Source of the DNA: an uncultured Gemmatimonadales bacterium
GTDB taxonomy: Bacteria; Gemmatimonadota; Gemmatimonadetes; Gemmatimonadales; GWC2-71-9
Assembly: GCA_963842945.1 (NCBI GenBank)
Contig: CAWJIM010000019.1
Span: 32,001-96,000 of the forward strand
Direction: 5' to 3'
DNA: 64,000 nt
The position numbers were made by a program, and so were the translations under genes. Positions 1 through 64,000 of this stretch are shown one piece after another. Under the pieces are notes generated by a model. It searched no databases. It had not been told where the DNA came from and worked only from the letters and a program-made list of their open reading frames with translations. Numbering within the stretch: position 1 is the stretch's first letter; each line of letters starts with the position of its first letter.

Positions 1-825
1 GCGAGCGTCCACCAGCACATCGTTGGTCCACAGGGTGAGCGTCCGGTAGCCAGCCTTGCGCGCGGCGTCGATGCAGGCCTGGACCAGCCTGGTGCCGAGG
101 CCGTGGCCTCGAGCCCAGGGCTCGACCAGCAACAGCCGGAGCCGCGCGACCTTCTTCGACGCAGGCACCAGAAACACGCAGCCGGCCCGCACGCCGTCGA
201 TGGTGGCGATCCAGCAGCGTTGCGCCGGATCGTGCGCCGCAGCGAATTCTCCCACGATCCGGGCCACCAGGTGCTCGAATTCGGCGTTCCAACCGTACTC
301 CTCGGCGTAGAGCTCACCGTGCCGCTGGATCACCCAGCCCAGATCCCCCGGCTCGGGTGCCCGCAAGCTCATGACCGGGGTCCTTGCTGCGTCTTTCTCG
401 TCATCGAGCAGGGTTTCGATCATGCCGAGAGATTGGAGGAGGTGCTTCTGGTCCCTCGCCGAGAGGTCCTGCAGCATGCCGGCAATCTCCTGGGTGGCCC
501 GGGCGTTTAGCACTCCGAACGCCTTCCGGCCCCGGGCGGTGAGCGCAAGCCGGCGCTCCCGCCGGTCGTGAGGCTCGGCGCGAGCGGAGACCAGCCCCCG
601 CTGCCGCAGACCGCGGAGCAGCCGGCTCAGGTACCCGGGATCGAGCTGGAGGGTTTGACCGACGGTCTTGGCCGTGGGCCGTAGCTGGTGCGCGATCTCG
701 TAGAGAACACGAACCTCGGCCAGAGAAAAGTGAGTCTGGAGGAGGCCCGGCTTCAGCAGACCCATCCTCCGAGTATAGAAACGATTGAAGCGCCGGATCC
801 GGGTGGCGGTGCTGATGCGAGACAT
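1..825 (-). CDS. Bifunctional MarR-family HTH regulator / GNAT N-acetyltransferase (3' end runs off the window)
   Basis: Manual translation from ATG at 825: MSRISTATRIRRFNRFYTRRMGLL...SLAEVRVLYEIAH...LDPGYLSRLL...DRRERRLALTARG (MarR wHTH), then PGDLGWVIQRHGELYAEEYGW...RLRLLLVEPWARGHGLG...LTLWTNDVL (GNAT). GGAGA RBS upstream. Absent from the ORF track because there is no stop in the window. Confidence 0.9.
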   Translation of the reverse strand, partial: MSRISTATRIRRFNRFYTRRMGLLKPGLLQTHFSLAEVRVLYEIAHQLRPTAKTVGQTLQLDPGYLSRLLRGLRQRGLVSARAEPHDRRERRLALTARGRKAFGVLNARATQEIAGMLQDLSARDQKHLLQSLGMIETLLDDEKDAARTPVMSLRAPEPGDLGWVIQRHGELYAEEYGWNAEFEHLVARIVGEFAAAHDPAQRCWIATIDGVRAGCVFLVPASKKVARLRLLLVEPWARGHGLGTRLVQACIDAARKAGYRTLTLWTNDVLVDAR

Positions 826-861
826 GGCTATCTCCTGGCAGGCTGCTCCAAGTTTCGGGAG

Positions 862-882
862 ATAGTTGCTTTTGTCAACTAT
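862..882. promoter_or_regulatory. Inverted repeat ATAGTTG-N7-CAACTAT overlapping a minus-strand TTGACA -35 box; probable MarR autoregulatory operator
   Basis: Perfect 7-bp dyad ~37 bp upstream of the MarR-GNAT start; minus strand reads ATAGTTGACAAAAGCAACTAT. Confidence 0.65.
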
Positions 883-994
883 TGCGGCGGTTCCAGGCGC
901 CCTCTTCCTACTGTTGTTTTCTTGTTTATCTCCCGGCATCTCGATCTCGGATTTAGTTCCGACTTTTGCGGCGGGAGCAGAAAGGTAGGTCGCC

Positions 995-1150
995 GGCCTA
1001 TTCGTCACTGGTGGGCTGGGCCTGGGGTTCTTCAGAATGGATGACAGCGGATCGGGCCCCCGACGTGGGAGCAGGAGTGGAGATCGGGATGGGCTATGAC
1101 ATCGGCCTGGTCCGGAATTTCAGCGTCACACCGTAGATCAACTGGTTTCA
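995..1150 (+). pseudogene. Remnant of an outer-membrane beta-barrel protein gene
   Basis: Translates as GLFVTGGLGLGFFRMDD...(frameshift)...VGAGVEIGMGYDIGLVRNFSVTP*INWFH. Alternating beta-strand pattern and GYD..RNFS.TP motif resemble OmpA-like barrels; no start codon, internal stop. Confidence 0.45.
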
Positions 1151-1225
1151 CTTTCACACTTCGGATTCGCGCGGATCCGCTCTGGGAATCGGACTCGCCC
1201 TCTCAGTGCACTAGCCGGATCAGGC

Positions 1226-1265
1226 TCACTTGGCTTTCCTGGCGCTCCTTCTTCCACAGGCCGCT
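1226..1265 (-). repeat. Degenerate third copy of the gcvT 3' end
   Basis: Minus strand TGG AAG AAG G-- AGC GCC AGG AAA GCC AAG TGA = WKK(G)SARKAK* after restoring 2 nt; compare gcv[12 protein letters not shown] and the 2619 copy WKKGSAKKGL*. Confidence 0.55.
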
Positions 1266-1357
1266 CGCGTCCGACAACAAGTCTTTGGTCGCCGCTTGAC
1301 CCTGGCTTGACCGGCGGAGGATAGAGTGGCGTCGAACCCCTGAACGAGGAGACTCGG

Positions 1358-2608
1358 ATGTTCCAGCCGTCGCGCGTTCTCACCTCAATCCTCTTGGCCG
1401 GCACTGAGATAGCTGTGGGCGGGTGCGGAGACAATACGGCCTCGCCCACATCCCCGGAGGCCGCCGGCCCAGCAGCGGCCGCGGCGGCCGCGGCCGCGCT
1501 CTCCTTTACCCGGGTAAGCGTTGGCGGCTATCACACTTGCGGCCTCGCCTCCGGCGGGGGGATCTATTGCTGGGGTAGTAACGAGTACGGTCAGCTCGGC
1601 GACGGGACTCATAGCCGCCGCACGGTTCCAACGCCGGTCTCGGGCGGGCTGGTCTTTGTCCAGGTGAGCGCAGGCACCAACCATACCTGCGGAGTAACGG
1701 CCCAGAACCGCGTCTACTGCTGGGGGAACAATGAAGGCGGGAGGCTGGGCGATGGGACCGCTCTGGAACGCAGTGTGCCCACGGCAGTCGGCGGTGGACG
1801 CCCCTTCGTGGAGGTACGCGCCGGAACCCTTCACACCTGCGCCGTCAACCAGTTCAACGTAGGCTTTTGCTGGGGCAGTTCGCGCTTCGGTGAGCTCGGC
1901 ACCGATCCAACCACTCAGCAGCCCCTGCCGGCTCGGGTTGTGGGGGGCCACGCTTTTCGGCGTGTAGTCGCCGGAGGGGGCTTCACCTGCGGGGTGACCA
2001 CGGCGGACAAAGCGTACTGCTGGGGCTACAACCTCGACGCGGAGCTAGGTGACGGTACCTACACAAACCGGTCGAAGCCGGTGCCGGTCTCGGGAGGGCT
2101 CAGCTTCAGGCAGGTTGTCGCCGGGGGGGGCGACATCTCGGACGCGCAGGGAGACGAGGTGGATCCGGGCCATGCCTGCGGAGTGACCACGGATCGCCGG
2201 GCCTATTGCTGGGGCTACAGCAGCTCCGGCCAGCTCGGCAATGGGGTCAGAGACGGCGGCGTGCGGAGCCCGGTAGCGGTCGGGGGCGGGCTGCGATGGA
2301 ACCAGGTGATCGCCGGCCTCAATCACACCTGCGGCGTCACCACGACCAACCTTGCTTACTGCTGGGGGCTGAACGGCTCTGGCGAGCTCGGAATCTCGGG
2401 TGGCCCGGGCCCCGGCGTCGCATCGCCGACCAGAGTGGCCGGCGGCCTCCTATTCAGCGGCGTGACCACCGGCCCCGGGGGAGCGCATACCTGCGGAATC
2501 ACTACCGGGAACCGGATCTACTGCTGGGGCTACAACGCCTTCGGCCAGCTGGGCGACGGGACCCTCACGAATCGCTCAACCCCGGTCAAGGTGGTGGGAC
2601 AGTCGTGA
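1358..2608 (+). CDS. RCC1/BLIP-II-like beta-propeller repeat lipoprotein
   Basis: About 7 repeats of HTCGVT...YCWG.N..GQLGDG; lipobox-like AVGGC followed by an Ala-rich linker; GGAG RBS. Confidence 0.9.
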   Translation: MFQPSRVLTSILLAGTEIAVGGCGDNTASPTSPEAAGPAAAAAAAAALSFTRVSVGGYHTCGLASGGGIYCWGSNEYGQLGDGTHSRRTVPTPVSGGLVFVQVSAGTNHTCGVTAQNRVYCWGNNEGGRLGDGTALERSVPTAVGGGRPFVEVRAGTLHTCAVNQFNVGFCWGSSRFGELGTDPTTQQPLPARVVGGHAFRRVVAGGGFTCGVTTADKAYCWGYNLDAELGDGTYTNRSKPVPVSGGLSFRQVVAGGGDISDAQGDEVDPGHACGVTTDRRAYCWGYSSSGQLGNGVRDGGVRSPVAVGGGLRWNQVIAGLNHTCGVTTTNLAYCWGLNGSGELGISGGPGPGVASPTRVAGGLLFSGVTTGPGGAHTCGITTGNRIYCWGYNAFGQLGDGTLTNRSTPVKVVGQS

Positions 2609-2618
2609 GAGCTTGAGT

Positions 2619-2680
2619 TCATAATCCTTTCTTCGCGCTTCCTTTCTTCCAGAATGGCCGGCTGACGACCTCAGCCGGCA
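2619..2680 (-). repeat. Displaced copy of the gcvT 3' end ([19 protein letters not shown])
   Basis: 2644-2680 matches 3971-4007 at 35/37 nt. Over the 14 codons [14 protein letters not shown] the four differences are all synonymous third-position changes. Has its own stop codon. Confidence 0.9.
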
Positions 2681-2761
2681 CCCTAGCTTGACTCCTGCTT
2701 GACCCAACGCGGCAATCGTCCGTACCACTGAAACAGACCGGTTTCTTCATCTGGAGTTCCC

Positions 2762-3919
2762 ATGCGAAGCTTCTGCACCAGGTCTTTAATCCTCTTGGCC
2801 GCCATGGCGGCCATCTCAGGATGCCAGCAGGACCCGATGTCCCCCTCAGACCTGGAAGCACCGGCGCTTGCCGCCAGCGCAACGCAGGCGACGTCGTTCC
2901 TGAACGTAAGCTCCAATTCATTCCGGAGTTGCGGGGTAACCCAGGACAACCGGATCTACTGCTGGGGTACGACCAGCGGGTTCGTTCCGGGCTCGCTTCG
3001 CTTCCAGCTGGTCAGCGTCGGCGGCGATCATACCTGCGGCGTCACCACCGACAAGGTGGCCTACTGCTGGGGCGCCAACTTTTTCGGCGAGCTGGGTGAC
3101 GGAACCTTGACCTCACGCTCGGCACCCACCCCGGTTTTGGGCGGCCGCAGATGGAATCTGGTGCGCGCCGGCGGTTACCACACCTGCGGGGTGACCACGG
3201 ACAACCGGGCGTTCTGCTGGGGGCGTGACAGCGAAGGGCAGGTCGGGGATGGCACCCCCGACAATTCCTGGCGGCTGCGTCCGGTACTGGTCGCCGGCGG
3301 GCTAAGCTGGCGTCAGGTCATTCCCGGGCACTTCCACACCTGCGGTGTGACCACGGGCAATAAGGGATACTGCTGGGGGGCCGGTGATGGCGGCCGGATC
3401 GGCGACGGCAAGACCGTCGAGCGACACGCGCCGGTGGCTGTCGCTGGGGGGCGGAGCTATCGCCAGGTTGCCGCCGGTGACATGCACAGCTGCGGTGTCA
3501 CCACGGACAATCGGGCCTTCTGCTGGGGATATAATGCTGAGGGGCGCCTGGGCGACGGAACCACCACCGACCGCCTGAAGCCGGTGGCGGTGGCCGGCGG
3601 ACTCCAGTTTAACCGCGTGGGCATCAACCGTGTGACCTGCGGCGTGACGACCAGCGGCAAAGGCTACTGCTGGGGCTTGAATGCCACGGGACAGTTGGGC
3701 GATGGCACCACGACGAACCGCTCCCGGCCGGCAGCGGTCTCCGGTGGGCTTCAGTTCAGAGAGATAAGCCCGGGAAACGGCGCCGACACCGCCGATCACA
3801 CCTGCGGTCTCACCACCGGCGGTAAGGTCTACTGCTGGGGCGAGAACGGTTTCGGCCAATTGGGTGACGGAACGACCGACAACAGCTCCAGACCCGTGCC
3901 GATAGACGATCCGGCGTAA
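2762..3919 (+). CDS. RCC1/BLIP-II-like beta-propeller repeat lipoprotein
   Basis: Lipobox AISGC; repeats [13 protein letters not shown]...GQLGDGT; first repeat shortened; GGAG RBS. Confidence 0.9.
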
Positions 3920-3942
3920 CCGACTGCGGGGGGCGGGGAGGG

Positions 3943-5059
3943 CTACTGCCCCGCCTTGCGAACGCTACCCTTCTTCCAGAACGGCCGGCTGACCACCTCA
4001 GCCGGCATTCTCTCGCCCCGCATCTCGACCTCGAATTTGGTGCCGACCTTGGCGGCCGCCGCGGGCAGATAGGTGGTGCCGATGGGCACCCCGAGCGAGG
4101 GACTCATTGTGCCACTCCGCACGATGTCCACTTCCCGGTCGGAGGAGTAGACCGAGTATCCGTGCCGGGGAAAGCCTCGCCCCTGGAGCTGAAAGCCGAC
4201 CAGCTTCCGGGTGACGCCTCTACGCTTCTGGGCGTTGAGCGCAGAGTCGCCGGTGAAGGGACAACCCTTGTCCAGCTTCACGATCCAGCCGAGTCCCGCC
4301 TCCAGCGGGGTGGTGGTATCGTCGATCTCATTTCCGTAGAGGGCATAGCCCATCTCCAGCCGCAATGAGTCCCGCGCTCCCAACCCGATCGGCTTGGCGC
4401 CGGCCCGAATCACAGCCTCCCAGATCTCGGGAGTCTCCCGCTCTCGGCAATACAGCTCGAAGCCGTCCTCGCCGGTGTAGCCGGTGCGGGAGATGAAACA
4501 TTCGGCGTTGGCCACCCGGCCGGAGGCGAAATGGTAGTAGCCGATGTCGCTCAATATCGTTCCGGTGAGCGGCTGCAGCAGCGACTCGGCCTGCGGGCCC
4601 TGTACCGCGAGGAGGCCGACCTCGCTGGAGATATCCTTCAGCCGCACGTTGGCGCCGCCCTTCAGGGCCACCATGTGCTCCCAGGCCCTGGCCGTGTTCG
4701 AGGCGTTCACCACGATCATCAGCTTGTCCTCGAACCGATACACCGTGCAGTCGTCCACGAAGGTGCCTTGGGGCGTGAGTATGCCCGAGTACTGAACCGC
4801 GCCCGGCTTGAGCGCGCCTACGTCATTGCAAGTGATCCGATTGACGAAGGCATTCCGGTCCGGACCGGTGATCTCGAACTCGCCCATGTGCGACACATCG
4901 AAGATGCCGGCGGTCGTGCGGACGGCGTGATGCTCGGCCAGGATTCCGCTGGGGTACTGCACCGGCATCTCCCAGCCCGCAAACGGGACGATTTTGGCGC
5001 CCAATACTTCGATGCGCCTCGAACAAAGCGGTACGTCGGAGTGTCTGGGTAGTTGTCAT
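3943..5059 (-). CDS. gcvT: Glycine cleavage system aminomethyltransferase T (one frameshift near 5005)
   Basis: [16 protein letters not shown] | [49 protein letters not shown] motifs. Confidence 0.95.
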
Positions 5060-5072
5060 GTCTTCACCAAAA

Positions 5073-5193
5073 AGCGTGAGCGGGGAGAAAACAACGTGAG
5101 CGGTGCAGCGGGACATCATGACCTGCGAGCTTTCCTGCTTGCGCTCCCCGCTTTCCCGCTTACGCTTTTCTTTTCCCGCTCACCGCTTACGCT
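5073..5193. repeat. REP/MITE-like palindromic element built from GTGAGCG / CGCTTAC units
   Basis: Begins AGCGTGAGCGG and ends CCGCTTACGCT with internal inverted copies; same termini as 34307-34418; overlaps the argF 3' end. Confidence 0.7.
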
Positions 5194-6144
5194 GTCTCCC
5201 ATCAGCATCGCCATAATCGCTTTCTGAACATGGAGCCGGTTCTCCGCCTCTTCCCACACCCGGGATTGCGGCCCCTCGATCACGTCTTCCGACACTTCCT
5301 CGCCTCGATGAGCCGGGAGGCAGTGGAGGAAGATGGCCCCTCGATCCGCCAGCTTCATCAGATCGCCATTCACTATGTATCCCTGGAATGCCCGGGCCCG
5401 CTGCTCCTGCTCTTCTTCCTGTCCCATGGAGGCCCAGACATCGGTGTTGATCACATGCGCTCCGTGGACCGCCTCTTCCGGTTCGGTTGTGAGGGTGATC
5501 CGCGCCTTGCTCCGGTTGCGCTCCAGGATCTCGGCATTCGGCCCGTAGCCCTTGGGGCAGGCCAGGCGGAGCTCGAAGCCGAGGCTCCCCGCCGCGTTGA
5601 TCCAGCTGTTGGCCATGTTGTTGCCGTCGCCCACCCAGGCGACCACTTTGCCCTCCCAGCCTCCCAGAGCCTCCCGGACGGTGAGCAGGTCGGCCATCAC
5701 CTGGCAGGGATGCAGCAGGTCGGTAAGGCCGTTGATGACCGGAATGCTGCCGAAGCGGGCGAGCTCCTCCACATCGCCATGATCGAAGGTGCGGATCATG
5801 ATCCCGTCGAGGTACCGGGAGAGGACCCGCGCAGTGTCCCGGATCGGCTCGCCCCGGCCCAGCTGAATGTCGCGGGATGAGAGGAAGAGCGCGTGCCCGC
5901 CGAGCTGAAACGCGCCGACCTCGAAGGACACCCGAGTTCGGGTGGAGCTCTTGGCGAAGATCATCCCCAGCGTCTTCCCGGCGAGCGGCTTCTCCTTGTA
6001 GTCGCCTCGCTTCATTCGCTCAGCGAGAGCGAAGACGGCGAGGAGCTCTGGTTGGGAGAAGTCGGGGATGGAGAGGAAGTGGCGCGACAAGGTATCCGGG
6101 AGTCTGAGGTCTGGCGTCTGGCGTCTGGCAACTGACGCAGCCAA
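5116..6144 (-). CDS. argF: Ornithine carbamoyltransferase (start uncertain, may be TTG at 6090)
   Basis: STRTR carbamoyl-phosphate motif, HPCQ, TDVWASMG, FLHCLP, EAENRLH. Confidence 0.95.
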   Translation of the reverse strand: MAASVARRQTPDLRLPDTLSRHFLSIPDFSQPELLAVFALAERMKRGDYKEKPLAGKTLGMIFAKSSTRTRVSFEVGAFQLGGHALFLSSRDIQLGRGEPIRDTARVLSRYLDGIMIRTFDHGDVEELARFGSIPVINGLTDLLHPCQVMADLLTVREALGGWEGKVVAWVGDGNNMANSWINAAGSLGFELRLACPKGYGPNAEILERNRSKARITLTTEPEEAVHGAHVINTDVWASMGQEEEQEQRARAFQGYIVNGDLMKLADRGAIFLHCLPAHRGEEVSEDVIEGPQSRVWEEAENRLHVQKAIMAMLMGDSVSGEREKKSVSGKAGSASRKARRS

Positions 6145-6163
6145 TGGTACCCACCACCTGCTG

Positions 6164-7695
6164 CTATGGCAATCGGAGCCGTTTCACCAGGCGGGCGTAG
6201 CGGGGATCGGCGCGAAGTTGATCCAGCCGGGGGTCGATCCGAAGGTACGGCAGCAGCTCGGACCGCTCCTCCATCGCCTGTTCCAGTGAGGCAAACGCTT
6301 TGCTGCGCTGTCCCAGCGCCGCCTGCATCGCGGCCTCGCAGATAGGGTGGCACCGCGGTTGGCCAGAATGGAGACCGCAAACCTTGCATCATGACCCGAG
6401 CCGAATCGGACTGGCCGGCCAGAGCCAGAACTGAGCCGCAGCAACTCGGTGCCAGCCGAAGCGGCGCGCGGCGCGCGGCATTCTCAGAGTGGGTCCTCGC
6501 CCGGCCGTAGTTGGCGGCAGCACAACTCCAGCAAACCGAGATCGAAGTGGGGCCGCCAGGCTGATCGAGTCCAGCTGAATTGCCCGGGCAAGTACCTCGC
6601 GCGCCCGGTCGAAGTCGCGGGTATGCAGGTACAGCCAGCCCAGCTGCTCCTGCGCGCCAGGTGAAAGCGGACTCAGCTCGACCGCCCGCCGGCTCATGGC
6701 GAGCGACCATCAGCCCGGCCCATCGCCAGCAGGAACCTGGCGTATGCCGCGTAGCCATCAGGCGATTTCGGGGCCAGCTCGATCGCGCGTTGGAACTCTG
6801 TGTCGGCGCCGGGCCAGTCGCGATAATAGCCCATTCGGATCTCGCCCAGAACGCGATGCGGTAGCGCCAGCGTGCTGTCGAGCTGCAGGGCCCGGCGGGC
6901 GGCGGTTTCGGCGGTGAGCAGGGTGAGGCGAGGCGGGAGCTCCTGCTGAACCCCGGGCATCTGAGCCTCCGCCAGTGCCGCATGGGCCAGGGCAAAGCCC
7001 GAGTCGAGCTGGATTGCCTGACTGAAATAAGCCGGTCACCGTCTGTGCGGCGTCCCGGCTGTCGCCCGGGCCAGGAGATATTTCCCGGCGATGTAGGCGT
7101 CATATGCCTCTGTGCTCGACGTGGGACCACGCCGGGCTCCGAGAACGGAATCGGCACCGGGAACTCGCAGGGTCAGCGCGATGCGCCCGGGTGATCTCGT
7201 TCTGGACTTGCAGCAGATCGGAGGCGGCTGACTCGTAGGTCTCCGACCAGAGATCGAAGCCTTCGCCCACATCCACCAGCTGAGCCGTCACCCGAATGCG
7301 CCCGCCGGCTCGGCGGATGTGCCCTGGAGAACGGTCCCAACGCCCAACGCCTTTCCCACCTCGACCGGGTTGGCCTGACTGCCGTTGTCGCGTGGCCACG
7401 GCGGCTCCGCCACGCTGAGATGGCGCATGCTGGCTCAGCAGCCCGGGTCAGCTCGGTGCCCATCCCGTAGCCGAGGTAGTTGTCGGAGGAGTCGGGGTTG
7501 GTATTGAGGAACGGAAGAACGGCGATCGAGCTGGGCCGGGCCTTGACGATCACCGGGCTGCGGAACCGGTGGAGCGTTGAACCGGAGCCAAAGACTCACC
7601 AGCAGGAGTCCGGACACGGCGACGCCGAACAGCCGCCAGTGGGGCGGAATCCGGCTGAAACCCTCGCCGGGTCGTGCTAACGAGCTCTCGGCCAT
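6164..7695 (-). CDS. Membrane-anchored TolB-N-like/TPR protein without a kinase domain (multiple frameshifts)
   Basis: Pieces across frames: TM (LFGVAVSGLLLVSLWL), SIAVLPFLNT...DNYLGYGM, RIRVTAQLVDVGEGFDLWSETY, STEAYDAY..GKY, ARRALQLDSTLA, DWPGADTEFQRAIELAP, ending LPYLRIDPRLDQLRADPRYARLVKRLRLP*. Confidence 0.75.
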
Positions 7696-7775
7696 GTTCG
7701 AGTATAGACCGGCACGCGTATGTGAGCCACGAGACGTCATGATTGACGGTCCCTGCGTCGGAGGTACCTTAGCGC

Positions 7776-9038
7776 ATGCCTTTCCTAAAACTGCTGGCTT
7801 CATTCTCGCTGCTGCTGGCGGGTTCTCTCGCCGCGCAACAACAGCCCATAGTGGTTCGCGCCGCGCGAATGGTGGACGTGAGCCGGGGTCAACTGGTCGC
7901 GCCGGCCGTTGTCGTTGTATCCGGAGGCAAGATCCGAAGCATCGGTGCTTCCGACGTTCCTGCCGGGGCCCGCACCATCGACCTGGGTGATCTCACCCTG
8001 CTGCCGGGCCTGATCGATGCGCACACCCATCTGACCATGGACATCTCGGGCGACTGGGTGACCCGGTCCGTCCGGGAGCTCCCGGCCGACGCTGCGTTGC
8101 GCGGGGCCCATAACGCGCGGCTCACTCTGCTCGCCGGATTCACCACGGTACGAGACGTGGGCGCGGGAGGCTTCGCCGACATCTCGCTGATGAACGCGAT
8201 CGATGCCGGCATGGTGATCGGCCCCCGGATGATCCCTTCCGCCCACGCGATCGGCATCACCGGCGGTCACTGCGACGAAACCGGGTGGGCGCCGGGGGTA
8301 AACGAGCTGAGCTGGAAAGAAGGCGTCGCCGACGGGGTGGACGAGGTGGTGAAGGCGGTCCGATACCAGATCAAGCACGGCGCCAAGGTGATCAAGGTGT
8401 GCGCGACGGCCGGGGTGTTGTCATTCGACGCCACCCTCGGCGCCCAGCAGCTGAGCGACGAGGAGCTGCGTGCCATCGTGCAGGAGGCAAACCGCCACGG
8501 GTTGAAGGTCGCGGCTCACGCCCACGGGACCGAAGGCATCAAGGCGGCAGTGCGAGCGGGGGTCGCTTCGATCGAGCACGGCTCCATGCTCGACGACCAG
8601 GCAATCGAGCTCATGAAGCGAAGCGGAACCTACCTGGTTCCTACCGCCTACTTGTTCAGCACCTTCCACTTCGACAGCATGCCGCCCGCCATAGCCGCCA
8701 AGGCTCGGCAGGCCATACCGCTGGCCCAGGAGAGCCATCGGCGAGCGATTCGTGCCGGGGTCAAGATCGCGCTGGGTACCGATGCGGCAGTCTATCCGCA
8801 TGGCGACAATGCCCGCGAGCTGGCCACCTATGTGGACTACGGAATGCGGCCTGCCGATGCACTCCGCGCCGCCACGGTGAACGCGGCCGATCTGCTGGGA
8901 GTCACCGACCGGGCCGTCATCGCCGCGGGGAAGCTGGCCGATCTGATTGCGGTGCGGGGGAACCCGCTGGAGGACGTGCGAGTGCTGGAGCAGGTGCGGT
9001 GGGTAATGAAAGCCGGCGAGGTGGTGAAAGGGCCATGA
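7776..9038 (+). CDS. Secreted metal-dependent amidohydrolase (Xaa-Pro dipeptidase-like)
   Basis: Signal peptide; LPGLIDAHTH, GFTTVRDVG, IKVCATAGV, VAAHAHG, SIEHG, IALGTDA, GKLADLIAV motifs. Confidence 0.9.
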   Translation: MPFLKLLASFSLLLAGSLAAQQQPIVVRAARMVDVSRGQLVAPAVVVVSGGKIRSIGASDVPAGARTIDLGDLTLLPGLIDAHTHLTMDISGDWVTRSVRELPADAALRGAHNARLTLLAGFTTVRDVGAGGFADISLMNAIDAGMVIGPRMIPSAHAIGITGGHCDETGWAPGVNELSWKEGVADGVDEVVKAVRYQIKHGAKVIKVCATAGVLSFDATLGAQQLSDEELRAIVQEANRHGLKVAAHAHGTEGIKAAVRAGVASIEHGSMLDDQAIELMKRSGTYLVPTAYLFSTFHFDSMPPAIAAKARQAIPLAQESHRRAIRAGVKIALGTDAAVYPHGDNARELATYVDYGMRPADALRAATVNAADLLGVTDRAVIAAGKLADLIAVRGNPLEDVRVLEQVRWVMKAGEVVKGP

Positions 9039-9088
9039 GAGGTCGCTGGCACGACATGACTCTCTGTCAGCAAGCCATCACGTTGCGG

Positions 9089-12022
9089 TTATCTGGGTTC
9101 GTCTACCAGCCGCGCCAGTTCCGCGCGCACCCGGTCCACCTCCGGTTTAACCGCAGTCTCAGGGTTGTAGCGCAGCGCGAGGTAATGGCTGTACGCCTTG
9201 ATCGCGCCCTCGCGGTCCCCCACGAGCGCCGCGAGGCGGCCCTGCTCCCGCAGGCCATACGCGAGGTTCAATATTGGGAAATATTTCGAGAGCAGCCGAG
9301 TTGCCCGGAGCGCACCCTGCAAGTCACCCTGGGCCTCGCGCCACCGTGCAACTTCCATGGCCCAGCCCGGCACTCCTCCACCTGCACGGAGAAGTGAGTC
9401 CAGCCGGCCAAACGCAGCTCCTGCGTCGGGCCGGTGCTCCGCGGCGGCCAGTAGCGCCTCCAACAAGAAGCCGCACCCCCAAGCATTCCCCGCCGCCAGT
9501 CGCGCGATCGCCGATCGGGCGGTCCGGGTGTTGCCATGGGCCAGTCGCCACCACTCCACGGGGCACATAGCCTCATATTGTTGCTTTCGGGCCGCCGAGT
9601 CTCGCGCCACCGGGCCATCAGCATATGGCGCGAGGCGGGCCAAGGCTTCCACGCCTGCCGTGGTGTCGACGTTCCCGTAGTACCCGTATATCGTGTGGAC
9701 GATGATGTACCCCTGCAGGAGGCGCGCAGCCCGTTCGCGGCGCATGAGTGTCGGGATGGCCTCCTTTGGACCCAACTGGGCGACCGCGGCCGTCGCTGCG
9801 GCAGGCCGACCCAACTGTTGATAGAAAACGAAAATGTCGAGGACCCCCCAGAAGCCACCCGGTCCCGGCCTCGACCGCCTCAGGTACAGCGCCGCACTGC
9901 GCTCGGCTTCCTGCATGGCGATTCCGAACAACTCTGCGTCGAGCAGCAGCTGATCAATGCCGTTGCCGGTGCTGTCGAACTCCTGCCGAGCCGCGATGAG
10001 CATCGCGCTATCGCCCAAGACCGCGCCGGCCTGTAGCCGACGCAAGGCGCTCCTGGGCTCATCCTTGGGAAGGCGGTTGATCAGCCGCCGCACCACGGCG
10101 GTGTCCCGCTCCATTTCGGCGATCTCCAGCAGGTGAATCATGGGCTCGACGTTGAGCGTCGAATCCAGCGCGAGCGCGCGGTTGAGCGCCTCCGCGGCGC
10201 GGCGGAGCGGCTCCTCGACGTCGGCCACGCCGCCGTCGTGGAAGTACGCGTCTCCCAGCTGGATCCACAGATCGGGGTCATCGGGCACCTGCCGCACCGC
10301 CTTTTCCCACGCCTGTATCCGCTCGGTGGATGACGGGGGATCAGGGTACCGGGGGCCCTCCAGCGCCTCGAGGAACACCTGCTCCCGTGGACCCAGCCGA
10401 TCACGGTAAGTCCGGGTGAGCCGCATGGCGCGCGTATCCCCCCCGCCTGTATTCTCGGTCCAACCCGCCGATTGGAGATATCCGAGCGCGGCACGGGCAA
10501 AGGTAGAGTCGAGCTCGAGCGCGCGGCCGAAGTGCCGGACGGCCGTATCGTACTGGCCGGCACGATAGGCCGCGTTGCCGGCGAGATAGGCGTACAAAGC
10601 GGAGAGCGACGTGCTCGTCAGACTCGCGAGGCGATCCGCCGGCACGCCCGCTCCCTGCGCCGCGAGCTGGGCGGCAAAGTGATCGACCAGCGAGTGGAGA
10701 CTGTCGGGCGTCCCTTCGACCTTGGCCTCGGCCCGTACCCGGCCGTCCTCGGTGTCGAGCAGCGACCCATTCAAGATCAGGCGTCCGGGCGTGGCCACGA
10801 TGGTGCCCAGCACCAGGGCGCCGGCTCCAAGCCGGCGCGCCACCTCGCGGGCGTCGTCCTGGGTAAGATCTTGACCCCGCGGTCCAACGGCTATGGTGCC
10901 ACGCGGCCAGGGCGGTCCGCGCCGGGACGACCCGGGCGCCGCCGGCGCCGGAGAACTCGACCTCCAGGAAGTCCACCATCCCTTCGCGCAGGGCGTTGGA
11001 ACTCGTGTCGGTGCCAGTGAGCCTGAAGGGAAAGACTGCCATGAGGCCGGGATCAAGTTTCGCTGATGGCGAGCGTCGGGCAAGGATCAGCGTTACGCCC
11101 AGGAGTACCGCGAGCAGTCCCGCCGCAGCAACGATCCAGCCCTGCGCTGGGGTGCATGGGCGCGTAGGCCGCGCTCACGCGCTACTGGCGCATTGGGCTG
11201 GGCAAGAGCCTCTGCAAACCGACCCACCGTTGCGAAGCGATCGGCAGGCGATTTCGACAGCGCCCGGTTGATCGCCTGCTCGACATGGAAGGGTACCGAC
11301 TCGCGCACGGTTCGGAGCGGCGGCACCGGTTCCGTCAGCCGCCGGGCCAGGATTGCCTGCGCGGTACGTCCGGTGAAGGGCGGTTCTCCGGCCAGCATCT
11401 CATACAGGACGCAACCCAGCGCGTACTGGTCGCTCCGCCCGTCCATGTTTTCGCCGGCCCCCTGCTCCGGGCTCATGTACAGTGGAGTGCCGAGGCTGAG
11501 CCCGGTCTCGGTCAGCGCCTCCGAGCTAGCCACAGTGATCGCCTTGGCGATCCCGAAATCCGCCACCACTGCGTGCCCGTTCTCCAGGAGGATGTTCCCC
11601 GGCTTGATGTCCCGGTGGATCACGCCGTAGGTGTGGGCGTAGTCCAGCGCGTCCGCCACCTCGCGCGCGATCTGCAGGGCGTCGTCGAGCGGCAGCTGCT
11701 TCTCGCGCCCCATTCGCTCGCGGAGGGACTCGCCCTCCACGAGGGGCATAACATAGAAAAGGAATTCGTCCGCCTCGCCGGAATCGAAGAGCGGGAGGAT
11801 GTGGGGGTGGCGCAGGTTGGCTGTGGTGGTGACCTCACGCAGGAAGCGATCCCGGCCCAGGGCGGCGGCGAGCTCGGGGCGGAGCACCTTGATGGCGACC
11901 TGGCGCCGGTGCTTCAGGTCCTGGGCCAGGTAGACGATCGCCATCCCACCCGAGCCGAGCTCGCGCTCGAGGTGATACCGATCGGCGAGGGCGGCCCGAA
12001 GCCGCGTGAGGATGTCGGACAG
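9089..12022 (-). CDS. Receptor-like Ser/Thr protein kinase 1 (kinase-TM-TolB-like-TPR; frameshifts ~10900-11160; start uncertain)
   Basis: RELGSGGMAIVYLA, VAIK, HRDIKPGN, DFG, GTPLYMSPEQ; then MAVFPFR...EGMVDFL and TPR-like helices ending HYLALRYNPETAVKPEVDRVRAELARLV. Confidence 0.85.
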
Positions 12023-12198
12023 GTTACAGGTCTGTGAGGGTGCTTGAAGATGGGCGACGCTTGCAGTGACTGGCTAGTCAAGCAGCCGCTCCAGTCCTGG
12101 AGCGAGCAGTACAGCAAACTCCACTCATCATGGGTTCTAGCGGTGAGTCGACCAGCAAGCAACGGGAGTACTAAGGCTAGAGGGGATCTGGATGAACG

Positions 12199-13177
12199 CA
12201 GCGGAGCCGCCGCCGGGGCGGTATATTTAGGTAGTTGTCCCTCCGCTGCGTGACACTCCCGGATCGGTCCCGGGTCCAAGGCCCCCATGAGTGCTTCCAC
12301 GTCGGCGACGTCCGATCAGCCGCTCGGATTTTCGTCGAGTGAGATCCCCCCGCGACTGGCGGCCGCTCTAGCGGACCGCTACGTGCTGGAGCGCGAGCTG
12401 GGCCGCGGGGGCATGGCCACGGTGTACCTGGCCCAGGACCTCCGGCACCACGCGCTCGGTCGCGCTCAAGGTGCTGCATCCCGCCCTGGCTCAGGCGCTG
12501 GGGCCGGAGCGCTTCCTTCGCGAAATCCAGATCGCCGCCCGGCTCCAGCACGCCCACATCCTGCCGCTGTTCGACTCGGGCACCGCCGACGGGCTGCCCT
12601 ACTACGCCATGCCCTACATCGAGGGCGAGTCGCTCCGGGCCCGGATGACCCGGGAGCGGCAGCTCGACCTCCCCGAGGCGCTGCGGATCAGCCGGGAGAT
12701 CGCCGCCGCGCTGGGCCACGCCCATGCCCAGGGGATCGTGCACCGCGACATCAAGCCGGAGAACATCCTGCTCACCCGGGAGGGGAGTGTGCTGGTGGCC
12801 GACTTCGGCATCGCCCGGGCGGTCGGCCGCCGCCGGGGTCGAGAAGCTGACCGAGACCGGGCTCTCGCTGGGCACGCCGGCCTACATGAGCCCGGAGCAG
12901 GCCGCGGGGGACGACCAGCTGGATGGCCGCAGCGACCTCTACGCCCTGGGCTGTGTGCTCTACGAGATGCTGGCGGGCCAGCCCCCCTTCACCGGACGCA
13001 CCGCCCAGGCGATCCTGGCCCGGCACGCCATCGATCCGGTGCCCAGCCTCCGCACGGTGCGCTCGACCGTCCCCCTGGCCCTGGACCACGCCATCAGCAC
13101 GCCACTGGCCAAGGTGCCGGCCGACCGGTTCGCCACCGCGGGCGCATTCGTCAGCGCGCTGGACCAAGCAGCGAGTG
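12199..13177 (+). repeat. Direct repeat copy A: promoter/leader plus kinase domain
   Basis: Near-identical by eye to 22811-23767 and 25991-26966, including the leader GGTATA(T/C)T...CCGCTG.GTG...ACTCCCGGATC.GTCCCGGGTCCAAGG..CCCATGAGTGCT. Confidence 0.9.
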
Positions 13178-15319
13178 TGACGGCGCCTTCGCGTCCCGGC
13201 CTTCGGATACGCAAGACACTGCTTCTGGGTTTGATTGTCGCGATCGTGGCAGTGGGGGTCGGCTACCTGATCAGGCGCTCACCGAGCACCGCCGCGTCGA
13301 GCCCGAAACTCGTGGCCATCCTCCCGTTCCGCACCTCGGGAGCAAGCCCCGAGCTCGCCTGGGTGCGCGAGGGTATGGTCGATCTACTCGCCATCGCGCT
13401 CGGCAGCGAGGGCGATCTTAGAGCTGTCGAGCCGCGGGCAGTACTCAGCGCCTGGAGCCGGGTGGCGGGAGCACACGACCAGGAGATCACTCCCGAGGCG
13501 GCACGCGATCTGGCGCAAAGTGTAGGGGCCGGGCGCGTTATTGACGGCGGCGTGGTCGGCACTGCCCAGTCACCTGACGCTGAGCGCCGCTTTGCTGGGC
13601 TACCCTGGGGCGCCGGGCAGGGGCCGCGCGAGCGTGGAGGGCCCGGTCGACAGCCTATCAATGTTGGTCAATCGACTGGCCGGACAACTGTTGATCCTAG
13701 AGGCCGGCACAGAAGCCTCCCGGCCCTCTCCGCTCACCACCACATCAATGCCGGCAATCCGCGCCTACCTTGCTGGGCGCGCGGCCTTCCGCAAGGGTCT
13801 CCCCTACGACGCAGCCCGCCATTATCGCGAGGCAACGGTTCTGGATTCCACCTTCGCGCTGGCGGCGCTGGAGCTGGTGCATGCGTCGAACTGGACCGGC
13901 GATTCGGAGGAAGATGCCGAGCGCGGCAAGCGGCTGGCCTTGGCTGGTAGAGGGCGGCTCGGTGCCAGCGATCAGGCGTTGCTGGATGTCTGGGCCGTGC
14001 CGCTGCCTACCATCCCCGACCGGCTGCGGCGATGGCACGCGGCTGCGCGCGCGTACCCCGACCGTCCGGAAATCTGGTACGGACTCGGAGATACCTACTA
14101 CCACGTCGGCATGAAAGGCGGGGTGGACGATCCCCTGCGACTCGCGGCTGGGGCATTTCAACGGGGCTGGGAGCTCGAATCGGCGAGTGAGACCGATTCC
14201 CTAGCCGCTGCGCGGTCGCCCATCTTCGCCGAGCCGCTGGCGCACATGGTCGAGATCGCACAGGTGAAAGGCGATACCGCGTCGGTGCGTGGCCTCGTCG
14301 CTTTAGGGTTGGCCGCCGACTCGACGAACCGGGGTGGATGGTACCTGCGCTGGCATCGGGCGGTCGCGTTGGGGGACTCGGCCCGGCGCGCCTACTGGGC
14401 CGAAGCCCAGCGGATCCAGCTGGGGCCATTTCCGTTCGATTTGATCTATCGGTTCACCGCCTCATCGGGCATCGGAATGCAGGACTACGCTCGCGTGGCC
14501 GACTCGATGTTCCGGCTATGGAAGGCCGGCAACCCCGAACAGGCGGCCTTCCACCAAAGCGTGCACGAGCTGAATGGGGGCCATCCCCGCAACGCCGCAC
14601 GCCTGCTGCTTAAAATCCCCGACGCGTCAGGTCTGAGCTTAGGCTTTCCCATTCGCCTCGCGCTGTATTGGGGAGGGGACACCAGCGCGGCAGTCGAGGG
14701 CGCCAGGCAGTTGCTGCCATACGCTACCTCCAGACTTGCCCGCGGTGAAGCCGGACAGGACCAGTTGCAGAGCGTCTGTGCTCTAGCCACATGGCGTCTT
14801 GCCCGCGGAGACTACCGATACGCCGAGGCAGCGATCCGACGGCTTCGTGGTACCGTGGTGACGGGGCTCCTCCCGGGTGATTCAATCGCCGTCAGCCAAT
14901 ACACAACCCTATGTGGTGCGTTGCTCGAGGCCTCACGGGCTGAGGGACTCCACTTGCCAAACGCCCGGGCCGCGCTCGCATTGGCCGATACCGCCGCTCG
15001 GACTTATGACGTGGGAGCATCGCTTGGTGCGAACCTCGTAGTCGCCCGTATTGCCGAGGCTCAAGCCAACCTCCCGTTGGCCATCAGGGCGGTGCGCCGG
15101 CGCGCCGGCAGCTATGATCTGCTTCCCACCTATTATCTCTCCACCTTCTTGCACGAGGAGGGGCGCCTCGCCGCGCTCACCGGCGACACGGCCGGTGCTG
15201 TTCGGGCATACCAGCACTACCTCGCCCTTCGACCGGATCCAGAACCGGAGGTAAAGCCGGAAGTCGAGCGGGTGCGGGAAGAGCTCGCGCGAATGGTGGG
15301 AGAGCACCCAGGGCAGTAG
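12287..15319 (+). CDS. Receptor-like Ser/Thr protein kinase 2 (frameshifts ~12450, ~12825, ~13565)
   Basis: Kinase motifs HRDIKPEN/DFG/GTPAYMSPEQ; TM LLLGLIVAIVAVGVGYLI; VAILPFRT; TPR-like region ending HYLALRPDPEPEVKPEVERVREELARMVGEHPGQ. Confidence 0.85.
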
Positions 15320-15346
15320 CCAAAGTGCATCGCCTGTGCGGGTCGA

Positions 15347-18300
15347 TTATTCCGCGAAGTTCACCACGGTGAAGCGCCCGACCCGACGAGCATCGCCGGC
15401 CTCGATGTGGTAGAAATAAACCCCGCTCGCCACCACCTGATTATTGCGACTCCGGACGTCCCAGGTCTCCGCGCCCCCAAACGTGCTCGAGTGATGCTCC
15501 AGCAGGGTGACGAGAACCCCGCTGGAGGAATAGATCCTGATGATGGCATCGGCCGGCAGATTGACGAACTGGATCACCTTGCCCTGGGAGGTGCGTTCGA
15601 ACTGACTGGTGACATAGTAGGGATCGGGCACCGTGTGCACCCGGGCCAGATCCTGTGATGTGGACGCTGCGAGTGCATTCGTGGCGCTGAAGGTGAGGTT
15701 TACCTGGGCCCCGAGTGCCGAGAAGGTCCGCGGCACTCCCGTGAAGCTGTATGGTCCCAGCGATCCCGCGGCACCGTTCCCCCCGTTCACATATCCGATG
15801 TAGCTGCGCATGGTCCAGATGGTGCCTGGGGCCGGCACACCAGCGCCGGGTGCGAGCTCGAACATGAAGATGTCGCCCGCCAGGTACATCGAAAAACCGG
15901 GGTTGGGACGAGCCGGAGCCGCAGCGATCTCAGCCGCTCCCCCACCGGAGATCACGGTCGATCCGGGGACGGCTGTGTTGCTCAAGGTGTACGCGACTGT
16001 ACAATTGGACGCTCCGTTGCTGAACGCAAAAGGTTGGTCGGGCTGGCGGCTGGGATCATTCAGCGGGAACACGCAGCCATAGTCCAGCACGGTGAGATTG
16101 GCGGGGCGCGCATCCGCCGAGCCGGCCGCGCTGGTATTGGCCTGATTGAGGAATCCCCAGCCCCCACCCAGGCTCTCGGCGATGAACGGCACCGGAACGT
16201 TGTGGGTCAGGTCGATGACCGAATCAACCAGTCCGCCTGCTCCCCAATAGACGTTATAGTCTGCCGCCCGGACCGCGCCGGCCAGCGCGGCCTCGATCGC
16301 CCGGAACTCGCCACCGACCTGGTGGTATGACTGCGGGTGCTGGATCGTGAGCACCCCCGGCAGCTCACCAGCGTTGTTGTTGTCCGTGGCGTCGCCGCTG
16401 CCGGCCACGTTTCCCGCATTCGGGTCAGCCCTGGTTTCGTTAGACCCCGAGAACCAGCGGGGCCCATTGTAGGTGCAGTTGCCCCCGAACAGGTCGTCGA
16501 TGTGGCAGCCCCGCCCATATGCCTCCGTGAACTGATACCCAACCAGGCCCTGAGTGACCTGCCCGTTCTGCACGAAGCCGGCAGGGACTCCGAACTTGGC
16601 GGCGAGAGACGGGTCCGCTGTTGCCGCCGGGACCGGCCCGCTCAGCATCTGCGGATTGGCCGTGTCCACCGGCTGGGCGATGGCGATGGCGATGGTATCC
16701 AGCACACCAGAGGCCGAGCTGGTCTCATAGGTATAGGTGACCGGGATACTGTTTCGGGAGTCGCCCAGGCCGAGCCCAAGCAGCCTGGCGCTGAAGGTGC
16801 CGGTTCCGCTGAAAATCGTGGCAGCCAGACCGCCGGAGAATCCGAGTTGAATGTTGTCGGCCGGGGGCTGCTTGCCGCTGAACCGGCCCGTGGTCGGCTC
16901 TATCGTCGGAATGGTTGCGCCCACGCTGAGATTCACGCCACGACCCTCGATTGATTGCGTCAGCGTGGCTGTGCTCTGGAAGTTCGCCGCCGGGGCCTGG
17001 GGCACCACCGGCTTGGTATTGCGCACGGACTCGTTGGTGGACGGGCCCGATTGAAGCGAATTCACGTCGAAGGCTGTCACCGAATAGAAGTAACGCAGGT
17101 TGCTGCGCACACCGGTGTCCAGGAAGGTGAACGGCACCCCGTTGTCGGACAGCTCGGGGGTGTTGCCCGACTCCGAGCCGGTGAAAGCGGTATCCGCTTG
17201 CAGGAGGATCGCCTCTCCGGTCGCAAGCTTGGTGCGTCCGCCGCGCTTTACCTGGATGATGGGTCCGACCAGGGGAACATCGATGCTGACGGTCGGCGCC
17301 ACACCCACCACCAGCGAGTCGAAGTCCACCGGACAACCGAACGTTGTGTCGGAGAGGGCCGGATCATCCGGGGTCGGGCCGATGGTGACAGTGTTGATGC
17401 CCAACTCCGGGGCGCATCCCGGCGACGGATTGACCTGACCCTGGAAGTCGCTGATGCTGGTACCGGCATAGTCGAACTGCGCCACCAGGGAAAGCTCGTT
17501 CGGAGAATCCACCCGGCCTCGATAGACCCGGTATCCCTCGACGTCGAACTGCCGATAGTTCGGGTCGTACAGCGGATTGGGCACCGGAGCACCGCCACCT
17601 GGGGCCGGGACAGTGGGAGGACTGGCGCTGGCGAAGAACGGGTCTCCCGTGTTCTCGGTGGGACTGGACTGCCAGAGAACCGTTACCTGGTTGTCTCCTG
17701 GAATCAAATAGAACGGCGGTGGGTCTGGAGGGAACGGAAGCAGAAATCCTTCATCGAACACGGCCTGAGCTACCCGCGCCTTCCCCAACAGCGAGCCTGG
17801 CACTACCCGGAATTCCTCCTGCTCGACCCGGCCATTCCCGTTGGCATCGGTGAATCCACGGTATCCGGTGAGACGATCAATTGGGTTCACCCCAGCATCC
17901 ATGCGCACCGGGTCACCGAGAATGGTGGCGTCCTCGGGACGGATATCGCACGGTGGAGTGCAGACCGGATCCTGCACTGGAGCGGCGAAGATATACGCCA
18001 CCACGATAGAGCCGAACTCGCCTGGGTTCAGGGTCATCGGCCCGGAGGACTGGAAAAAGCGGATGTCGGCGGGTTGGGCATTATTGATGAAGCAGATATG
18101 GGTGACTCTGGGGTCGCCGTTGTTGCATTGGCTGTCACCCAGTGCCGGGTCCAGGGTGGCGGAGAGATAGCGGTAGAGCTGTTGGGCGGTGGACGGATCG
18201 TTAAAGGAGCCCCCATTGAGGGTGTTGCCGAACACCGTGAGCCCCACCTCCTGACCCTCGGAGTTCAGTGGGCTCCGCAGATACTTCACCCCGGCAAAGC

Positions 18301-19284
18301 CGGTTCCGGCGAAGAAGGGAGGGCCGAAGATTGCCGGGTCGTAGGTCCAATCCTCGCGCTGGCCGAAGCTGTGGTCGTAGGTGTAGCCCAGGGCAAAGGG
18401 AAGGTTCACCGAGGAATAATTCTGCCCCGCGTCGGCGACATCCATGTCGGCGGCGAACGCAACGTAGACCTCGCGGATGGGATATCCTCGCTCCGGAAGC
18501 GCCACGTTATACGCCGCATTGTTGAGCTGCTGGAAGTCTCTGGCCTTCTCCAGCAGGATCTCCCGCATGGCCGGCCGCACATTGGAATAATCCGCAACGT
18601 CGGTAGACGTGATATTGTAGATGGTATAGATGAAGTAGAGGATATCCTCGTTGCCGGCTGGGAAAGTTCCAGCCCATTCCCCGCTGCTCGAGCAGAACAC
18701 CCAGTGGATGCGGCCGCGGCGCGCGGCCGGTGATAGCCGGGTTCCCCTCCCAGGTGAGCCACCAGACGTCGCCCGGATGAGGCTGACGCCCGCCCCCGAA
18801 GAATCGGGTTGAAGAGCTCCTCTGAGGCATCACCGGCCGGGACATAGGCGGCCGCCGGCCAGTCAGCCAGATCCACCGGGTTGTTAGAGTTAAAGATCGG
18901 ACGCACCGGCTCGCCGTCGCCTGCCCCGACCGGGTTATAAAAGGTCGCGCTGCTGGTGTCCCCCGCCCACGGGTTGGCAGGCGCGCCACCCACTATACCG
19001 GCGAGCTGGAATCCCGAGGCGAAGATGTACTGATCGGCGGTTCCTTTGGGCCAGAAACCGCCACCCACAGCACCCGAGCCGGTGCTATCCACGCAGATTT
19101 GTCCGACGGCCACCAATCCGCAGTAGACCCGGTTGATGGTCAGCGCCCCCGTGGCACGTGCCAGCAGGCGAAAGCCTGTCTGGATATCCCCGGCCTCGGA
19201 CGCACCGAACCAGCGGCCAGGAACTGGGGGTAGCCCTACGAGCCCGGCCATCATCGCGAGATTCACCAGGCAGGCTCTGCTCAA
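15347..19284 (-). CDS. Large exported protein (~1300 aa) with Fn3-like segment and C-terminal FlgD-Ig / T9SS-CTD-like domain; partner of the upstream TBDR (frameshifts ~18660-18780)
   Basis: GGGFWPKGTADQYIF, GDNQVTVLW...DVEGYRVYR...RYFYSVTAFD, C-terminal VHTVPDPY...IQFVNLP..AIIRIYSSSG.LV..LEH...WDVRSRNNQVVASGVYFYHIEA; start overlaps the TBDR stop. Confidence 0.75.
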
Positions 19285-22200
19285 AACGATACCTCGATTC
19301 CCAGTCGCAGCCGGCGGGGATCGCCGGTGAGATTATGGCGGCCTCGGGCAAAGAAGGTGCGAGGTCCGGCCCACCGCCGCATAGAGGGCATCGGAGGCAC
19401 GGCGCTGCTCGTCCAGATCGAACACGTGGTCCCCGTTTCCGTAGCGCTCCTCGGCCCGAATGAGGTAGACGCAGTTGGGCGCAGCCGGCAGTCCTCCCCC
19501 GCTGAGCCACTCCCGCGCATCCGGAGGCGCCCGCGCCTCCGAATTGAAGGTCCAGGGACCCGTCGCCGAGGTAGACTCCCGACGCATGTCCCCGCGGCCG
19601 CATAGTCGGAACTGTCGGTGGACCAGCGGTTCTGCCGGTCCGCCGAATTGACAATGTCGCCGGTGGTGCTGAAGACCCGTAGGGTGTTCACAAAGTTGAA
19701 CAGGTTCCGGACGTCCAGGTACGCGGTGAGTCCAGCCGAGCCGATGCCGAACTCCTTCGTGAGCCTGAGATCGAACTGCCGCCAGGCGGGCAACCTGGCA
19801 GCCGTTGATGCCGCCGGCGCCCTGGCTGCAGCCGTCACCGGAAAGCCGGTCCTCATTGCCCTGGGCGGCCGAGCAGGTGGTATAGGGCGTGCCGCTGGCG
19901 TAACGGAAGACCGCAAAAAGTCCCAGGTTGCGCAACAGCGTCCCGGGGAAGGTTCCCCGCTTCCAATCGGGGGGAAATGTGATGGCGACGGCGCCGGCAA
20001 GATTGTGGGGACGACTGAAGTTCGTGGGCAGGATGGCTTGAGGGGGTGGCCCAATGGCTCCCCCGAGTCCTTCGAGGGCAACCACACCGGCATTTTGGTT
20101 ACTGAATGGATCCGAGCCGGTGCTCTTGGCGTTCTGATAGGTGTAGGAGATGGTGCCGTTCAGCAGGCTTCCGATCCGCCGGTCAAGCCGGACATCGATC
20201 CCACGCGTGTTCCCGTAGTCGGCGTTGGTGAACTTGCCCTGGACACCGCCGGCGCCGGTGAATGGATCAGTCACCGGAAAGGTGCGGGCCGCCGCCACCG
20301 CGAGATTGTCCTTGTTGTACGCCGCGATGTCCAGCACCATGTCGTCACTGAATGCGTGTCGGACCCCGAACTCGAACAGGATCGTCTTCCCGAAATCCAG
20401 ATCAGTCCCCGTCCCGCCGAAGTTGACGCCATCGAGCACCAGGCCGAAGTCTGGAGGTTGTACCTGATGGGCGTAGGACAGACGGAAGTTGGTGCGAGTG
20501 GTGACCGGAAATGAGACCTGAATATGGGGACTCAGGTATCCATGGCCGCCGTCGGGCCGCGTGGTGACCAATGGTCTGCCATCTGCTGAATTGCCGCCCG
20601 CTCCATACTGCGCCGCATTCCCGGTCGCGAGGTATTCTCCGAAGGTGGGGCTCCCCGCGATCGTATCGAGAAGGAGATCGCGACTGGCCCTGGAGGCATA
20701 CGCGTCGAAGCGCACCCCTCCCACCAGTACCACATCACCCAGGTCGAGCCGATCCTCCAGGAAAAGATTCCAGCGTATGGGCCGCTCGAGGTAGGCATCG
20801 CTGAAGTCGCTCGCCTGCAGTTCGGTCACGTACCGATCGAGAGAATACTGAGTGAACTCACCCCCGCTCCGAAGCCGGTTGTAGCGATCGACCTGCCAGT
20901 CCAGATTGGCCTTGGCCAGGTAGCGTCTCTCCCGAACCAGCCGAAATGCCGCCGCTGGGGCCCCCGGACTCCCACCATCCCGGGAGACCGTAGGCATCAT
21001 TGCTGAACTGATCTACCAGGCTGTACTGGCCGGTGTTTTCCTGGTCGTAAGGACTCCGCCCGGGCAGCTTCTTCTGCAGATTGTGCACCAGCTCGTCATT
21101 GATCGGGAAGTTGTCGAAATCGAAGAGGAAACCGAGTGGTGCGAGCATGAAGCCGCCAAAGGGGTGCCGGGTGGCCCGCTCAGTCTCCGGCGTGAGCGGG
21201 CCCTCGATTTGGCGGTCCTCCTGGTACGACAGATACGTCTCCAGTGCGAGCGCGCGATCGGCAGTGCGCCGCAGGTTTGGCGTCCAGCTCAGGCTCAGGA
21301 TGTTGCTCCAGTGACGCCAGCCCTCCGTATCCGCCGAGTTGTACAGATTGGAGTAGTCGAAGACACGTCCCTGGTTTTGGCTGCCCAGGTAACTCAGCGC
21401 GATCCGAGACCCGCGACCATAGGTGTAATTCAGCTTGCCCTGAAGCTCGTAGCTCGAGGTACCACTCAACGGCGTGCGGATGCCCTGGCAGGCGAGTCCG
21501 TAGTTGGTGCGGATCCCCTCGTTGGCGCTGCCCGCGAATGCGTCGCACTGGCCCCGGTAAATGGCCAATCGGTACACCGGGACATAGACGTATCGGCGAA
21601 CGGATCCCCCGCTTCGCTGGGCACGGCCACCGTGGTGTCCACCCCCGCCGATACGAAGATGGGCGCCTTCTCGGCGTCGAAGCCGGTCCGCGCTGACTGC
21701 TGTCCTTCCAGCACGCCGGAGAAAAAAAGGCTGAGGTGCCGAGCGACCGGTACGCTGAGCGTGGCCTGGAGCCGGTTGAAGCCGAGGCTGTGATTCACAC
21801 CAAACGGCTCATCCGTCTCGTAGGCGAGAGATCCGGCCAGCTGATCGCCGGTCCGGGTCTGAATGGAGACGACCCCGGACAGTGCATTGCCGAACTCGGC
21901 CGATGCGGCCCCGGTCGTCAGTGAGGCCTCTTCCACGCCGTTGCTCCCGACGCTGATCTCGGTACCTGGAGGATCGCCATAGCCCACCGACCGATACCCT
22001 GGAGTTACCGGTACTCCATCGATATAGGTGACCGCCTCGTCCGGGCGGCCGCCACGGATTGATAGTGGCGGGCTGCCGCGGCCGTCGTCGTCCACGCCGG
22101 CCACGACCCCCGGCTGCAGGGCGAGTACGCCCGCGGAGCCGATCGACCGGTAACTCGTCGGCGAACTCCCCATTCACCCGTTGCTTGCTGGTGACTTCGT

Positions 22201-22591
22201 CGCGGGGGACCAGGAGGTTCTCCGCGATGACGGTGATGAGCTCCTGTAGCTGAACCGGCGCAGGCTCCAATACGAAGTCCTGGGTGATAGTCTGCCCGGC
22301 CAGGACTCGGAGATTCCGCAGCTCGACGGGACGATGGCCGATCAGCGCGACCCTCATGGCGATGGTGCCGGCGGGTATGTTGTTGATGAAGTAGTGGCCG
22401 CGAGGATCGGTCAGCGCGGAATACGTGGTGCCGACGATGTAAACTTGCGCTTCCACCAGAGGGCTGCCGTCGGGAGAACGCACCCCACCATCGATCTTGC
22501 CGGTCGGTGCCTGTGCCTCGAGTCGTCCCACGGCCAGCATAACCGATAAAAACAGAATGGCCACACGTTCACTGGGCGGGGCACGCTGCAC
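19281..22591 (-). CDS. TonB-dependent receptor with N-terminal carboxypeptidase-regulatory-like domain (several frameshifts)
   Basis: Signal peptide; TGKIDG.V...PLVEAQVYIVGT...TDPRGHYFINNIPAG; plug LALQPGV...IRGGRPDE..TYIDG, SAEFGNALSGVVSI; barrel SPHIQVSFPVT..TNFRLSY, YLDVRNLFN, terminal PRRLRLGIEVSF. Confidence 0.85.
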
Positions 22592-22810
22592 GCGATTACT
22601 CCGGGGCTACAGAGGCGAGGAGAGCAGGGTTACTCTAAGCGGCGTTCGTGAAAAGGCCGTAAATCGGACGGGCAGGACGCGGGTCCGAGTTGCGACCGCA
22701 ACCAGACTTCAAGATTAGCTGAGAGAAGAAAGGGCGAGCCGCTCAAACCTGTGGCGCGGTCCATTAGGCCGCAAGTGGACAGCGAGGTTGTGGGATTACT
22801 CGGTCACCTT

Positions 22811-23767
22811 CAGCGTAGCCACGGCCGCGGCGGTATACTCAAGGTAGTTGACCCTCCGCTGCGTGCACACTCCCGGATCGGTCCCGGGTCCAAGGCTCCC
22901 ATGAGTGCTCCCCCGTCGGCGATCTCTGATCACCAGCTCGGACTCGTCGTCGAGGCGATCTCCCCCCGCGACTGGCGGCCGCTCTCGCGGACCGCTACGT
23001 GCTGGAGCGCGAGCTGGGCCGCGGGGGCATGGCCACGGTGTACCTGGCCCAGGATCTTCGCCACCAGCGCGCGGTCGCGCTCAAGGTGCTGCATCCCGCC
23101 TTGGCTCAGGCGCTGGGGCCGGAGCGCTTCCTTCGCGAAATCCAGATCGCCGCCCGGCTCCAGCACGCCCACATCCTGCCGCTGTTCGACTCGGGCACCG
23201 CCGACGGGCTGCCCTACTACGCCATGCCCTACATCGAAGGCGAGTCGCTCCGGGCCCGGATGACCCGGGAGCGGCAGCTCGACCTCCCCGAGGCGCTGCG
23301 GATCAGCCGGGAGATCGCCGCCGCGCTGGGCCACGCCCATGCCCAGGGGATCGTGCACCGCGACATCAAGCCGGAGAATATCCTGCTCACCCGGGAGGGG
23401 AGCGTGCGGGTGGCCGACTTCGGCATCGCCCGGGCCGCGGCCGCCGCCGGGGTCGAGAAGCTGACCGAGACCGGGCTCTCGCTGGGCACGCCGGCCTACA
23501 TGAGCCCGGAGCAGGCCGCGGGGGACGACCAGCTGGATGGCCGCAGCGACCTCTACGCCCTGGGCTGTGTGCTCTACGAGATGCTGGCGGGCCAGCCCCC
23601 CTTCACCGGACGCACCGCGCAGGCGATCCTGGCCCGGCACGCCATCGATCCGGTGCCCAGCCTGCGCACGGTGCGCTCGACCGTCCCCCTGGCCCTGGAC
23701 CACGCCATCAGCACCGCCCTGGCCAAGGTGCCGGCCGACCGGTTCGCCACCGCGGGCGCGTTCGTCA
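22811..23767 (+). repeat. Direct repeat copy B: promoter/leader plus kinase domain
   Basis: Matches copies A and C; TATACT at 22834-22839; similarity stops abruptly after GAFV (~23767). Confidence 0.9.
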
Positions 23768-25946
23768 AGGCACTGTCGGCAAACGGAGCCACCGCGACTA
23801 CCACACTGGTCACGCCGGCAACCCGCCGCTCCACCCTACGCCGAGCCAGGGTACCGGTGGCGGCCGCGGTCCTGCTCGGAGTTGGAGCCGGTCGTGATCG
23901 GCGTACTGCAGTCTCGCCGAGGCGGGCCGACCGTCGTTCCATCCGCATCCACGATGGCGGTTCTGCCGTTTTCCCCTACGACCAGCGACAGCGCTCTGGT
24001 CCGGCTCGGGCGGGACCTCGCCAGTACAGTCAGCGCCAGCCTCGACGGGGTGGGCGAGATCCGCACCGTGGATCGCCTCACCGTCCTGGCCCAAGCTCCC
24101 GAAGGTGGGGCCACCCTCACCCTGAGCGAAGCCGCGGCGCTGGCCCGCCGGCTTGGCGCCACGAGTGTCGTGCACGGCAGCCTGGCCCGAGACGGTGCGC
24201 GAGTCCGGCTGGACGTGGGCCTCTTCACCACCGATAGCCTGGTGATGCTCGCCCGGCAGTCCGTTCTTGCGGCCCCGGAGAGCTTGAGCGCGCTCACCGA
24301 CTCCCTCGTGTGGAAGCTGCTCGGCGATATCTGGCGGCACGGCCGGCCGCCCACGCCGACGCTGGGAGCGATCACCACCCGGTCGGTGGACGCGCTCCGG
24401 GCCTATCTGGACGGCGAGCGCGAGTCGGTGAGGGGTAACCTCGAGGAGGCCCGTGCCGATTATGGCCGTGCCATCGCCGCCGACTCCAGCTTTTGGTTCG
24501 CCTACTTTCGCCAAGGCAACGTCGCCGGATGGGCCGAGGGAGACGTTGATTCGGCCACGGAGCATGCGTATTGGACCCACCGGCACTTGCTTCCTCAGCG
24601 CGAGCGAATGCTGATCGAGGCCGCCCGGCTGGACAGCGGCCTTTTCCGTCAGCGCGCACGGCTCGAAGATATCGTGCAACGGTACCCGGATTACTGGCCT
24701 GCCTGGTGGATGCTGGGCGATGCCCTGTCACATGTCTACGGGCACATCGGATCCAATGCTGCCGATACCCGAAGGGCGCTGGAGCGCGTGGTGGAGCTGA
24801 ATCCCAAGATGGTGTTGGCCTGGGAGCATCTTGCGTGGCTGGCCAGCGCGGTGGGGGACACCACGACAGAGGCCCGCGCGCTCGACATGCTCGAACGGTT
24901 GAGGTCAGGTCCGACGTTCTTAAAGAATGTGGGGAGAGACCAACTTTTGGGGTGGCGGACGACCCTCGCGCTCCAGCGACGAAGCCCCGCGGCTCGCCTA
25001 ATGCTCGACAGCCTGTACCAGGATATGGTGAAGCCAGATCGCGACCTGTTTGAGTCGGGGGTCATGATCCAAGCTGCCGGCTACCCGGCGGACCAGATCG
25101 AGATGAACCGCCGCTTGCTGCGTCACGGGGTTCCTCCGGAGGGGGCGCGCATCCTCACCTATCTGAACGCGATAGCCTGGGCCTCCCGCGGCGCCTGGGA
25201 CTCTGCGCTGGCCACGCGGGAACAGCTGGTGCGATCGCTAACGGACACGGTCGGGCTGCTCGACGTTTACCGCACAGCGGTGCTGGCGACGACGGTCGGC
25301 GCCTTGCCGGCGGATATAGCAGCCCGGAGGCGACCCGCCGCAGCGCGCCTGCTTCTGCTCAACGGCCCGGCATATCGGGCGGAGCTGGCCTGGCTGGATG
25401 GCGTGCTCGCCGCGGCGACTCTGGATACCGCGGGCCTCGTCGCCACGCGCGTCAGGCTTCGAGCGACAGGCGCCAAGTGGAGCGCGAGCCTCGACCGGTC
25501 GCTTGGCGCATTTGAATCGGCGTTGCGAGGGCATCGACGCTCCGCCGCCACGGCGATGGCGGCGCTCGAATGGGAGCTCGCCGATGGGAGTCCTTGGTTC
25601 GCCCGGGACCCTGAGACCCCGCATAAACTGCTCCGCGGCATCGACCGGATGGCCGCGGCCAAGTGGTTGTTGGCAGAGGGAGACAGCGCTCAGGCGGTGC
25701 GCCTGCTCTCCTGGTGCGAGACCTTTCCGCCTCTCGACGACAAAGTCCCGCTGGCTCCGCTGGCCTACCTGCTGCGTGCGAGCATCGAAGATGGCCATGG
25801 CGATGTGGCCGCAGCGCGCCGCGACTACGAGCAAGTTTCTGATGCTTTACGACATGCCGCCGCCCGCGCACCGCCACCTGGTCACGGAAGCACGGGCGGC
25901 GGTCGCCCGCCTTGGAGCCATACCGGTTCCTGCCCCAGAACGTTGA
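22901..25946 (+). CDS. Receptor-like Ser/Thr protein kinase 3 (frameshifts ~22950, ~23890, ~25835)
   Basis: Kinase domain (ORF 22999-), TM VPVAAAVLLGVGA/VVIGVL, MAVLPFSP..., TPR-like region, ending FLMLYDMPPPAHRHLVTEARAAVARLG. Confidence 0.85.
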
Positions 25947-25990
25947 CGGGTGCTGGGCGGTTTCACGCACGAGAGAATTAGGTCTCCCTT

Positions 25991-26966
25991 CAACGGAGCC
26001 ACCGCCAAGACGGTATACTCCGGTACTACCCTTCCGCTGTGTGCCACTCCCGGATCAGTCCCGGGTCCAAGGTTCCCATGAGTGCTCCCCCTTCGGGGAT
26101 CTCTGATCACCAGCTCCAATCGTCGTCGGGGGATCTCCCCCCGCGGCTGGCGGCCGCTCTCGCGGACCGCTACCTGCTGGAGCGCGAGCTGGGCCGGGGG
26201 GGCATGGCCACGGTGTACCTGGCCCAGGATCTTCGCCACCAGCGCGCGGTGGCGCTCAAGGTGCTCCATCCCGCCTTGGCTCAGGCGTTGGGGTCGGAGC
26301 GCTTCCTTCGCGAAATCCAAATCGCCGCCCGGCTCCAGCACGCCCACATCCTGCCGCTGTTCGACTCGGGCACCGCCGACGGGCTGCCCTACTACGCCAT
26401 GCCCTACATCGAAGGCGAGTCGCTCCGGGCCCGGATGACCCGGGAGCGGCAGCTCGACCTCCCCGAGGCGCTGCGGATCAGCCGGGAGATCGCCGCCGCG
26501 CTGGGCCACGCCCATGCCCAGGGGATCGTGCACCGCGACATCAAGCCGGAGAATATCCTGCTCACCCGGGAGGGGAGCGTGCGGGTGGCCGACTTCGGCA
26601 TCGCCCGGGCCGCGGCCGCCGCCGGGGTCGAGAAGCTGACCGAGACCGGGCTCTCGCTGGGCACGCCGGCCTACATGAGCCCGGAGCAGGCCGCGGGGGA
26701 CGACCAGCTGGATGGCCGCAGCGACCTCTACGCCCTGGGCTGTGTGCTCTACGAGATGCTGGCGGGCCAGCCCCCCTTCACCGGACGCACCGCGCAGGCG
26801 ATCCTGGCCCGGCACGCCATCGATCCGGTGCCCAGCCTGCGCACGGTGCGCTCGACCGTCCCCCTGGGCCTGGACCACGCCATCAGCACCGCCCTGGCCA
26901 AGGTGCCGGCCGACCGGTTCGCCACCGCGGGCGCATTCGTCAGCGCACTCGACCAAGCCGCGAGTG
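25991..26966 (+). repeat. Direct repeat copy C: promoter/leader plus kinase domain
   Basis: Matches copies A and B; TATACT at 26014-26019. Confidence 0.9.
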
Positions 26967-29119
26967 CCGCGCCAGCTCCACGTCCAAGTTCTCGATCACG
27001 TCCGCGGGGCCTCTTCGCGGGAGTGGCTGCAGCGGTCATTCTGGCGGTTGTCATCGGACTGGTGATGATGCGCCGGTCGCCAGCCTCAACTCGGTCAAAC
27101 CCGAAACTGGTGGTGGTCCTCCCGTTCCGGACCTCGGGAGCAAGCCCTGAGCTGGGCTGGCTGCACGAGGGCCTGGTGGACCTTCTGGCGGCCAAGCTCG
27201 AGGGCGGCGGAGAACTGCGCGCGGCTGAACCGACCTCGGTCCTGGGTGCATGGCGTCGAGTGGGTGGATCGGAAAGCACAGCGGTCCCCCAGGATGCCGC
27301 GCTCGAGATCGCGCGTAGCCTCGGTGCCGGTCGCCTGATCGATGGAAGCGTGGTGGGGACACCCGCACACCTGACGATCACGGCCTCACTGCTCACCACC
27401 TCTGGCGGACAGAGCGGTTCCCGCGCGAGCGCCGACGGGCCAGTTGATAGTCTCACGGTGTTGGTCGATCGGCTTGCGGGGCGCTTGCTCAGCCTCGATG
27501 CGGGAGTGGATCTCGCTCGACTTTCTACGACGAGCTCATCGCTCCCGGCGACCCGGGCTTTCCTGGCGGGCCGCGCGGCTTTTCGCAAGGGCGACATGGA
27601 TCAAGCCTTTCGGAGCTTCCGCGAAGCGACGGTTCTCGATTCGACCTTCGCGCTGGCTGCGCTCGAGCTGGTGCATGCGTCAGTGTGGGTCGGCGGGGCG
27701 TGGAGCGAGGATGCTCAGCGCGGCAAGCGCCTGGCGCAAGCCGGCCGGGACCGGCTCGGCCCCGGTGACCGGGCGTTGCTCGACGCGTGGGACATGGACG
27801 ACATCACCGGCCCCGGATGGATTCAGGCATGGCAGGCGGCCGCACAGGCTAATCCCGAGCGCGCCGAGACCTGGTACGAGCTCGGCGACGCGTACTTCCA
27901 TAATGCGGCGCTGGTCGGCCTGGACAACCCCTGCGGCTGGCGGCCGAGGCCTTCCAGCGAGGTTGGGCGATAGATTCGGCAAATGGCAGCGATGCTCTTG
28001 CGTCCGGAGAATTCGCCCATCGTCGCCGAGCCAGTCGCGCATATGGTGGAGATCGCGCAGATCAGGGGCGATAGCTGCGTCGGTGCGCCGGCTCGTGGCG
28101 CTACGGCTGGGCGCGGACTCGACCAGCGTGAACGGATGGTACCTGCGCTGGCATCGGGCGGTAGCGCTGGGGGACTCGGCGCGGCGCGCGTTCTGGGCCG
28201 ATTCCCAGAAAGTCGATCCACTCGCGTGGGGCCATATCTATGCGTTCATGACCTGGACCGGCGTGGGAACCCAGGATTTGCTTCGCGTGACGGACCAGGA
28301 CACTCGACACGTGGAGGCGGGTCACCCGGGCGACGATTTCGTCGTCCCATGCCTTGGCCCTCCTGAATGGTGGCCGGCCTCGGCGACGCGCGCCGACTCC
28401 TGACATACAGACGACACCTCCATGGAGAACCTCACTGGCGGGATTCACGAGTGCGCTCTACTGGGAAGGGGACACCACCGCGGCGGTTGATGCCGCCCGG
28501 CGGCTGGCGCCTGTCGCTGCCGGCCGCTCGCACGCCGTGGCCAAGCCAGGACGACCACAGATCCGGGCCATCTGCGCGCTCGGCGCCTGGCATGCCGCAC
28601 ATGGCGACTACGACTATGTTCAGGCAGCGATAAGAAGCCTCCGCCCGGCCAGTGACGCCGGGCTCTTGCCCAACGACTCCCTGCCTCCCGGCCAGTGGGC
28701 CGCGGTGACTCTGCTCTGCGCTGCTCGAGGCCACCCGAGCCAGCGCGCTCCACCTGCCCGATGCTCGCACCAAGCTCGCAAAGGCCGACGTGGCGGCCCG
28801 GACCTATATCCTCTCGGCTCCGATGGCCGCAAACCTGATCATCGCTCGCGTCGCGGAGGCCCAGGGTGACTTGGCGCTGGCGCTCCGAGCGGTGCGGCGG
28901 CGGGGAAGCGGGTTTGTGGCAAGTTTCCCGTTTTACCTCTCGACCTTCCTGCACGAGGAGGGCCGGCTCTCCGCACTCACCGGCGACACCGCCGGGGCGA
29001 TCCGAGCATACCAGCACTACCTTGCGCTCCGACCCAATCCCGAACCGGAAGTAAAGCCGGAAGTCGAACGCGTGCGTGGCGAGCTCGCTCATCTGGTCGG
29101 AGAACACCCGAAGAGGTAG
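26078..29119 (+). CDS. Receptor-like Ser/Thr protein kinase 4 (frameshifts in the 3' half)
   Basis: Intact kinase + TM (LFAGVAAAVILAVVIGLV) + VVVLPFRTSGASPEL in ORF 26039-27973; C-terminus HYLALRPNPEPEVKPEVERVRGELAHLVGEHPKR in ORF 28790-29119. Confidence 0.88.
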
Positions 29120-29228
29120 TACCAGAATCTCTCGGCTTTGTGCACTCTGCCGCGAGTAGTGGGTGATCAAGGTTGGTGAAGCGAAAGTGTGGCCTGAGCC
29201 TAGGGCACTGCGTCACAACCGGATCTAG

Positions 29229-29300
29229 CATACGGGCGGCGCAATAGAAATCGGCTAACAGCTCCGGCTGGGAAAAGTCGGGGATGCCGAGAAGGTGCTG
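29229..29300 (-). pseudogene. Truncated copy of the argF 5' end
   Basis: Translates QHLLGIPDFSQPELLADFYCAARM versus argF 6013-6084 RHFLSIPDFSQPELLAVFALAERM (17/24 identical, same length, no gaps). Confidence 0.85.
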
Positions 29301-29393
29301 CAGAAAAATGCGACCATGCTTGGCTCAGGATCCCACCGCCCGAGACCGAGCTTACGGACGGACCTTCCGGTGCAGAGTGAGCGGAGCCCCCGG

Positions 29394-29412
29394 GCTATGG
29401 CAATCGGAGCCG
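29394..29412 (-). repeat. Exact 19-bp copy of 6163-6181 (tail RLRLP* of the TolB/TPR gene)
   Basis: GCTATGGCAATCGGAGCCG at both sites; same order and similar spacing to the argF head (~80 vs ~95 bp). Confidence 0.85.
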
Positions 29413-29443
29413 GCGAGGGCCGAGCACGCGGAATTCGGTTGCT

Positions 29444-29809
29444 CTATGGGGCCCTCGCTGCGATCTCTCTCAGGTTCTCCTCGAAGTGTTCCTGTTGGAT
29501 TTCCTGCCACAACCCTTTCATCACCTCCTCGGCTCGAATGGCCATCTCTTCCCAGGAGAGAGACCCGGGGCCGGGATTGATGAACTCGTTGTCCTGGAGG
29601 ATGCGCTTCGCAAATGCTGGGTCGGCATCCGGCCAGTGTTCTCTCAGGGCCAGGCAGATGTACTTCAGCTTGCGGGAGAGGTCGAAGCAAAAAGTGGCGA
29701 GCATGTAAAACCGCTTGTCGACATCCTGCCCTACGGACTCGAGCTTCGGGGTGGCTCCCTTCGGGTGGTTATCCGTGCCGAGCGCGATGTTCGCGAGCGC
29801 TGTGGTCAT
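29444..29809 (-). CDS. Hypothetical protein, 121 aa
   Basis: ATG preceded by a strong AGGAGG RBS (29815-29820); protein-like composition; no family recognised. Confidence 0.7.
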   Translation of the reverse strand: MTTALANIALGTDNHPKGATPKLESVGQDVDKRFYMLATFCFDLSRKLKYICLALREHWPDADPAFAKRILQDNEFINPGPGSLSWEEMAIRAEEVMKGLWQEIQQEHFEENLREIAARAP

Positions 29810-29869
29810 TGTATCCTCCTAATTGGTGTGAAGTACAACCTGGCGATTGCCGCAGTTGTTCGTAGCGGC

Positions 29870-32658
29870 TCAGGGAGCAGACCTGCGCTCCAGCCGACCC
29901 ATCCGCGCCAGGTAAAGGACGTCGGTGATGGCCCAAGAGTTGGAGAATGAGTCCCTGCCAACGTCTGGTCTGCGCTGCGTTACCTTGCCTTCCAAGAAGC
30001 TCGGCAAGCAAGTACCGCTGGGGCCCCATGGCGGTAAGCGGAAAGTTCGCCGTCCACGGCTCGGCGATGCGGGACACCGCCGTCTGCAGCAAGTCTATCG
30101 CCCGGGTGGTATCTGCGGCGAGGAGCGCCAGACGGGCGCGAAGCGAGGCTCTGAAGTGTCTCCGGTCCCGGATCAGCGGGGCTTCCTCGAGGGGCTTGCT
30201 CGATCTGCCGCAGCAGTCCGGTCACCTCGGCGGAATCGCCGGCCAAGGTGGCAGCGGTCCACCAACGCATCGAAGCTCTCGCGGACTTCGTCCCAGTACG
30301 GGCGCCGGAAATCCGGAGATCGTCTCGCCTCCACTTGGCGCCTGGCCCAGTCATACATTGGTTTCGCGAGATCTGCCGTCGGGAAGCCGGCCAGCGCCGC
30401 CTGGACTATCCAGGCATCGAATGGCTCGTCTCCGGCAACTGCCTTCCATGCGCTCACCGCATCGATCGAGCGCCCCTGTGCGGCCAAGGCGACCAGACGG
30501 TACTGAGCCCCCCTGCGTCGATCGTCCGGGGTCCGGTTGGCCCCGAGGAGGAAGCCCGCAACCGTATCGGCCAGCGCAGGGTCCCGTCCTCCATGCATAG
30601 CCGAGATGACTACCTGCGCCAGTGCAGGTCGCTCCACCGTCCCAAGGCGGCTCAAGGCGGCCGATCTCTCCTGTGCCGGACCGAACTGAATCGTGACGAG
30701 CGCCTTCCGCATAGGGCGCCAGGGATCGTCCACCCGCAAATGTCCTGAGGTACCGTTCCGCGGCACGCCCATCACCTTGCTGCAGCGCAAGCTCCAGCAG
30801 GTGGTCGTACACGGGGGCGAAGCTGCTGTCCAGGGCTGCAACCCGATCGAACGCGGCTCGGGCGTCCACCGGTGAGTGGGCGGCAAACGCACCGAAATGG
30901 AAGAGTGCCTCGCCCAGGCCATACCAGGCATCTATGTCGGTATTGTCATCGAGGACGGCGTCCTGGAAAGCTGCGATCGCACTGGCCCCATAGCCGAGTA
31001 CAAATTGTCGCTGTGCCTTCAGGCGACCGAGCGACTGCCGATCCAGGTGGCCGCCCCGCGCCAGCCCGGCGTCGACGGCAGCGAGGGCTGAGGTATCATC
31101 GTGCTGCAAGGTCTGTATTACGCTCAGACGATGGTAGGCGAGCCCACAGTTTGAATCGGCGTTGATCGCGGACCGAATCGCGGCCGCAGCGGCCTCCAGA
31201 TCGCCCAGACTGAACCGGGAATAAGCCTGCAGCAGCTGGCCGGCGGCCGTTGCCGAACTGGTGCCCGCCAAGATGGCTCTGCTGGCCCCCAAGTCGAGCC
31301 TCTCCCGGCGCACCAGCACGTTGAGTGACTGAATGGCCAGCCGTCCTACGGGGACATCCAGTGCCGTTCCGGGCGTGCTGTCTACTGCTCTCATTATCCG
31401 CTCCCCGTCAACGGCCGAGTACAGCTCGACGCTTACTCGCGTGCCGCCCACGAGTGGGATGCTAGACCCAGTGAGCAAGTAACGCCCCCCCAACTTTCTG
31501 GCACCGCGCAGAAGCTCTGGGAGGGGAACTGCCTGGGAGCCATGCCCTGCCCTTGCCAACTGACTCCCATCGATCGGCTGTAGACCAGGAATCCACTGCA
31601 GCGCATCCGCCAGGAGCAGATCAGGCGCCGGCTCACGCTTTCCCGACGGTTCGGCCGCCGGGACTCTCTGAAAAGGGATGATTACGACACCAAGCTGAGA
31701 ACGGCCGACTCACCGACCCCCGCAGGCTGACCACCAACACCACCGCCAGCAACAGGAGAGCAGCAACACCTCCGGCCACGAGCCACCGAGTTGAAGGAAG
31801 GTTCGCAATCGTTCGCCGAGTACGTGGTTCCTCTATGGTTAACGCTCGAGCGAAGTCCTGTGCTCGCTGGAAACGGTCGGCAGGAACTTTCTCCAGGGCC
31901 CGTCTGACTGCGTGCAGAACCCTGTCCGGCACATTCGGGCGTACTGTTTCCAGGCTGGGAGGAGGCTGTCGAAGATGCTTTGCGGCAACCGATTGAGCCG
32001 ACGGTCCCGTGAAAGGTGGCTCTCCAGCTAACATCTCGAAGAGGACGCATCCCAGACTGTAGATATCGCTCCGGCCGTCCACCTGATCGCTGCCCGTGGA
32101 TTGCTCCGGACTCATGTATGCCGGAGTGCCTACCGCCAACCCTGATGAGCTCACGTCATCTGCCGCGGCATGAATGGCACGAGCTAAACCAAAGTCAGCG
32201 ATCACCGCCCGACCGGCTTCCAGCAAGATGTTGCCCGGCTTGATGTCGCGATGGACCACGTCCTCCTGGTGGGCGTAGTCAAGTGCTTCCGCCACTTCGC
32301 GGGCGATATTGACGGCTTCGCTCACGGGGAGTGGGCCTTCGCGGCGGATGCGCTCACGCAGACTTTCTCCAGCCACATGCGGCATTACGTAGAAGACCAG
32401 TCCGTCGGATGTGCCAGAATCGTACAGCGGAAGGATGTTTGGATGGGTCAGCCGGGAGGCAATGCGGATCTCGCGAAGAAACCGGGCGTAGCCGATTGAC
32501 TCTGCGAGATCCGGGCGAAGGACTTTAATTGCTACCGAGCGGTTGTGCTTGAGGTCGCGAGCAAGGTAGACAGTGGCCATTCCTCCGCGGCCGAGCTCAC
32601 AATCGATCGCGTAGCGTTCCGCCAGAACGCTCCGTAAGCGTTCGACCGTGTCGATCAT
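29870..32658 (-). CDS. Receptor-like Ser/Thr protein kinase 5 (multiple frameshifts)
   Basis: ELGRGGMATVYLA, HRDIKPGN, DFG, GTPAYMSPEQ; TM WLVAGGVAALLLLAVVLVV; TPR-like pieces; ends FSNSWAITDVLYLARMGRLERRSAP*. Confidence 0.85.
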
Positions 32659-32790
32659 GACTGGAAAACCTTGGTGCTTGAGAGACTAACATACGGCCAG
32701 GGCTCGGGGCGGGCTAGACTGCTCTACACCCTTAGTCGTGTAGTGTAAGGGAGGCCGGTGTTCGGGAGAAGCTAGTGCAGTCCCTTGGTT

Positions 32791-34294
<1,504 letters not shown>

Positions 34295-34306
34295 GCTTAA
34301 AGGTAC

Positions 34307-34418
34307 AGCGTGAGCGGGACTAGGGCTTGCCCTGAGCTCCGGGAAGCGGACGAGGCTGGCTCTGAGCGGTAGGTCGGCATCCTGGCGCCGCTCCTGCTCA
34401 CCGCTTACCGCTCACGCT
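34307..34418. repeat. REP/MITE-like palindromic element, same family as 5073-5193
   Basis: Perfect 11-bp terminal inverted repeat AGCGTGAGCGG...CCGCTCACGCT; contains the hslV stop codon. Confidence 0.7.
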
Positions 34419-34963
34419 TTCTTCCCATCACCCGGCAATTCCAGGATGGTGACATTGCGGTTGGTAAAGACGCAGATGTCAGCCGCGATTTCCATGGAAC
34501 GCTGAACGATGTCGCGGGCCGAGTGACTGGGCTCGGGCAGCAGAGCGCGGGCGGCGGCGAGGGCAAAGTTGCCGCCTGAACCGATCGCCACGATCCCGTC
34601 GTCGGGCTCGATCAGCTCTCCCGCCCCACTCAGCAGGAAGCTGTGCTCCAGGTCGGCCACTACCAGGAGTGCCTCCAGACGTCGGAGTACCCGGTCGCTC
34701 CGCCAGTCCTTGGCCAGCTCGACCGCGGCGCGGGGCAGATTTCCCGGATAGCGGTCGAGCTTCTCCTCGAATTTCTCATAGAGGGTCAAAGCATCGGCCA
34801 CCGACCCGGCAAACCCGGCGAGCACCTTCCCGCCCTTGAGCGCGCGCACCTTGTTGGATTGCGACTTCACCACCGTCTCCCCGATGCTTACCTGGCCATC
34901 GCCGCCGAGCGCGACTCGGCCGTTTTTCCGAACCCCGAGGATCGTGGTGCCGTGGAATCGCAT
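34412..34963 (-). CDS. hslV: ATP-dependent protease peptidase subunit HslV
   Basis: HGTTILGV (catalytic Thr), [39 protein letters not shown]. Confidence 0.95.
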
Positions 34964-34973
34964 GGTCGTTCCC

Positions 34974-35882
34974 TTACGCTCGCGGATGCGCCTGATTGTA
35001 GACCTTCTTCAGTCGCTCCACGCTCGTGTGGGTGTAGATCTGGGTGGTGCTCAACGATGCGTGGCCCAGCAGCTCCTGGACCGCCCGCAGGTCCGCTCCC
35101 GCATCGAGCATGTGGGTGGCGAAGGTGTGGCGAAGCGAGTGGACTCGGAGTCCGTCGCCGCCGATCCCGTCCAGCAAACGATGCACGATTCGCTGGATCC
35201 CGCGCGGGCCCAGGCGTTTTCCCCGCCGGCTCACGAACACCGCGCGGCGGTCTCCCCCAGTGCGAGCCACTGCGTCTTGGCGGAGTTGAAGATAGCGCCT
35301 GAGCGCGAGCACGGCCCGCGATCCTACCGGGACGATCCGCTCCTTCCGGCCTTTCCCTCTCACCTTCAGCTGATCGGAGAGAAGATCGAGGTCCTCCAGG
35401 TTCATGCCGCTCAGCTCGGAGAGGCGGATACCGGTGGAGTAGAAGAGCTCGAGGATGGCCAGATCTCTGGTGGGGCCCAGCTCGTCGCCTGCGGCCCTCG
35501 ATTCGGCCCACTCGAAGAGCCGCTCGGTCTGACCGCGGTCGAGATATCCCGGCAGACGCTTCTCCAACTTCGGCACTCGGGCTGCTCGCGCGATGTTGTT
35601 GGGGACCCCGTGATGTTCCTGGAGAAACCGGTAGAAGCTCCGCACCGCCGACAGGGCCCGGGCGGCGCTCCGCTTGGAAAGGCCTTTCCGCTGCAGCTCG
35701 CCGAGGAACCCCCTGAGCCCCAATCGATCCACCGTCTCCCATTTCCAGCTTCCGTAGTGCCGGTCGCAGAAATCGGAGAACGCATCCAGATCCCGCCCGT
35801 ACGCCTTTACCGTGTGGGGCGAGACGTCACGTTCCTTCTCGAGATACATCAGATATTCGCTAACTTCGCGCCGCAGAGACAT
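34974..35882 (-). CDS. xerC: Tyrosine recombinase XerC
   Basis: [60 protein letters not shown]; trmFO-xerC-hslVU context. Confidence 0.9.
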
Positions 35883-35898
35883 TGAGTTCCGGTCGGTG

Positions 35899-37269
35899 TC
35901 ACATGGTTGGGGCGACTGGGGTGACGCTCCTCCAGGCGCTGCCCAGCGCCGCGATGCCTGCCCGATCCATCCAGGTCCCAAAGTCCGCCTGGGCCCGCTC
36001 CACCAGCAGCTCCCTCTTCCGGTCCTTCTTCAGTTTTCCCGGCAGCGGATCCAATAAGCCGAAGTTCGCGTTCATCGGCTGGAAGTGTTTTGGATCGGCT
36101 TCCGCCAGATAACGGTACAGCCCTCCCAGCATCGTGGTGGCTGGTGGGACCGCGATCGGCTCGCCGGAAAGCCGGCGGGCCAGGTTGATGCCGGCCAGCA
36201 GTCCCGTCCCCAGCGACTCGGTGTATCCCTCTACGCCGGTGATCTGGCCGGCAAAGAAGAGCAGCTCCTCATCTCTTGCAGTCAGACCCTGGCCCAGCGC
36301 CGCCGGACTGTTCAGGTACGAGTTCCGGTGAATGCTGCCATAGCGGAGGAACTCGGCCGACTCGAGCCCCGGAATCATCCGGAACACCCGCTGCTGCTCC
36401 GGTATACGGAGCCGGGTCTGAAATCCCACCAGGTTCCACATCTGCCCTGCCGCATCTTCTCGCCTCAGCTGCACCACCGCGTGAGGGTCTTTGCCGGTGC
36501 GAGGATCCGGCAGACCCACCGGTTTCATCGGGCCGAACCGGAGCGTGTCTCTTCCCCGGCGGGCCATTTCCTCGACCGGCAGGCAGCCCTCGAAATACGG
36601 CACCTGGTCGAATTCGTGCCCCGCGAACTGATCGCCTTCCAGCAACGCATCGATGAACCGCTGGTACGACTCGGCGTCGAGTGGGGCATTCAGGTAATCG
36701 TTCCCCTGGCCCTTTCCATAGCGAGACAGCGCGTACAAGCGCCCGTGATCGAGCGAGTCGCCCGACACGATTGGCGCAATGGCATCATAGAACGCGAGCG
36801 CGGCAGCACCTAATCGTCTTACCATAGCCTGGCTCAGCCGTTCCGAAGTAAGCGGACCGGTAGCAATCACTGCCGGGCTGGGCAGCTCCGTGATCTCCCG
36901 TCGGACCAGCGTGATGTTGGGATGATCGGTCAGGCGGCGGTGCACCTCCTCGGAAAACCGCTGGCGATCCACCACCAGGGCGGTTCCCCCGGGCACCCGC
37001 ACATCATCGGCGACGGGAAGCAAGACACTGCCCAGCGCCCGTAGCTCAGCCTTGAGCAGGCCGTGCGCGTTGGTGAGGTCAACCGATTTGAAGGAATTAC
37101 TGCAGACGATTTCGGCCAGGCGATCGGTCTGATGGGCGGCGGTCCGGGTGCCCGGACGCATTTCGCAGAGGGTTACCTGGATCCCTCGTTCAGCCAGCGC
37201 CCAGGCCGCCTCCGAGCCGGCGAGGCCTCCGCCGACCACGGTGACGTTTGCCTGGGGAGCGATGGTCAC
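35899..37269 (-). CDS. trmFO: tRNA (uracil-5-)-methyltransferase TrmFO
   Basis: VVGGGLAGSEAAW, EIVCSNSF, FYDAIAPIV, YFEGCLPVE, FGPMKPVGL, AGQITGVEGY, FQPMNANFG; GTG start overlapping the topA stop. Confidence 0.95.
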   Translation of the reverse strand: MTIAPQANVTVVGGGLAGSEAAWALAERGIQVTLCEMRPGTRTAAHQTDRLAEIVCSNSFKSVDLTNAHGLLKAELRALGSVLLPVADDVRVPGGTALVVDRQRFSEEVHRRLTDHPNITLVRREITELPSPAVIATGPLTSERLSQAMVRRLGAAALAFYDAIAPIVSGDSLDHGRLYALSRYGKGQGNDYLNAPLDAESYQRFIDALLEGDQFAGHEFDQVPYFEGCLPVEEMARRGRDTLRFGPMKPVGLPDPRTGKDPHAVVQLRREDAAGQMWNLVGFQTRLRIPEQQRVFRMIPGLESAEFLRYGSIHRNSYLNSPAALGQGLTARDEELLFFAGQITGVEGYTESLGTGLLAGINLARRLSGEPIAVPPATTMLGGLYRYLAEADPKHFQPMNANFGLLDPLPGKLKKDRKRELLVERAQADFGTWMDRAGIAALGSAWRSVTPVAPTM

Positions 37270-39707
37270 CCCAGAGCGACTTCTTCCGGCTCGGCTACCA
37301 CGAGCTGGTGGCCACACTTGAGGCATTTCCGGGTTTCGCCCTCGGCCTTGCTGATCTTCTTCTCCATGCCCAGCCAGCCGCAGGAGGGACAGGTCTCCGG
37401 AACCGGACGGTTCCAGGTGGAGAAGTCGCACTCCGGATAGCGCAGGCAGCCCCAGAACGACTTGCCCCGCTTGGTGCGCCGCTCGGTGAGATCGCCGGTG
37501 GGGCACTTGGGGCACTTGAGCCCCATGGGGATCGATCGGGTGCCCTTGCAGTTGGGGTACGTGGTGCAGGCGAGGAACTCGCCGAACCGCCCGGTCTTGA
37601 TGACCATGGGCGAGCTACAGAGATGACACTTCTCATCGCTGGGCCGGTCTGGGACCTTGACCTTCTTCAGCGACTTCACGTAGTCGCAGGTGTCCTTGTA
37701 CTTGAGGCACGCGAGGTAGGGGCCGAACCGGCCGGTCCGCAGCTCGATCTGGCTCCCGCACTTGGGGCAGCGCTCCTTGGCCAGCTCTTCCGGGTTGAGC
37801 CCATGGGCATCGGCTACCAGAGCCTTCATGTCGACGGCGTTGAGGGCTTTGGTGAACGGCCCGTAGAAGGCCTGGAGCACCCGCTGCCATCCCAGCTCGC
37901 CGTCTTCGATGCGGTCGAGCTCGTCCTCCATTTCGGAGGTGAACTCGACATTGAAGATTCCGGGGAACTTGCCGACCATGATCTTCTCCACCGTCTCGCC
38001 CAGCTCGGTGGGGAAGAAGCGCCTCTGGTCTACCTTCACGTACTCCCGGGCCGAGAGCGTTGAGATGATGGCGCTGTAGGTTGACGGCCGCCCGATGCCG
38101 AGCCGCTCCAGCTCCTTGACCAGGCTGGCCTCGGAGAACCGGGGTGGCGGCTCGGTGAAGTGCTGATTGGGCGTGATCTCGCGGACCTCGACCTGGTCTC
38201 CCACCGCCAGCGGCGGAATGGGCGGGAGATCGTCCATGGTCTTGCCTTCCTCTTTTTCCCGGCCCTCGGTGTAGATGACATGGTAGCCATCGAACAGGAG
38301 CACCGATCCCGTTGCCCGGAACAGGTACTCGCCCAGATCGAATTCCACTACCGTCATGTCATAGACGGCCGGCGTCATCTGCGATGCGACGAAGCGCTGC
38401 CAGATCAGCTGGTAGAGCCGGTACTGGTCCGGCTCGAGATACTGCTGAATCTGCTCCGGCCGCCGGCTGACATCGGTGGGCCGGATGGCTTCGTGGGCGC
38501 CCTGCACCCGGGCATTCTTCTTCGGGTTGTAGACGTTGGCGGCTTCGGGCAGATACGTCTTGGCGTAGTTCTTCTTGATGAAGCCTCTGACCGATGCAAT
38601 GGCCGTGTCGGATACCTGGGGTGAGTCGGTCCGCATGTAGGTAATGAGACCGACCGGTCCGTCCTCGCCGGCATCCATGCCTTCGTACAGGTCCTGCGCC
38701 GCCCGCATGGTACGGCGGGAGGAGAAGCCCAGCTTCTTGGCGGCCTCCTGCTGCAGCGTGCTGGTGGTGAACGGCGCCCCGGGATTCTTCTTGCGATTTC
38801 GCTTCTCGACTTTGGTGACGACGAACGGCCGGGGCCTCACCGCGTCTACCACCGCCCGGGCATCGGCCTCGGTGTGGAGCTGCGGCTTGTGGCCTCCGAC
38901 TTTGGCCAGCGCGGCCTCGAAGGTTTGGCCATCCTTGGCGCAGAGCGCCTCGATGGTCCAGTACTCCTGGGGCTTGAACGCGCGGATTTCCCGCTCCCGC
39001 TCGACGATCAGCCGAAGCGCGACGGTCTGCACCCGTCCGGCCGAGAGGCCGGTTTTGATGCTGTGCCAGAGAATGGGACTGGCCTTGTAGCCGACCAGAC
39101 GATCGAGAATGCGGCGGGCTTGCTGTGCATCCACCTTGCGATCGTCGATCTTGCCGGGATCCCGGAGCGCCTCCTGAATGGCTTCCTTGGTGATCTCGTG
39201 GAACAGGATGCGGTGCGTGCGGATCGAAGCGGGGAGTCCCTGCCGGATCTGTTCCGCCACGTGCCAGGCAATAGCCTCACCTTCCCGGTCCGGGTCGGTG
39301 GCCAGGTAAATGGCAGACGCGGCCTTGGCCGCCTTCTTCAGCTCGGCCAGCGTCTTGGTCTTGCCTTTGATGGTGACGTACTTGGGCTCGAAGCCATTCT
39401 CCACGTCCACGCCGAGCTCCCGGGTTGGGAGATCTCGGAGATGGCCGACGGTGGCCTTTACGTCGTAACCCGAGCCGAGGTACTTGCCGATGGTCTTGGC
39501 CTTGGTGGGCGACTCGACGATAACGAGCGCAGGACGGCCGTCCCCCCGGGTACGTGCGCCATTGTTCTTGGCGCGACTCACCTTCGGGGTGCGCGCGGGC
39601 GTGGCCGGGGCAGATGCCTTGGCCGAGCCGGCATTCTGCTCAGGGGCTCTTCTTCCCGTGCGTCCGGACCTTCCGGTCTTTCCCGTCCTTCTCGTTCTCG
39701 TCGCCAT
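37266..39707 (-). CDS. topA: DNA topoisomerase I with C-terminal zinc ribbons and a basic N-terminal extension
   Basis: LVIVESPTKAKTI, ATDPDREGEAI, SAGRVQ, LITYMRTDS, GIGRPSTY; C4 zinc ribbons. Confidence 0.95.
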   Translation of the reverse strand: MATRTRRTGKTGRSGRTGRRAPEQNAGSAKASAPATPARTPKVSRAKNNGARTRGDGRPALVIVESPTKAKTIGKYLGSGYDVKATVGHLRDLPTRELGVDVENGFEPKYVTIKGKTKTLAELKKAAKAASAIYLATDPDREGEAIAWHVAEQIRQGLPASIRTHRILFHEITKEAIQEALRDPGKIDDRKVDAQQARRILDRLVGYKASPILWHSIKTGLSAGRVQTVALRLIVEREREIRAFKPQEYWTIEALCAKDGQTFEAALAKVGGHKPQLHTEADARAVVDAVRPRPFVVTKVEKRNRKKNPGAPFTTSTLQQEAAKKLGFSSRRTMRAAQDLYEGMDAGEDGPVGLITYMRTDSPQVSDTAIASVRGFIKKNYAKTYLPEAANVYNPKKNARVQGAHEAIRPTDVSRRPEQIQQYLEPDQYRLYQLIWQRFVASQMTPAVYDMTVVEFDLGEYLFRATGSVLLFDGYHVIYTEGREKEEGKTMDDLPPIPPLAVGDQVEVREITPNQHFTEPPPRFSEASLVKELERLGIGRPSTYSAIISTLSAREYVKVDQRRFFPTELGETVEKIMVGKFPGIFNVEFTSEMEDELDRIEDGELGWQRVLQAFYGPFTKALNAVDMKALVADAHGLNPEELAKERCPKCGSQIELRTGRFGPYLACLKYKDTCDYVKSLKKVKVPDRPSDEKCHLCSSPMVIKTGRFGEFLACTTYPNCKGTRSIPMGLKCPKCPTGDLTERRTKRGKSFWGCLRYPECDFSTWNRPVPETCPSCGWLGMEKKISKAEGETRKCLKCGHQLVVAEPEEVALG

Positions 39708-39799
39708 AGACTCCAGTGTAAGTGACCGACTCATTCAACCATCAAGCCGGCAGGTAGCAAGAAACCCGCACCTCCGGGCCAAATGCAAGAACCACGACC

Positions 39800-40336
39800 T
39801 CAGGGCCCCGATCGGGCGAACCAGCCTCCGTGCTGTCTTGCCAGGGCCATGACCTCGGCCGCGACCGCCTCAGGTGAGGTGTTCTCGGTGTTTACCTGAT
39901 GGTGCGCCTGCCGGTAAGCCGGGTCCCGTTCCTCGAACAACGCCCGCATCCGCTGGTTCGGGTCCACCCCCGCCAGCAAAGGACGGGCCTCGCCCTGCTG
40001 ACAGCGTTTCGAGGCGGTAGCCGGTTGGCAGCGTAAGTAAATCACCAGGCCGGTCTGCTTGGCCCCATCCAGCTGTCCCGGCTGTGCCGCCCATCCCCCG
40101 CCGGGCACGATCACGCACGGATCCCTGGCCTGAGCGGCCTTGACCGCGTCGCGCTCCATCTCCCGAAACCGAGGCTCTCCCACCATGCCGATGATTTGAC
40201 TCACTGGCATTCCCATCTCCCGCTCCAGGAGCCGGTCGATGTCAATGACGTCGGTGTTCAATGCCTCCGCCACCAGCTTGCCGACGGTGCTTTTGCCTGC
40301 TCCCGGCAATCCGACCAGCACGATGTGGCGGGGCAT
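39800..40336 (-). CDS. aroK: Shikimate kinase
   Basis: GLPGAGKSTVG P-loop, DID, GEPRFREME, GGG, RPLL. Confidence 0.9.
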   Translation of the reverse strand: MPRHIVLVGLPGAGKSTVGKLVAEALNTDVIDIDRLLEREMGMPVSQIIGMVGEPRFREMERDAVKAAQARDPCVIVPGGGWAAQPGQLDGAKQTGLVIYLRCQPATASKRCQQGEARPLLAGVDPNQRMRALFEERDPAYRQAHHQVNTENTSPEAVAAEVMALARQHGGWFARSGP

Positions 40337-41596
40337 CAGCCCTCCTTCGCCTGACTCCGCTCGAACCAGCGGGAACCCAGAGCGGCCACGTAGCCGTCGT
40401 AGTTCCGGCGCATCTCAGCCAGGGAGTCACCCCCGAACTTCTCCAGCATGGCATCGGCCAGCACCAGCGCCATCACGGCTTCGGCGATCACTCCCATCGC
40501 CGGAACCGCCGTGACATCGGACCGCTCGCTGACCGCTTTGGCCGGCTGCCCTGACTCGAGATCGACTGTGGCGAGGGGGGACATCAGGGTGGAGATCGGC
40601 TTCATTGCTACCTTAACAACAACCGGTTCCCCATTTGTGATCCCGCCCTCCAGCCCTCCGGCGTTGTTGGTCGGCCTTCGGAACCCCCCACGCGGATCCG
40701 TCCCCTCCCGGCCTCCGCCCTTCCCCGCTTTCTGCCCCGCCGCCCCGCTGCCCCGCCGCCCCGCTTCGATAGGATCGTGGACCTCGGAGCCGGGCCTACG
40801 CGCTGCCTCGAAGCCCATCCCGATCTCCACCCCTTTGACCGCAGGGATCGACATCATGATCCCGGCGAGCCGTCCGTCGAGCTTCCGGTCCCAGGCGACG
40901 TGACTGCCCAGTCCGACGACGACGCCTCGGGCGATGACTTCGACCTCGCCCCCCAAGGTGTCGCCCGCTTTCTTGGCCGCGTCGATCCGGCCGATGATCT
41001 CGGCTTCGACCGCGGAGTCGAGCACCCGTATCTCGGACCGGTCTGCCGCCTGGTTGAGAGGCACCGGCAGCTCCCCCCGGGGGACCTCGATCCCGCCCAG
41101 GGAAACAACGTGACTCCCGATTTCGATCCCGAACTCATCGAGCAGTCGCTTGGCCAAGGCCCCGGCCGCCACCCGGGCCGTCGTCTCCCGGGCGCTAGCC
41201 CGCTCCAGGATATCTCGCGCATCCAGGCGATCGTACTTGAGCACTCCGGCCAGATCGGCGTGGCCGGGGCGGGGACGGGTCACCCGGCGGCGGCGCAGCT
41301 CCCCGATCATGATCCGCGGGCTCGTGCGCCATCACGTCTTCCCAATTGGTCCAGTCGCGATTGGGGATCAGCATGGCGACCGGGGAGCCCAATGTCTCGC
41401 CGGCGCGGAGTCCGGCCAGCCACTCGATCTGGTCGCGCTCGATCTTCATTCGGGCGCCCCGGCCGTAGCCCTGCATTCTCCGCGCAAGCTCCCGGTCGAC
41501 CCACTCCGCTGACACCGGGAGTCCCGCGGGCAGACCCTCGACGATGGTGACGAGCGCCTTGCCATGCGATTCGCCTGCGGTGGTGAATCGAAGCAT
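40336..41596 (-). CDS. aroC: Chorismate synthase (frameshift ~41310)
   Basis: [61 protein letters not shown]. Confidence 0.95.
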
Positions 41597-41642
41597 TGCA
41601 CCAGCTTCCGGGTTGGGGTCTGAGATCTCCCTATGATAACGA

Positions 41643-41668
41643 ACGAGCCCGGCAGGCGCCGGGCTCGT
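41643..41668 (-). terminator. Hairpin after pilQ
   Basis: Perfect 11-bp stem ACGAGCCCGGC-AGGC-GCCGGGCTCGT followed on the minus strand by a weak T-rich tail. Confidence 0.55.
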
Positions 41669-41699
41669 CGCAGATTGACCTCAGGCTCCTGGGCTGGCC

Positions 41700-43466
41700 T
41701 CACTCAGGAGCGATGTTGTCGTCGATAATCCGCGGCGTGACCAGGATGATCAGGTCTCGCCGGTTTTCATTATTAGAGCTGAAGCTGAACAGCTTCCCGA
41801 TGATCGGCAACCCGGAGAGTAAGGGTATGCCGGAGCGGGTGTTGGTCACCTGGGTCACGGTCAGGCCGCCGATCACCGCGGTTTCGCCGTCGTTCACCAG
41901 GAGCTGGTTCTCGGCCCGCTGGGTCTGGAAGATGAAGCCCAGGTCAGTTGCAGCGAGCGGTTGGATCGACGACCGCTCGGTGTGCAGCTCCATGGCGATC
42001 TGGCGGTTGCTGGTGACGTGCGGCGTCACCGTCAGCCGGATACCAGTCTCCTTGAAGATGACGCTGGCCTTGGCATCGCCGCTGGAGCTGGCGTCGATCA
42101 CGCGGACCGGCGTTTCCTCACCGACCAGGATGTCGGCCTTCCGATTATCCAGCGTAGTGATGACCGGTTCGGCCTGGATGTCGGACAGGTCGGCCCGCTC
42201 GACCGCACTCAGGAACGAGGTGAGCGAGAATCCGCCCAGCGCAGTGGAGAAGACCAGATCAATGGCGGAGCCCTTGATGATACCTTCCGCGTTGCCGATT
42301 CCGGACAGCGCGTTGCCGCCCAGGTCGACCACGTTGATCTCGGGCTTGTAGAGCTCACCGGTGGTCGGATCGCAGCAGCGCTGGACCACCTTATTGAAGA
42401 ACTGGTTCTGGTTACCCAGGTCGTACTTGATGCCCAGCTCCTCGATGTCGGTCCGATCTACGAAGACCAGCTTGGCCTTGATCGAGACCTGCGGAGTACG
42501 CACGTCCAGTCCCCGCACGAAGTCGGTGAGCTGGCCGATCCGGCTCCGGGTATCGGTGAGGATGAGCGAGTTGGAGTTGTCGTCGGCTACAACCTTGCCC
42601 CGGCCCTTGGTCAGGCTGCCCTCGATGCTCTTGGTCAGCTCCTTGGCCTTGGCGTAGTTGACCCGGACCACGCTGGTCTCCAGCGGCTCGAGCGAGTCGA
42701 GCGACGCCAGCGCGGAGGGGTTGTCTACCCGAATGATGCCGCCCGCCATTTCCTGGGCGGAGAGTCCCTGCGCGGCCAGAACTGCCTGGAACGCCTGGGG
42801 CCAGGGCTGGTTCCGGATTTCGGCGGAGACCTCACCCTTGATGTCCTTGCCCAGGATGATCGTGCGCCCGCTGAAGGCGGCGAACCCGGCCACCACGTCG
42901 GCGATGCTGGCGCGGTCCCAGACCACGGTGATCCGCGGCTCTTCCGCCGCTGTGGTGCGGACCAGCCGGCTGGCCGGCAGCTGCACCTCCGGCTGCAGGC
43001 GGGTGGTGGTCTTGGCGGTGACGGCCTTCCGCTGTTGAGGCGCGGTGGACGACCAGGCCAGGAACGACTCGTCGGTGCCAAACGAGACCCGGATGGCATC
43101 GGCCAGACGCTCGACGTGGTAGTCCATGGTCCGATCGAGATCCATCACGATCCGAACCACATCAGGCGCAAACTGCGAGTAGCGGAGATTCAGCACCCCG
43201 CCCCGCTTCACTCCATCATAGGTGCCGGTGGAATTCCCCTTGAGCTTGGCGCCGACCACGTCGAGCACCAGCCGGTTGGGGTTCTCCAGCATGAAGTCGC
43301 GGACCTCGACCGCTCCGCGAACATTGACGATGACGTCGGCGCGTCCGGGTGAGGGCTGGACACTGACGCCCGTGACCTCTCCGCTCGCGGGGCCATCCGC
43401 GCGCGCCGCGGAGGTCACTCCGAAGATCGCGGCGGTGGCGACCATCAGGCGATAGACTCGGGTCAT
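41700..43466 (-). CDS. pilQ: Type IV pilus secretin with AMIN domain
   Basis: AMIN (ENPNRLVLD, VVRIVMDL), N domains, secretin QVSIKAKLV...ETGIRLTVTP...GETAVIGGL...IPLLSGLPIIGKLF...LIILVTPRII. Confidence 0.92.
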   Translation of the reverse strand: MTRVYRLMVATAAIFGVTSAARADGPASGEVTGVSVQPSPGRADVIVNVRGAVEVRDFMLENPNRLVLDVVGAKLKGNSTGTYDGVKRGGVLNLRYSQFAPDVVRIVMDLDRTMDYHVERLADAIRVSFGTDESFLAWSSTAPQQRKAVTAKTTTRLQPEVQLPASRLVRTTAAEEPRITVVWDRASIADVVAGFAAFSGRTIILGKDIKGEVSAEIRNQPWPQAFQAVLAAQGLSAQEMAGGIIRVDNPSALASLDSLEPLETSVVRVNYAKAKELTKSIEGSLTKGRGKVVADDNSNSLILTDTRSRIGQLTDFVRGLDVRTPQVSIKAKLVFVDRTDIEELGIKYDLGNQNQFFNKVVQRCCDPTTGELYKPEINVVDLGGNALSGIGNAEGIIKGSAIDLVFSTALGGFSLTSFLSAVERADLSDIQAEPVITTLDNRKADILVGEETPVRVIDASSSGDAKASVIFKETGIRLTVTPHVTSNRQIAMELHTERSSIQPLAATDLGFIFQTQRAENQLLVNDGETAVIGGLTVTQVTNTRSGIPLLSGLPIIGKLFSFSSNNENRRDLIILVTPRIIDDNIAPE

Positions 43467-44382
43467 GGGGCTACGTCCTCCTGCTTCCGGAGAGAAAGGG
43501 TTTCCTGACGTTCAAAGCCGAAGTCCTCAATAGTGAATACCACGTCCCGTTCACGGATCTGCACCAGGCGCGAGCGGCCGACCTGGTCACCGGCACGGAG
43601 CTTGTGACGCTTGCCTCCGTCCTTCTCCCGGAACACCGCGATGCTCCCGCTGTGCGCCCGCAGATTCTGGTAGATGCCCACCAGCTGCAGGTCGGCCAGT
43701 TCCGGGCCGTTCTTGGCCATGTTGAGGAGTGAGTTGAACGGGTCCCGGGCCGCGCCGGAGTAGGCGAAGGTCTCCCGGGACAACTCCAGGTCCCTTGCTT
43801 TCTGAGCCGAATCCTGGGCGCCAGCATTGGCCGTGACAGAGTCGAGTAGTACCGGCATTGCGGCGGAAGGCTGCGGCGCGGCAGCCGGAGCCGGTTGCAC
43901 GGGCTCAGGCGCAGGCGCCGCCGGAGCGGCCGGAGCGCGGAGCCGCTGCGTGCACGGCAGAAGAAGCGTCGGCCTTGGGCTGCTGCTTGGCGCTGTCGCT
44001 CGAGGCGGCCGAGCGCCTGATTGGCGGCCAGCGTGCCCTGAGGCGCACCTTCCATCTGTTCGCAGGTCTGCTGGGCCTGAGTGGCGATCAGCTCCGGAGA
44101 CGGAGCCGGCGCCTTCTTCCGTTTGGCACTCCTGGTCTTCTTGAGCACCGGCTTGGACAGGTCGGCGCGTACCGAGTCGACGCAGGCCGCGTGGCGGACC
44201 ACCGCAATCGAGTCGGCAATGCGGCGTGCCTTCCTCAGGCTGTCGGTCCGGGCGCGGAGAGCTACCAGCCTGGCCTGGGCCGCTTTCTCTTCCTTATCTC
44301 CGTTGAGCGCTCCCTTGATGGTGGAGCAGCCCCCCAGCGCCAGGGCGGTGAGGAGAGCGAGCGCGAAGGCATTACGAGCCAC
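43463..44382 (-). CDS. PilP-position lipoprotein (frameshift(s) ~43930-43990)
   Basis: Between pilO and pilQ; lipobox ALALGGC; C-terminal RDPF...LQLVGI...AGDQVG..RLVQIRERDVVF resembles the PilP/GspC-HR fold. Confidence 0.65.
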
Positions 44383-45001
44383 TGGCCTCTCCTTCCGAGC
44401 TGGGGGATTTCACGTAGGTGCGAACCTGGAACTTGGCTTCCAACAGCGCGTTGGTGCTGTCGCCCAGGACTTTGGCCGTACTGCCGGTGGCGGCGGCCAC
44501 GATGACATCATAGGGAACGATGATCCGCTGCAGACTGGCCACATCGGCCAGGAACTGACCGATCTGATCGTAGCGGCCGATCACCGACATGTTGTACTTG
44601 TAGGTGTTGAAAGGAGCGGGCCCCGGCTCAACCGGCTGAGGCACCACCTGCGACAGCGTGACTCCGCGGATCTTCCCGCGAGTCGAGATGTCGTCGAGCA
44701 GGTTGGGGACCTCGTTCCGCTCCGGGACCAGCCGGCGGAGCATCACCAGGCTGGCGCGGTAGGTTTCCAGACGCTTTCGCACGTCGGCCACCGTACCCCG
44801 GGCCAGCTCCTTCTTGGCGCTGTCCGTGGCCGCCTCGAACTTGGTGATGGTGTCCCGCATGGCCACGATCCGTTCGCGGGTGCCGGCAAGGCCGTGGATT
44901 CCGACCGCCTGGACGACCGCACCGGTATAGCCGATGTACCCCACCAGCAGCGCGAGCAGCAGGGCGAGGAGCGGGGTTCCCTTCTGTCCGGAGAGCTCCA
45001 T
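44372..45001 (-). CDS. pilO: Type IV pilus assembly protein PilO
   Basis: N-terminal TM, coiled coil, LVPERNEVPNLLDDI, GRYDQIGQFLADVASLQRII; operon position. Confidence 0.88.
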   Translation of the reverse strand: MELSGQKGTPLLALLLALLVGYIGYTGAVVQAVGIHGLAGTRERIVAMRDTITKFEAATDSAKKELARGTVADVRKRLETYRASLVMLRRLVPERNEVPNLLDDISTRGKIRGVTLSQVVPQPVEPGPAPFNTYKYNMSVIGRYDQIGQFLADVASLQRIIVPYDVIVAAATGSTAKVLGDSTNALLEAKFQVRTYVKSPSSEGEASGS

Positions 45002-45003
45002 GG

Positions 45004-45727
45004 TTACCTCACCGACTGGCTGAAGGGAGCCGTGCGGATATAGGCAGAATCGGCTCGGTTATAAGTGGCCCGTATGGTGAACGCCGTCACCGGACGCTCT
45101 TTCTCCACTACCGTCATAGCCGAGACCGGCATGACGTCCATGATCCAGGGCGATGCTTCCAGCTGCCGCAGGAACCGGGTGTAGGCCTGGATGTCGATCG
45201 TCCGGCCGTTGATCTGGAAGGTGAGCGGCGGCGGCGGAGGAGGTCGGGGCGGTGTCCGGCGCAGCGCCGGCCGGCTTGTTCTGCGCGACCGCGGCGGCGG
45301 CCGGAGCGGAAACGCCCAGATCTATCAGCCAGGTATAGGCCGGCAGCGCCTTGGTGATCTCGTCGAGCAGGTGAGGCCAGATGTAGCGGTCGCCGTCGAC
45401 GCTCTTGATCACGGTGATCTGCGCCAGCAGCGAGTCGCGAATCTTCTCCTGCCGCCGCTTGTCGGCCAGGAACGCCTTGAACCGCCGGTTCTCGGACCGG
45501 GCCTGCTCCAGACGGGGCTCCAGCACGTAGAGTTGGCGGAGATTATTGAGGTAAAGCAGCCCGAGCACCGCGATCACCAGGACCCAGGCGCCCACCGCAC
45601 CCATCAGGAGCGGGTCCTTGATCTTGGCGCTGAGCTCCTTGAAGACGCTCAGGTTGTCCAGCAGCCCCTTCAAGGGATTGCCGGCGCGCTTCCGCCGCTG
45701 GCCCGGTTTGAGATTGACAGTAATCAT
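45004..45727 (-). CDS. pilN: Type IV pilus assembly protein PilN (frameshift ~45235)
   Basis: MITVNLKP (variant of INLLP), TM, coiled coil, WPHLLDEITKALP..TWL, then FQINGRT...FLRQLEASPWI. Confidence 0.85.
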
Positions 45728-45752
45728 GAGTCGACGGATCCCTGGGTCGGGG

Positions 45753-46796
45753 TCAGGCTGCGCTACGCAGCGCGAGTCCGATCGGCAGCATCAGCAGCGG
45801 GGCCACTTCGTCCACCTGCATGGCGTCGAAGACGCCTTCCGCCACCTGCAACTTCTCGATCGGGTTGGCGAGCTGCACCGGGATCTTGAGCCGGTCACCC
45901 AGCGCACGGCTGAGCCGCGGGATCCGGGCGCCGCCGCCGGTGATGAAGATCCGGCCAATTCCGCCGGCGGACCGGCTGGCGGTCTGCAGAAACGCGCCGG
46001 CCCGCTCGATGCCCACTGCCAGCTCTTCGGTACGGGTCTGGAGAAACCCTTCCGGGATCTCGCCCGACCCGCCGCCCTGGAGCAGCTTTTCCGCCTCTTC
46101 GGCCGACTGACCCCGTTCCCGCTGCAGGTCCTCACGGAAGCGGCGGGTGCCGACCGGGATGTCGCGGGTCAGCACCGGGACACCGTCGTCCAGGATGTAG
46201 ATGTTGGTGTTCTCGTGCCCGACGTTCACCAGGGCGACCACCCCGTTCATGGCCTCGGGGTAGTTGATCTCGAACGCGTTGTGCAAGGCGAATGCGTCGA
46301 CGTCGATGATGCTGGGTTGGAGACCCACATCGGCCAGCAGGGCAAGCTTGTGCTCCACCAGCTCCCGCTTGGCCGCGACCAGAAGCACGGTCATCTGGAG
46401 TCCCTCACCGTAGGGATCCAGGATCTGGAAGTCGAGCTCGACGTTATCCATGTCGAACGGAACGTGCTGCTCGGCTTCCCAGCGAATGACCTCGCGCGCG
46501 TCGGCCTCTTGCATCCGGTCCATGGTGATCTTCTTCACGATCACATCACGGCCACCGACCGCGACAACCACCTGCTTCGTCTTCACGCCGGCCGTGGCCA
46601 TGCACTCCTTGATCGCTTCGGCCACGATTCCGGGGTCCATGATTTCGCCTTCGACGATGGCGTCGTTGCCGATCGAGGTGAACGCGACCTTGGTCAGAAC
46701 CGGACCGCCGGACGCGTGGGAAACCGCGACGAGCTTGATGAGGCCGCTGCCGATATCCAGGCCGACCGTCGTCGCCTTGCGTCCGAAGAGTCCCAT
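45753..46796 (-). CDS. pilM: Type IV pilus assembly protein PilM
   Basis: VGLDIGSGLIK, EAEQHVPF, LLVAAK, IIDVDAFAL, VNVG, FITGGGA, IGLALR. Confidence 0.93.
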   Translation of the reverse strand: MGLFGRKATTVGLDIGSGLIKLVAVSHASGGPVLTKVAFTSIGNDAIVEGEIMDPGIVAEAIKECMATAGVKTKQVVVAVGGRDVIVKKITMDRMQEADAREVIRWEAEQHVPFDMDNVELDFQILDPYGEGLQMTVLLVAAKRELVEHKLALLADVGLQPSIIDVDAFALHNAFEINYPEAMNGVVALVNVGHENTNIYILDDGVPVLTRDIPVGTRRFREDLQRERGQSAEEAEKLLQGGGSGEIPEGFLQTRTEELAVGIERAGAFLQTASRSAGGIGRIFITGGGARIPRLSRALGDRLKIPVQLANPIEKLQVAEGVFDAMQVDEVAPLLMLPIGLALRSAA

Positions 46797-46844
46797 ACGT
46801 GTCCGCGGGTTAAGGAGGCGTCAGGAAATCTTGGCGGTCAGAGG

Positions 46845-46859
46845 GCAACCGATGTGCCA
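46845..46859 (-). promoter_or_regulatory. Sigma-54 -24/-12 promoter of the pilMNOPQ operon
   Basis: Minus strand TGGCACATCGGTTGC = exact TGGCAC-N5-TTGC, ~50 bp upstream of pilM. Confidence 0.8.
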
Positions 46860-47021
46860 CACAAATTGCAGTTTGGTAATCGCTTACGCGACGATCATTT
46901 AACCGGGGAAAAATCAGTTCGCTGCAGTAACTTCACTGGAGCGCATCTTCTCTTTCGCAAGCTGTCTCTCGGGATGCAGCAGTGGCGACAAGGTGTTGAG
47001 CAGCACTGCAAGTTCTGGCAG

Positions 47022-47480
47022 CTAGTACAGTTGGAGCCACGCCCGTTGCCCAATCGGCCGCAGAACCTGCGACCCTGAGGCAGAATCAGGCACCAGACGG
47101 GTTAGCAACCCGGTCATGCTCGTGGCCAGCTCAGCTCCGGCCCCATCGAGCCGAGTGGCCCGGCTCTGGATCAGGAAAAGATTATCGGCCAGTCGGGCGA
47201 CCTTCCGCTGCAACCAGAATCCCTGGCTGGGCGAGCCTGGTCCGAGATCCAGGGGCGCACCTCCGATCGGCAGCGCAAGCAGCGCCGGTCCAGAGACCTC
47301 CGACACAATGTGCCACAGCTCTCCCTGAGCGAGCTCTGACGCTTCAGTAACGAAGAGAATGTTCCTGCCGCTCTGCTGTTCCAGCAGTCCCACCAGGAAG
47401 TTGCCCGCCACCATGCCGCCGATGATGACGAGCGCAAACAGGGCAAGCGCCAGGGCCATTCCCCGTTCGTCCCGAGCCAT
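47022..47480 (-). CDS. PilX-like minor pilin
   Basis: DERG|MALALALFALVII prepilin-like leader lacking Glu5, typical of PilX/GspK; follows PilV- and PilW-like genes. Confidence 0.65.
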   Translation of the reverse strand: MARDERGMALALALFALVIIGGMVAGNFLVGLLEQQSGRNILFVTEASELAQGELWHIVSEVSGPALLALPIGGAPLDLGPGSPSQGFWLQRKVARLADNLFLIQSRATRLDGAGAELATSMTGLLTRLVPDSASGSQVLRPIGQRAWLQLY

Positions 47481-47484
47481 GCGG

Positions 47485-48324
47485 TCAGTATTGAGCATTC
47501 TTCAGCGCGATCTGCGTACTCAGCGCTTCGGTCAGCGGCTGGGCCGGAGAATTATCCTCGTTTGTGCTGGCCCCGCGGATGCTCACGGTAATGCTCTTGA
47601 CCAAACTGGGAGTTACGGTGGCCATCTGAGCGGCATCAGTGTAACTGAGACGGAACCCCTCAGCTGTTGCCAATGGTCCAAAGATCGGCTGGATGGCCTC
47701 GCCCGAGCTGATTGACCGCAGGCCCAGCCACCACTGCCCATCAGATTGGTATGCTGCGAGCTCCATTGGCTCGTAGATGCGTACCGGCGTACCAGCGGGT
47801 ACCGTACCAATGCCAGCCGGCAGCGTCAGGGAAATGGCTGGCACTCCTCCTCCGCAGGTGCTCGAGGACGATACGGCAATAATGCCGGCAGTGATCCAGG
47901 CGGAATCCGTCGGGGTGGGCATTCCCGAGAGGTAGAGCAGGGCGCTATCTCGACCCGCCTGCGGATCTCGATAGGCGAAAAAGGCGCTGCGGCTGATGCG
48001 CAGGAGTCCCGGTCCCGCCGTTTGGCAGGTGTAGCCGAAACCTCGCATGGCTCGGTAGGAGATGGCGTGGGGGCCCAGGCTGAGCAGATCGTTTGCGGGG
48101 CCGCTCCCGCCCGCCGCGGTGCTGAGCTCCCGCAACTCGTTGCCTGCCACGAGTGCAGCTCCGCGCACATTGGACTGAAGCGCAATGTGCTCTGCCTGAC
48201 TCCGGGTGAGACGGACCGTGCTCAGCAGCATGCGGTGCACCGATCCGCTGACCATGAGCAGCAGCACCATGGCCAACAGGGTTTCGGCCAATGTAAACCC
48301 GCGCCGGCCCCTGAGGATCAACAC
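47485..48324 (-). CDS. PilW-like minor pilin
   Basis: RRG|FTLAETLLAM class III signal; C-terminal SITVSIRG...LSTQIALKN. Confidence 0.75.
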   Translation of the reverse strand: MLILRGRRGFTLAETLLAMVLLLMVSGSVHRMLLSTVRLTRSQAEHIALQSNVRGAALVAGNELRELSTAAGGSGPANDLLSLGPHAISYRAMRGFGYTCQTAGPGLLRISRSAFFAYRDPQAGRDSALLYLSGMPTPTDSAWITAGIIAVSSSSTCGGGVPAISLTLPAGIGTVPAGTPVRIYEPMELAAYQSDGQWWLGLRSISSGEAIQPIFGPLATAEGFRLSYTDAAQMATVTPSLVKSITVSIRGASTNEDNSPAQPLTEALSTQIALKNAQY

Positions 48325-48686
48325 GGGATGCCGGTTTCCAGCACGGCCGAGCGACTGCCTCGAATGGTGAGGTATGAGACGCTGACCCGAACCTTCCGCA
48401 CCGGGCCTGCGGGATCGACGGTCCAGGACTGGCGCAGCCCGTCTTCCCAGACCGGCCCTCCGCTGCTAAAGCTGGGCGAGGTGCATCGGGGCGACGTGGA
48501 CGCTGCAGCCGTTCTGAGCTTTTCCACCCTGCGGGCAGCGAGCACCGCGGCATGAGTTTCCACTCTCCCCCGGCCAATCATTCGATTGACCATGGCGGAT
48601 GAGCCGCTAAGGGCGAGGATTCCAACGCCCAGGATGATGAGGGCCACCATAACCTCGATCAGAGTGAAGCCGGCGGTGGTTTTCAC
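48318..48686 (-). CDS. PilV-like minor pilin
   Basis: AG|FTLIEVMVALIILGVGILAL; KVRVSVSY. Confidence 0.8.
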   Translation of the reverse strand: MKTTAGFTLIEVMVALIILGVGILALSGSSAMVNRMIGRGRVETHAAVLAARRVEKLRTAAASTSPRCTSPSFSSGGPVWEDGLRQSWTVDPAGPVRKVRVSVSYLTIRGSRSAVLETGIPC

Positions 48687-48773
48687 TGCTCACCTCCACT
48701 GGTTCGACGTCACAAGGTGCGGCATTCCCCAGCTGATGCGGGTACCGGTTTCGTGCGGAGCGGGCTGAAGACG

Positions 48774-48923
48774 GGCGGAACGACGGAATGTAGGGAACGA
48801 CGGAACGACGGAACGATGGAGGACTGTGGAAACGTGGAGAAGGCGGAACGTGAGGACAGCAGCGGGAAGTGTCGGTTAACGTCCTTCCGACCTTCCGACC
48901 TTCCGTCGTTCCGTCGTTCCGCC
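48774..48923. repeat. Tandem-octamer (GGAACGAC) hairpin element
   Basis: Left arm GGCGGAACGACGGAA...GGAACGACGGAACGACGGAACG; right arm CCTTCCGACCTTCCGACCTTCCGTCGTTCCGTCGTTCCGCC; perfect 15-bp terminal inverted repeat abutting the regulator's stop. Confidence 0.8.
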
Positions 48924-50269
48924 TACGCCGCCGGTAACCGCCGAAGCTTGTAGAAGAGCGTGCGAAGGCTGATGCCCAGCAGGTTCGCTGCCTGCCGGCG
49001 ATTTCCCTTGGCGGCCTCGAGTGCGCGCTGAATGGCCGCCCGTTCCACCGCCTCGACCTGCGACTTGAGGTCGAGCGGCCCGGTGGGCGCGCCGTTTAGC
49101 GCCGTCGAGGTTCCCTCGGTCAGAGCGAAGTCCTTGCTGTCGAGCAGCCCGCCGGCGGACAGCACCGCGGCACGCTCGACGGCATTCCGGAGCTCGCGCA
49201 CGTTTCCAGGCCAGTTGTGGTGGGTCAGCGCGACCAGCGCGGCCGGGGTTACGCTGACCGGATGCCCCAACCGCTGGGCAACCTGGCGGGCGAAATGAGT
49301 GAGCAGCTCGGGAACGTCTTCCGGACGCTCGCGGAGTGGCGGAATGTGGAGCCGCACGACGTTCAGTCGGTAGTACAGATCGGACCGGAACTCCCCCCGC
49401 TCCACCGCCTGCTCCATGGGCTTGCCGGTAGCAGCCAGCACGCGGACGTCGATCTTCTTGGACTCGCGGGCGCCGAGTCGGCGGATCTCACCCTCTTCCA
49501 GCACCCGGAGCAGCTTGGCTTGCAGCGCCTGGGGCAGATCCGCGATTTCGTCGAGCAGCAGGGTCCCGCCGTTGGCGAGCTCGAAAAGGCCTGGATGATC
49601 CGAGGTGGCGCCGGTGAAGGCTCCCTTGGTATGACCGAACAGCTCGGATTCGAGCAGCTGCTCCGGAATAGCGGCGCAGTTGATGCCGGTGAAGCTGCGT
49701 TCGCCCCGGGGGCTCATCCGGTGGATGGCGCGGGCTATGACTTCCTTGCCGGTCCCACTCTCACCGGTGATCAGCACGGTGGTGTTGTGCCGGGCCACCC
49801 GGGCGGCCAGCTCGATCACGTCGCGCATGCCGCGACTCTGGGACACGACCAGATCGCCCACGGCGCCAATGCCCAGACTGGAGCGAAGGGCGTCAACCTC
49901 ACGCCGCAAGCGCTCCCGCTCCTCGGCCTTCCGAACGGTGAGAATCACTTCGTCGGGCTTGAACGGCTTCTGCAGATAGTCGTAGGCGCCTTCGCGCATG
50001 GCGGCAATGGCGGCGTCTTCGTCGCCGAAGGCACTCATCATGATGATCAGCGCCTGGCCGCTTTCCGCGCGATATCGCCGGAGAAAGGTGAGGCCGTCCA
50101 TTCCGGGCATCTTCACGTCGCAGAGGATGAGCTCGAATTCCTCCGCGATGGCGCGGGCGAGCGCCCGCTCGGGGTCGCCCTCGGCCTCTACCCCGTAGCC
50201 GGACTCGCCGAGCAGCAGCGCCAGCGATTGCCGGAACCCCGCGTCATCGTCAACGATCAGCAGCCGCAT
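48923..50269 (-). CDS. Sigma-54-dependent NtrC/AtoC-family response regulator
   Basis: REC (LIVDDD, DVKMPG, KPF), GESGTGKE, ESELFGH, GAFTGA, WPGNVREL, Fis HTH. Confidence 0.93.
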   Translation of the reverse strand: MRLLIVDDDAGFRQSLALLLGESGYGVEAEGDPERALARAIAEEFELILCDVKMPGMDGLTFLRRYRAESGQALIIMMSAFGDEDAAIAAMREGAYDYLQKPFKPDEVILTVRKAEERERLRREVDALRSSLGIGAVGDLVVSQSRGMRDVIELAARVARHNTTVLITGESGTGKEVIARAIHRMSPRGERSFTGINCAAIPEQLLESELFGHTKGAFTGATSDHPGLFELANGGTLLLDEIADLPQALQAKLLRVLEEGEIRRLGARESKKIDVRVLAATGKPMEQAVERGEFRSDLYYRLNVVRLHIPPLRERPEDVPELLTHFARQVAQRLGHPVSVTPAALVALTHHNWPGNVRELRNAVERAAVLSAGGLLDSKDFALTEGTSTALNGAPTGPLDLKSQVEAVERAAIQRALEAAKGNRRQAANLLGISLRTLFYKLRRLPAA

Positions 50270-51517
50270 CGGTCTCACCCGCGATTGGAAGAAATACCTT
50301 GAAGATGGCTCCACCTTCTCTCGCACGATCGACCCACACGGTGCCTCCGCATTCGTGCACCGTCCGCGCGACTATCGCTAATCCCAGTCCGGTGCCCTGA
50401 CCCGGATCCTTGGTGGTAAAGAACGGATCGAACACTCGCTCCCGGTCTTGCTCGGGCACGCCGGGGCCGTCATCGGCCACGTACAGCATTGCGCCGGGAG
50501 TTCCCGGTAACAGCTCTCGAGGCCGCGGCTCCGGCAACCAGGTGCGCTGGGGGTCCGGCTGATGCCCCTCGCCGTCGTCGCTCCGACTGGCCGTACGGCG
50601 CTGGCTCACCAGGACCTTGGGCAGCGTACCGACCACCACCCGCCCTCCGGGATTTGCCTGGCAGGCATTGACCACCAGGTTAACGATGACCTGTTCCAGC
50701 AGGTGCTGGTCACCTGGCACCAGGGGCACGCGTTGCGTCCAGCCGGATCTCGAACCGCTGTGACCGCAACAGTCCCTGAGCTTCCAGGAAGTCCATCACC
50801 TTCCGCACCGCGGCATTCAGATCCGTGGTCGCTGCGTCGCTGGATAGCGGCACCTTTAGCGGACCCGGGCCGGGCATAATCCACGAGACCTTGCACGATC
50901 CGTTCGATTCGATCGATGGCCTGGCGCATGTCACCGGTCACCTTCGGATCGGTCCCGCGCCGCTGAAGCACCTCGACGTATGTTCCGAGGGCGCCGAGTG
51001 GGTTTCGCACCTCGTGGGCGACGCCGGCGGCGAGTCGGCCGATTCCCGCCAGCTTCTCCACCCGGACCACCTGGCTCTGCGCGTCTAGCAAATTCTCCGC
51101 CATGATCCGATACCGCCCCGCCAGCAGCTCCAACTCGGCGGTTTCCTGGGGCACGTGGGCCGGAAACTGGCCGGTGGCGAGAGCATCGGCTTCGGCGGTG
51201 AGTCGCTGCAGCGGCCGGATGACCATCCGGTGCACGGCGTAGCCGCCGAAGAGCACGAACACCGTGGTGCTGCCCAGCCAAAGCGCCAGCAGCGGCCCCA
51301 GCAATTCCGCCAGGTCGTTGCCGGCGATGAGCACAGTGGTCAGCCCGGCCATGGCGACTGCCGACGAGGTGATGAAACCCAGCTCCACCACTAACGCGGT
51401 GCGGAGCGATACCCCTTTGCGCTTCGGCGGAACGTCAGCTTGCGTGACAGGTTCCGTGCTGCTCGCTGCTGCCAGGCCGCCCGGGAGTGGGGCGACCACC
51501 GGCGCTACGGCGTGCAC
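50250..51517 (-). CDS. HAMP-domain sensor histidine kinase (frameshifts ~50735-50830)
   Basis: Two closely spaced TMs, HAMP, EKLAGIGRLAAGVAHEVRNPL, NLVVNA, DDGPG, FDPFFTTK, GTGLGL; start region overlaps the pilin stop. Confidence 0.88.
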
Positions 51518-51894
51518 GCAATCTGGCCTTCAGCTGTGGCCGGGGCCGGCGCTGCCGCGGTGCCGACGAAGATCGAGCAGATGCGGCCGGTGGCGAAGTG
51601 AGTCGCGGTGGCGGCCCATCCCGCCGCCGACACGGCGCTCAGCGTGACCGTCACCCCAGGTGAGGTGTTATACGGCAACGTACCCGGCAACACACCGTTG
51701 TAGTACGTATTCGCGTTGGAGAAGTACCCTTCCTGCGCCGCCAGCAGGTTGTGCAGGTCTCCCCGCATGGAGGTGACGATCGCCCGCTCCTTGCCGTTGG
51801 CGAATTTGGGCACGGCGATGGCCACAAGGAGTCCGATGATCACGACCACGATCAGTAGCTCGATCAGCGTAAAGCCCTTGCTGTCGTACCTCAT
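51505..51894 (-). CDS. Type IV pilin (second copy)
   Basis: KG|FTLIELLIVVVIIGLLVAIAVP; C-terminal Cys pair. Confidence 0.9.
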   Translation of the reverse strand: MRYDSKGFTLIELLIVVVIIGLLVAIAVPKFANGKERAIVTSMRGDLHNLLAAQEGYFSNANTYYNGVLPGTLPYNTSPGVTVTLSAVSAAGWAATATHFATGRICSIFVGTAAAPAPATAEGQIACTP

Positions 51895-52004
51895 CGGTGT
51901 CCCCTGGTGCGAGAACTGACGCTGATTACTCCATGATCCAGCTGACGCCCTACACCCTCTGGTCCGTTACCCAACCATCATCGGTTATGCGGTGGCAGGT
52001 GGAG

Positions 52005-52037
52005 AAAAGGGCGGCGACCGCTAGGACACCGCCCTTT
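52005..52037 (-). terminator. Rho-independent terminator after the major pilin gene
   Basis: Stem AAAGGGCGG/CCGCCCTTT with a T run on the minus strand, ~33 bp after the pilin stop. Confidence 0.65.
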
Positions 52038-52069
52038 CCCCCTACACTACGCTGCCTGTGGCGCTCAGC

Positions 52070-52501
52070 TTAGTAGCAAGCCGGCGCGCCTTCGGTGACT
52101 ACAGCCGCGTTCGGAGCGGCGGCCGAACCCACGTAGATGCCGCAGGTCTGGATGGCGCCCTTGATGGAGGCATTGGTGGCCGTCGCATTCCAACCAGCGG
52201 CGGTACAGGCACCCACGACCACGGCGTTACCGCTGGACGGCTGGAAGGCAACCGTACCACCGCAAGCACCACCCGCCACAGTGTTGACCTGAGCGGCGCC
52301 CAGGGCGGTGGAGTAGGTCTGGTTATCGCTGAAGAACCCTTCCTGCGCGGTAACCAGGTTACGCAGGTCCGACTTCATGCTGGCAAGAATCGCCTTCTCC
52401 TTCGTGTTGGCGAACTTCGGAATTGCGATCGCGGCCAAAATGCCGATGATCACGACCACGATCAACAGCTCGATTAGGGTAAAGCCCTTGCGGTTGCTCA
52501 T
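52070..52501 (-). CDS. pilA: Probable major type IV pilin
   Basis: MSNRKG|FTLIELLIVVVIIGILAAIAIP; GGAGG RBS; own sigma-54 promoter and terminator; four Cys. Confidence 0.85.
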   Translation of the reverse strand: MSNRKGFTLIELLIVVVIIGILAAIAIPKFANTKEKAILASMKSDLRNLVTAQEGFFSDNQTYSTALGAAQVNTVAGGACGGTVAFQPSSGNAVVVGACTAAGWNATATNASIKGAIQTCGIYVGSAAAPNAAVVTEGAPACY

Positions 52502-52581
52502 TACTTCCTCCGGTTGAAGTGGTGCGCGGTCATCGGTGATACGGGATCGCTGAACACGTGGTGTAACCGGCAGCGGGTAAG

Positions 52582-52596
52582 GCAACACGTATGCCA
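52582..52596 (-). promoter_or_regulatory. Sigma-54 -24/-12 promoter of the pilin gene
   Basis: Minus strand TGGCATACGTGTTGC (TGGCA.-N5-TTGC), ~80 bp upstream of the start. Confidence 0.75.
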
Positions 52597-52995
52597 CCCC
52601 CCCTCCCTGATGTTCAACGTGCATCCACGCCGCCAGTTAACCATTGCTTGCACTAGCGAATGCAAGAATTTCTGCCGAGCGCGGAGGCGGATTCTGCAAG
52701 AGCAGCCGATGGCCAGGTGGAGTGACGGAAGTTGCCTTGCGTCGGGCATTTGGTCGCATCCTTTCCGTGCCACGCTGAGCCAATTCACGGTTTGTCGCAT
52801 GGCCTGGGGAGAACGCCCGTGCCGCCGCGGTTAGCGGTACTGCGTCGGGCCGATCGAAATCGGGTCTCGCTACGAAGTCCTGACGCCAACATCACTTGCA
52901 ACCGACGAATGGGGAGTGCCAACTCTTGCATAGTTTTTGCCCGCCCGCCTCTCCACTCGCCGTCCACTTCCACCAGCTGGCCAGGGTTCCCCACG

Positions 52996-55900
52996 ATGAT
53001 CAAGGCTCTGTACTTCCTGTTCGTCCTGTCCGGTGCGGCCGGTCTGATCTACGAATCGATCTGGACTCGCTACCTCGGCCTGTTCGTGGGACACAGTGCC
53101 TACGCCCAAATCATCGTGCTGGTGATCTTCCTCGGCGGCATGTCGCTGGGCGCCTACCTGATCAGCCGCTGGTCCGAGCGGCTCAGGGAGCCCCTGTACG
53201 GCTACGTTGCGGTCGAGTTCGCCGTCGGTCTCATCGGGCTCTTCTTTCACGACATCTTCCGGTCTGTCACCGGTCTCGGCTTACCAGTCGGTCTATCCCT
53301 GCGCTCGCCGGATCCTGGATGTTGACCGTCGCCAAGTGGAGCATCGCCGGTCTGCTGATTCTGCCCCAGTCGGTGCTGCTGGGGATGACCTTTCCCCTGA
53401 TGTCTGCCGGCGTGCTGCGACTGCGCAGCCGCAAGCCGGGCCGGACGCTCTCACTGCTGTATTGCTCGAACAGCCTGGGAGCGGCGGTGGGCGTTCTGGT
53501 GGCGGGGTTCTATCTGGTGCGGCTGTCGGGATTGCCGGGAACACTGCTGTCCGCGGCCATGCTCAATCTGCTGGTCGCGGCTGCTACGATCGGTATCATC
53601 GTGGCGGCTCGCCGGGCCGGGGCGGGAGCGGAGTCGTCCTCCACTGGAGCAACGATGTCGGGCGGTCTGCAAGGTACCGGGCAAACCAGCGCGCTCCAGC
53701 GCCTGCTGCTGTTCACCGCGCTCGGTACTGCGGTGGCCTCCTTTCTTTATGAGATCGCGTGGATCCGAATGCTCGCCCTGGTGCTCGGCAGCGCCACCCA
53801 CTCCTTCGAGCTGATGCTCTCCGCCTTCATTCTGGGGCTTGCGCTGGGGGCCTGGTGGATTCGGACCCGAGCCGACCGCGGGATCGATCCATTTCGGACT
53901 CTCGGCATCGTACAATGGACCATGGGACTGCTGGCGCTCGCCACCCTGCCGCTCTACCTGGCATCGTTCGGCTGGATCGCTTCACTCCTTTCGACCTTTG
54001 CCCGCAACGATTCCGGCTATATCGGCTTCACCCTGGCGAAGTACGGCTTGTGCCTGGTCATCATGATTCCGGCCACCTTCTGCGCCGGCATGACCCTGCC
54101 GCTGATCACCCGGGCCTTGCTGAAGAGTGGGTCGGGAGAGAAGGCGATTGGCTGGGTATACGCCTCCAACACCCTGGGCTCGATCCTGGGCGCGACGGTG
54201 GGCGGCCTGGTGCTGCTGCCGCTCATCGGGCTCAAGCCGATGCTGATGACCGCCGCCGCGATCGATATCGGCATCGGGATTCTGTTGCTCTCGAAGACCA
54301 GGCTGGCCGGGTTTGCGCCCCGCCGAGTGGCCTTCGCGGCGAGCTGCTGCCGCCCTGGTACTGCTGGGGATTGTTGGCGGAGCCGTTCGCCTGGACCGGG
54401 CCCTGCTGTCCAGCGGAGTCTATCGGACCGGCGACGTCGGTGCTGCAGATGGCCGGGAGATTCTGTTCTACCGCGACGGGAGAACGGCCACCGTCACCGC
54501 CACGTACACCAGGCCGCAGGGCTGGCTTTCGCTCTCCACCAACGGCAAGCCGGACGCGTCGCTCACCTCGGCCTGGCTCCGGGGCATCGGCGACTGTGGC
54601 GACTCGAAGGTCCCGTTCATCGCCGATGCCGGCACCCAAAGCCTGGTACCCCTGATCACGTTGGCGTATGCGCCGCAAGCCCGGAATGCTGCCGTGATTG
54701 GCCAGGGCTCCGGCATGTCATCCCACCTCATCCTGGGCAGCCCCACTCTCAGGGATCTGGTGACGATCGAGATCGAGCCTCAGATGATCGAGGGGTCGCG
54801 GGTCTTCCTTCCTTATAACCGTCGAAGCTTCGAGGATTCACGCTCTCGGATCGTGATCGATGACGCCAAGTCCTACTTCGCCTCGGAGCATCGCCAGTAC
54901 GACATCATTGTCTCGGAGCCGTCCAACCCCTGGGTCAGCGGGGTATCGGGCCTTTTCACCACCGAGTTCTACCAGCGGATCCGGGGATACCTGAGTCCGT
55001 CGGGGGTGTTCGGGCAGTGGCTGCACGTGTATGAGCTGGATGACGCTCTGGTGTTGAGCGTGCTGTCGGCTTTGCATCAGAACTTTGCCTCCTACGAGAT
55101 CTATCAGGTCTCCCATGGCGACCTGCTGATCGTGGCGAGCAACCGGCCCACTCTGCCGCAGCCGGATTGGTCGGTGTTCAATCTGCATCTGATCAAGCGG
55201 GACCTCTGCCACTTCGCCCCGCTGACTCCCGAGGTTCTCAACGGGCTGCGCATCGCCGGCCGGGATGAGCTGGGGCCGCTGCTCCAGTCCTACGGCGCCA
55301 ACTCGGACTACTATCCGGTCCTCGATCTCGGCGCCGAGCAGCGCCGGTTCCGGCGGGACTTCGCCACCGGTCTGCCCAGCCTGTCCGCCGAATGGTTCAA
55401 TGTTCTGGCGTCACTCAAGGGGGGCCGCACGCCGCCGGGAAGCGAGCCGATGCCGGCCTTGCCCGAGAACCCGCGGGTTCGGGCCCGGTCGCTCGGCGCG
55501 CTCCTCCGCTCGCCCACCATTCTCCAGCCGAACGACACCGCGATGGGGCCGCTCAGCCGGGACGCGGTGTATCGCTGGCGGCTGTGGCAGGCCACGCTGT
55601 CGTCCAATCAGCCCCCCGGCAACTGGGAGCTCTGGCTGGATCAGGCCAACACCATCGATCGGCTGAGAAACGGTGGGACGGCGGGTGTCGCGGACGAGGA
55701 GTTCTACGCCAACCTCAAGCGTTATATGGATCGGTTCAACGCGCCACAGGTGGCACGAGACGTGGTGACCTTCCGGCATGCCGTGGCGTCATGGCGCTTT
55801 GCGGAAGCGGCCGAGGCGGGGGAACGGCTGCTGCCGGTGGTCACGTCTCAGCGGCGCTGGATCGGGGCGGACGAATTCCGGGACGGCCTGGTGCTGGCCA

Positions 55901-56052
55901 AGCTGCACTTGAGAGACGCCACCGGGGCTCAGCGCAGGTTCTATCAGCTCGCCCCGCTGAGTACCCGCAGCCCGGCCGATCTTCGGTCTCAGCTGCTCGA
56001 GGCCTACGTCACCACCGCCGCCCAGTCTCAGCCCAACGTGGCGCAGCGGTAG
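52996..56052 (+). CDS. Fused membrane (MFS-like) / spermidine-synthase-like SAM-binding protein (frameshifts ~53270, ~54345)
   Basis: LSGAAGLIYESIWTRYL, LLGMTFPL, LYCSNSLGAA, YEIAWIRML; then DGRTATV, NGKPDAS, VIGQGSG, IEIEPQM, DDAK, DIIVSEPSNPW, LFTTEFY. Confidence 0.85.
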
Positions 56053-56071
56053 TACGTGGGGTGACCTACCG

Positions 56072-57451
56072 CTAGACCTTCACCTCGACCTGCTCCTCGT
56101 AGCGGCTGAGCTTGCGGTAGAGAGTCGAGGGATCGATGCCGAGCACTTCGGCGGCGCGGGTCTTGTTTCCGCCTTCGGCCTGCAGCACCCACATGATGTA
56201 GGCCCGCTCGATCACCTCGAGTGTCGGATTTCGGTAGGACCGCTCGGCCACCAGCGGCTCCTTCCGCCGTTTGGTGATCCGCTCCGGCAGCGAGGCCGCC
56301 TCGATCAGGCTGCCCCGGGTCAACACCTGGGCATGCTCCAGCGCGTTTTCCAGCTCGCGCACATTCCCCGGCCATTCGTAAACCATTACCGCATCCAGAG
56401 CCTCCGCGGCCAGAGCCTTTGGCTCCGTCCCGGTCTCAGCGGCCAGGTTCTGCAGCAGCGCTTCGATCAGCAGCAGCAGATCGTCCCGTCGGTCCCGGAG
56501 CGGCGGCAAGTTGATGGCGATGACGTTGAGCCGGTAGAACAGATCGGACCGGAAGTTGCCGCGGCGGATTTCTTCTTCCAGCTCCCGGTTCGTGGCCGCA
56601 ATGATGCGGACGTCCACCGGGATCGGCTCGGTGGCTCCGACCGGAATGGCTTCACGCTCCTGCAAGACCCGAAGGAGCTTCACCTGCAGTGACGCCGGCA
56701 TCTCGCCGACCTCATCCAGGAAGAAGCTTCCTCCCCGGGCGGCTGCAAAGAGGCCCTGCTTGTCTCGTACGGCGCCGGTGAACGACCCCTTCACGTGGCC
56801 GAACAGCTCGCTCTCCAGCAGGTTCTCCGGAAGCGCGCCGCAGTTGATCGACAGAAAAGGGCCGTCGCTCCGGCTGGACAGGTTGTGGATGTATCGGGCG
56901 ATGACCTCCTTACCGGTTCCGCTCTCCCCCTGGATCAGCACCGTCGAGTCGGTCGGCGCCACGTGCTCGGCCAGCTTCAGCACATCGAGGAAGCGCTTGG
57001 ATTTCCCGATCGGCCGGGTGATCGTCGTCTTGTCCCGCCGGCGGATCTCCTGCTTGAGCTGGGTGTTCTCGACCTTTACCGCGCGGTACTCGCACGCCCG
57101 CCGGAGGATGGCCACCAGCTCATCGTTGGAGAACGGCTTCTGGATGTAGTAGAAGGCCCCGGAGTTGACGGCGCTGATGGCGCTTTGCAATGAGGCCTGG
57201 GCAGTCATCAGGATGACCGGGGTCATGGCGTCCTGCTCCCGAGCCGCCTGCAGAATGTCGAGACCCGATACCTGGGGCATTCGCACATCGGAGAGGATGA
57301 TGTCATGCGTTCCCGACCGGATCTGCTCCAGTCCGGCCCTTCCTCCCTGGGCGGTAGTCACCTCGAATCCTTCATTTCGGAGCAGGATTCTGAGGGTATC
57401 GAGGATCCCCGACTCGTCGTCGACTACCAGCACTGACGGCTTCTGGCTCAT
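56072..57451 (-). CDS. Sigma-54-dependent response regulator, PilR-like
   Basis: VLVVDDE, DVRMP, GESGTGKE, ESELFGH, GSFTGA, WPGNVREL, HTH; coupled to the PilS-like kinase near the pilin gene. Confidence 0.9.
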   Translation of the reverse strand: MSQKPSVLVVDDESGILDTLRILLRNEGFEVTTAQGGRAGLEQIRSGTHDIILSDVRMPQVSGLDILQAAREQDAMTPVILMTAQASLQSAISAVNSGAFYYIQKPFSNDELVAILRRACEYRAVKVENTQLKQEIRRRDKTTITRPIGKSKRFLDVLKLAEHVAPTDSTVLIQGESGTGKEVIARYIHNLSSRSDGPFLSINCGALPENLLESELFGHVKGSFTGAVRDKQGLFAAARGGSFFLDEVGEMPASLQVKLLRVLQEREAIPVGATEPIPVDVRIIAATNRELEEEIRRGNFRSDLFYRLNVIAINLPPLRDRRDDLLLLIEALLQNLAAETGTEPKALAAEALDAVMVYEWPGNVRELENALEHAQVLTRGSLIEAASLPERITKRRKEPLVAERSYRNPTLEVIERAYIMWVLQAEGGNKTRAAEVLGIDPSTLYRKLSRYEEQVEVKV

Positions 57452-59157
57452 GCAGCATCCTCCGCCACCATCTTGGCGGGCAAGAAAATGGTGAAAGTGG
57501 TACCGGACCCAGGTCCGGATTCGACCAGTACCAGGCCCCGGTGGGCCTCCACCGCGCGCTGAACGATGGCGAGTCCCAGCCCGCTCCCGCCCGACCGGCC
57601 GGAGACGAAGGGCTGGAATAGCCGCTCGCGGACCTCTTCGGGAATCCCCGGCCCGTTGTCCCGCACCTGAAGCCGAATGGCGTGCTCGAGATCCGTCCCG
57701 TGGGGAATCTCGGAGGACTGGGCGGCGCCGACGGTGATGGTGATCCGAATAGGACCCCGGGCGGCCTGCACCGCGTTGAGGACCAGATTCGCAACCACGC
57801 GGTGCAGCAGATCCTCGTCGCCCTCCAGCGGGGTATGCCCGCCTTCGACGGCAATCACCGCATCCGGACGGCAATCCGGGTGCGCCCGAATCAGACGCAC
57901 CACGGCGACAACCACGGAATGGAGATCCACCGGGGCAAAGTGAGTTGCTCGCACCCGGGCAAAGTCGAGGAACTCGCTGAGCAGGCGGCTCAGCCGGTCA
58001 CTCTCCCTTACGATCAGGCCGGAGAGGAACCGCTCATCGTCGTCCGCGTGTTTCGAGCGGGCCAGTTGCTCGACCGAGCTTCTGATGGAGGCCAGTGGAT
58101 TGCGGATCTCGTGCGCCAGCGACGCGCTCAGCTCGGCCACCGCCTCCAGCCGCTCCGCTCGCATGTGCAGCTCCTGCACCTCCTTCAAATCGGAGATGTC
58201 GGTAAAGATGGCCGTGACCGAGGGGGCCTCCTGCGCTTCCTGGCGGAAAGTCGTGGTGCTCAGGCCGATCGGAAACATTCGGCCGGCGCCCTGGACCACC
58301 ATGCCCTCGCCCCGGCTGATCTTTCGTCCGTTACGAATTCCCGCCACGGCCGCGGCCCAGAGCTCCGAGGAGCGGCTCTTCAGCTGATCCAGCACCGGTA
58401 AGCCGATCAGGGCCTCGCCATCGAGATCGAGCAGGCGCTCTGCGGTTGGGTTGATGAAAGCCAGGCGGCCAAACCCGTCTACGGTAAGCACACCGGACCG
58501 GATATTTCGCAGGATATCATCGGCCTCGAGGCGTACCCGCTGCAGCTCGGTGGCGAGAGTCGCCTGCTCCATTCCTGCTTCGCGCAGGCGGTGTCCCAGC
58601 ACCGCCACGATCGCGAACACGCAGATTGAACACGCCGATCTGCGCCCACGACCCGGTGTCCAGTGAGGCGCCGTGGGTCCAGATGGTGTCTCCCAGAAAC
58701 AGCACCGAGACCAGAACGGCAGTGACCGCGACCCAGCCTGGCGGCAGCAACAGCGAATAGGCGGCGACCACCAGCACGTACAGCGCGGGCGCCCAGGAAA
58801 GGCGGATTGAGGCTGCCCGGTAAAGTGGAGGATGGTGGTGACCAGACCCAGATCGACCAGGGCCTGGATGAAGAAAAAAGCGTTGGTCGGTTTCCGCCGG
58901 AGCAGAAATATCGTTCCCGCCCCATACAACGTGAACATCAGGGCAAACACCACCGAGACGCTCACGATGAACGATTCCTGCGGACGCTCGGTCCAGACCA
59001 GCCCGGCGCCGAGCAGGACGCCGGTGGCCAGTACCAGCCGGCCAGCGAACAGCCAGGTAAGCAGGGTGCGCTGATCGGGAAGCGTGTTCTTCCCGGGCCG
59101 GCGCCGGTCAGGCACCGTGGGGACCGCCGCCCGTCCAGACGGAGCGGAGATTGCCAT
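57448..59157 (-). CDS. PilS-like membrane sensor kinase with PAS domain (frameshifts ~58620, ~58790)
   Basis: Multi-TM N-terminus (WLFAGRLV...QALVDLGLVT.ILHFTG), PAS, LAHEIRNPLASI, NLVLNA, DNGPG, GLGLAIV. Confidence 0.85.
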   Translation of the reverse strand: MAISAPSGRAAVPTVPDRRRPGKNTLPDQRTLLTWLFAGRLVLATGVLLGAGLVWTERPQESFIVSVSVVFALMFTLYGAGTIFLLRRKPTNAFFFIQALVDLGLVTTILHFTGQPQSAFPGRPRCTCWWSPPIRCCCRQAGSRSLPFWSRCCFWETPSGPTAPHWTPGRGRRSACSICVFAIVAVLGHRLREAGMEQATLATELQRVRLEADDILRNIRSGVLTVDGFGRLAFINPTAERLLDLDGEALIGLPVLDQLKSRSSELWAAAVAGIRNGRKISRGEGMVVQGAGRMFPIGLSTTTFRQEAQEAPSVTAIFTDISDLKEVQELHMRAERLEAVAELSASLAHEIRNPLASIRSSVEQLARSKHADDDERFLSGLIVRESDRLSRLLSEFLDFARVRATHFAPVDLHSVVVAVVRLIRAHPDCRPDAVIAVEGGHTPLEGDEDLLHRVVANLVLNAVQAARGPIRITITVGAAQSSEIPHGTDLEHAIRLQVRDNGPGIPEEVRERLFQPFVSGRSGGSGLGLAIVQRAVEAHRGLVLVESGPGSGTTFTIFLPAKMVAEDAA

Positions 59158-59169
59158 CGAACCTCGGAG

Positions 59170-59251
59170 TAGCTGGGAGCTGGGAGCTCGGAGCTGAGAG
59201 CCCTGGGCTCTGAATAGAGGCTCCAAGCTCCAAGCTCCTAGCTCCTAGCTA
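59170..59251. repeat. Tandem-heptamer (AGCTGGG / GCTCC(A/T)A) hairpin element
   Basis: AGCTGGGAGCTGGGAGCTCGGAGCTGAGAGC ... GCTCCAAGCTCCAAGCTCCTAGCTCCTAGCT; arms complementary if G-U pairs are allowed. Confidence 0.75.
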
Positions 59252-59316
59252 TCGTGGGGGACAGCCGAAGATAGGGAGGGCGACCGGGAATCCGGTAGTG
59301 CCCTCTATAATTAGAA

Positions 59317-59598
59317 ATGATCTGGACGGTCTATCTTGCCCGCTGCGCCGACGGCAGTCTATACACCGGCATCACCACGGACCCGGTGCGTCGGCTGGCC
59401 GAGCACAACCGGGGGTGCGGCGCGGCCTACACCCGCTCCAGGTTGCCGGTTGTTCTGGTGTACCTGGAGCAGGCGGCGGACCGGGGGCAGGCGCTTCGGC
59501 GAGAGCACGCCATCAAGCGGATGAGCCGGGCGGAAAAAGAGGCGTTGCCACTACTGCGGCCTTCAGTCCCCGCCCGGGTAGGATCAGGCCGGGGCTGA
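59317..59598 (+). CDS. Small GIY-YIG nuclease (YhbQ/UPF0213-like)
   Basis: WTVYLARCADGSLYTGITTD..RRL.EHN.G.GA.YTR.R.PV.LVY.E...ALRREHAIKRM.R.EK. Confidence 0.9.
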   Translation: MIWTVYLARCADGSLYTGITTDPVRRLAEHNRGCGAAYTRSRLPVVLVYLEQAADRGQALRREHAIKRMSRAEKEALPLLRPSVPARVGSGRG

Positions 59599-60135
59599 AC
59601 CGCGCCGCTCGGTAGAGCCGCTGCCAGGAGCTCGAGGTGCGCCGCCGAGCCCGGCACCAGCCGGTAGCTCGGACAGGGAGCTGGGCGAGTCCAGGTGTGC
59701 TCCGTCATCCACTCCCACACCCAGACGATCCACCAGCTCCCCACCCAGCCAGGCCGTTCCCAGAGCGATGACTACGCCGGTCAGCCCGGCAACGATGGCC
59801 CCCGTGGGCGGCACCTCCGGATTTTCCCTCCGCAGTAGCCAGCTCAGGATGAACAGGCCGACCACCACCACATTGCCGATGCCATGCCAGAGGCCCACCC
59901 TGCGGGCGCGGGTTCCGGCCGGTATGGCGATCCAATCCAGCCAGCCGAAGACCGCCGCGGCCAGCCCTCCGATGATGCCGGCGCCAATCATGTAGTACGC
60001 GACGACGGTCCATTGCGAGTTGCTCGACATCAGAAAAATGATGTCGAAGATGACCGCCGTTGCCAGCAGCCCGAGCGGAAACACAATGAGCATCGGATGT
60101 ACCGGATGTCCGGCGAACTTGACCTTGCTTTCCAT
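59584..60135 (-). CDS. DUF2231-like membrane protein
   Basis: GHPVHPMLIVFPLGL, G.LDW, HGIGN, WLGGELV..LGVGV; four TMs. Confidence 0.8.
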   Translation of the reverse strand: MESKVKFAGHPVHPMLIVFPLGLLATAVIFDIIFLMSSNSQWTVVAYYMIGAGIIGGLAAAVFGWLDWIAIPAGTRARRVGLWHGIGNVVVVGLFILSWLLRRENPEVPPTGAIVAGLTGVVIALGTAWLGGELVDRLGVGVDDGAHLDSPSSLSELPAGAGLGGAPRAPGSGSTERRGSAPA

Positions 60136-60402
60136 ATATGTCTTCCTCAGCCCTGGGCTGTAGTCCCGTTCAGCTACCGAGTTGTTGCTGCACCGTCTGA
60201 AGACTGTGGTGATCGTCTATTTCAGCTGGGCGAACGCCTTGTCGGCCCGGACGTGCCCTGTAGGTCTGCCGGCATGGCGGCACTGTTGGCCGGGGTGACG
60301 CTTCCGCGCCCCGTTCACGGCAATCCGGCAAATGTCGGATTTGCCCGCCAAAAAATGCGGGACCTGGCGGCCAACGTGATGTGACGCATGACCTGCTGAT
60401 TT

Positions 60403-62968
60403 TTACGCCGGTTTGGTGTCGAGGACTTCGCGGACCTTGAGGATCAGGCTCTCTGCGGAAAACGGCTTCTGAAGAAGAGGAATTTGGAAATTGCCAATTC
60501 CAGGTTGCAGCTTATCGGACTCGGAGTAGCCGGACATATAGAGCAGCCGGAGTTCGGGTCTCTGGGCCTTGAGCTTCTCCGCCAGCGCCACGCCGCCCAT
60601 ATCGGGCATCACGACATCGGTCAGAACTAGATCGATGCTTTCTCCCAGCTCGCTCAGAAGGCTCAGCGCCTCTTCACCGTTGTGAGCTTGAACGACCGTA
60701 TAACCCTGATTGAGGAGCACCCGGGCCGCCACGCTGCGCACCGCGTCTTCGTCCTCCACCAACAGGATGTGCTCGGAGCCCCGACCCGGCCGGCTGGCTT
60801 CCACCGGGATCTGGGCAAGCTCGTCTTCCGCCTCGACCCGGGGGAGGCAGATCTGGAAGGTGGTGCCGCGCTCAGGCTCGCTGTCGACCCAGATGTAACC
60901 TCCGCTCTGCACCACGATTCCGTAGACCGTCGCCAGGCCGAGACCGGTGTTCTGGGTGGCCGGCTTGGTGGTGAAGAACGGCTCGAACAGCCTGGCCTTG
61001 ACCTCCGGGCTCATGCCGTGTCCGGTGTCGCTCACCAGCAGCATGACGTATGGTCCGGGCGGGATGTCGAGTCCGACGTAGCGATAGGCATAGCCCTCGG
61101 GCAGATCGACGTCCAAGGTCTCGATGGTCAGGCGGCCACCCCCGCGCATGGCGTCGCGCGCGTTCAGCGCCAGGTTCATGACCACCTGCTCCATCTGTCC
61201 GTAGTCAGCCTCCACGCCGCCCAAGCCCACCGATAGCCGGGTCACCAGCCGGATGTCCTCGCCCAGGAGCGGACGGAGCATCCGCTCCATTCCGTTCACC
61301 ACCTCATTCAGACTGAGCACGTGCCGGGCCACCAGCTGCTGTCTGCCAAAGCCAAGCAGCTGCCGGGTCAGGTGCATGGCACGCTCGGCAGCTTTGCGAA
61401 TCTCGTCGGCGTCGGCCCAGCGGGGGTCAGTCTGCTCCAGGTTGGTCAGCAGGAAATCGCTGAAGCCCATGATGATCATCATCATGTTATTGAAGTCATG
61501 GGCCACTCCCCCGGCCAGCCGGCCGACGGCCTCCATCTTCTGCGCCTGGCGAACCTGTTCCTCCGCCCGGCGGCGTTCGGTCAGGTCCTGGACGTTGACG
61601 GCATAGTAGATGACGCGCCCGTCGGCGTCTCTCACGGCGGTGGCGTCGATCAGCGCGGGAAACACCTGGCTGTTCCGCCGAACCCGTTCCGTCTCCCAGA
61701 TCTGATGGCCCCGCTCATCGAAGAGGGGATTCATGCGGGGGAACTCGTGCTGGGAGGCAGAGAGATCCGCCATCGGCTTGCCGCGAAGCTCCTCCACGCT
61801 CCAGCCGTGCATGGCGGCAAACGCCGGATTGACGCTTTCGATGATGCCATCGGCGCTGACAATGGCTACACCCCAGCCGGCATGCTCGAAGATCCGGGCC
61901 CAGCGCTGCAGCTCCCTTCCCACCTCGACTCGTTGGCTGACGTCCCGGCCCACCCCGACGATACCCGTTGACTTCGCCATAGGGGCCGTGCAGCGGTGAG
62001 AGCGTGGTTTGCATGTGCCGAACGCCGTGCGGTGACGCGGAGCATCCACTCGTAGGTTACGGTCTCACCCGCCAGGGCCCGAAGGTTGGCCGCCTCGTGC
62101 AGGTCGGCGTCCTCCTCACCCACGATTTGCCGGGTGGTCCGGCCCACCAGACTGGCTGGGTCGAGCCCCTCCCGCTCCAGAAACCGCCCGAAGACGTCAA
62201 CGCAGCGCTGCTCGCGGTCCAGCCGGAACACCACATCGTCGATCGACTCGACCAGCTGGCGGAATCGGTCTTCATTGGCGCGCAACGCATGCTCGGCCTG
62301 GGTACCGTCAGGAAGCTCCCGGGCATAGCACACCAGACCGTTATTGGTGGAGGCGATTCGAAGGGAGAACCACCGGTTGAGCGCGGGAAGAAACTCCTCC
62401 AGCTCGACCGCGGAGCCCTGGGCATGTGAGCGAAAGGCCTCGGCCTGGATCCGGCTGCCGGCCAGCCCCGGGAGCGCGTGCCAGATATTCTGCCCGATCA
62501 GCCGAACCCGCTGCACTCCGAGGCTCGACAGCACGGCGTCGGCCCGGGCGTTGACGTGGCTGACCCGCCACTCATGGTCGCACCCGAGGAACGCCTCGTC
62601 CATGCCGTCGAGGATCTGGGCCGTGTGCCCGGCTTGAGGATTCTCCCGGAGCAACACCGTGAGGCCGTCATCCGTGGGATAAGCCCGAACCTCGACTGAT
62701 CCCCTCGTGCCGATATCAGGAACCTCGTGGACCACCGCCGTCTGATCGGCATACGCGCGATGGAGCGCCCGGCCGAGCAGTGAGTCGGCCAATGCGGGCG
62801 GTCCCAGATGACGGTGCCAAGTAGATCGGTGGAGGGGGTACCGGAGAGACGGGAGAGCACCCGCTCGGCTTGCCGGTTCAGATATGCGAAGCGCCAGTCA
62901 GGGTCGAGGGCGAAAATGCCTTCGCCAATGCGCTCGAGCAGATCCAGCGGTTGGGAGACGTTAAGCAA
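60403..62968 (-). CDS. Multi-PAS hybrid histidine kinase / receiver (frameshifts ~61975-62030, ~62795)
   Basis: Several PAS domains, QAQKMEAVGRLAGGVAHDFNN, NLALNARDAM, FEPFFTTK, GLGLATVYGIV, ILLVEDE...DVVMP...KPF. Confidence 0.88.
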
Positions 62969-63032
62969 CCGATTAGACCTTGCATGTGAGAGGGGCGCTC
63001 AAAAGCTAGAGCATGCCGCCCCCGATGCAAGC

Positions 63033-64000
63033 TCACATCGGCGATTCGCTGCTGATGGCCTCCTCCGGCGCCGGGGGGATGTCTGCCTGAGCCCGGGTGG
63101 TTGTGGCCCTTCCGTAGAGCGCCCGATAGATCTCCTCGTTCCGCTGAATGACCCGCACGTAGTCCCGGGTCTCGACGAAGGAGATCTGCTCGGCAAAGAC
63201 TTCGGGGTCGTTCACCCCGATCCGCTTGGACCAGCGATCGACCCGGGGAACGCCCGCGTTATATGCCGCGAGGATGTGGGCGGGCTGATCGTATTGGGCG
63301 AACAGCTCGCGCAGGTGGAAGGTGCCCAACTGAAGGCTGACGTCGGGCTGGTAGAGCAGCACTGGATCCCAGACTGGATAGTTGAGCTCCTTGGCCAGGC
63401 GTTCACCGAGCTCCGGCATCACCTGCGCCAGACCGCGGGCACCGGCCGACGAGGTGGCGGCCGGATTGAAGCTCGACTCCTGCCGAATCAGGGCGGCCAC
63501 GAAGTTGGGATCCAGCCCCTTCTCAGCGGCCTCGGCCAGCAGCGCGTCGGCATGGACCACCGGATAGATCAGGCGATAGGTCCGCGCGTCGGGCGGCGCC
63601 CCAAGTGCCAGCGCCTTGCGCGCGAGTTGAATGGCCGGCGCGGCCATGCCTTGCGTCCGAAGCGCGTTCGCGAGCACGAGCAGCCGTTCCGATGAGGTGT
63701 CGGGTGAGCGGACCAAACGGTCCAGCTCCCAGCGAGACTCCTGCCGCAGGCCCATGCGGGAGAGCAATGCCGCGCGCGAGACTCCCCGCTCGATCACCGG
63801 ATCTGAGGCAAACGAATCTGGAGCAGCGGGCGGCGACCACGGATCATTCCCCAGGCGGTTCGAGCTGAGCGTGGCGTAGTAGGACAGCGGGTCGCGGGCC
63901 AGCACGGCCTGCCAGCGCGCACGGGCCGCGACACTGTCGCCGGCCGCGGCCCAGGATCGTCCCGCCCAATACGCCGCGCCCAGGGCCTCGTCGCTTCTGG
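63033..64000 (-). CDS. Soluble lytic transglycosylase (Slt-like, TPR + SLT domain), 5' end outside the window
   Basis: ALIRQESSF, ARGLAQVMP, AAYNAG, ETRDYV motifs; the frame appears open to the window edge. Confidence 0.9.
   Translation of the reverse strand, partial: RSDEALGAAYWAGRSWAAAGDSVAARARWQAVLARDPLSYYATLSSNRLGNDPWSPPAAPDSFASDPVIERGVSRAALLSRMGLRQESRWELDRLVRSPDTSSERLLVLANALRTQGMAAPAIQLARKALALGAPPDARTYRLIYPVVHADALLAEAAEKGLDPNFVAALIRQESSFNPAATSSAGARGLAQVMPELGERLAKELNYPVWDPVLLYQPDVSLQLGTFHLRELFAQYDQPAHILAAYNAGVPRVDRWSKRIGVNDPEVFAEQISFVETRDYVRVIQRNEEIYRALYGRATTTRAQADIPPAPEEAISSESPM

Follow-up and report, generated by a model that had tools for sequence, protein, structure and literature searches.

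Pieces of the 3' end of gcvT lie among cargo genes behind the live gene in an uncultured Gemmatimonadales bacterium, and the question that this locus raises is how such an array of displaced gene ends was built. The window, i.e., the whole stretch of DNA that was analysed, is 64,000 nucleotides long and belongs to an assembly (G000) that is 87% complete, with 6% contamination and many apparent frameshifts. A preliminary description of the same DNA had proposed that single-gene cassettes were added one after another at the gcvT end, as in an integron array.

Anatomy of the array

The features of the array, by position in the window, are the following:
1..825, minus strand: MarR-GNAT fusion gene (Pfam MarR_2 and Acetyltransf_1), extending past the window edge
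879..995, minus strand: tail 4, a decayed gcvT 3' end in front of the MarR-GNAT gene
996..1214, no strand: spacer, of which ~1138-1214 is common to allele L099
1226..1263, minus strand: tail 3, a G054/L141-type gcvT end, displaced and lacking 2 nt in this assembly
1294..1311, plus strand: GCTTGAC-N4-GCTTGAC box upstream of RCC1a, a putative promoter or regulator site
1358..2608, plus strand: RCC1a, a 416 aa RCC1-repeat lipoprotein, convergent with gcvT
2619..2680, minus strand: tail 2, an intact displaced gcvT end
2657-2679: perfect 9-5-9 palindrome at the tail 2 boundary
2686..2703, plus strand: GCTTGAC-N4-GCTTGAC box ahead of RCC1b and 5 nt away from the tail 2 joint
2762..3919, plus strand: RCC1b, a 385 aa RCC1-repeat lipoprotein
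3943..4007, minus strand: tail 1, the live gcvT 3' end, common to allele L135 along with RCC1b
3943..5004, minus strand: gcvT, glycine cleavage T protein, the anchor gene (Pfam GCV_T and GCV_T_C)
3984-4006: palindrome in tail 1

Behind gcvT this genome carries three displaced gcvT 3' ends (tails 2, 3 and 4). For each of them the matching live end belongs to a different relative, and their decay increases along the array from tail 2 through tail 3 to tail 4. Tail 2 matches the genome's own live end at 41 of 45 nt (91%, E 1e-10 in a whole-genome search), and all four differences over 14 codons are synonymous; alignment and translation agree with the preliminary description on its intact state and on the translations given there. 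The same tail is identical at 62 of 62 nt to the live end of G087, where RCC1a lies directly behind gcvT. Tail 3 bears weak similarity to the genome's own gcvT and scores 50 against the live end of G054/L141, where the shuffled maximum was 32, so that its earlier identification as a gcvT end holds. Its two absent bases are present in related contigs (runs X1 and X2, and L099) and restore the frame. Tail 4 is well kept from gcvT position -131 to -66 and degenerate in the remainder (blastn 76% over 62 nt; nhmmer E 7e-6; score 67 against a null maximum of 33), and its alignment continues into the gcvT-MarR junction of L096. This tail is absent from the list of displaced tails in the preliminary description. 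The spacer has no gcvT similarity above the null, and its part at ~1138-1214 is presumably the remainder of tail 3's cargo. That the tails were once functional alleles, as had been proposed, is borne out by their live counterparts in relatives (tail 2 in G087, the tail 3 type in G054) and by the synonymous differences; the second tail type of L099 is likewise live in G105.

Both RCC1 genes encode RCC1-repeat proteins with N-termini of the lipoprotein type, as had been recognised earlier, and the nearest solved relatives of RCC1b are UVR8, HERC2 and RCC1. The two are 45% identical, each groups with orthologues of other genomes in a supported clade of its own (quick tree, 50 rows), and they are not sisters, in keeping with the earlier view that the units were added and not duplicated in place. 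The MarR-GNAT gene is the first cargo of the fourth slot, and three further RCC1 genes, missing from the earlier account, lie immediately left of the window without tails between them. In 150-nt windows the RCC1a block is 93-99% identical to L099, where gcvT reaches 87-94% and the argF-gcvT spacer 73-78%, and the tail 2-RCC1a block, unlike the core genes, shows raised similarity to other species, which suggests that RCC1a may be the most recently moved unit. In max-chi analysis of gcvT, run without a genome-wide baseline, 6 of the 7 triples had p > 0.05 and the remaining one pointed to a position near -798; no 3' mosaic breakpoint was detected in the live gene. On the proposal that the newest unit lies next to gcvT the evidence is divided: the decay gradient fits it, while the mobility of the RCC1a block and the lack of a gcvT 3' breakpoint speak against it.

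A cargo hotspot between gcvT and moaB

In other families, gcvT, moaB and the sigma54 gene lie side by side at every one of 11 loci. Within the genus, the gcvT-moaB gap ranges from 0 to 10.8 kb, and RCC1 genes occur inside the interval in 27 of 59 loci. The gcvT-moaB-sigma54 operon is a cargo hotspot in this Gemmatimonadales genus, with the fixed flanks, variable content and absence of a mobile element that define hotspots flanked by core genes, and the comparison of gcvT-downstream regions that had been called for finds relatives varying in the number and kind of units. Single-slot alleles are seen in G011 and G087 (gcvT-RCC1a) and in G050 (gcvT-RCC1b), and the MarR-GNAT gene lies directly behind live gcvT in L096 and L108. 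A metagenome scan extended the sample, with 22 of 61 loci dropped for want of gcvT similarity.

Displaced gcvT ends were found in this genome and in three other alleles (L099, L135 and L114/L122), i.e., in 4 alleles among 66 intervals of at least 200 nt, of which L114/L122 was detected through the pattern itself. Measured from the stop of the best-matching live allele, the remnants start at -61 (tail 2), -41 (tail 3), -131 (tail 4), -76 (L099), about -96 (L135) and -212 (L114), and a displaced scrap codes for at most the last 20-70 residues of GcvT. Internal deletions are seen in L114 and L135, and later deletion could have shortened the remnants from one fixed start upstream of -212.

Scraps of the other flanking genes exist as well, in the same orientation: a moaB 5' head in G095, internal moaB pieces in G024 and G008, a moaB 3' end in G087, and a 5' head of the sigma54 gene in G090 (67/69 nt). 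These moaB and sigma54 scraps, from five other genomes, have E < 0.001, the threshold above which matches were set aside, and at that threshold the reversed control gave 0 matches. Tail 4, tail 3 of L099 and the L135 remnant reached E 0.06-0.26 in that test, no better than the best reversed match (E 0.05), and they rest on the other comparisons. Four candidate scraps were set aside: L087 (a split moaB), L072 (a real gene at a contig end), L064 (probably another receiver domain) and L039 (second moaB not in view). Next to the motif in L135, a REC-end snippet was dropped because gcvT accounts for that sequence.

When 3' gene ends were scanned across this genome (3585 crudely called genes), 44 nearby copies turned up on the same strand and 23 on the opposite strand, and among 14 inspected copies there was no second clear stack, most being paralogues missed through frameshifts. 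Searches with the motif-plus-tail pattern gave 0 matches in genome contigs; the tail pattern gave 0 matches in viral contigs and 18 loci in genome contigs, with no new displaced tail among the 7 examined; of these loci, L182 proved to be a further complete argF-gcvT locus, and L187 has no gcvT.

The GCTTGAC box, the palindrome and recombinases

The GCTTGAC motif noted beside both RCC1 units is present (1294-1311 and 2686-2703) and is probably a genome-wide promoter box of lipoprotein genes. With at most 1 mismatch, 5 of 9 sites genome-wide precede an RCC1 gene, and at three of these 5 there is no tail; a looser pattern finds 7 of 12 sites ahead of genes with a lipoprotein-like N-terminus, as judged by eye. 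The repeat was rejected as an att site because several RCC1-upstream sites lack a tail and other lipoprotein genes carry the box. Homology-facilitated illegitimate recombination (HFIR) would leave 3-10 bp of microhomology at a junction. In the alleles compared, which are relatives and not true parents, G054 and G105 likewise have the opening hexamer of tail 2 behind the motif, but in G000 6 other nt stand between the two.

The palindrome that marks the tail 2 boundary, perfect over its 9-bp arms, had gone unmentioned in the earlier account. A repeat search at the joints found this gcvT palindrome as the only repeat; a palindrome of the 9-5-9 type occurs within the last 100 nt of 24 of 3585 called genes, and it is present in 10 of 93 live gcvT ends. 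It forms a stable hairpin (z -3.4 and -2.7), but a terminator scan called none there, and the reading as a terminator was rejected.

Among three of the four PF00589 matches of this 87% complete genome, the best integron-integrase score was 145 against a cut-off of 265; the fourth is an unclassified 53-codon fragment on another contig. The tyrosine recombinase matches comprise XerD, XerC, a tRNA-adjacent partial integrase and that fragment, none near gcvT. No integrase lies inside the gcvT-moaB interval, the nearest tyrosine recombinase being the chromosomal XerC 31 kb off, and no serine recombinase was found in the genome at its 87% completeness.

Origin of the array

We consider it likely that interval alleles became stacked when one side recombined homologously and the opposite side was joined illegitimately, through HFIR or a recircularised fragment. 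An allele of the hotspot would consist of a gcvT end, one or more convergent lipoprotein genes, the TTGAC-repeat promoter, a REC gene and moaB, and in the normal course double homologous recombination in the flanks would exchange single alleles. Now and then, incoming DNA would recombine homologously on one side and be joined illegitimately on the other, either by HFIR or after a trimmed fragment has recircularised and integrated via one crossover, and the outcome would be two alleles fused head to tail with 40-210 nt of flanking gene at the joint. This genome would then hold four slots: tail 1 with RCC1b, tail 2 with RCC1a, tail 3 with its cargo lost, and tail 4 with MarR-GNAT and RCC1e, d and c. 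The anatomy, the single-slot alleles of relatives, the variable remnant ends and the lateral movement of the RCC1a block are read directly from the genomes compared; from these we infer the recombination chemistry and transformation as the route, which the presence of comEC and dprA fits and does not prove. Whether the gcvT-adjacent unit was the incoming one, or the distal block arrived together with a piece of donor gcvT, would be about an even choice.

A site-specific recombinase acting in trans might instead insert cassettes at the gcvT-end palindrome in the manner of an integron or an integrative element, and the start of tail 2, 1 nt outside a palindrome of a rare kind, together with decay that grows with distance from gcvT, would suit it. 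We hold this to be very unlikely: 4 of 6 gcvT remnants reach upstream of the palindrome, which just one in nine or so of the live ends possess, scraps of two other genes exist with 5' heads included, the viral contigs held no tail match, and the recombinase searches found nothing of the required kind at gcvT. An integron would express promoterless cassettes from one Pc, whereas each RCC1 unit has its own putative TTGAC-repeat promoter, and a site-specific element would give one shared fragment start where starts here run from -41 to -212. These variable starts, as far as sequence comparison goes, largely refute a site-specific origin, and with the moaB and sigma54 5' heads and the promoter-like motif they tell against the integron-like or att-site mechanism first proposed. 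Tandem duplication of the gcvT end with an RCC1 gene in place, followed by divergence, would yield the head-to-tail layout and the similar unit sizes, but the RCC1 proteins are far more diverged than the 91% identical tails and belong to separate clades, and tail 2 equals another species' allele and not this genome's; on these comparisons it is refuted, and we give it next to no credence. The merging of alleles of two strains in assembly would be favoured by the frameshifts and contamination and by the RCC1b-promoter/tail 2 joint, known from this genome only among the sequences compared. It is extremely improbable, in that the RCC1a-motif-tail 3 joint recurs in independent contigs (X1 record 4, X2 records 18 and 19, and L099), the same layout with other tails is seen in L099, L135 and L114, and the joint has no long repeat that could collapse. 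No sequencing run contained more than 13% of the sequence words, and absent cover over RCC1b in those runs carries no weight.

Recombination by RecA alone, of the rhs type, would have tail 1 recombine with tail 2 to excise a circle of tail and RCC1b that integrates at another cell's gcvT, with displaced tails serving as landing pads for the swapping of distal slots. Agreeing with it, tail 2 is another species' live end, and G000 and L135 have tail 1-RCC1b-motif in common with different tails and cargo behind and a joint at most about 5 nt from the motif in both. Against it, tails 1 and 2 share only 45 nt at 91%, a length that is short for RecA; the G000 and L135 remnants have different start points; and no joint of this type occurs among the 15 listed of 43 joints from four soil runs (related-strain contigs only). 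The first tail of L135 is not demonstrably live because L135 begins 9 nt before the match. The model is laid out in PMC2935791. Recombination of this kind seems unlikely as the origin of the array; it can follow one-sided recombination with an illegitimate join and is compatible with it. More speculatively, and we regard this as doubtful, displaced gcvT ends might take on a second role, as excision repeats and short landing pads, in an integrase-free cassette array, whose slots of surface beta-propeller lipoproteins, under one TTGAC-repeat regulon, would be swapped independently across soil Gemmatimonadales species.

Relation to known systems

The earlier suggestion that the route could be undescribed overstates the case: rhs and T6SS arrays have already been explained in print along these lines (PMC2935791, PMC5361080). 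In rhs C-terminal displacement (PMC2935791), a new 3' unit joins the conserved gene and the old end is shunted downstream; rhs and T6SS arrays are built of variable-length fragments without an integrase, through proposed circles or HFIR, and the authors of PMC5361080 liken T6SS effector-immunity arrays to integrons. The gcvT array likewise has a tip attached in some genomes and displaced in others. In rhs and T6SS arrays, however, the displaced tip is the anchor gene's own variable functional part, whereas here the anchor is a housekeeping enzyme, GcvT, the scrap, non-coding, measures only 40-210 nt, and as cargo there is a separate convergent gene that has a predicted promoter of its own and may therefore stay expressed.

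HFIR and anchor duplications of 109-950 bp from recircularised fragments are described in PMC3240628, where, as in the gcvT array, one end is homologous and the other illegitimate, junctions vary, and single-crossover products duplicate part of the anchor. Those are laboratory results from other phyla, usually insertion with deletion, whereas the gcvT case, with its homologous anchor and variable opposite junction, is a pattern in genomes only; HFIR in that paper is rare and usually deletes recipient DNA, and the short duplication seen here counts against it. Core-gene-flanked hotspots (PMC5635113) resemble the gcvT interval in that the core genes stay fixed, the genes between them turn over at a high rate and no integrase is close by, but the double homologous recombination invoked there swaps alleles and produces neither stacking nor scraps; the main text of that paper never uses the word 'illegitimate'. 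Additive flexible genomic islands at tRNA genes (PMC4898812) and integrons share serial cassettes and partial target-gene repeats with the array, but they are site-directed with a fixed repeat, whereas here the target is a protein gene, the repeat ends vary and scraps come from both flanking genes.

The array reveals no new recombinase. Growth of integrase-free hotspots, as opposed to the mere swapping of their content, is poorly documented, and intermediates of such growth are visible here: gene ends that are live in one species recur as displaced copies in another, so that the scars can serve to date gene additions and to put them in order. The displacement of tips is known from toxin arrays and is extended here to a housekeeping anchor and non-toxin cargo in a little-studied soil phylum, and the locus points to an unnamed regulon of surface lipoproteins.

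Displaced gcvT ends behind the live gene

The source genome (G000) comprises 4.3 Mb in 24 contigs, and the window corresponds to G000:C19:32001-96000. The features around gcvT on contig C19 are listed here in window coordinates, except for the last.

3943-5004, minus strand: gcvT, convergent with RCC1b and RCC1a
2762-3919: RCC1b, an RCC1-repeat lipoprotein gene that faces gcvT
1358-2608: RCC1a, a second RCC1-repeat lipoprotein gene that faces gcvT
879-995: fourth gcvT end (tail 4), in front of a MarR-GNAT gene
G000:C19:28248-31876, left of the window: three more RCC1 lipoprotein genes in one operon, preceded by a third TTGAC-repeat box

Beyond the operon, outside the window, lie a receiver-domain gene (REC) and then moaB; RCC1c, one of the three RCC1 genes of the operon, is related to genes in the genomes G082 and G118. 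Tail 2, the displaced end in front of RCC1a, matches the live gcvT end (tail 1) at 41/45 nt, and all four differences are synonymous, as the preliminary description had held; it is identical to the live gcvT end of the related genome G087 over 62/62 nt. Tail 3 resembles G000's own gcvT weakly and the live ends of G054 and the locus L141 with a score of 50 (shuffled maximum, 32), and is found in frame in related contigs. The gcvT N-terminus (window 5004-5060) seemingly falls in a different frame (ORF 4823-5119); the assembly has many such apparent frameshifts, which are probably sequencing errors.

A variable interval in relatives

In two other families, 11/11 loci have gcvT, moaB and a sigma54 regulator gene next to one another. 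Within the genus, where 81 of 103 genomes gave a strong gcvT match and 59 loci from 58 genomes were compared, the gcvT-moaB gap ranges from 0 to 10.8 kb and 27 loci have RCC1 genes in the stretch that runs from gcvT to the sigma54 gene or contig end, so that, on the comparison proposed earlier, units vary in number and kind. Directly behind gcvT stands RCC1a in G011 and G087 and RCC1b in G050; G054, G105 and G082 have other RCC1 genes in that position.

Among metagenome pattern matches, 39/61 were gcvT ends. In L096 and L108, gcvT is followed immediately by MarR-GNAT, which in G000 is the cargo of tail 4; in L135, tail 1, RCC1b and the GCTTGAC motif are followed by a displaced tail and an RCC1 gene that both differ from those of G000; L099 carries RCC1b, a MarR-GNAT 3'-end scrap, RCC1a, tail 3, a further tail of G105 type and another repeat protein; and in L114 and L122 (one allele), two genes for a different type of repeat protein flank a displaced tail, and the motif is there too. 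From these relative and metagenome alleles it follows that the slots of G000 are found singly in other genomes and that stacks have formed with several different cargoes. In L148 the RCC1b cargo has been deleted: just past the gcvT stop, what is left of its 3' end (~20 nt) runs straight into the motif and REC. The bin of L185 has a second argF-gcvT locus, L182, which is divergent (65-75% to G000 gcvT), is likewise followed by an RCC1 gene and is possibly bin contamination.

Duplication, site-specific insertion and the repeat box

Duplication of an RCC1 unit in place is made very unlikely by the 45% identity between RCC1a and RCC1b and by their grouping with different orthologues in a quick tree that left out truncated genes (e.g., those of G011 and G050); the two are not sisters. 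Nor was the integron-like stacking first envisaged borne out. Counted from the stop codon of the best live match, the gcvT remnants start at -61, -41, -131, -76, ~-96 and -212, and scraps of moaB and the sigma54 gene, 5' heads included, lie in the same hotspot of G008, G024, G087, G090 and G095, which together speak against a fixed site-specific insertion point. These scraps all have their parent gene's orientation (310 kb searched), and the reversed control of that search gave no match. A weak moaB 5' head-like stretch (E ~0.02) lies between moaB and the sigma54 gene in three close genomes (L031, L051 and L053, at 11854, 3957 and 5464 after the gcvT stop). Four tyrosine recombinase matches are present in G000: XerD, XerC, a partial integrase by a tRNA-like sequence and one unclassified fragment. 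A search of this genome for serine recombinases gave none. The partial integrase (L153:1456-2200, on G000:C18) directly adjoins the tRNA-like sequence and is unrelated to the gcvT locus. A palindrome at the tail 2 boundary, of a kind uncommon among gene ends (24/3585), marks only 1/6 remnants and may favour illegitimate joins or deletions. The gcvT array is neither an integron nor a new site-specific system.

The GCTTGAC repeat, earlier regarded as a shared part of the cassette units, lies upstream of lipoprotein genes across G000 and adjoins REC in several relatives, a genome-wide placement that counts against a fixed site. Its TTGAC-N6-TTGAC box occurs at 12 G000 sites upstream of diverse lipoprotein genes (e.g., C18:133990, C19:440395, C21:99966 and C23:109154), marking a putative surface-protein regulon; a direct repeat with an 11-bp period is what we take to be a candidate winged-helix regulator site.

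Elsewhere in the genome, isolated 89% copies of exonuclease III-like and lipoprotein gene 3' ends (G000:C5:171801-171891 and C4:126706-126766) lie 5-9 kb upstream of their intact counterparts and are possible further remnants. Short lipoprotein-gene 3'-end copies occur just downstream of intact genes (G000:C16:64378-64470, C19:400473-400514). At window 9089-32658, Ser/Thr kinase and TPR-like genes (named from translations) follow one another, with near-identical kinase N-termini and several frameshifted members, and a 35-45 nt intergenic-type repeat at window ~40720-40770 (query 4825-4870 of the core-identity comparison) has dozens of copies per related genome.

Order of arrival

The preliminary description placed the newest unit next to gcvT, and the evidence divides over this. 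Decay increases steadily through tails 2, 3 and 4, and the sigma54-gene head in G090 matches its own gene at 67/69 nt, both of which favour a displacing insertion at the anchor. On the other side, RCC1a and its spacers are 93-99% identical to L099, closer than gcvT (87-94%) or the argF-gcvT spacer (73-78%), so that this block moved laterally and recently; RCC1b, at 72-89% to G050 and 89-96% to L135, has identities that would be compatible with an older resident; and the live gcvT showed no significant 3' breakpoint. These points favour a distal block that brought a piece of the donor gcvT along. Over 11 kb of core sequence, G000 is 94% identical to G050, 93% to G105, 91% to G087 and 90% to G011. 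In L099 the distal tail seems less decayed than the proximal one. The two orders are about evenly matched, and both give the same product.

Proposed mechanism

Such an array would be built if incoming DNA recombined homologously on one side and was joined illegitimately on the other, a process that explains the variable ends, the scraps of both flanks, the presence of 5' heads alongside tails, and the absent integrase. Both comEC and dprA are found in G000, and the window contains a type IV pilus cluster (gene names read from translations). Longer gcvT pieces would presumably serve as a second anchor and lead to plain allele replacement, which would account for only short scraps remaining. On a bolder reading a scrap, once in place, could act as a putative landing pad or excision repeat.

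In published work, homology-facilitated illegitimate recombination is defined and anchor duplications of 109-950 bp are reported (PMC3240628), the process is proposed for T6SS arrays with a parallel to integrons (PMC5361080), circles are proposed for rhs tips of variable length (PMC2935791), and integrase-free hotspots (PMC5635113) and additive islands (PMC4898812) are treated. The accessible literature on Gemmatimonad RCC1, gcvT/attB genomic islands and displaced fragments in integrase-independent arrays, in which subscription journals are thinly represented, yielded no account of the gcvT locus. The stacking of surface lipoprotein genes at the end of this housekeeping gene is real, recurrent and integrase-free, and is a variation on an already known process.
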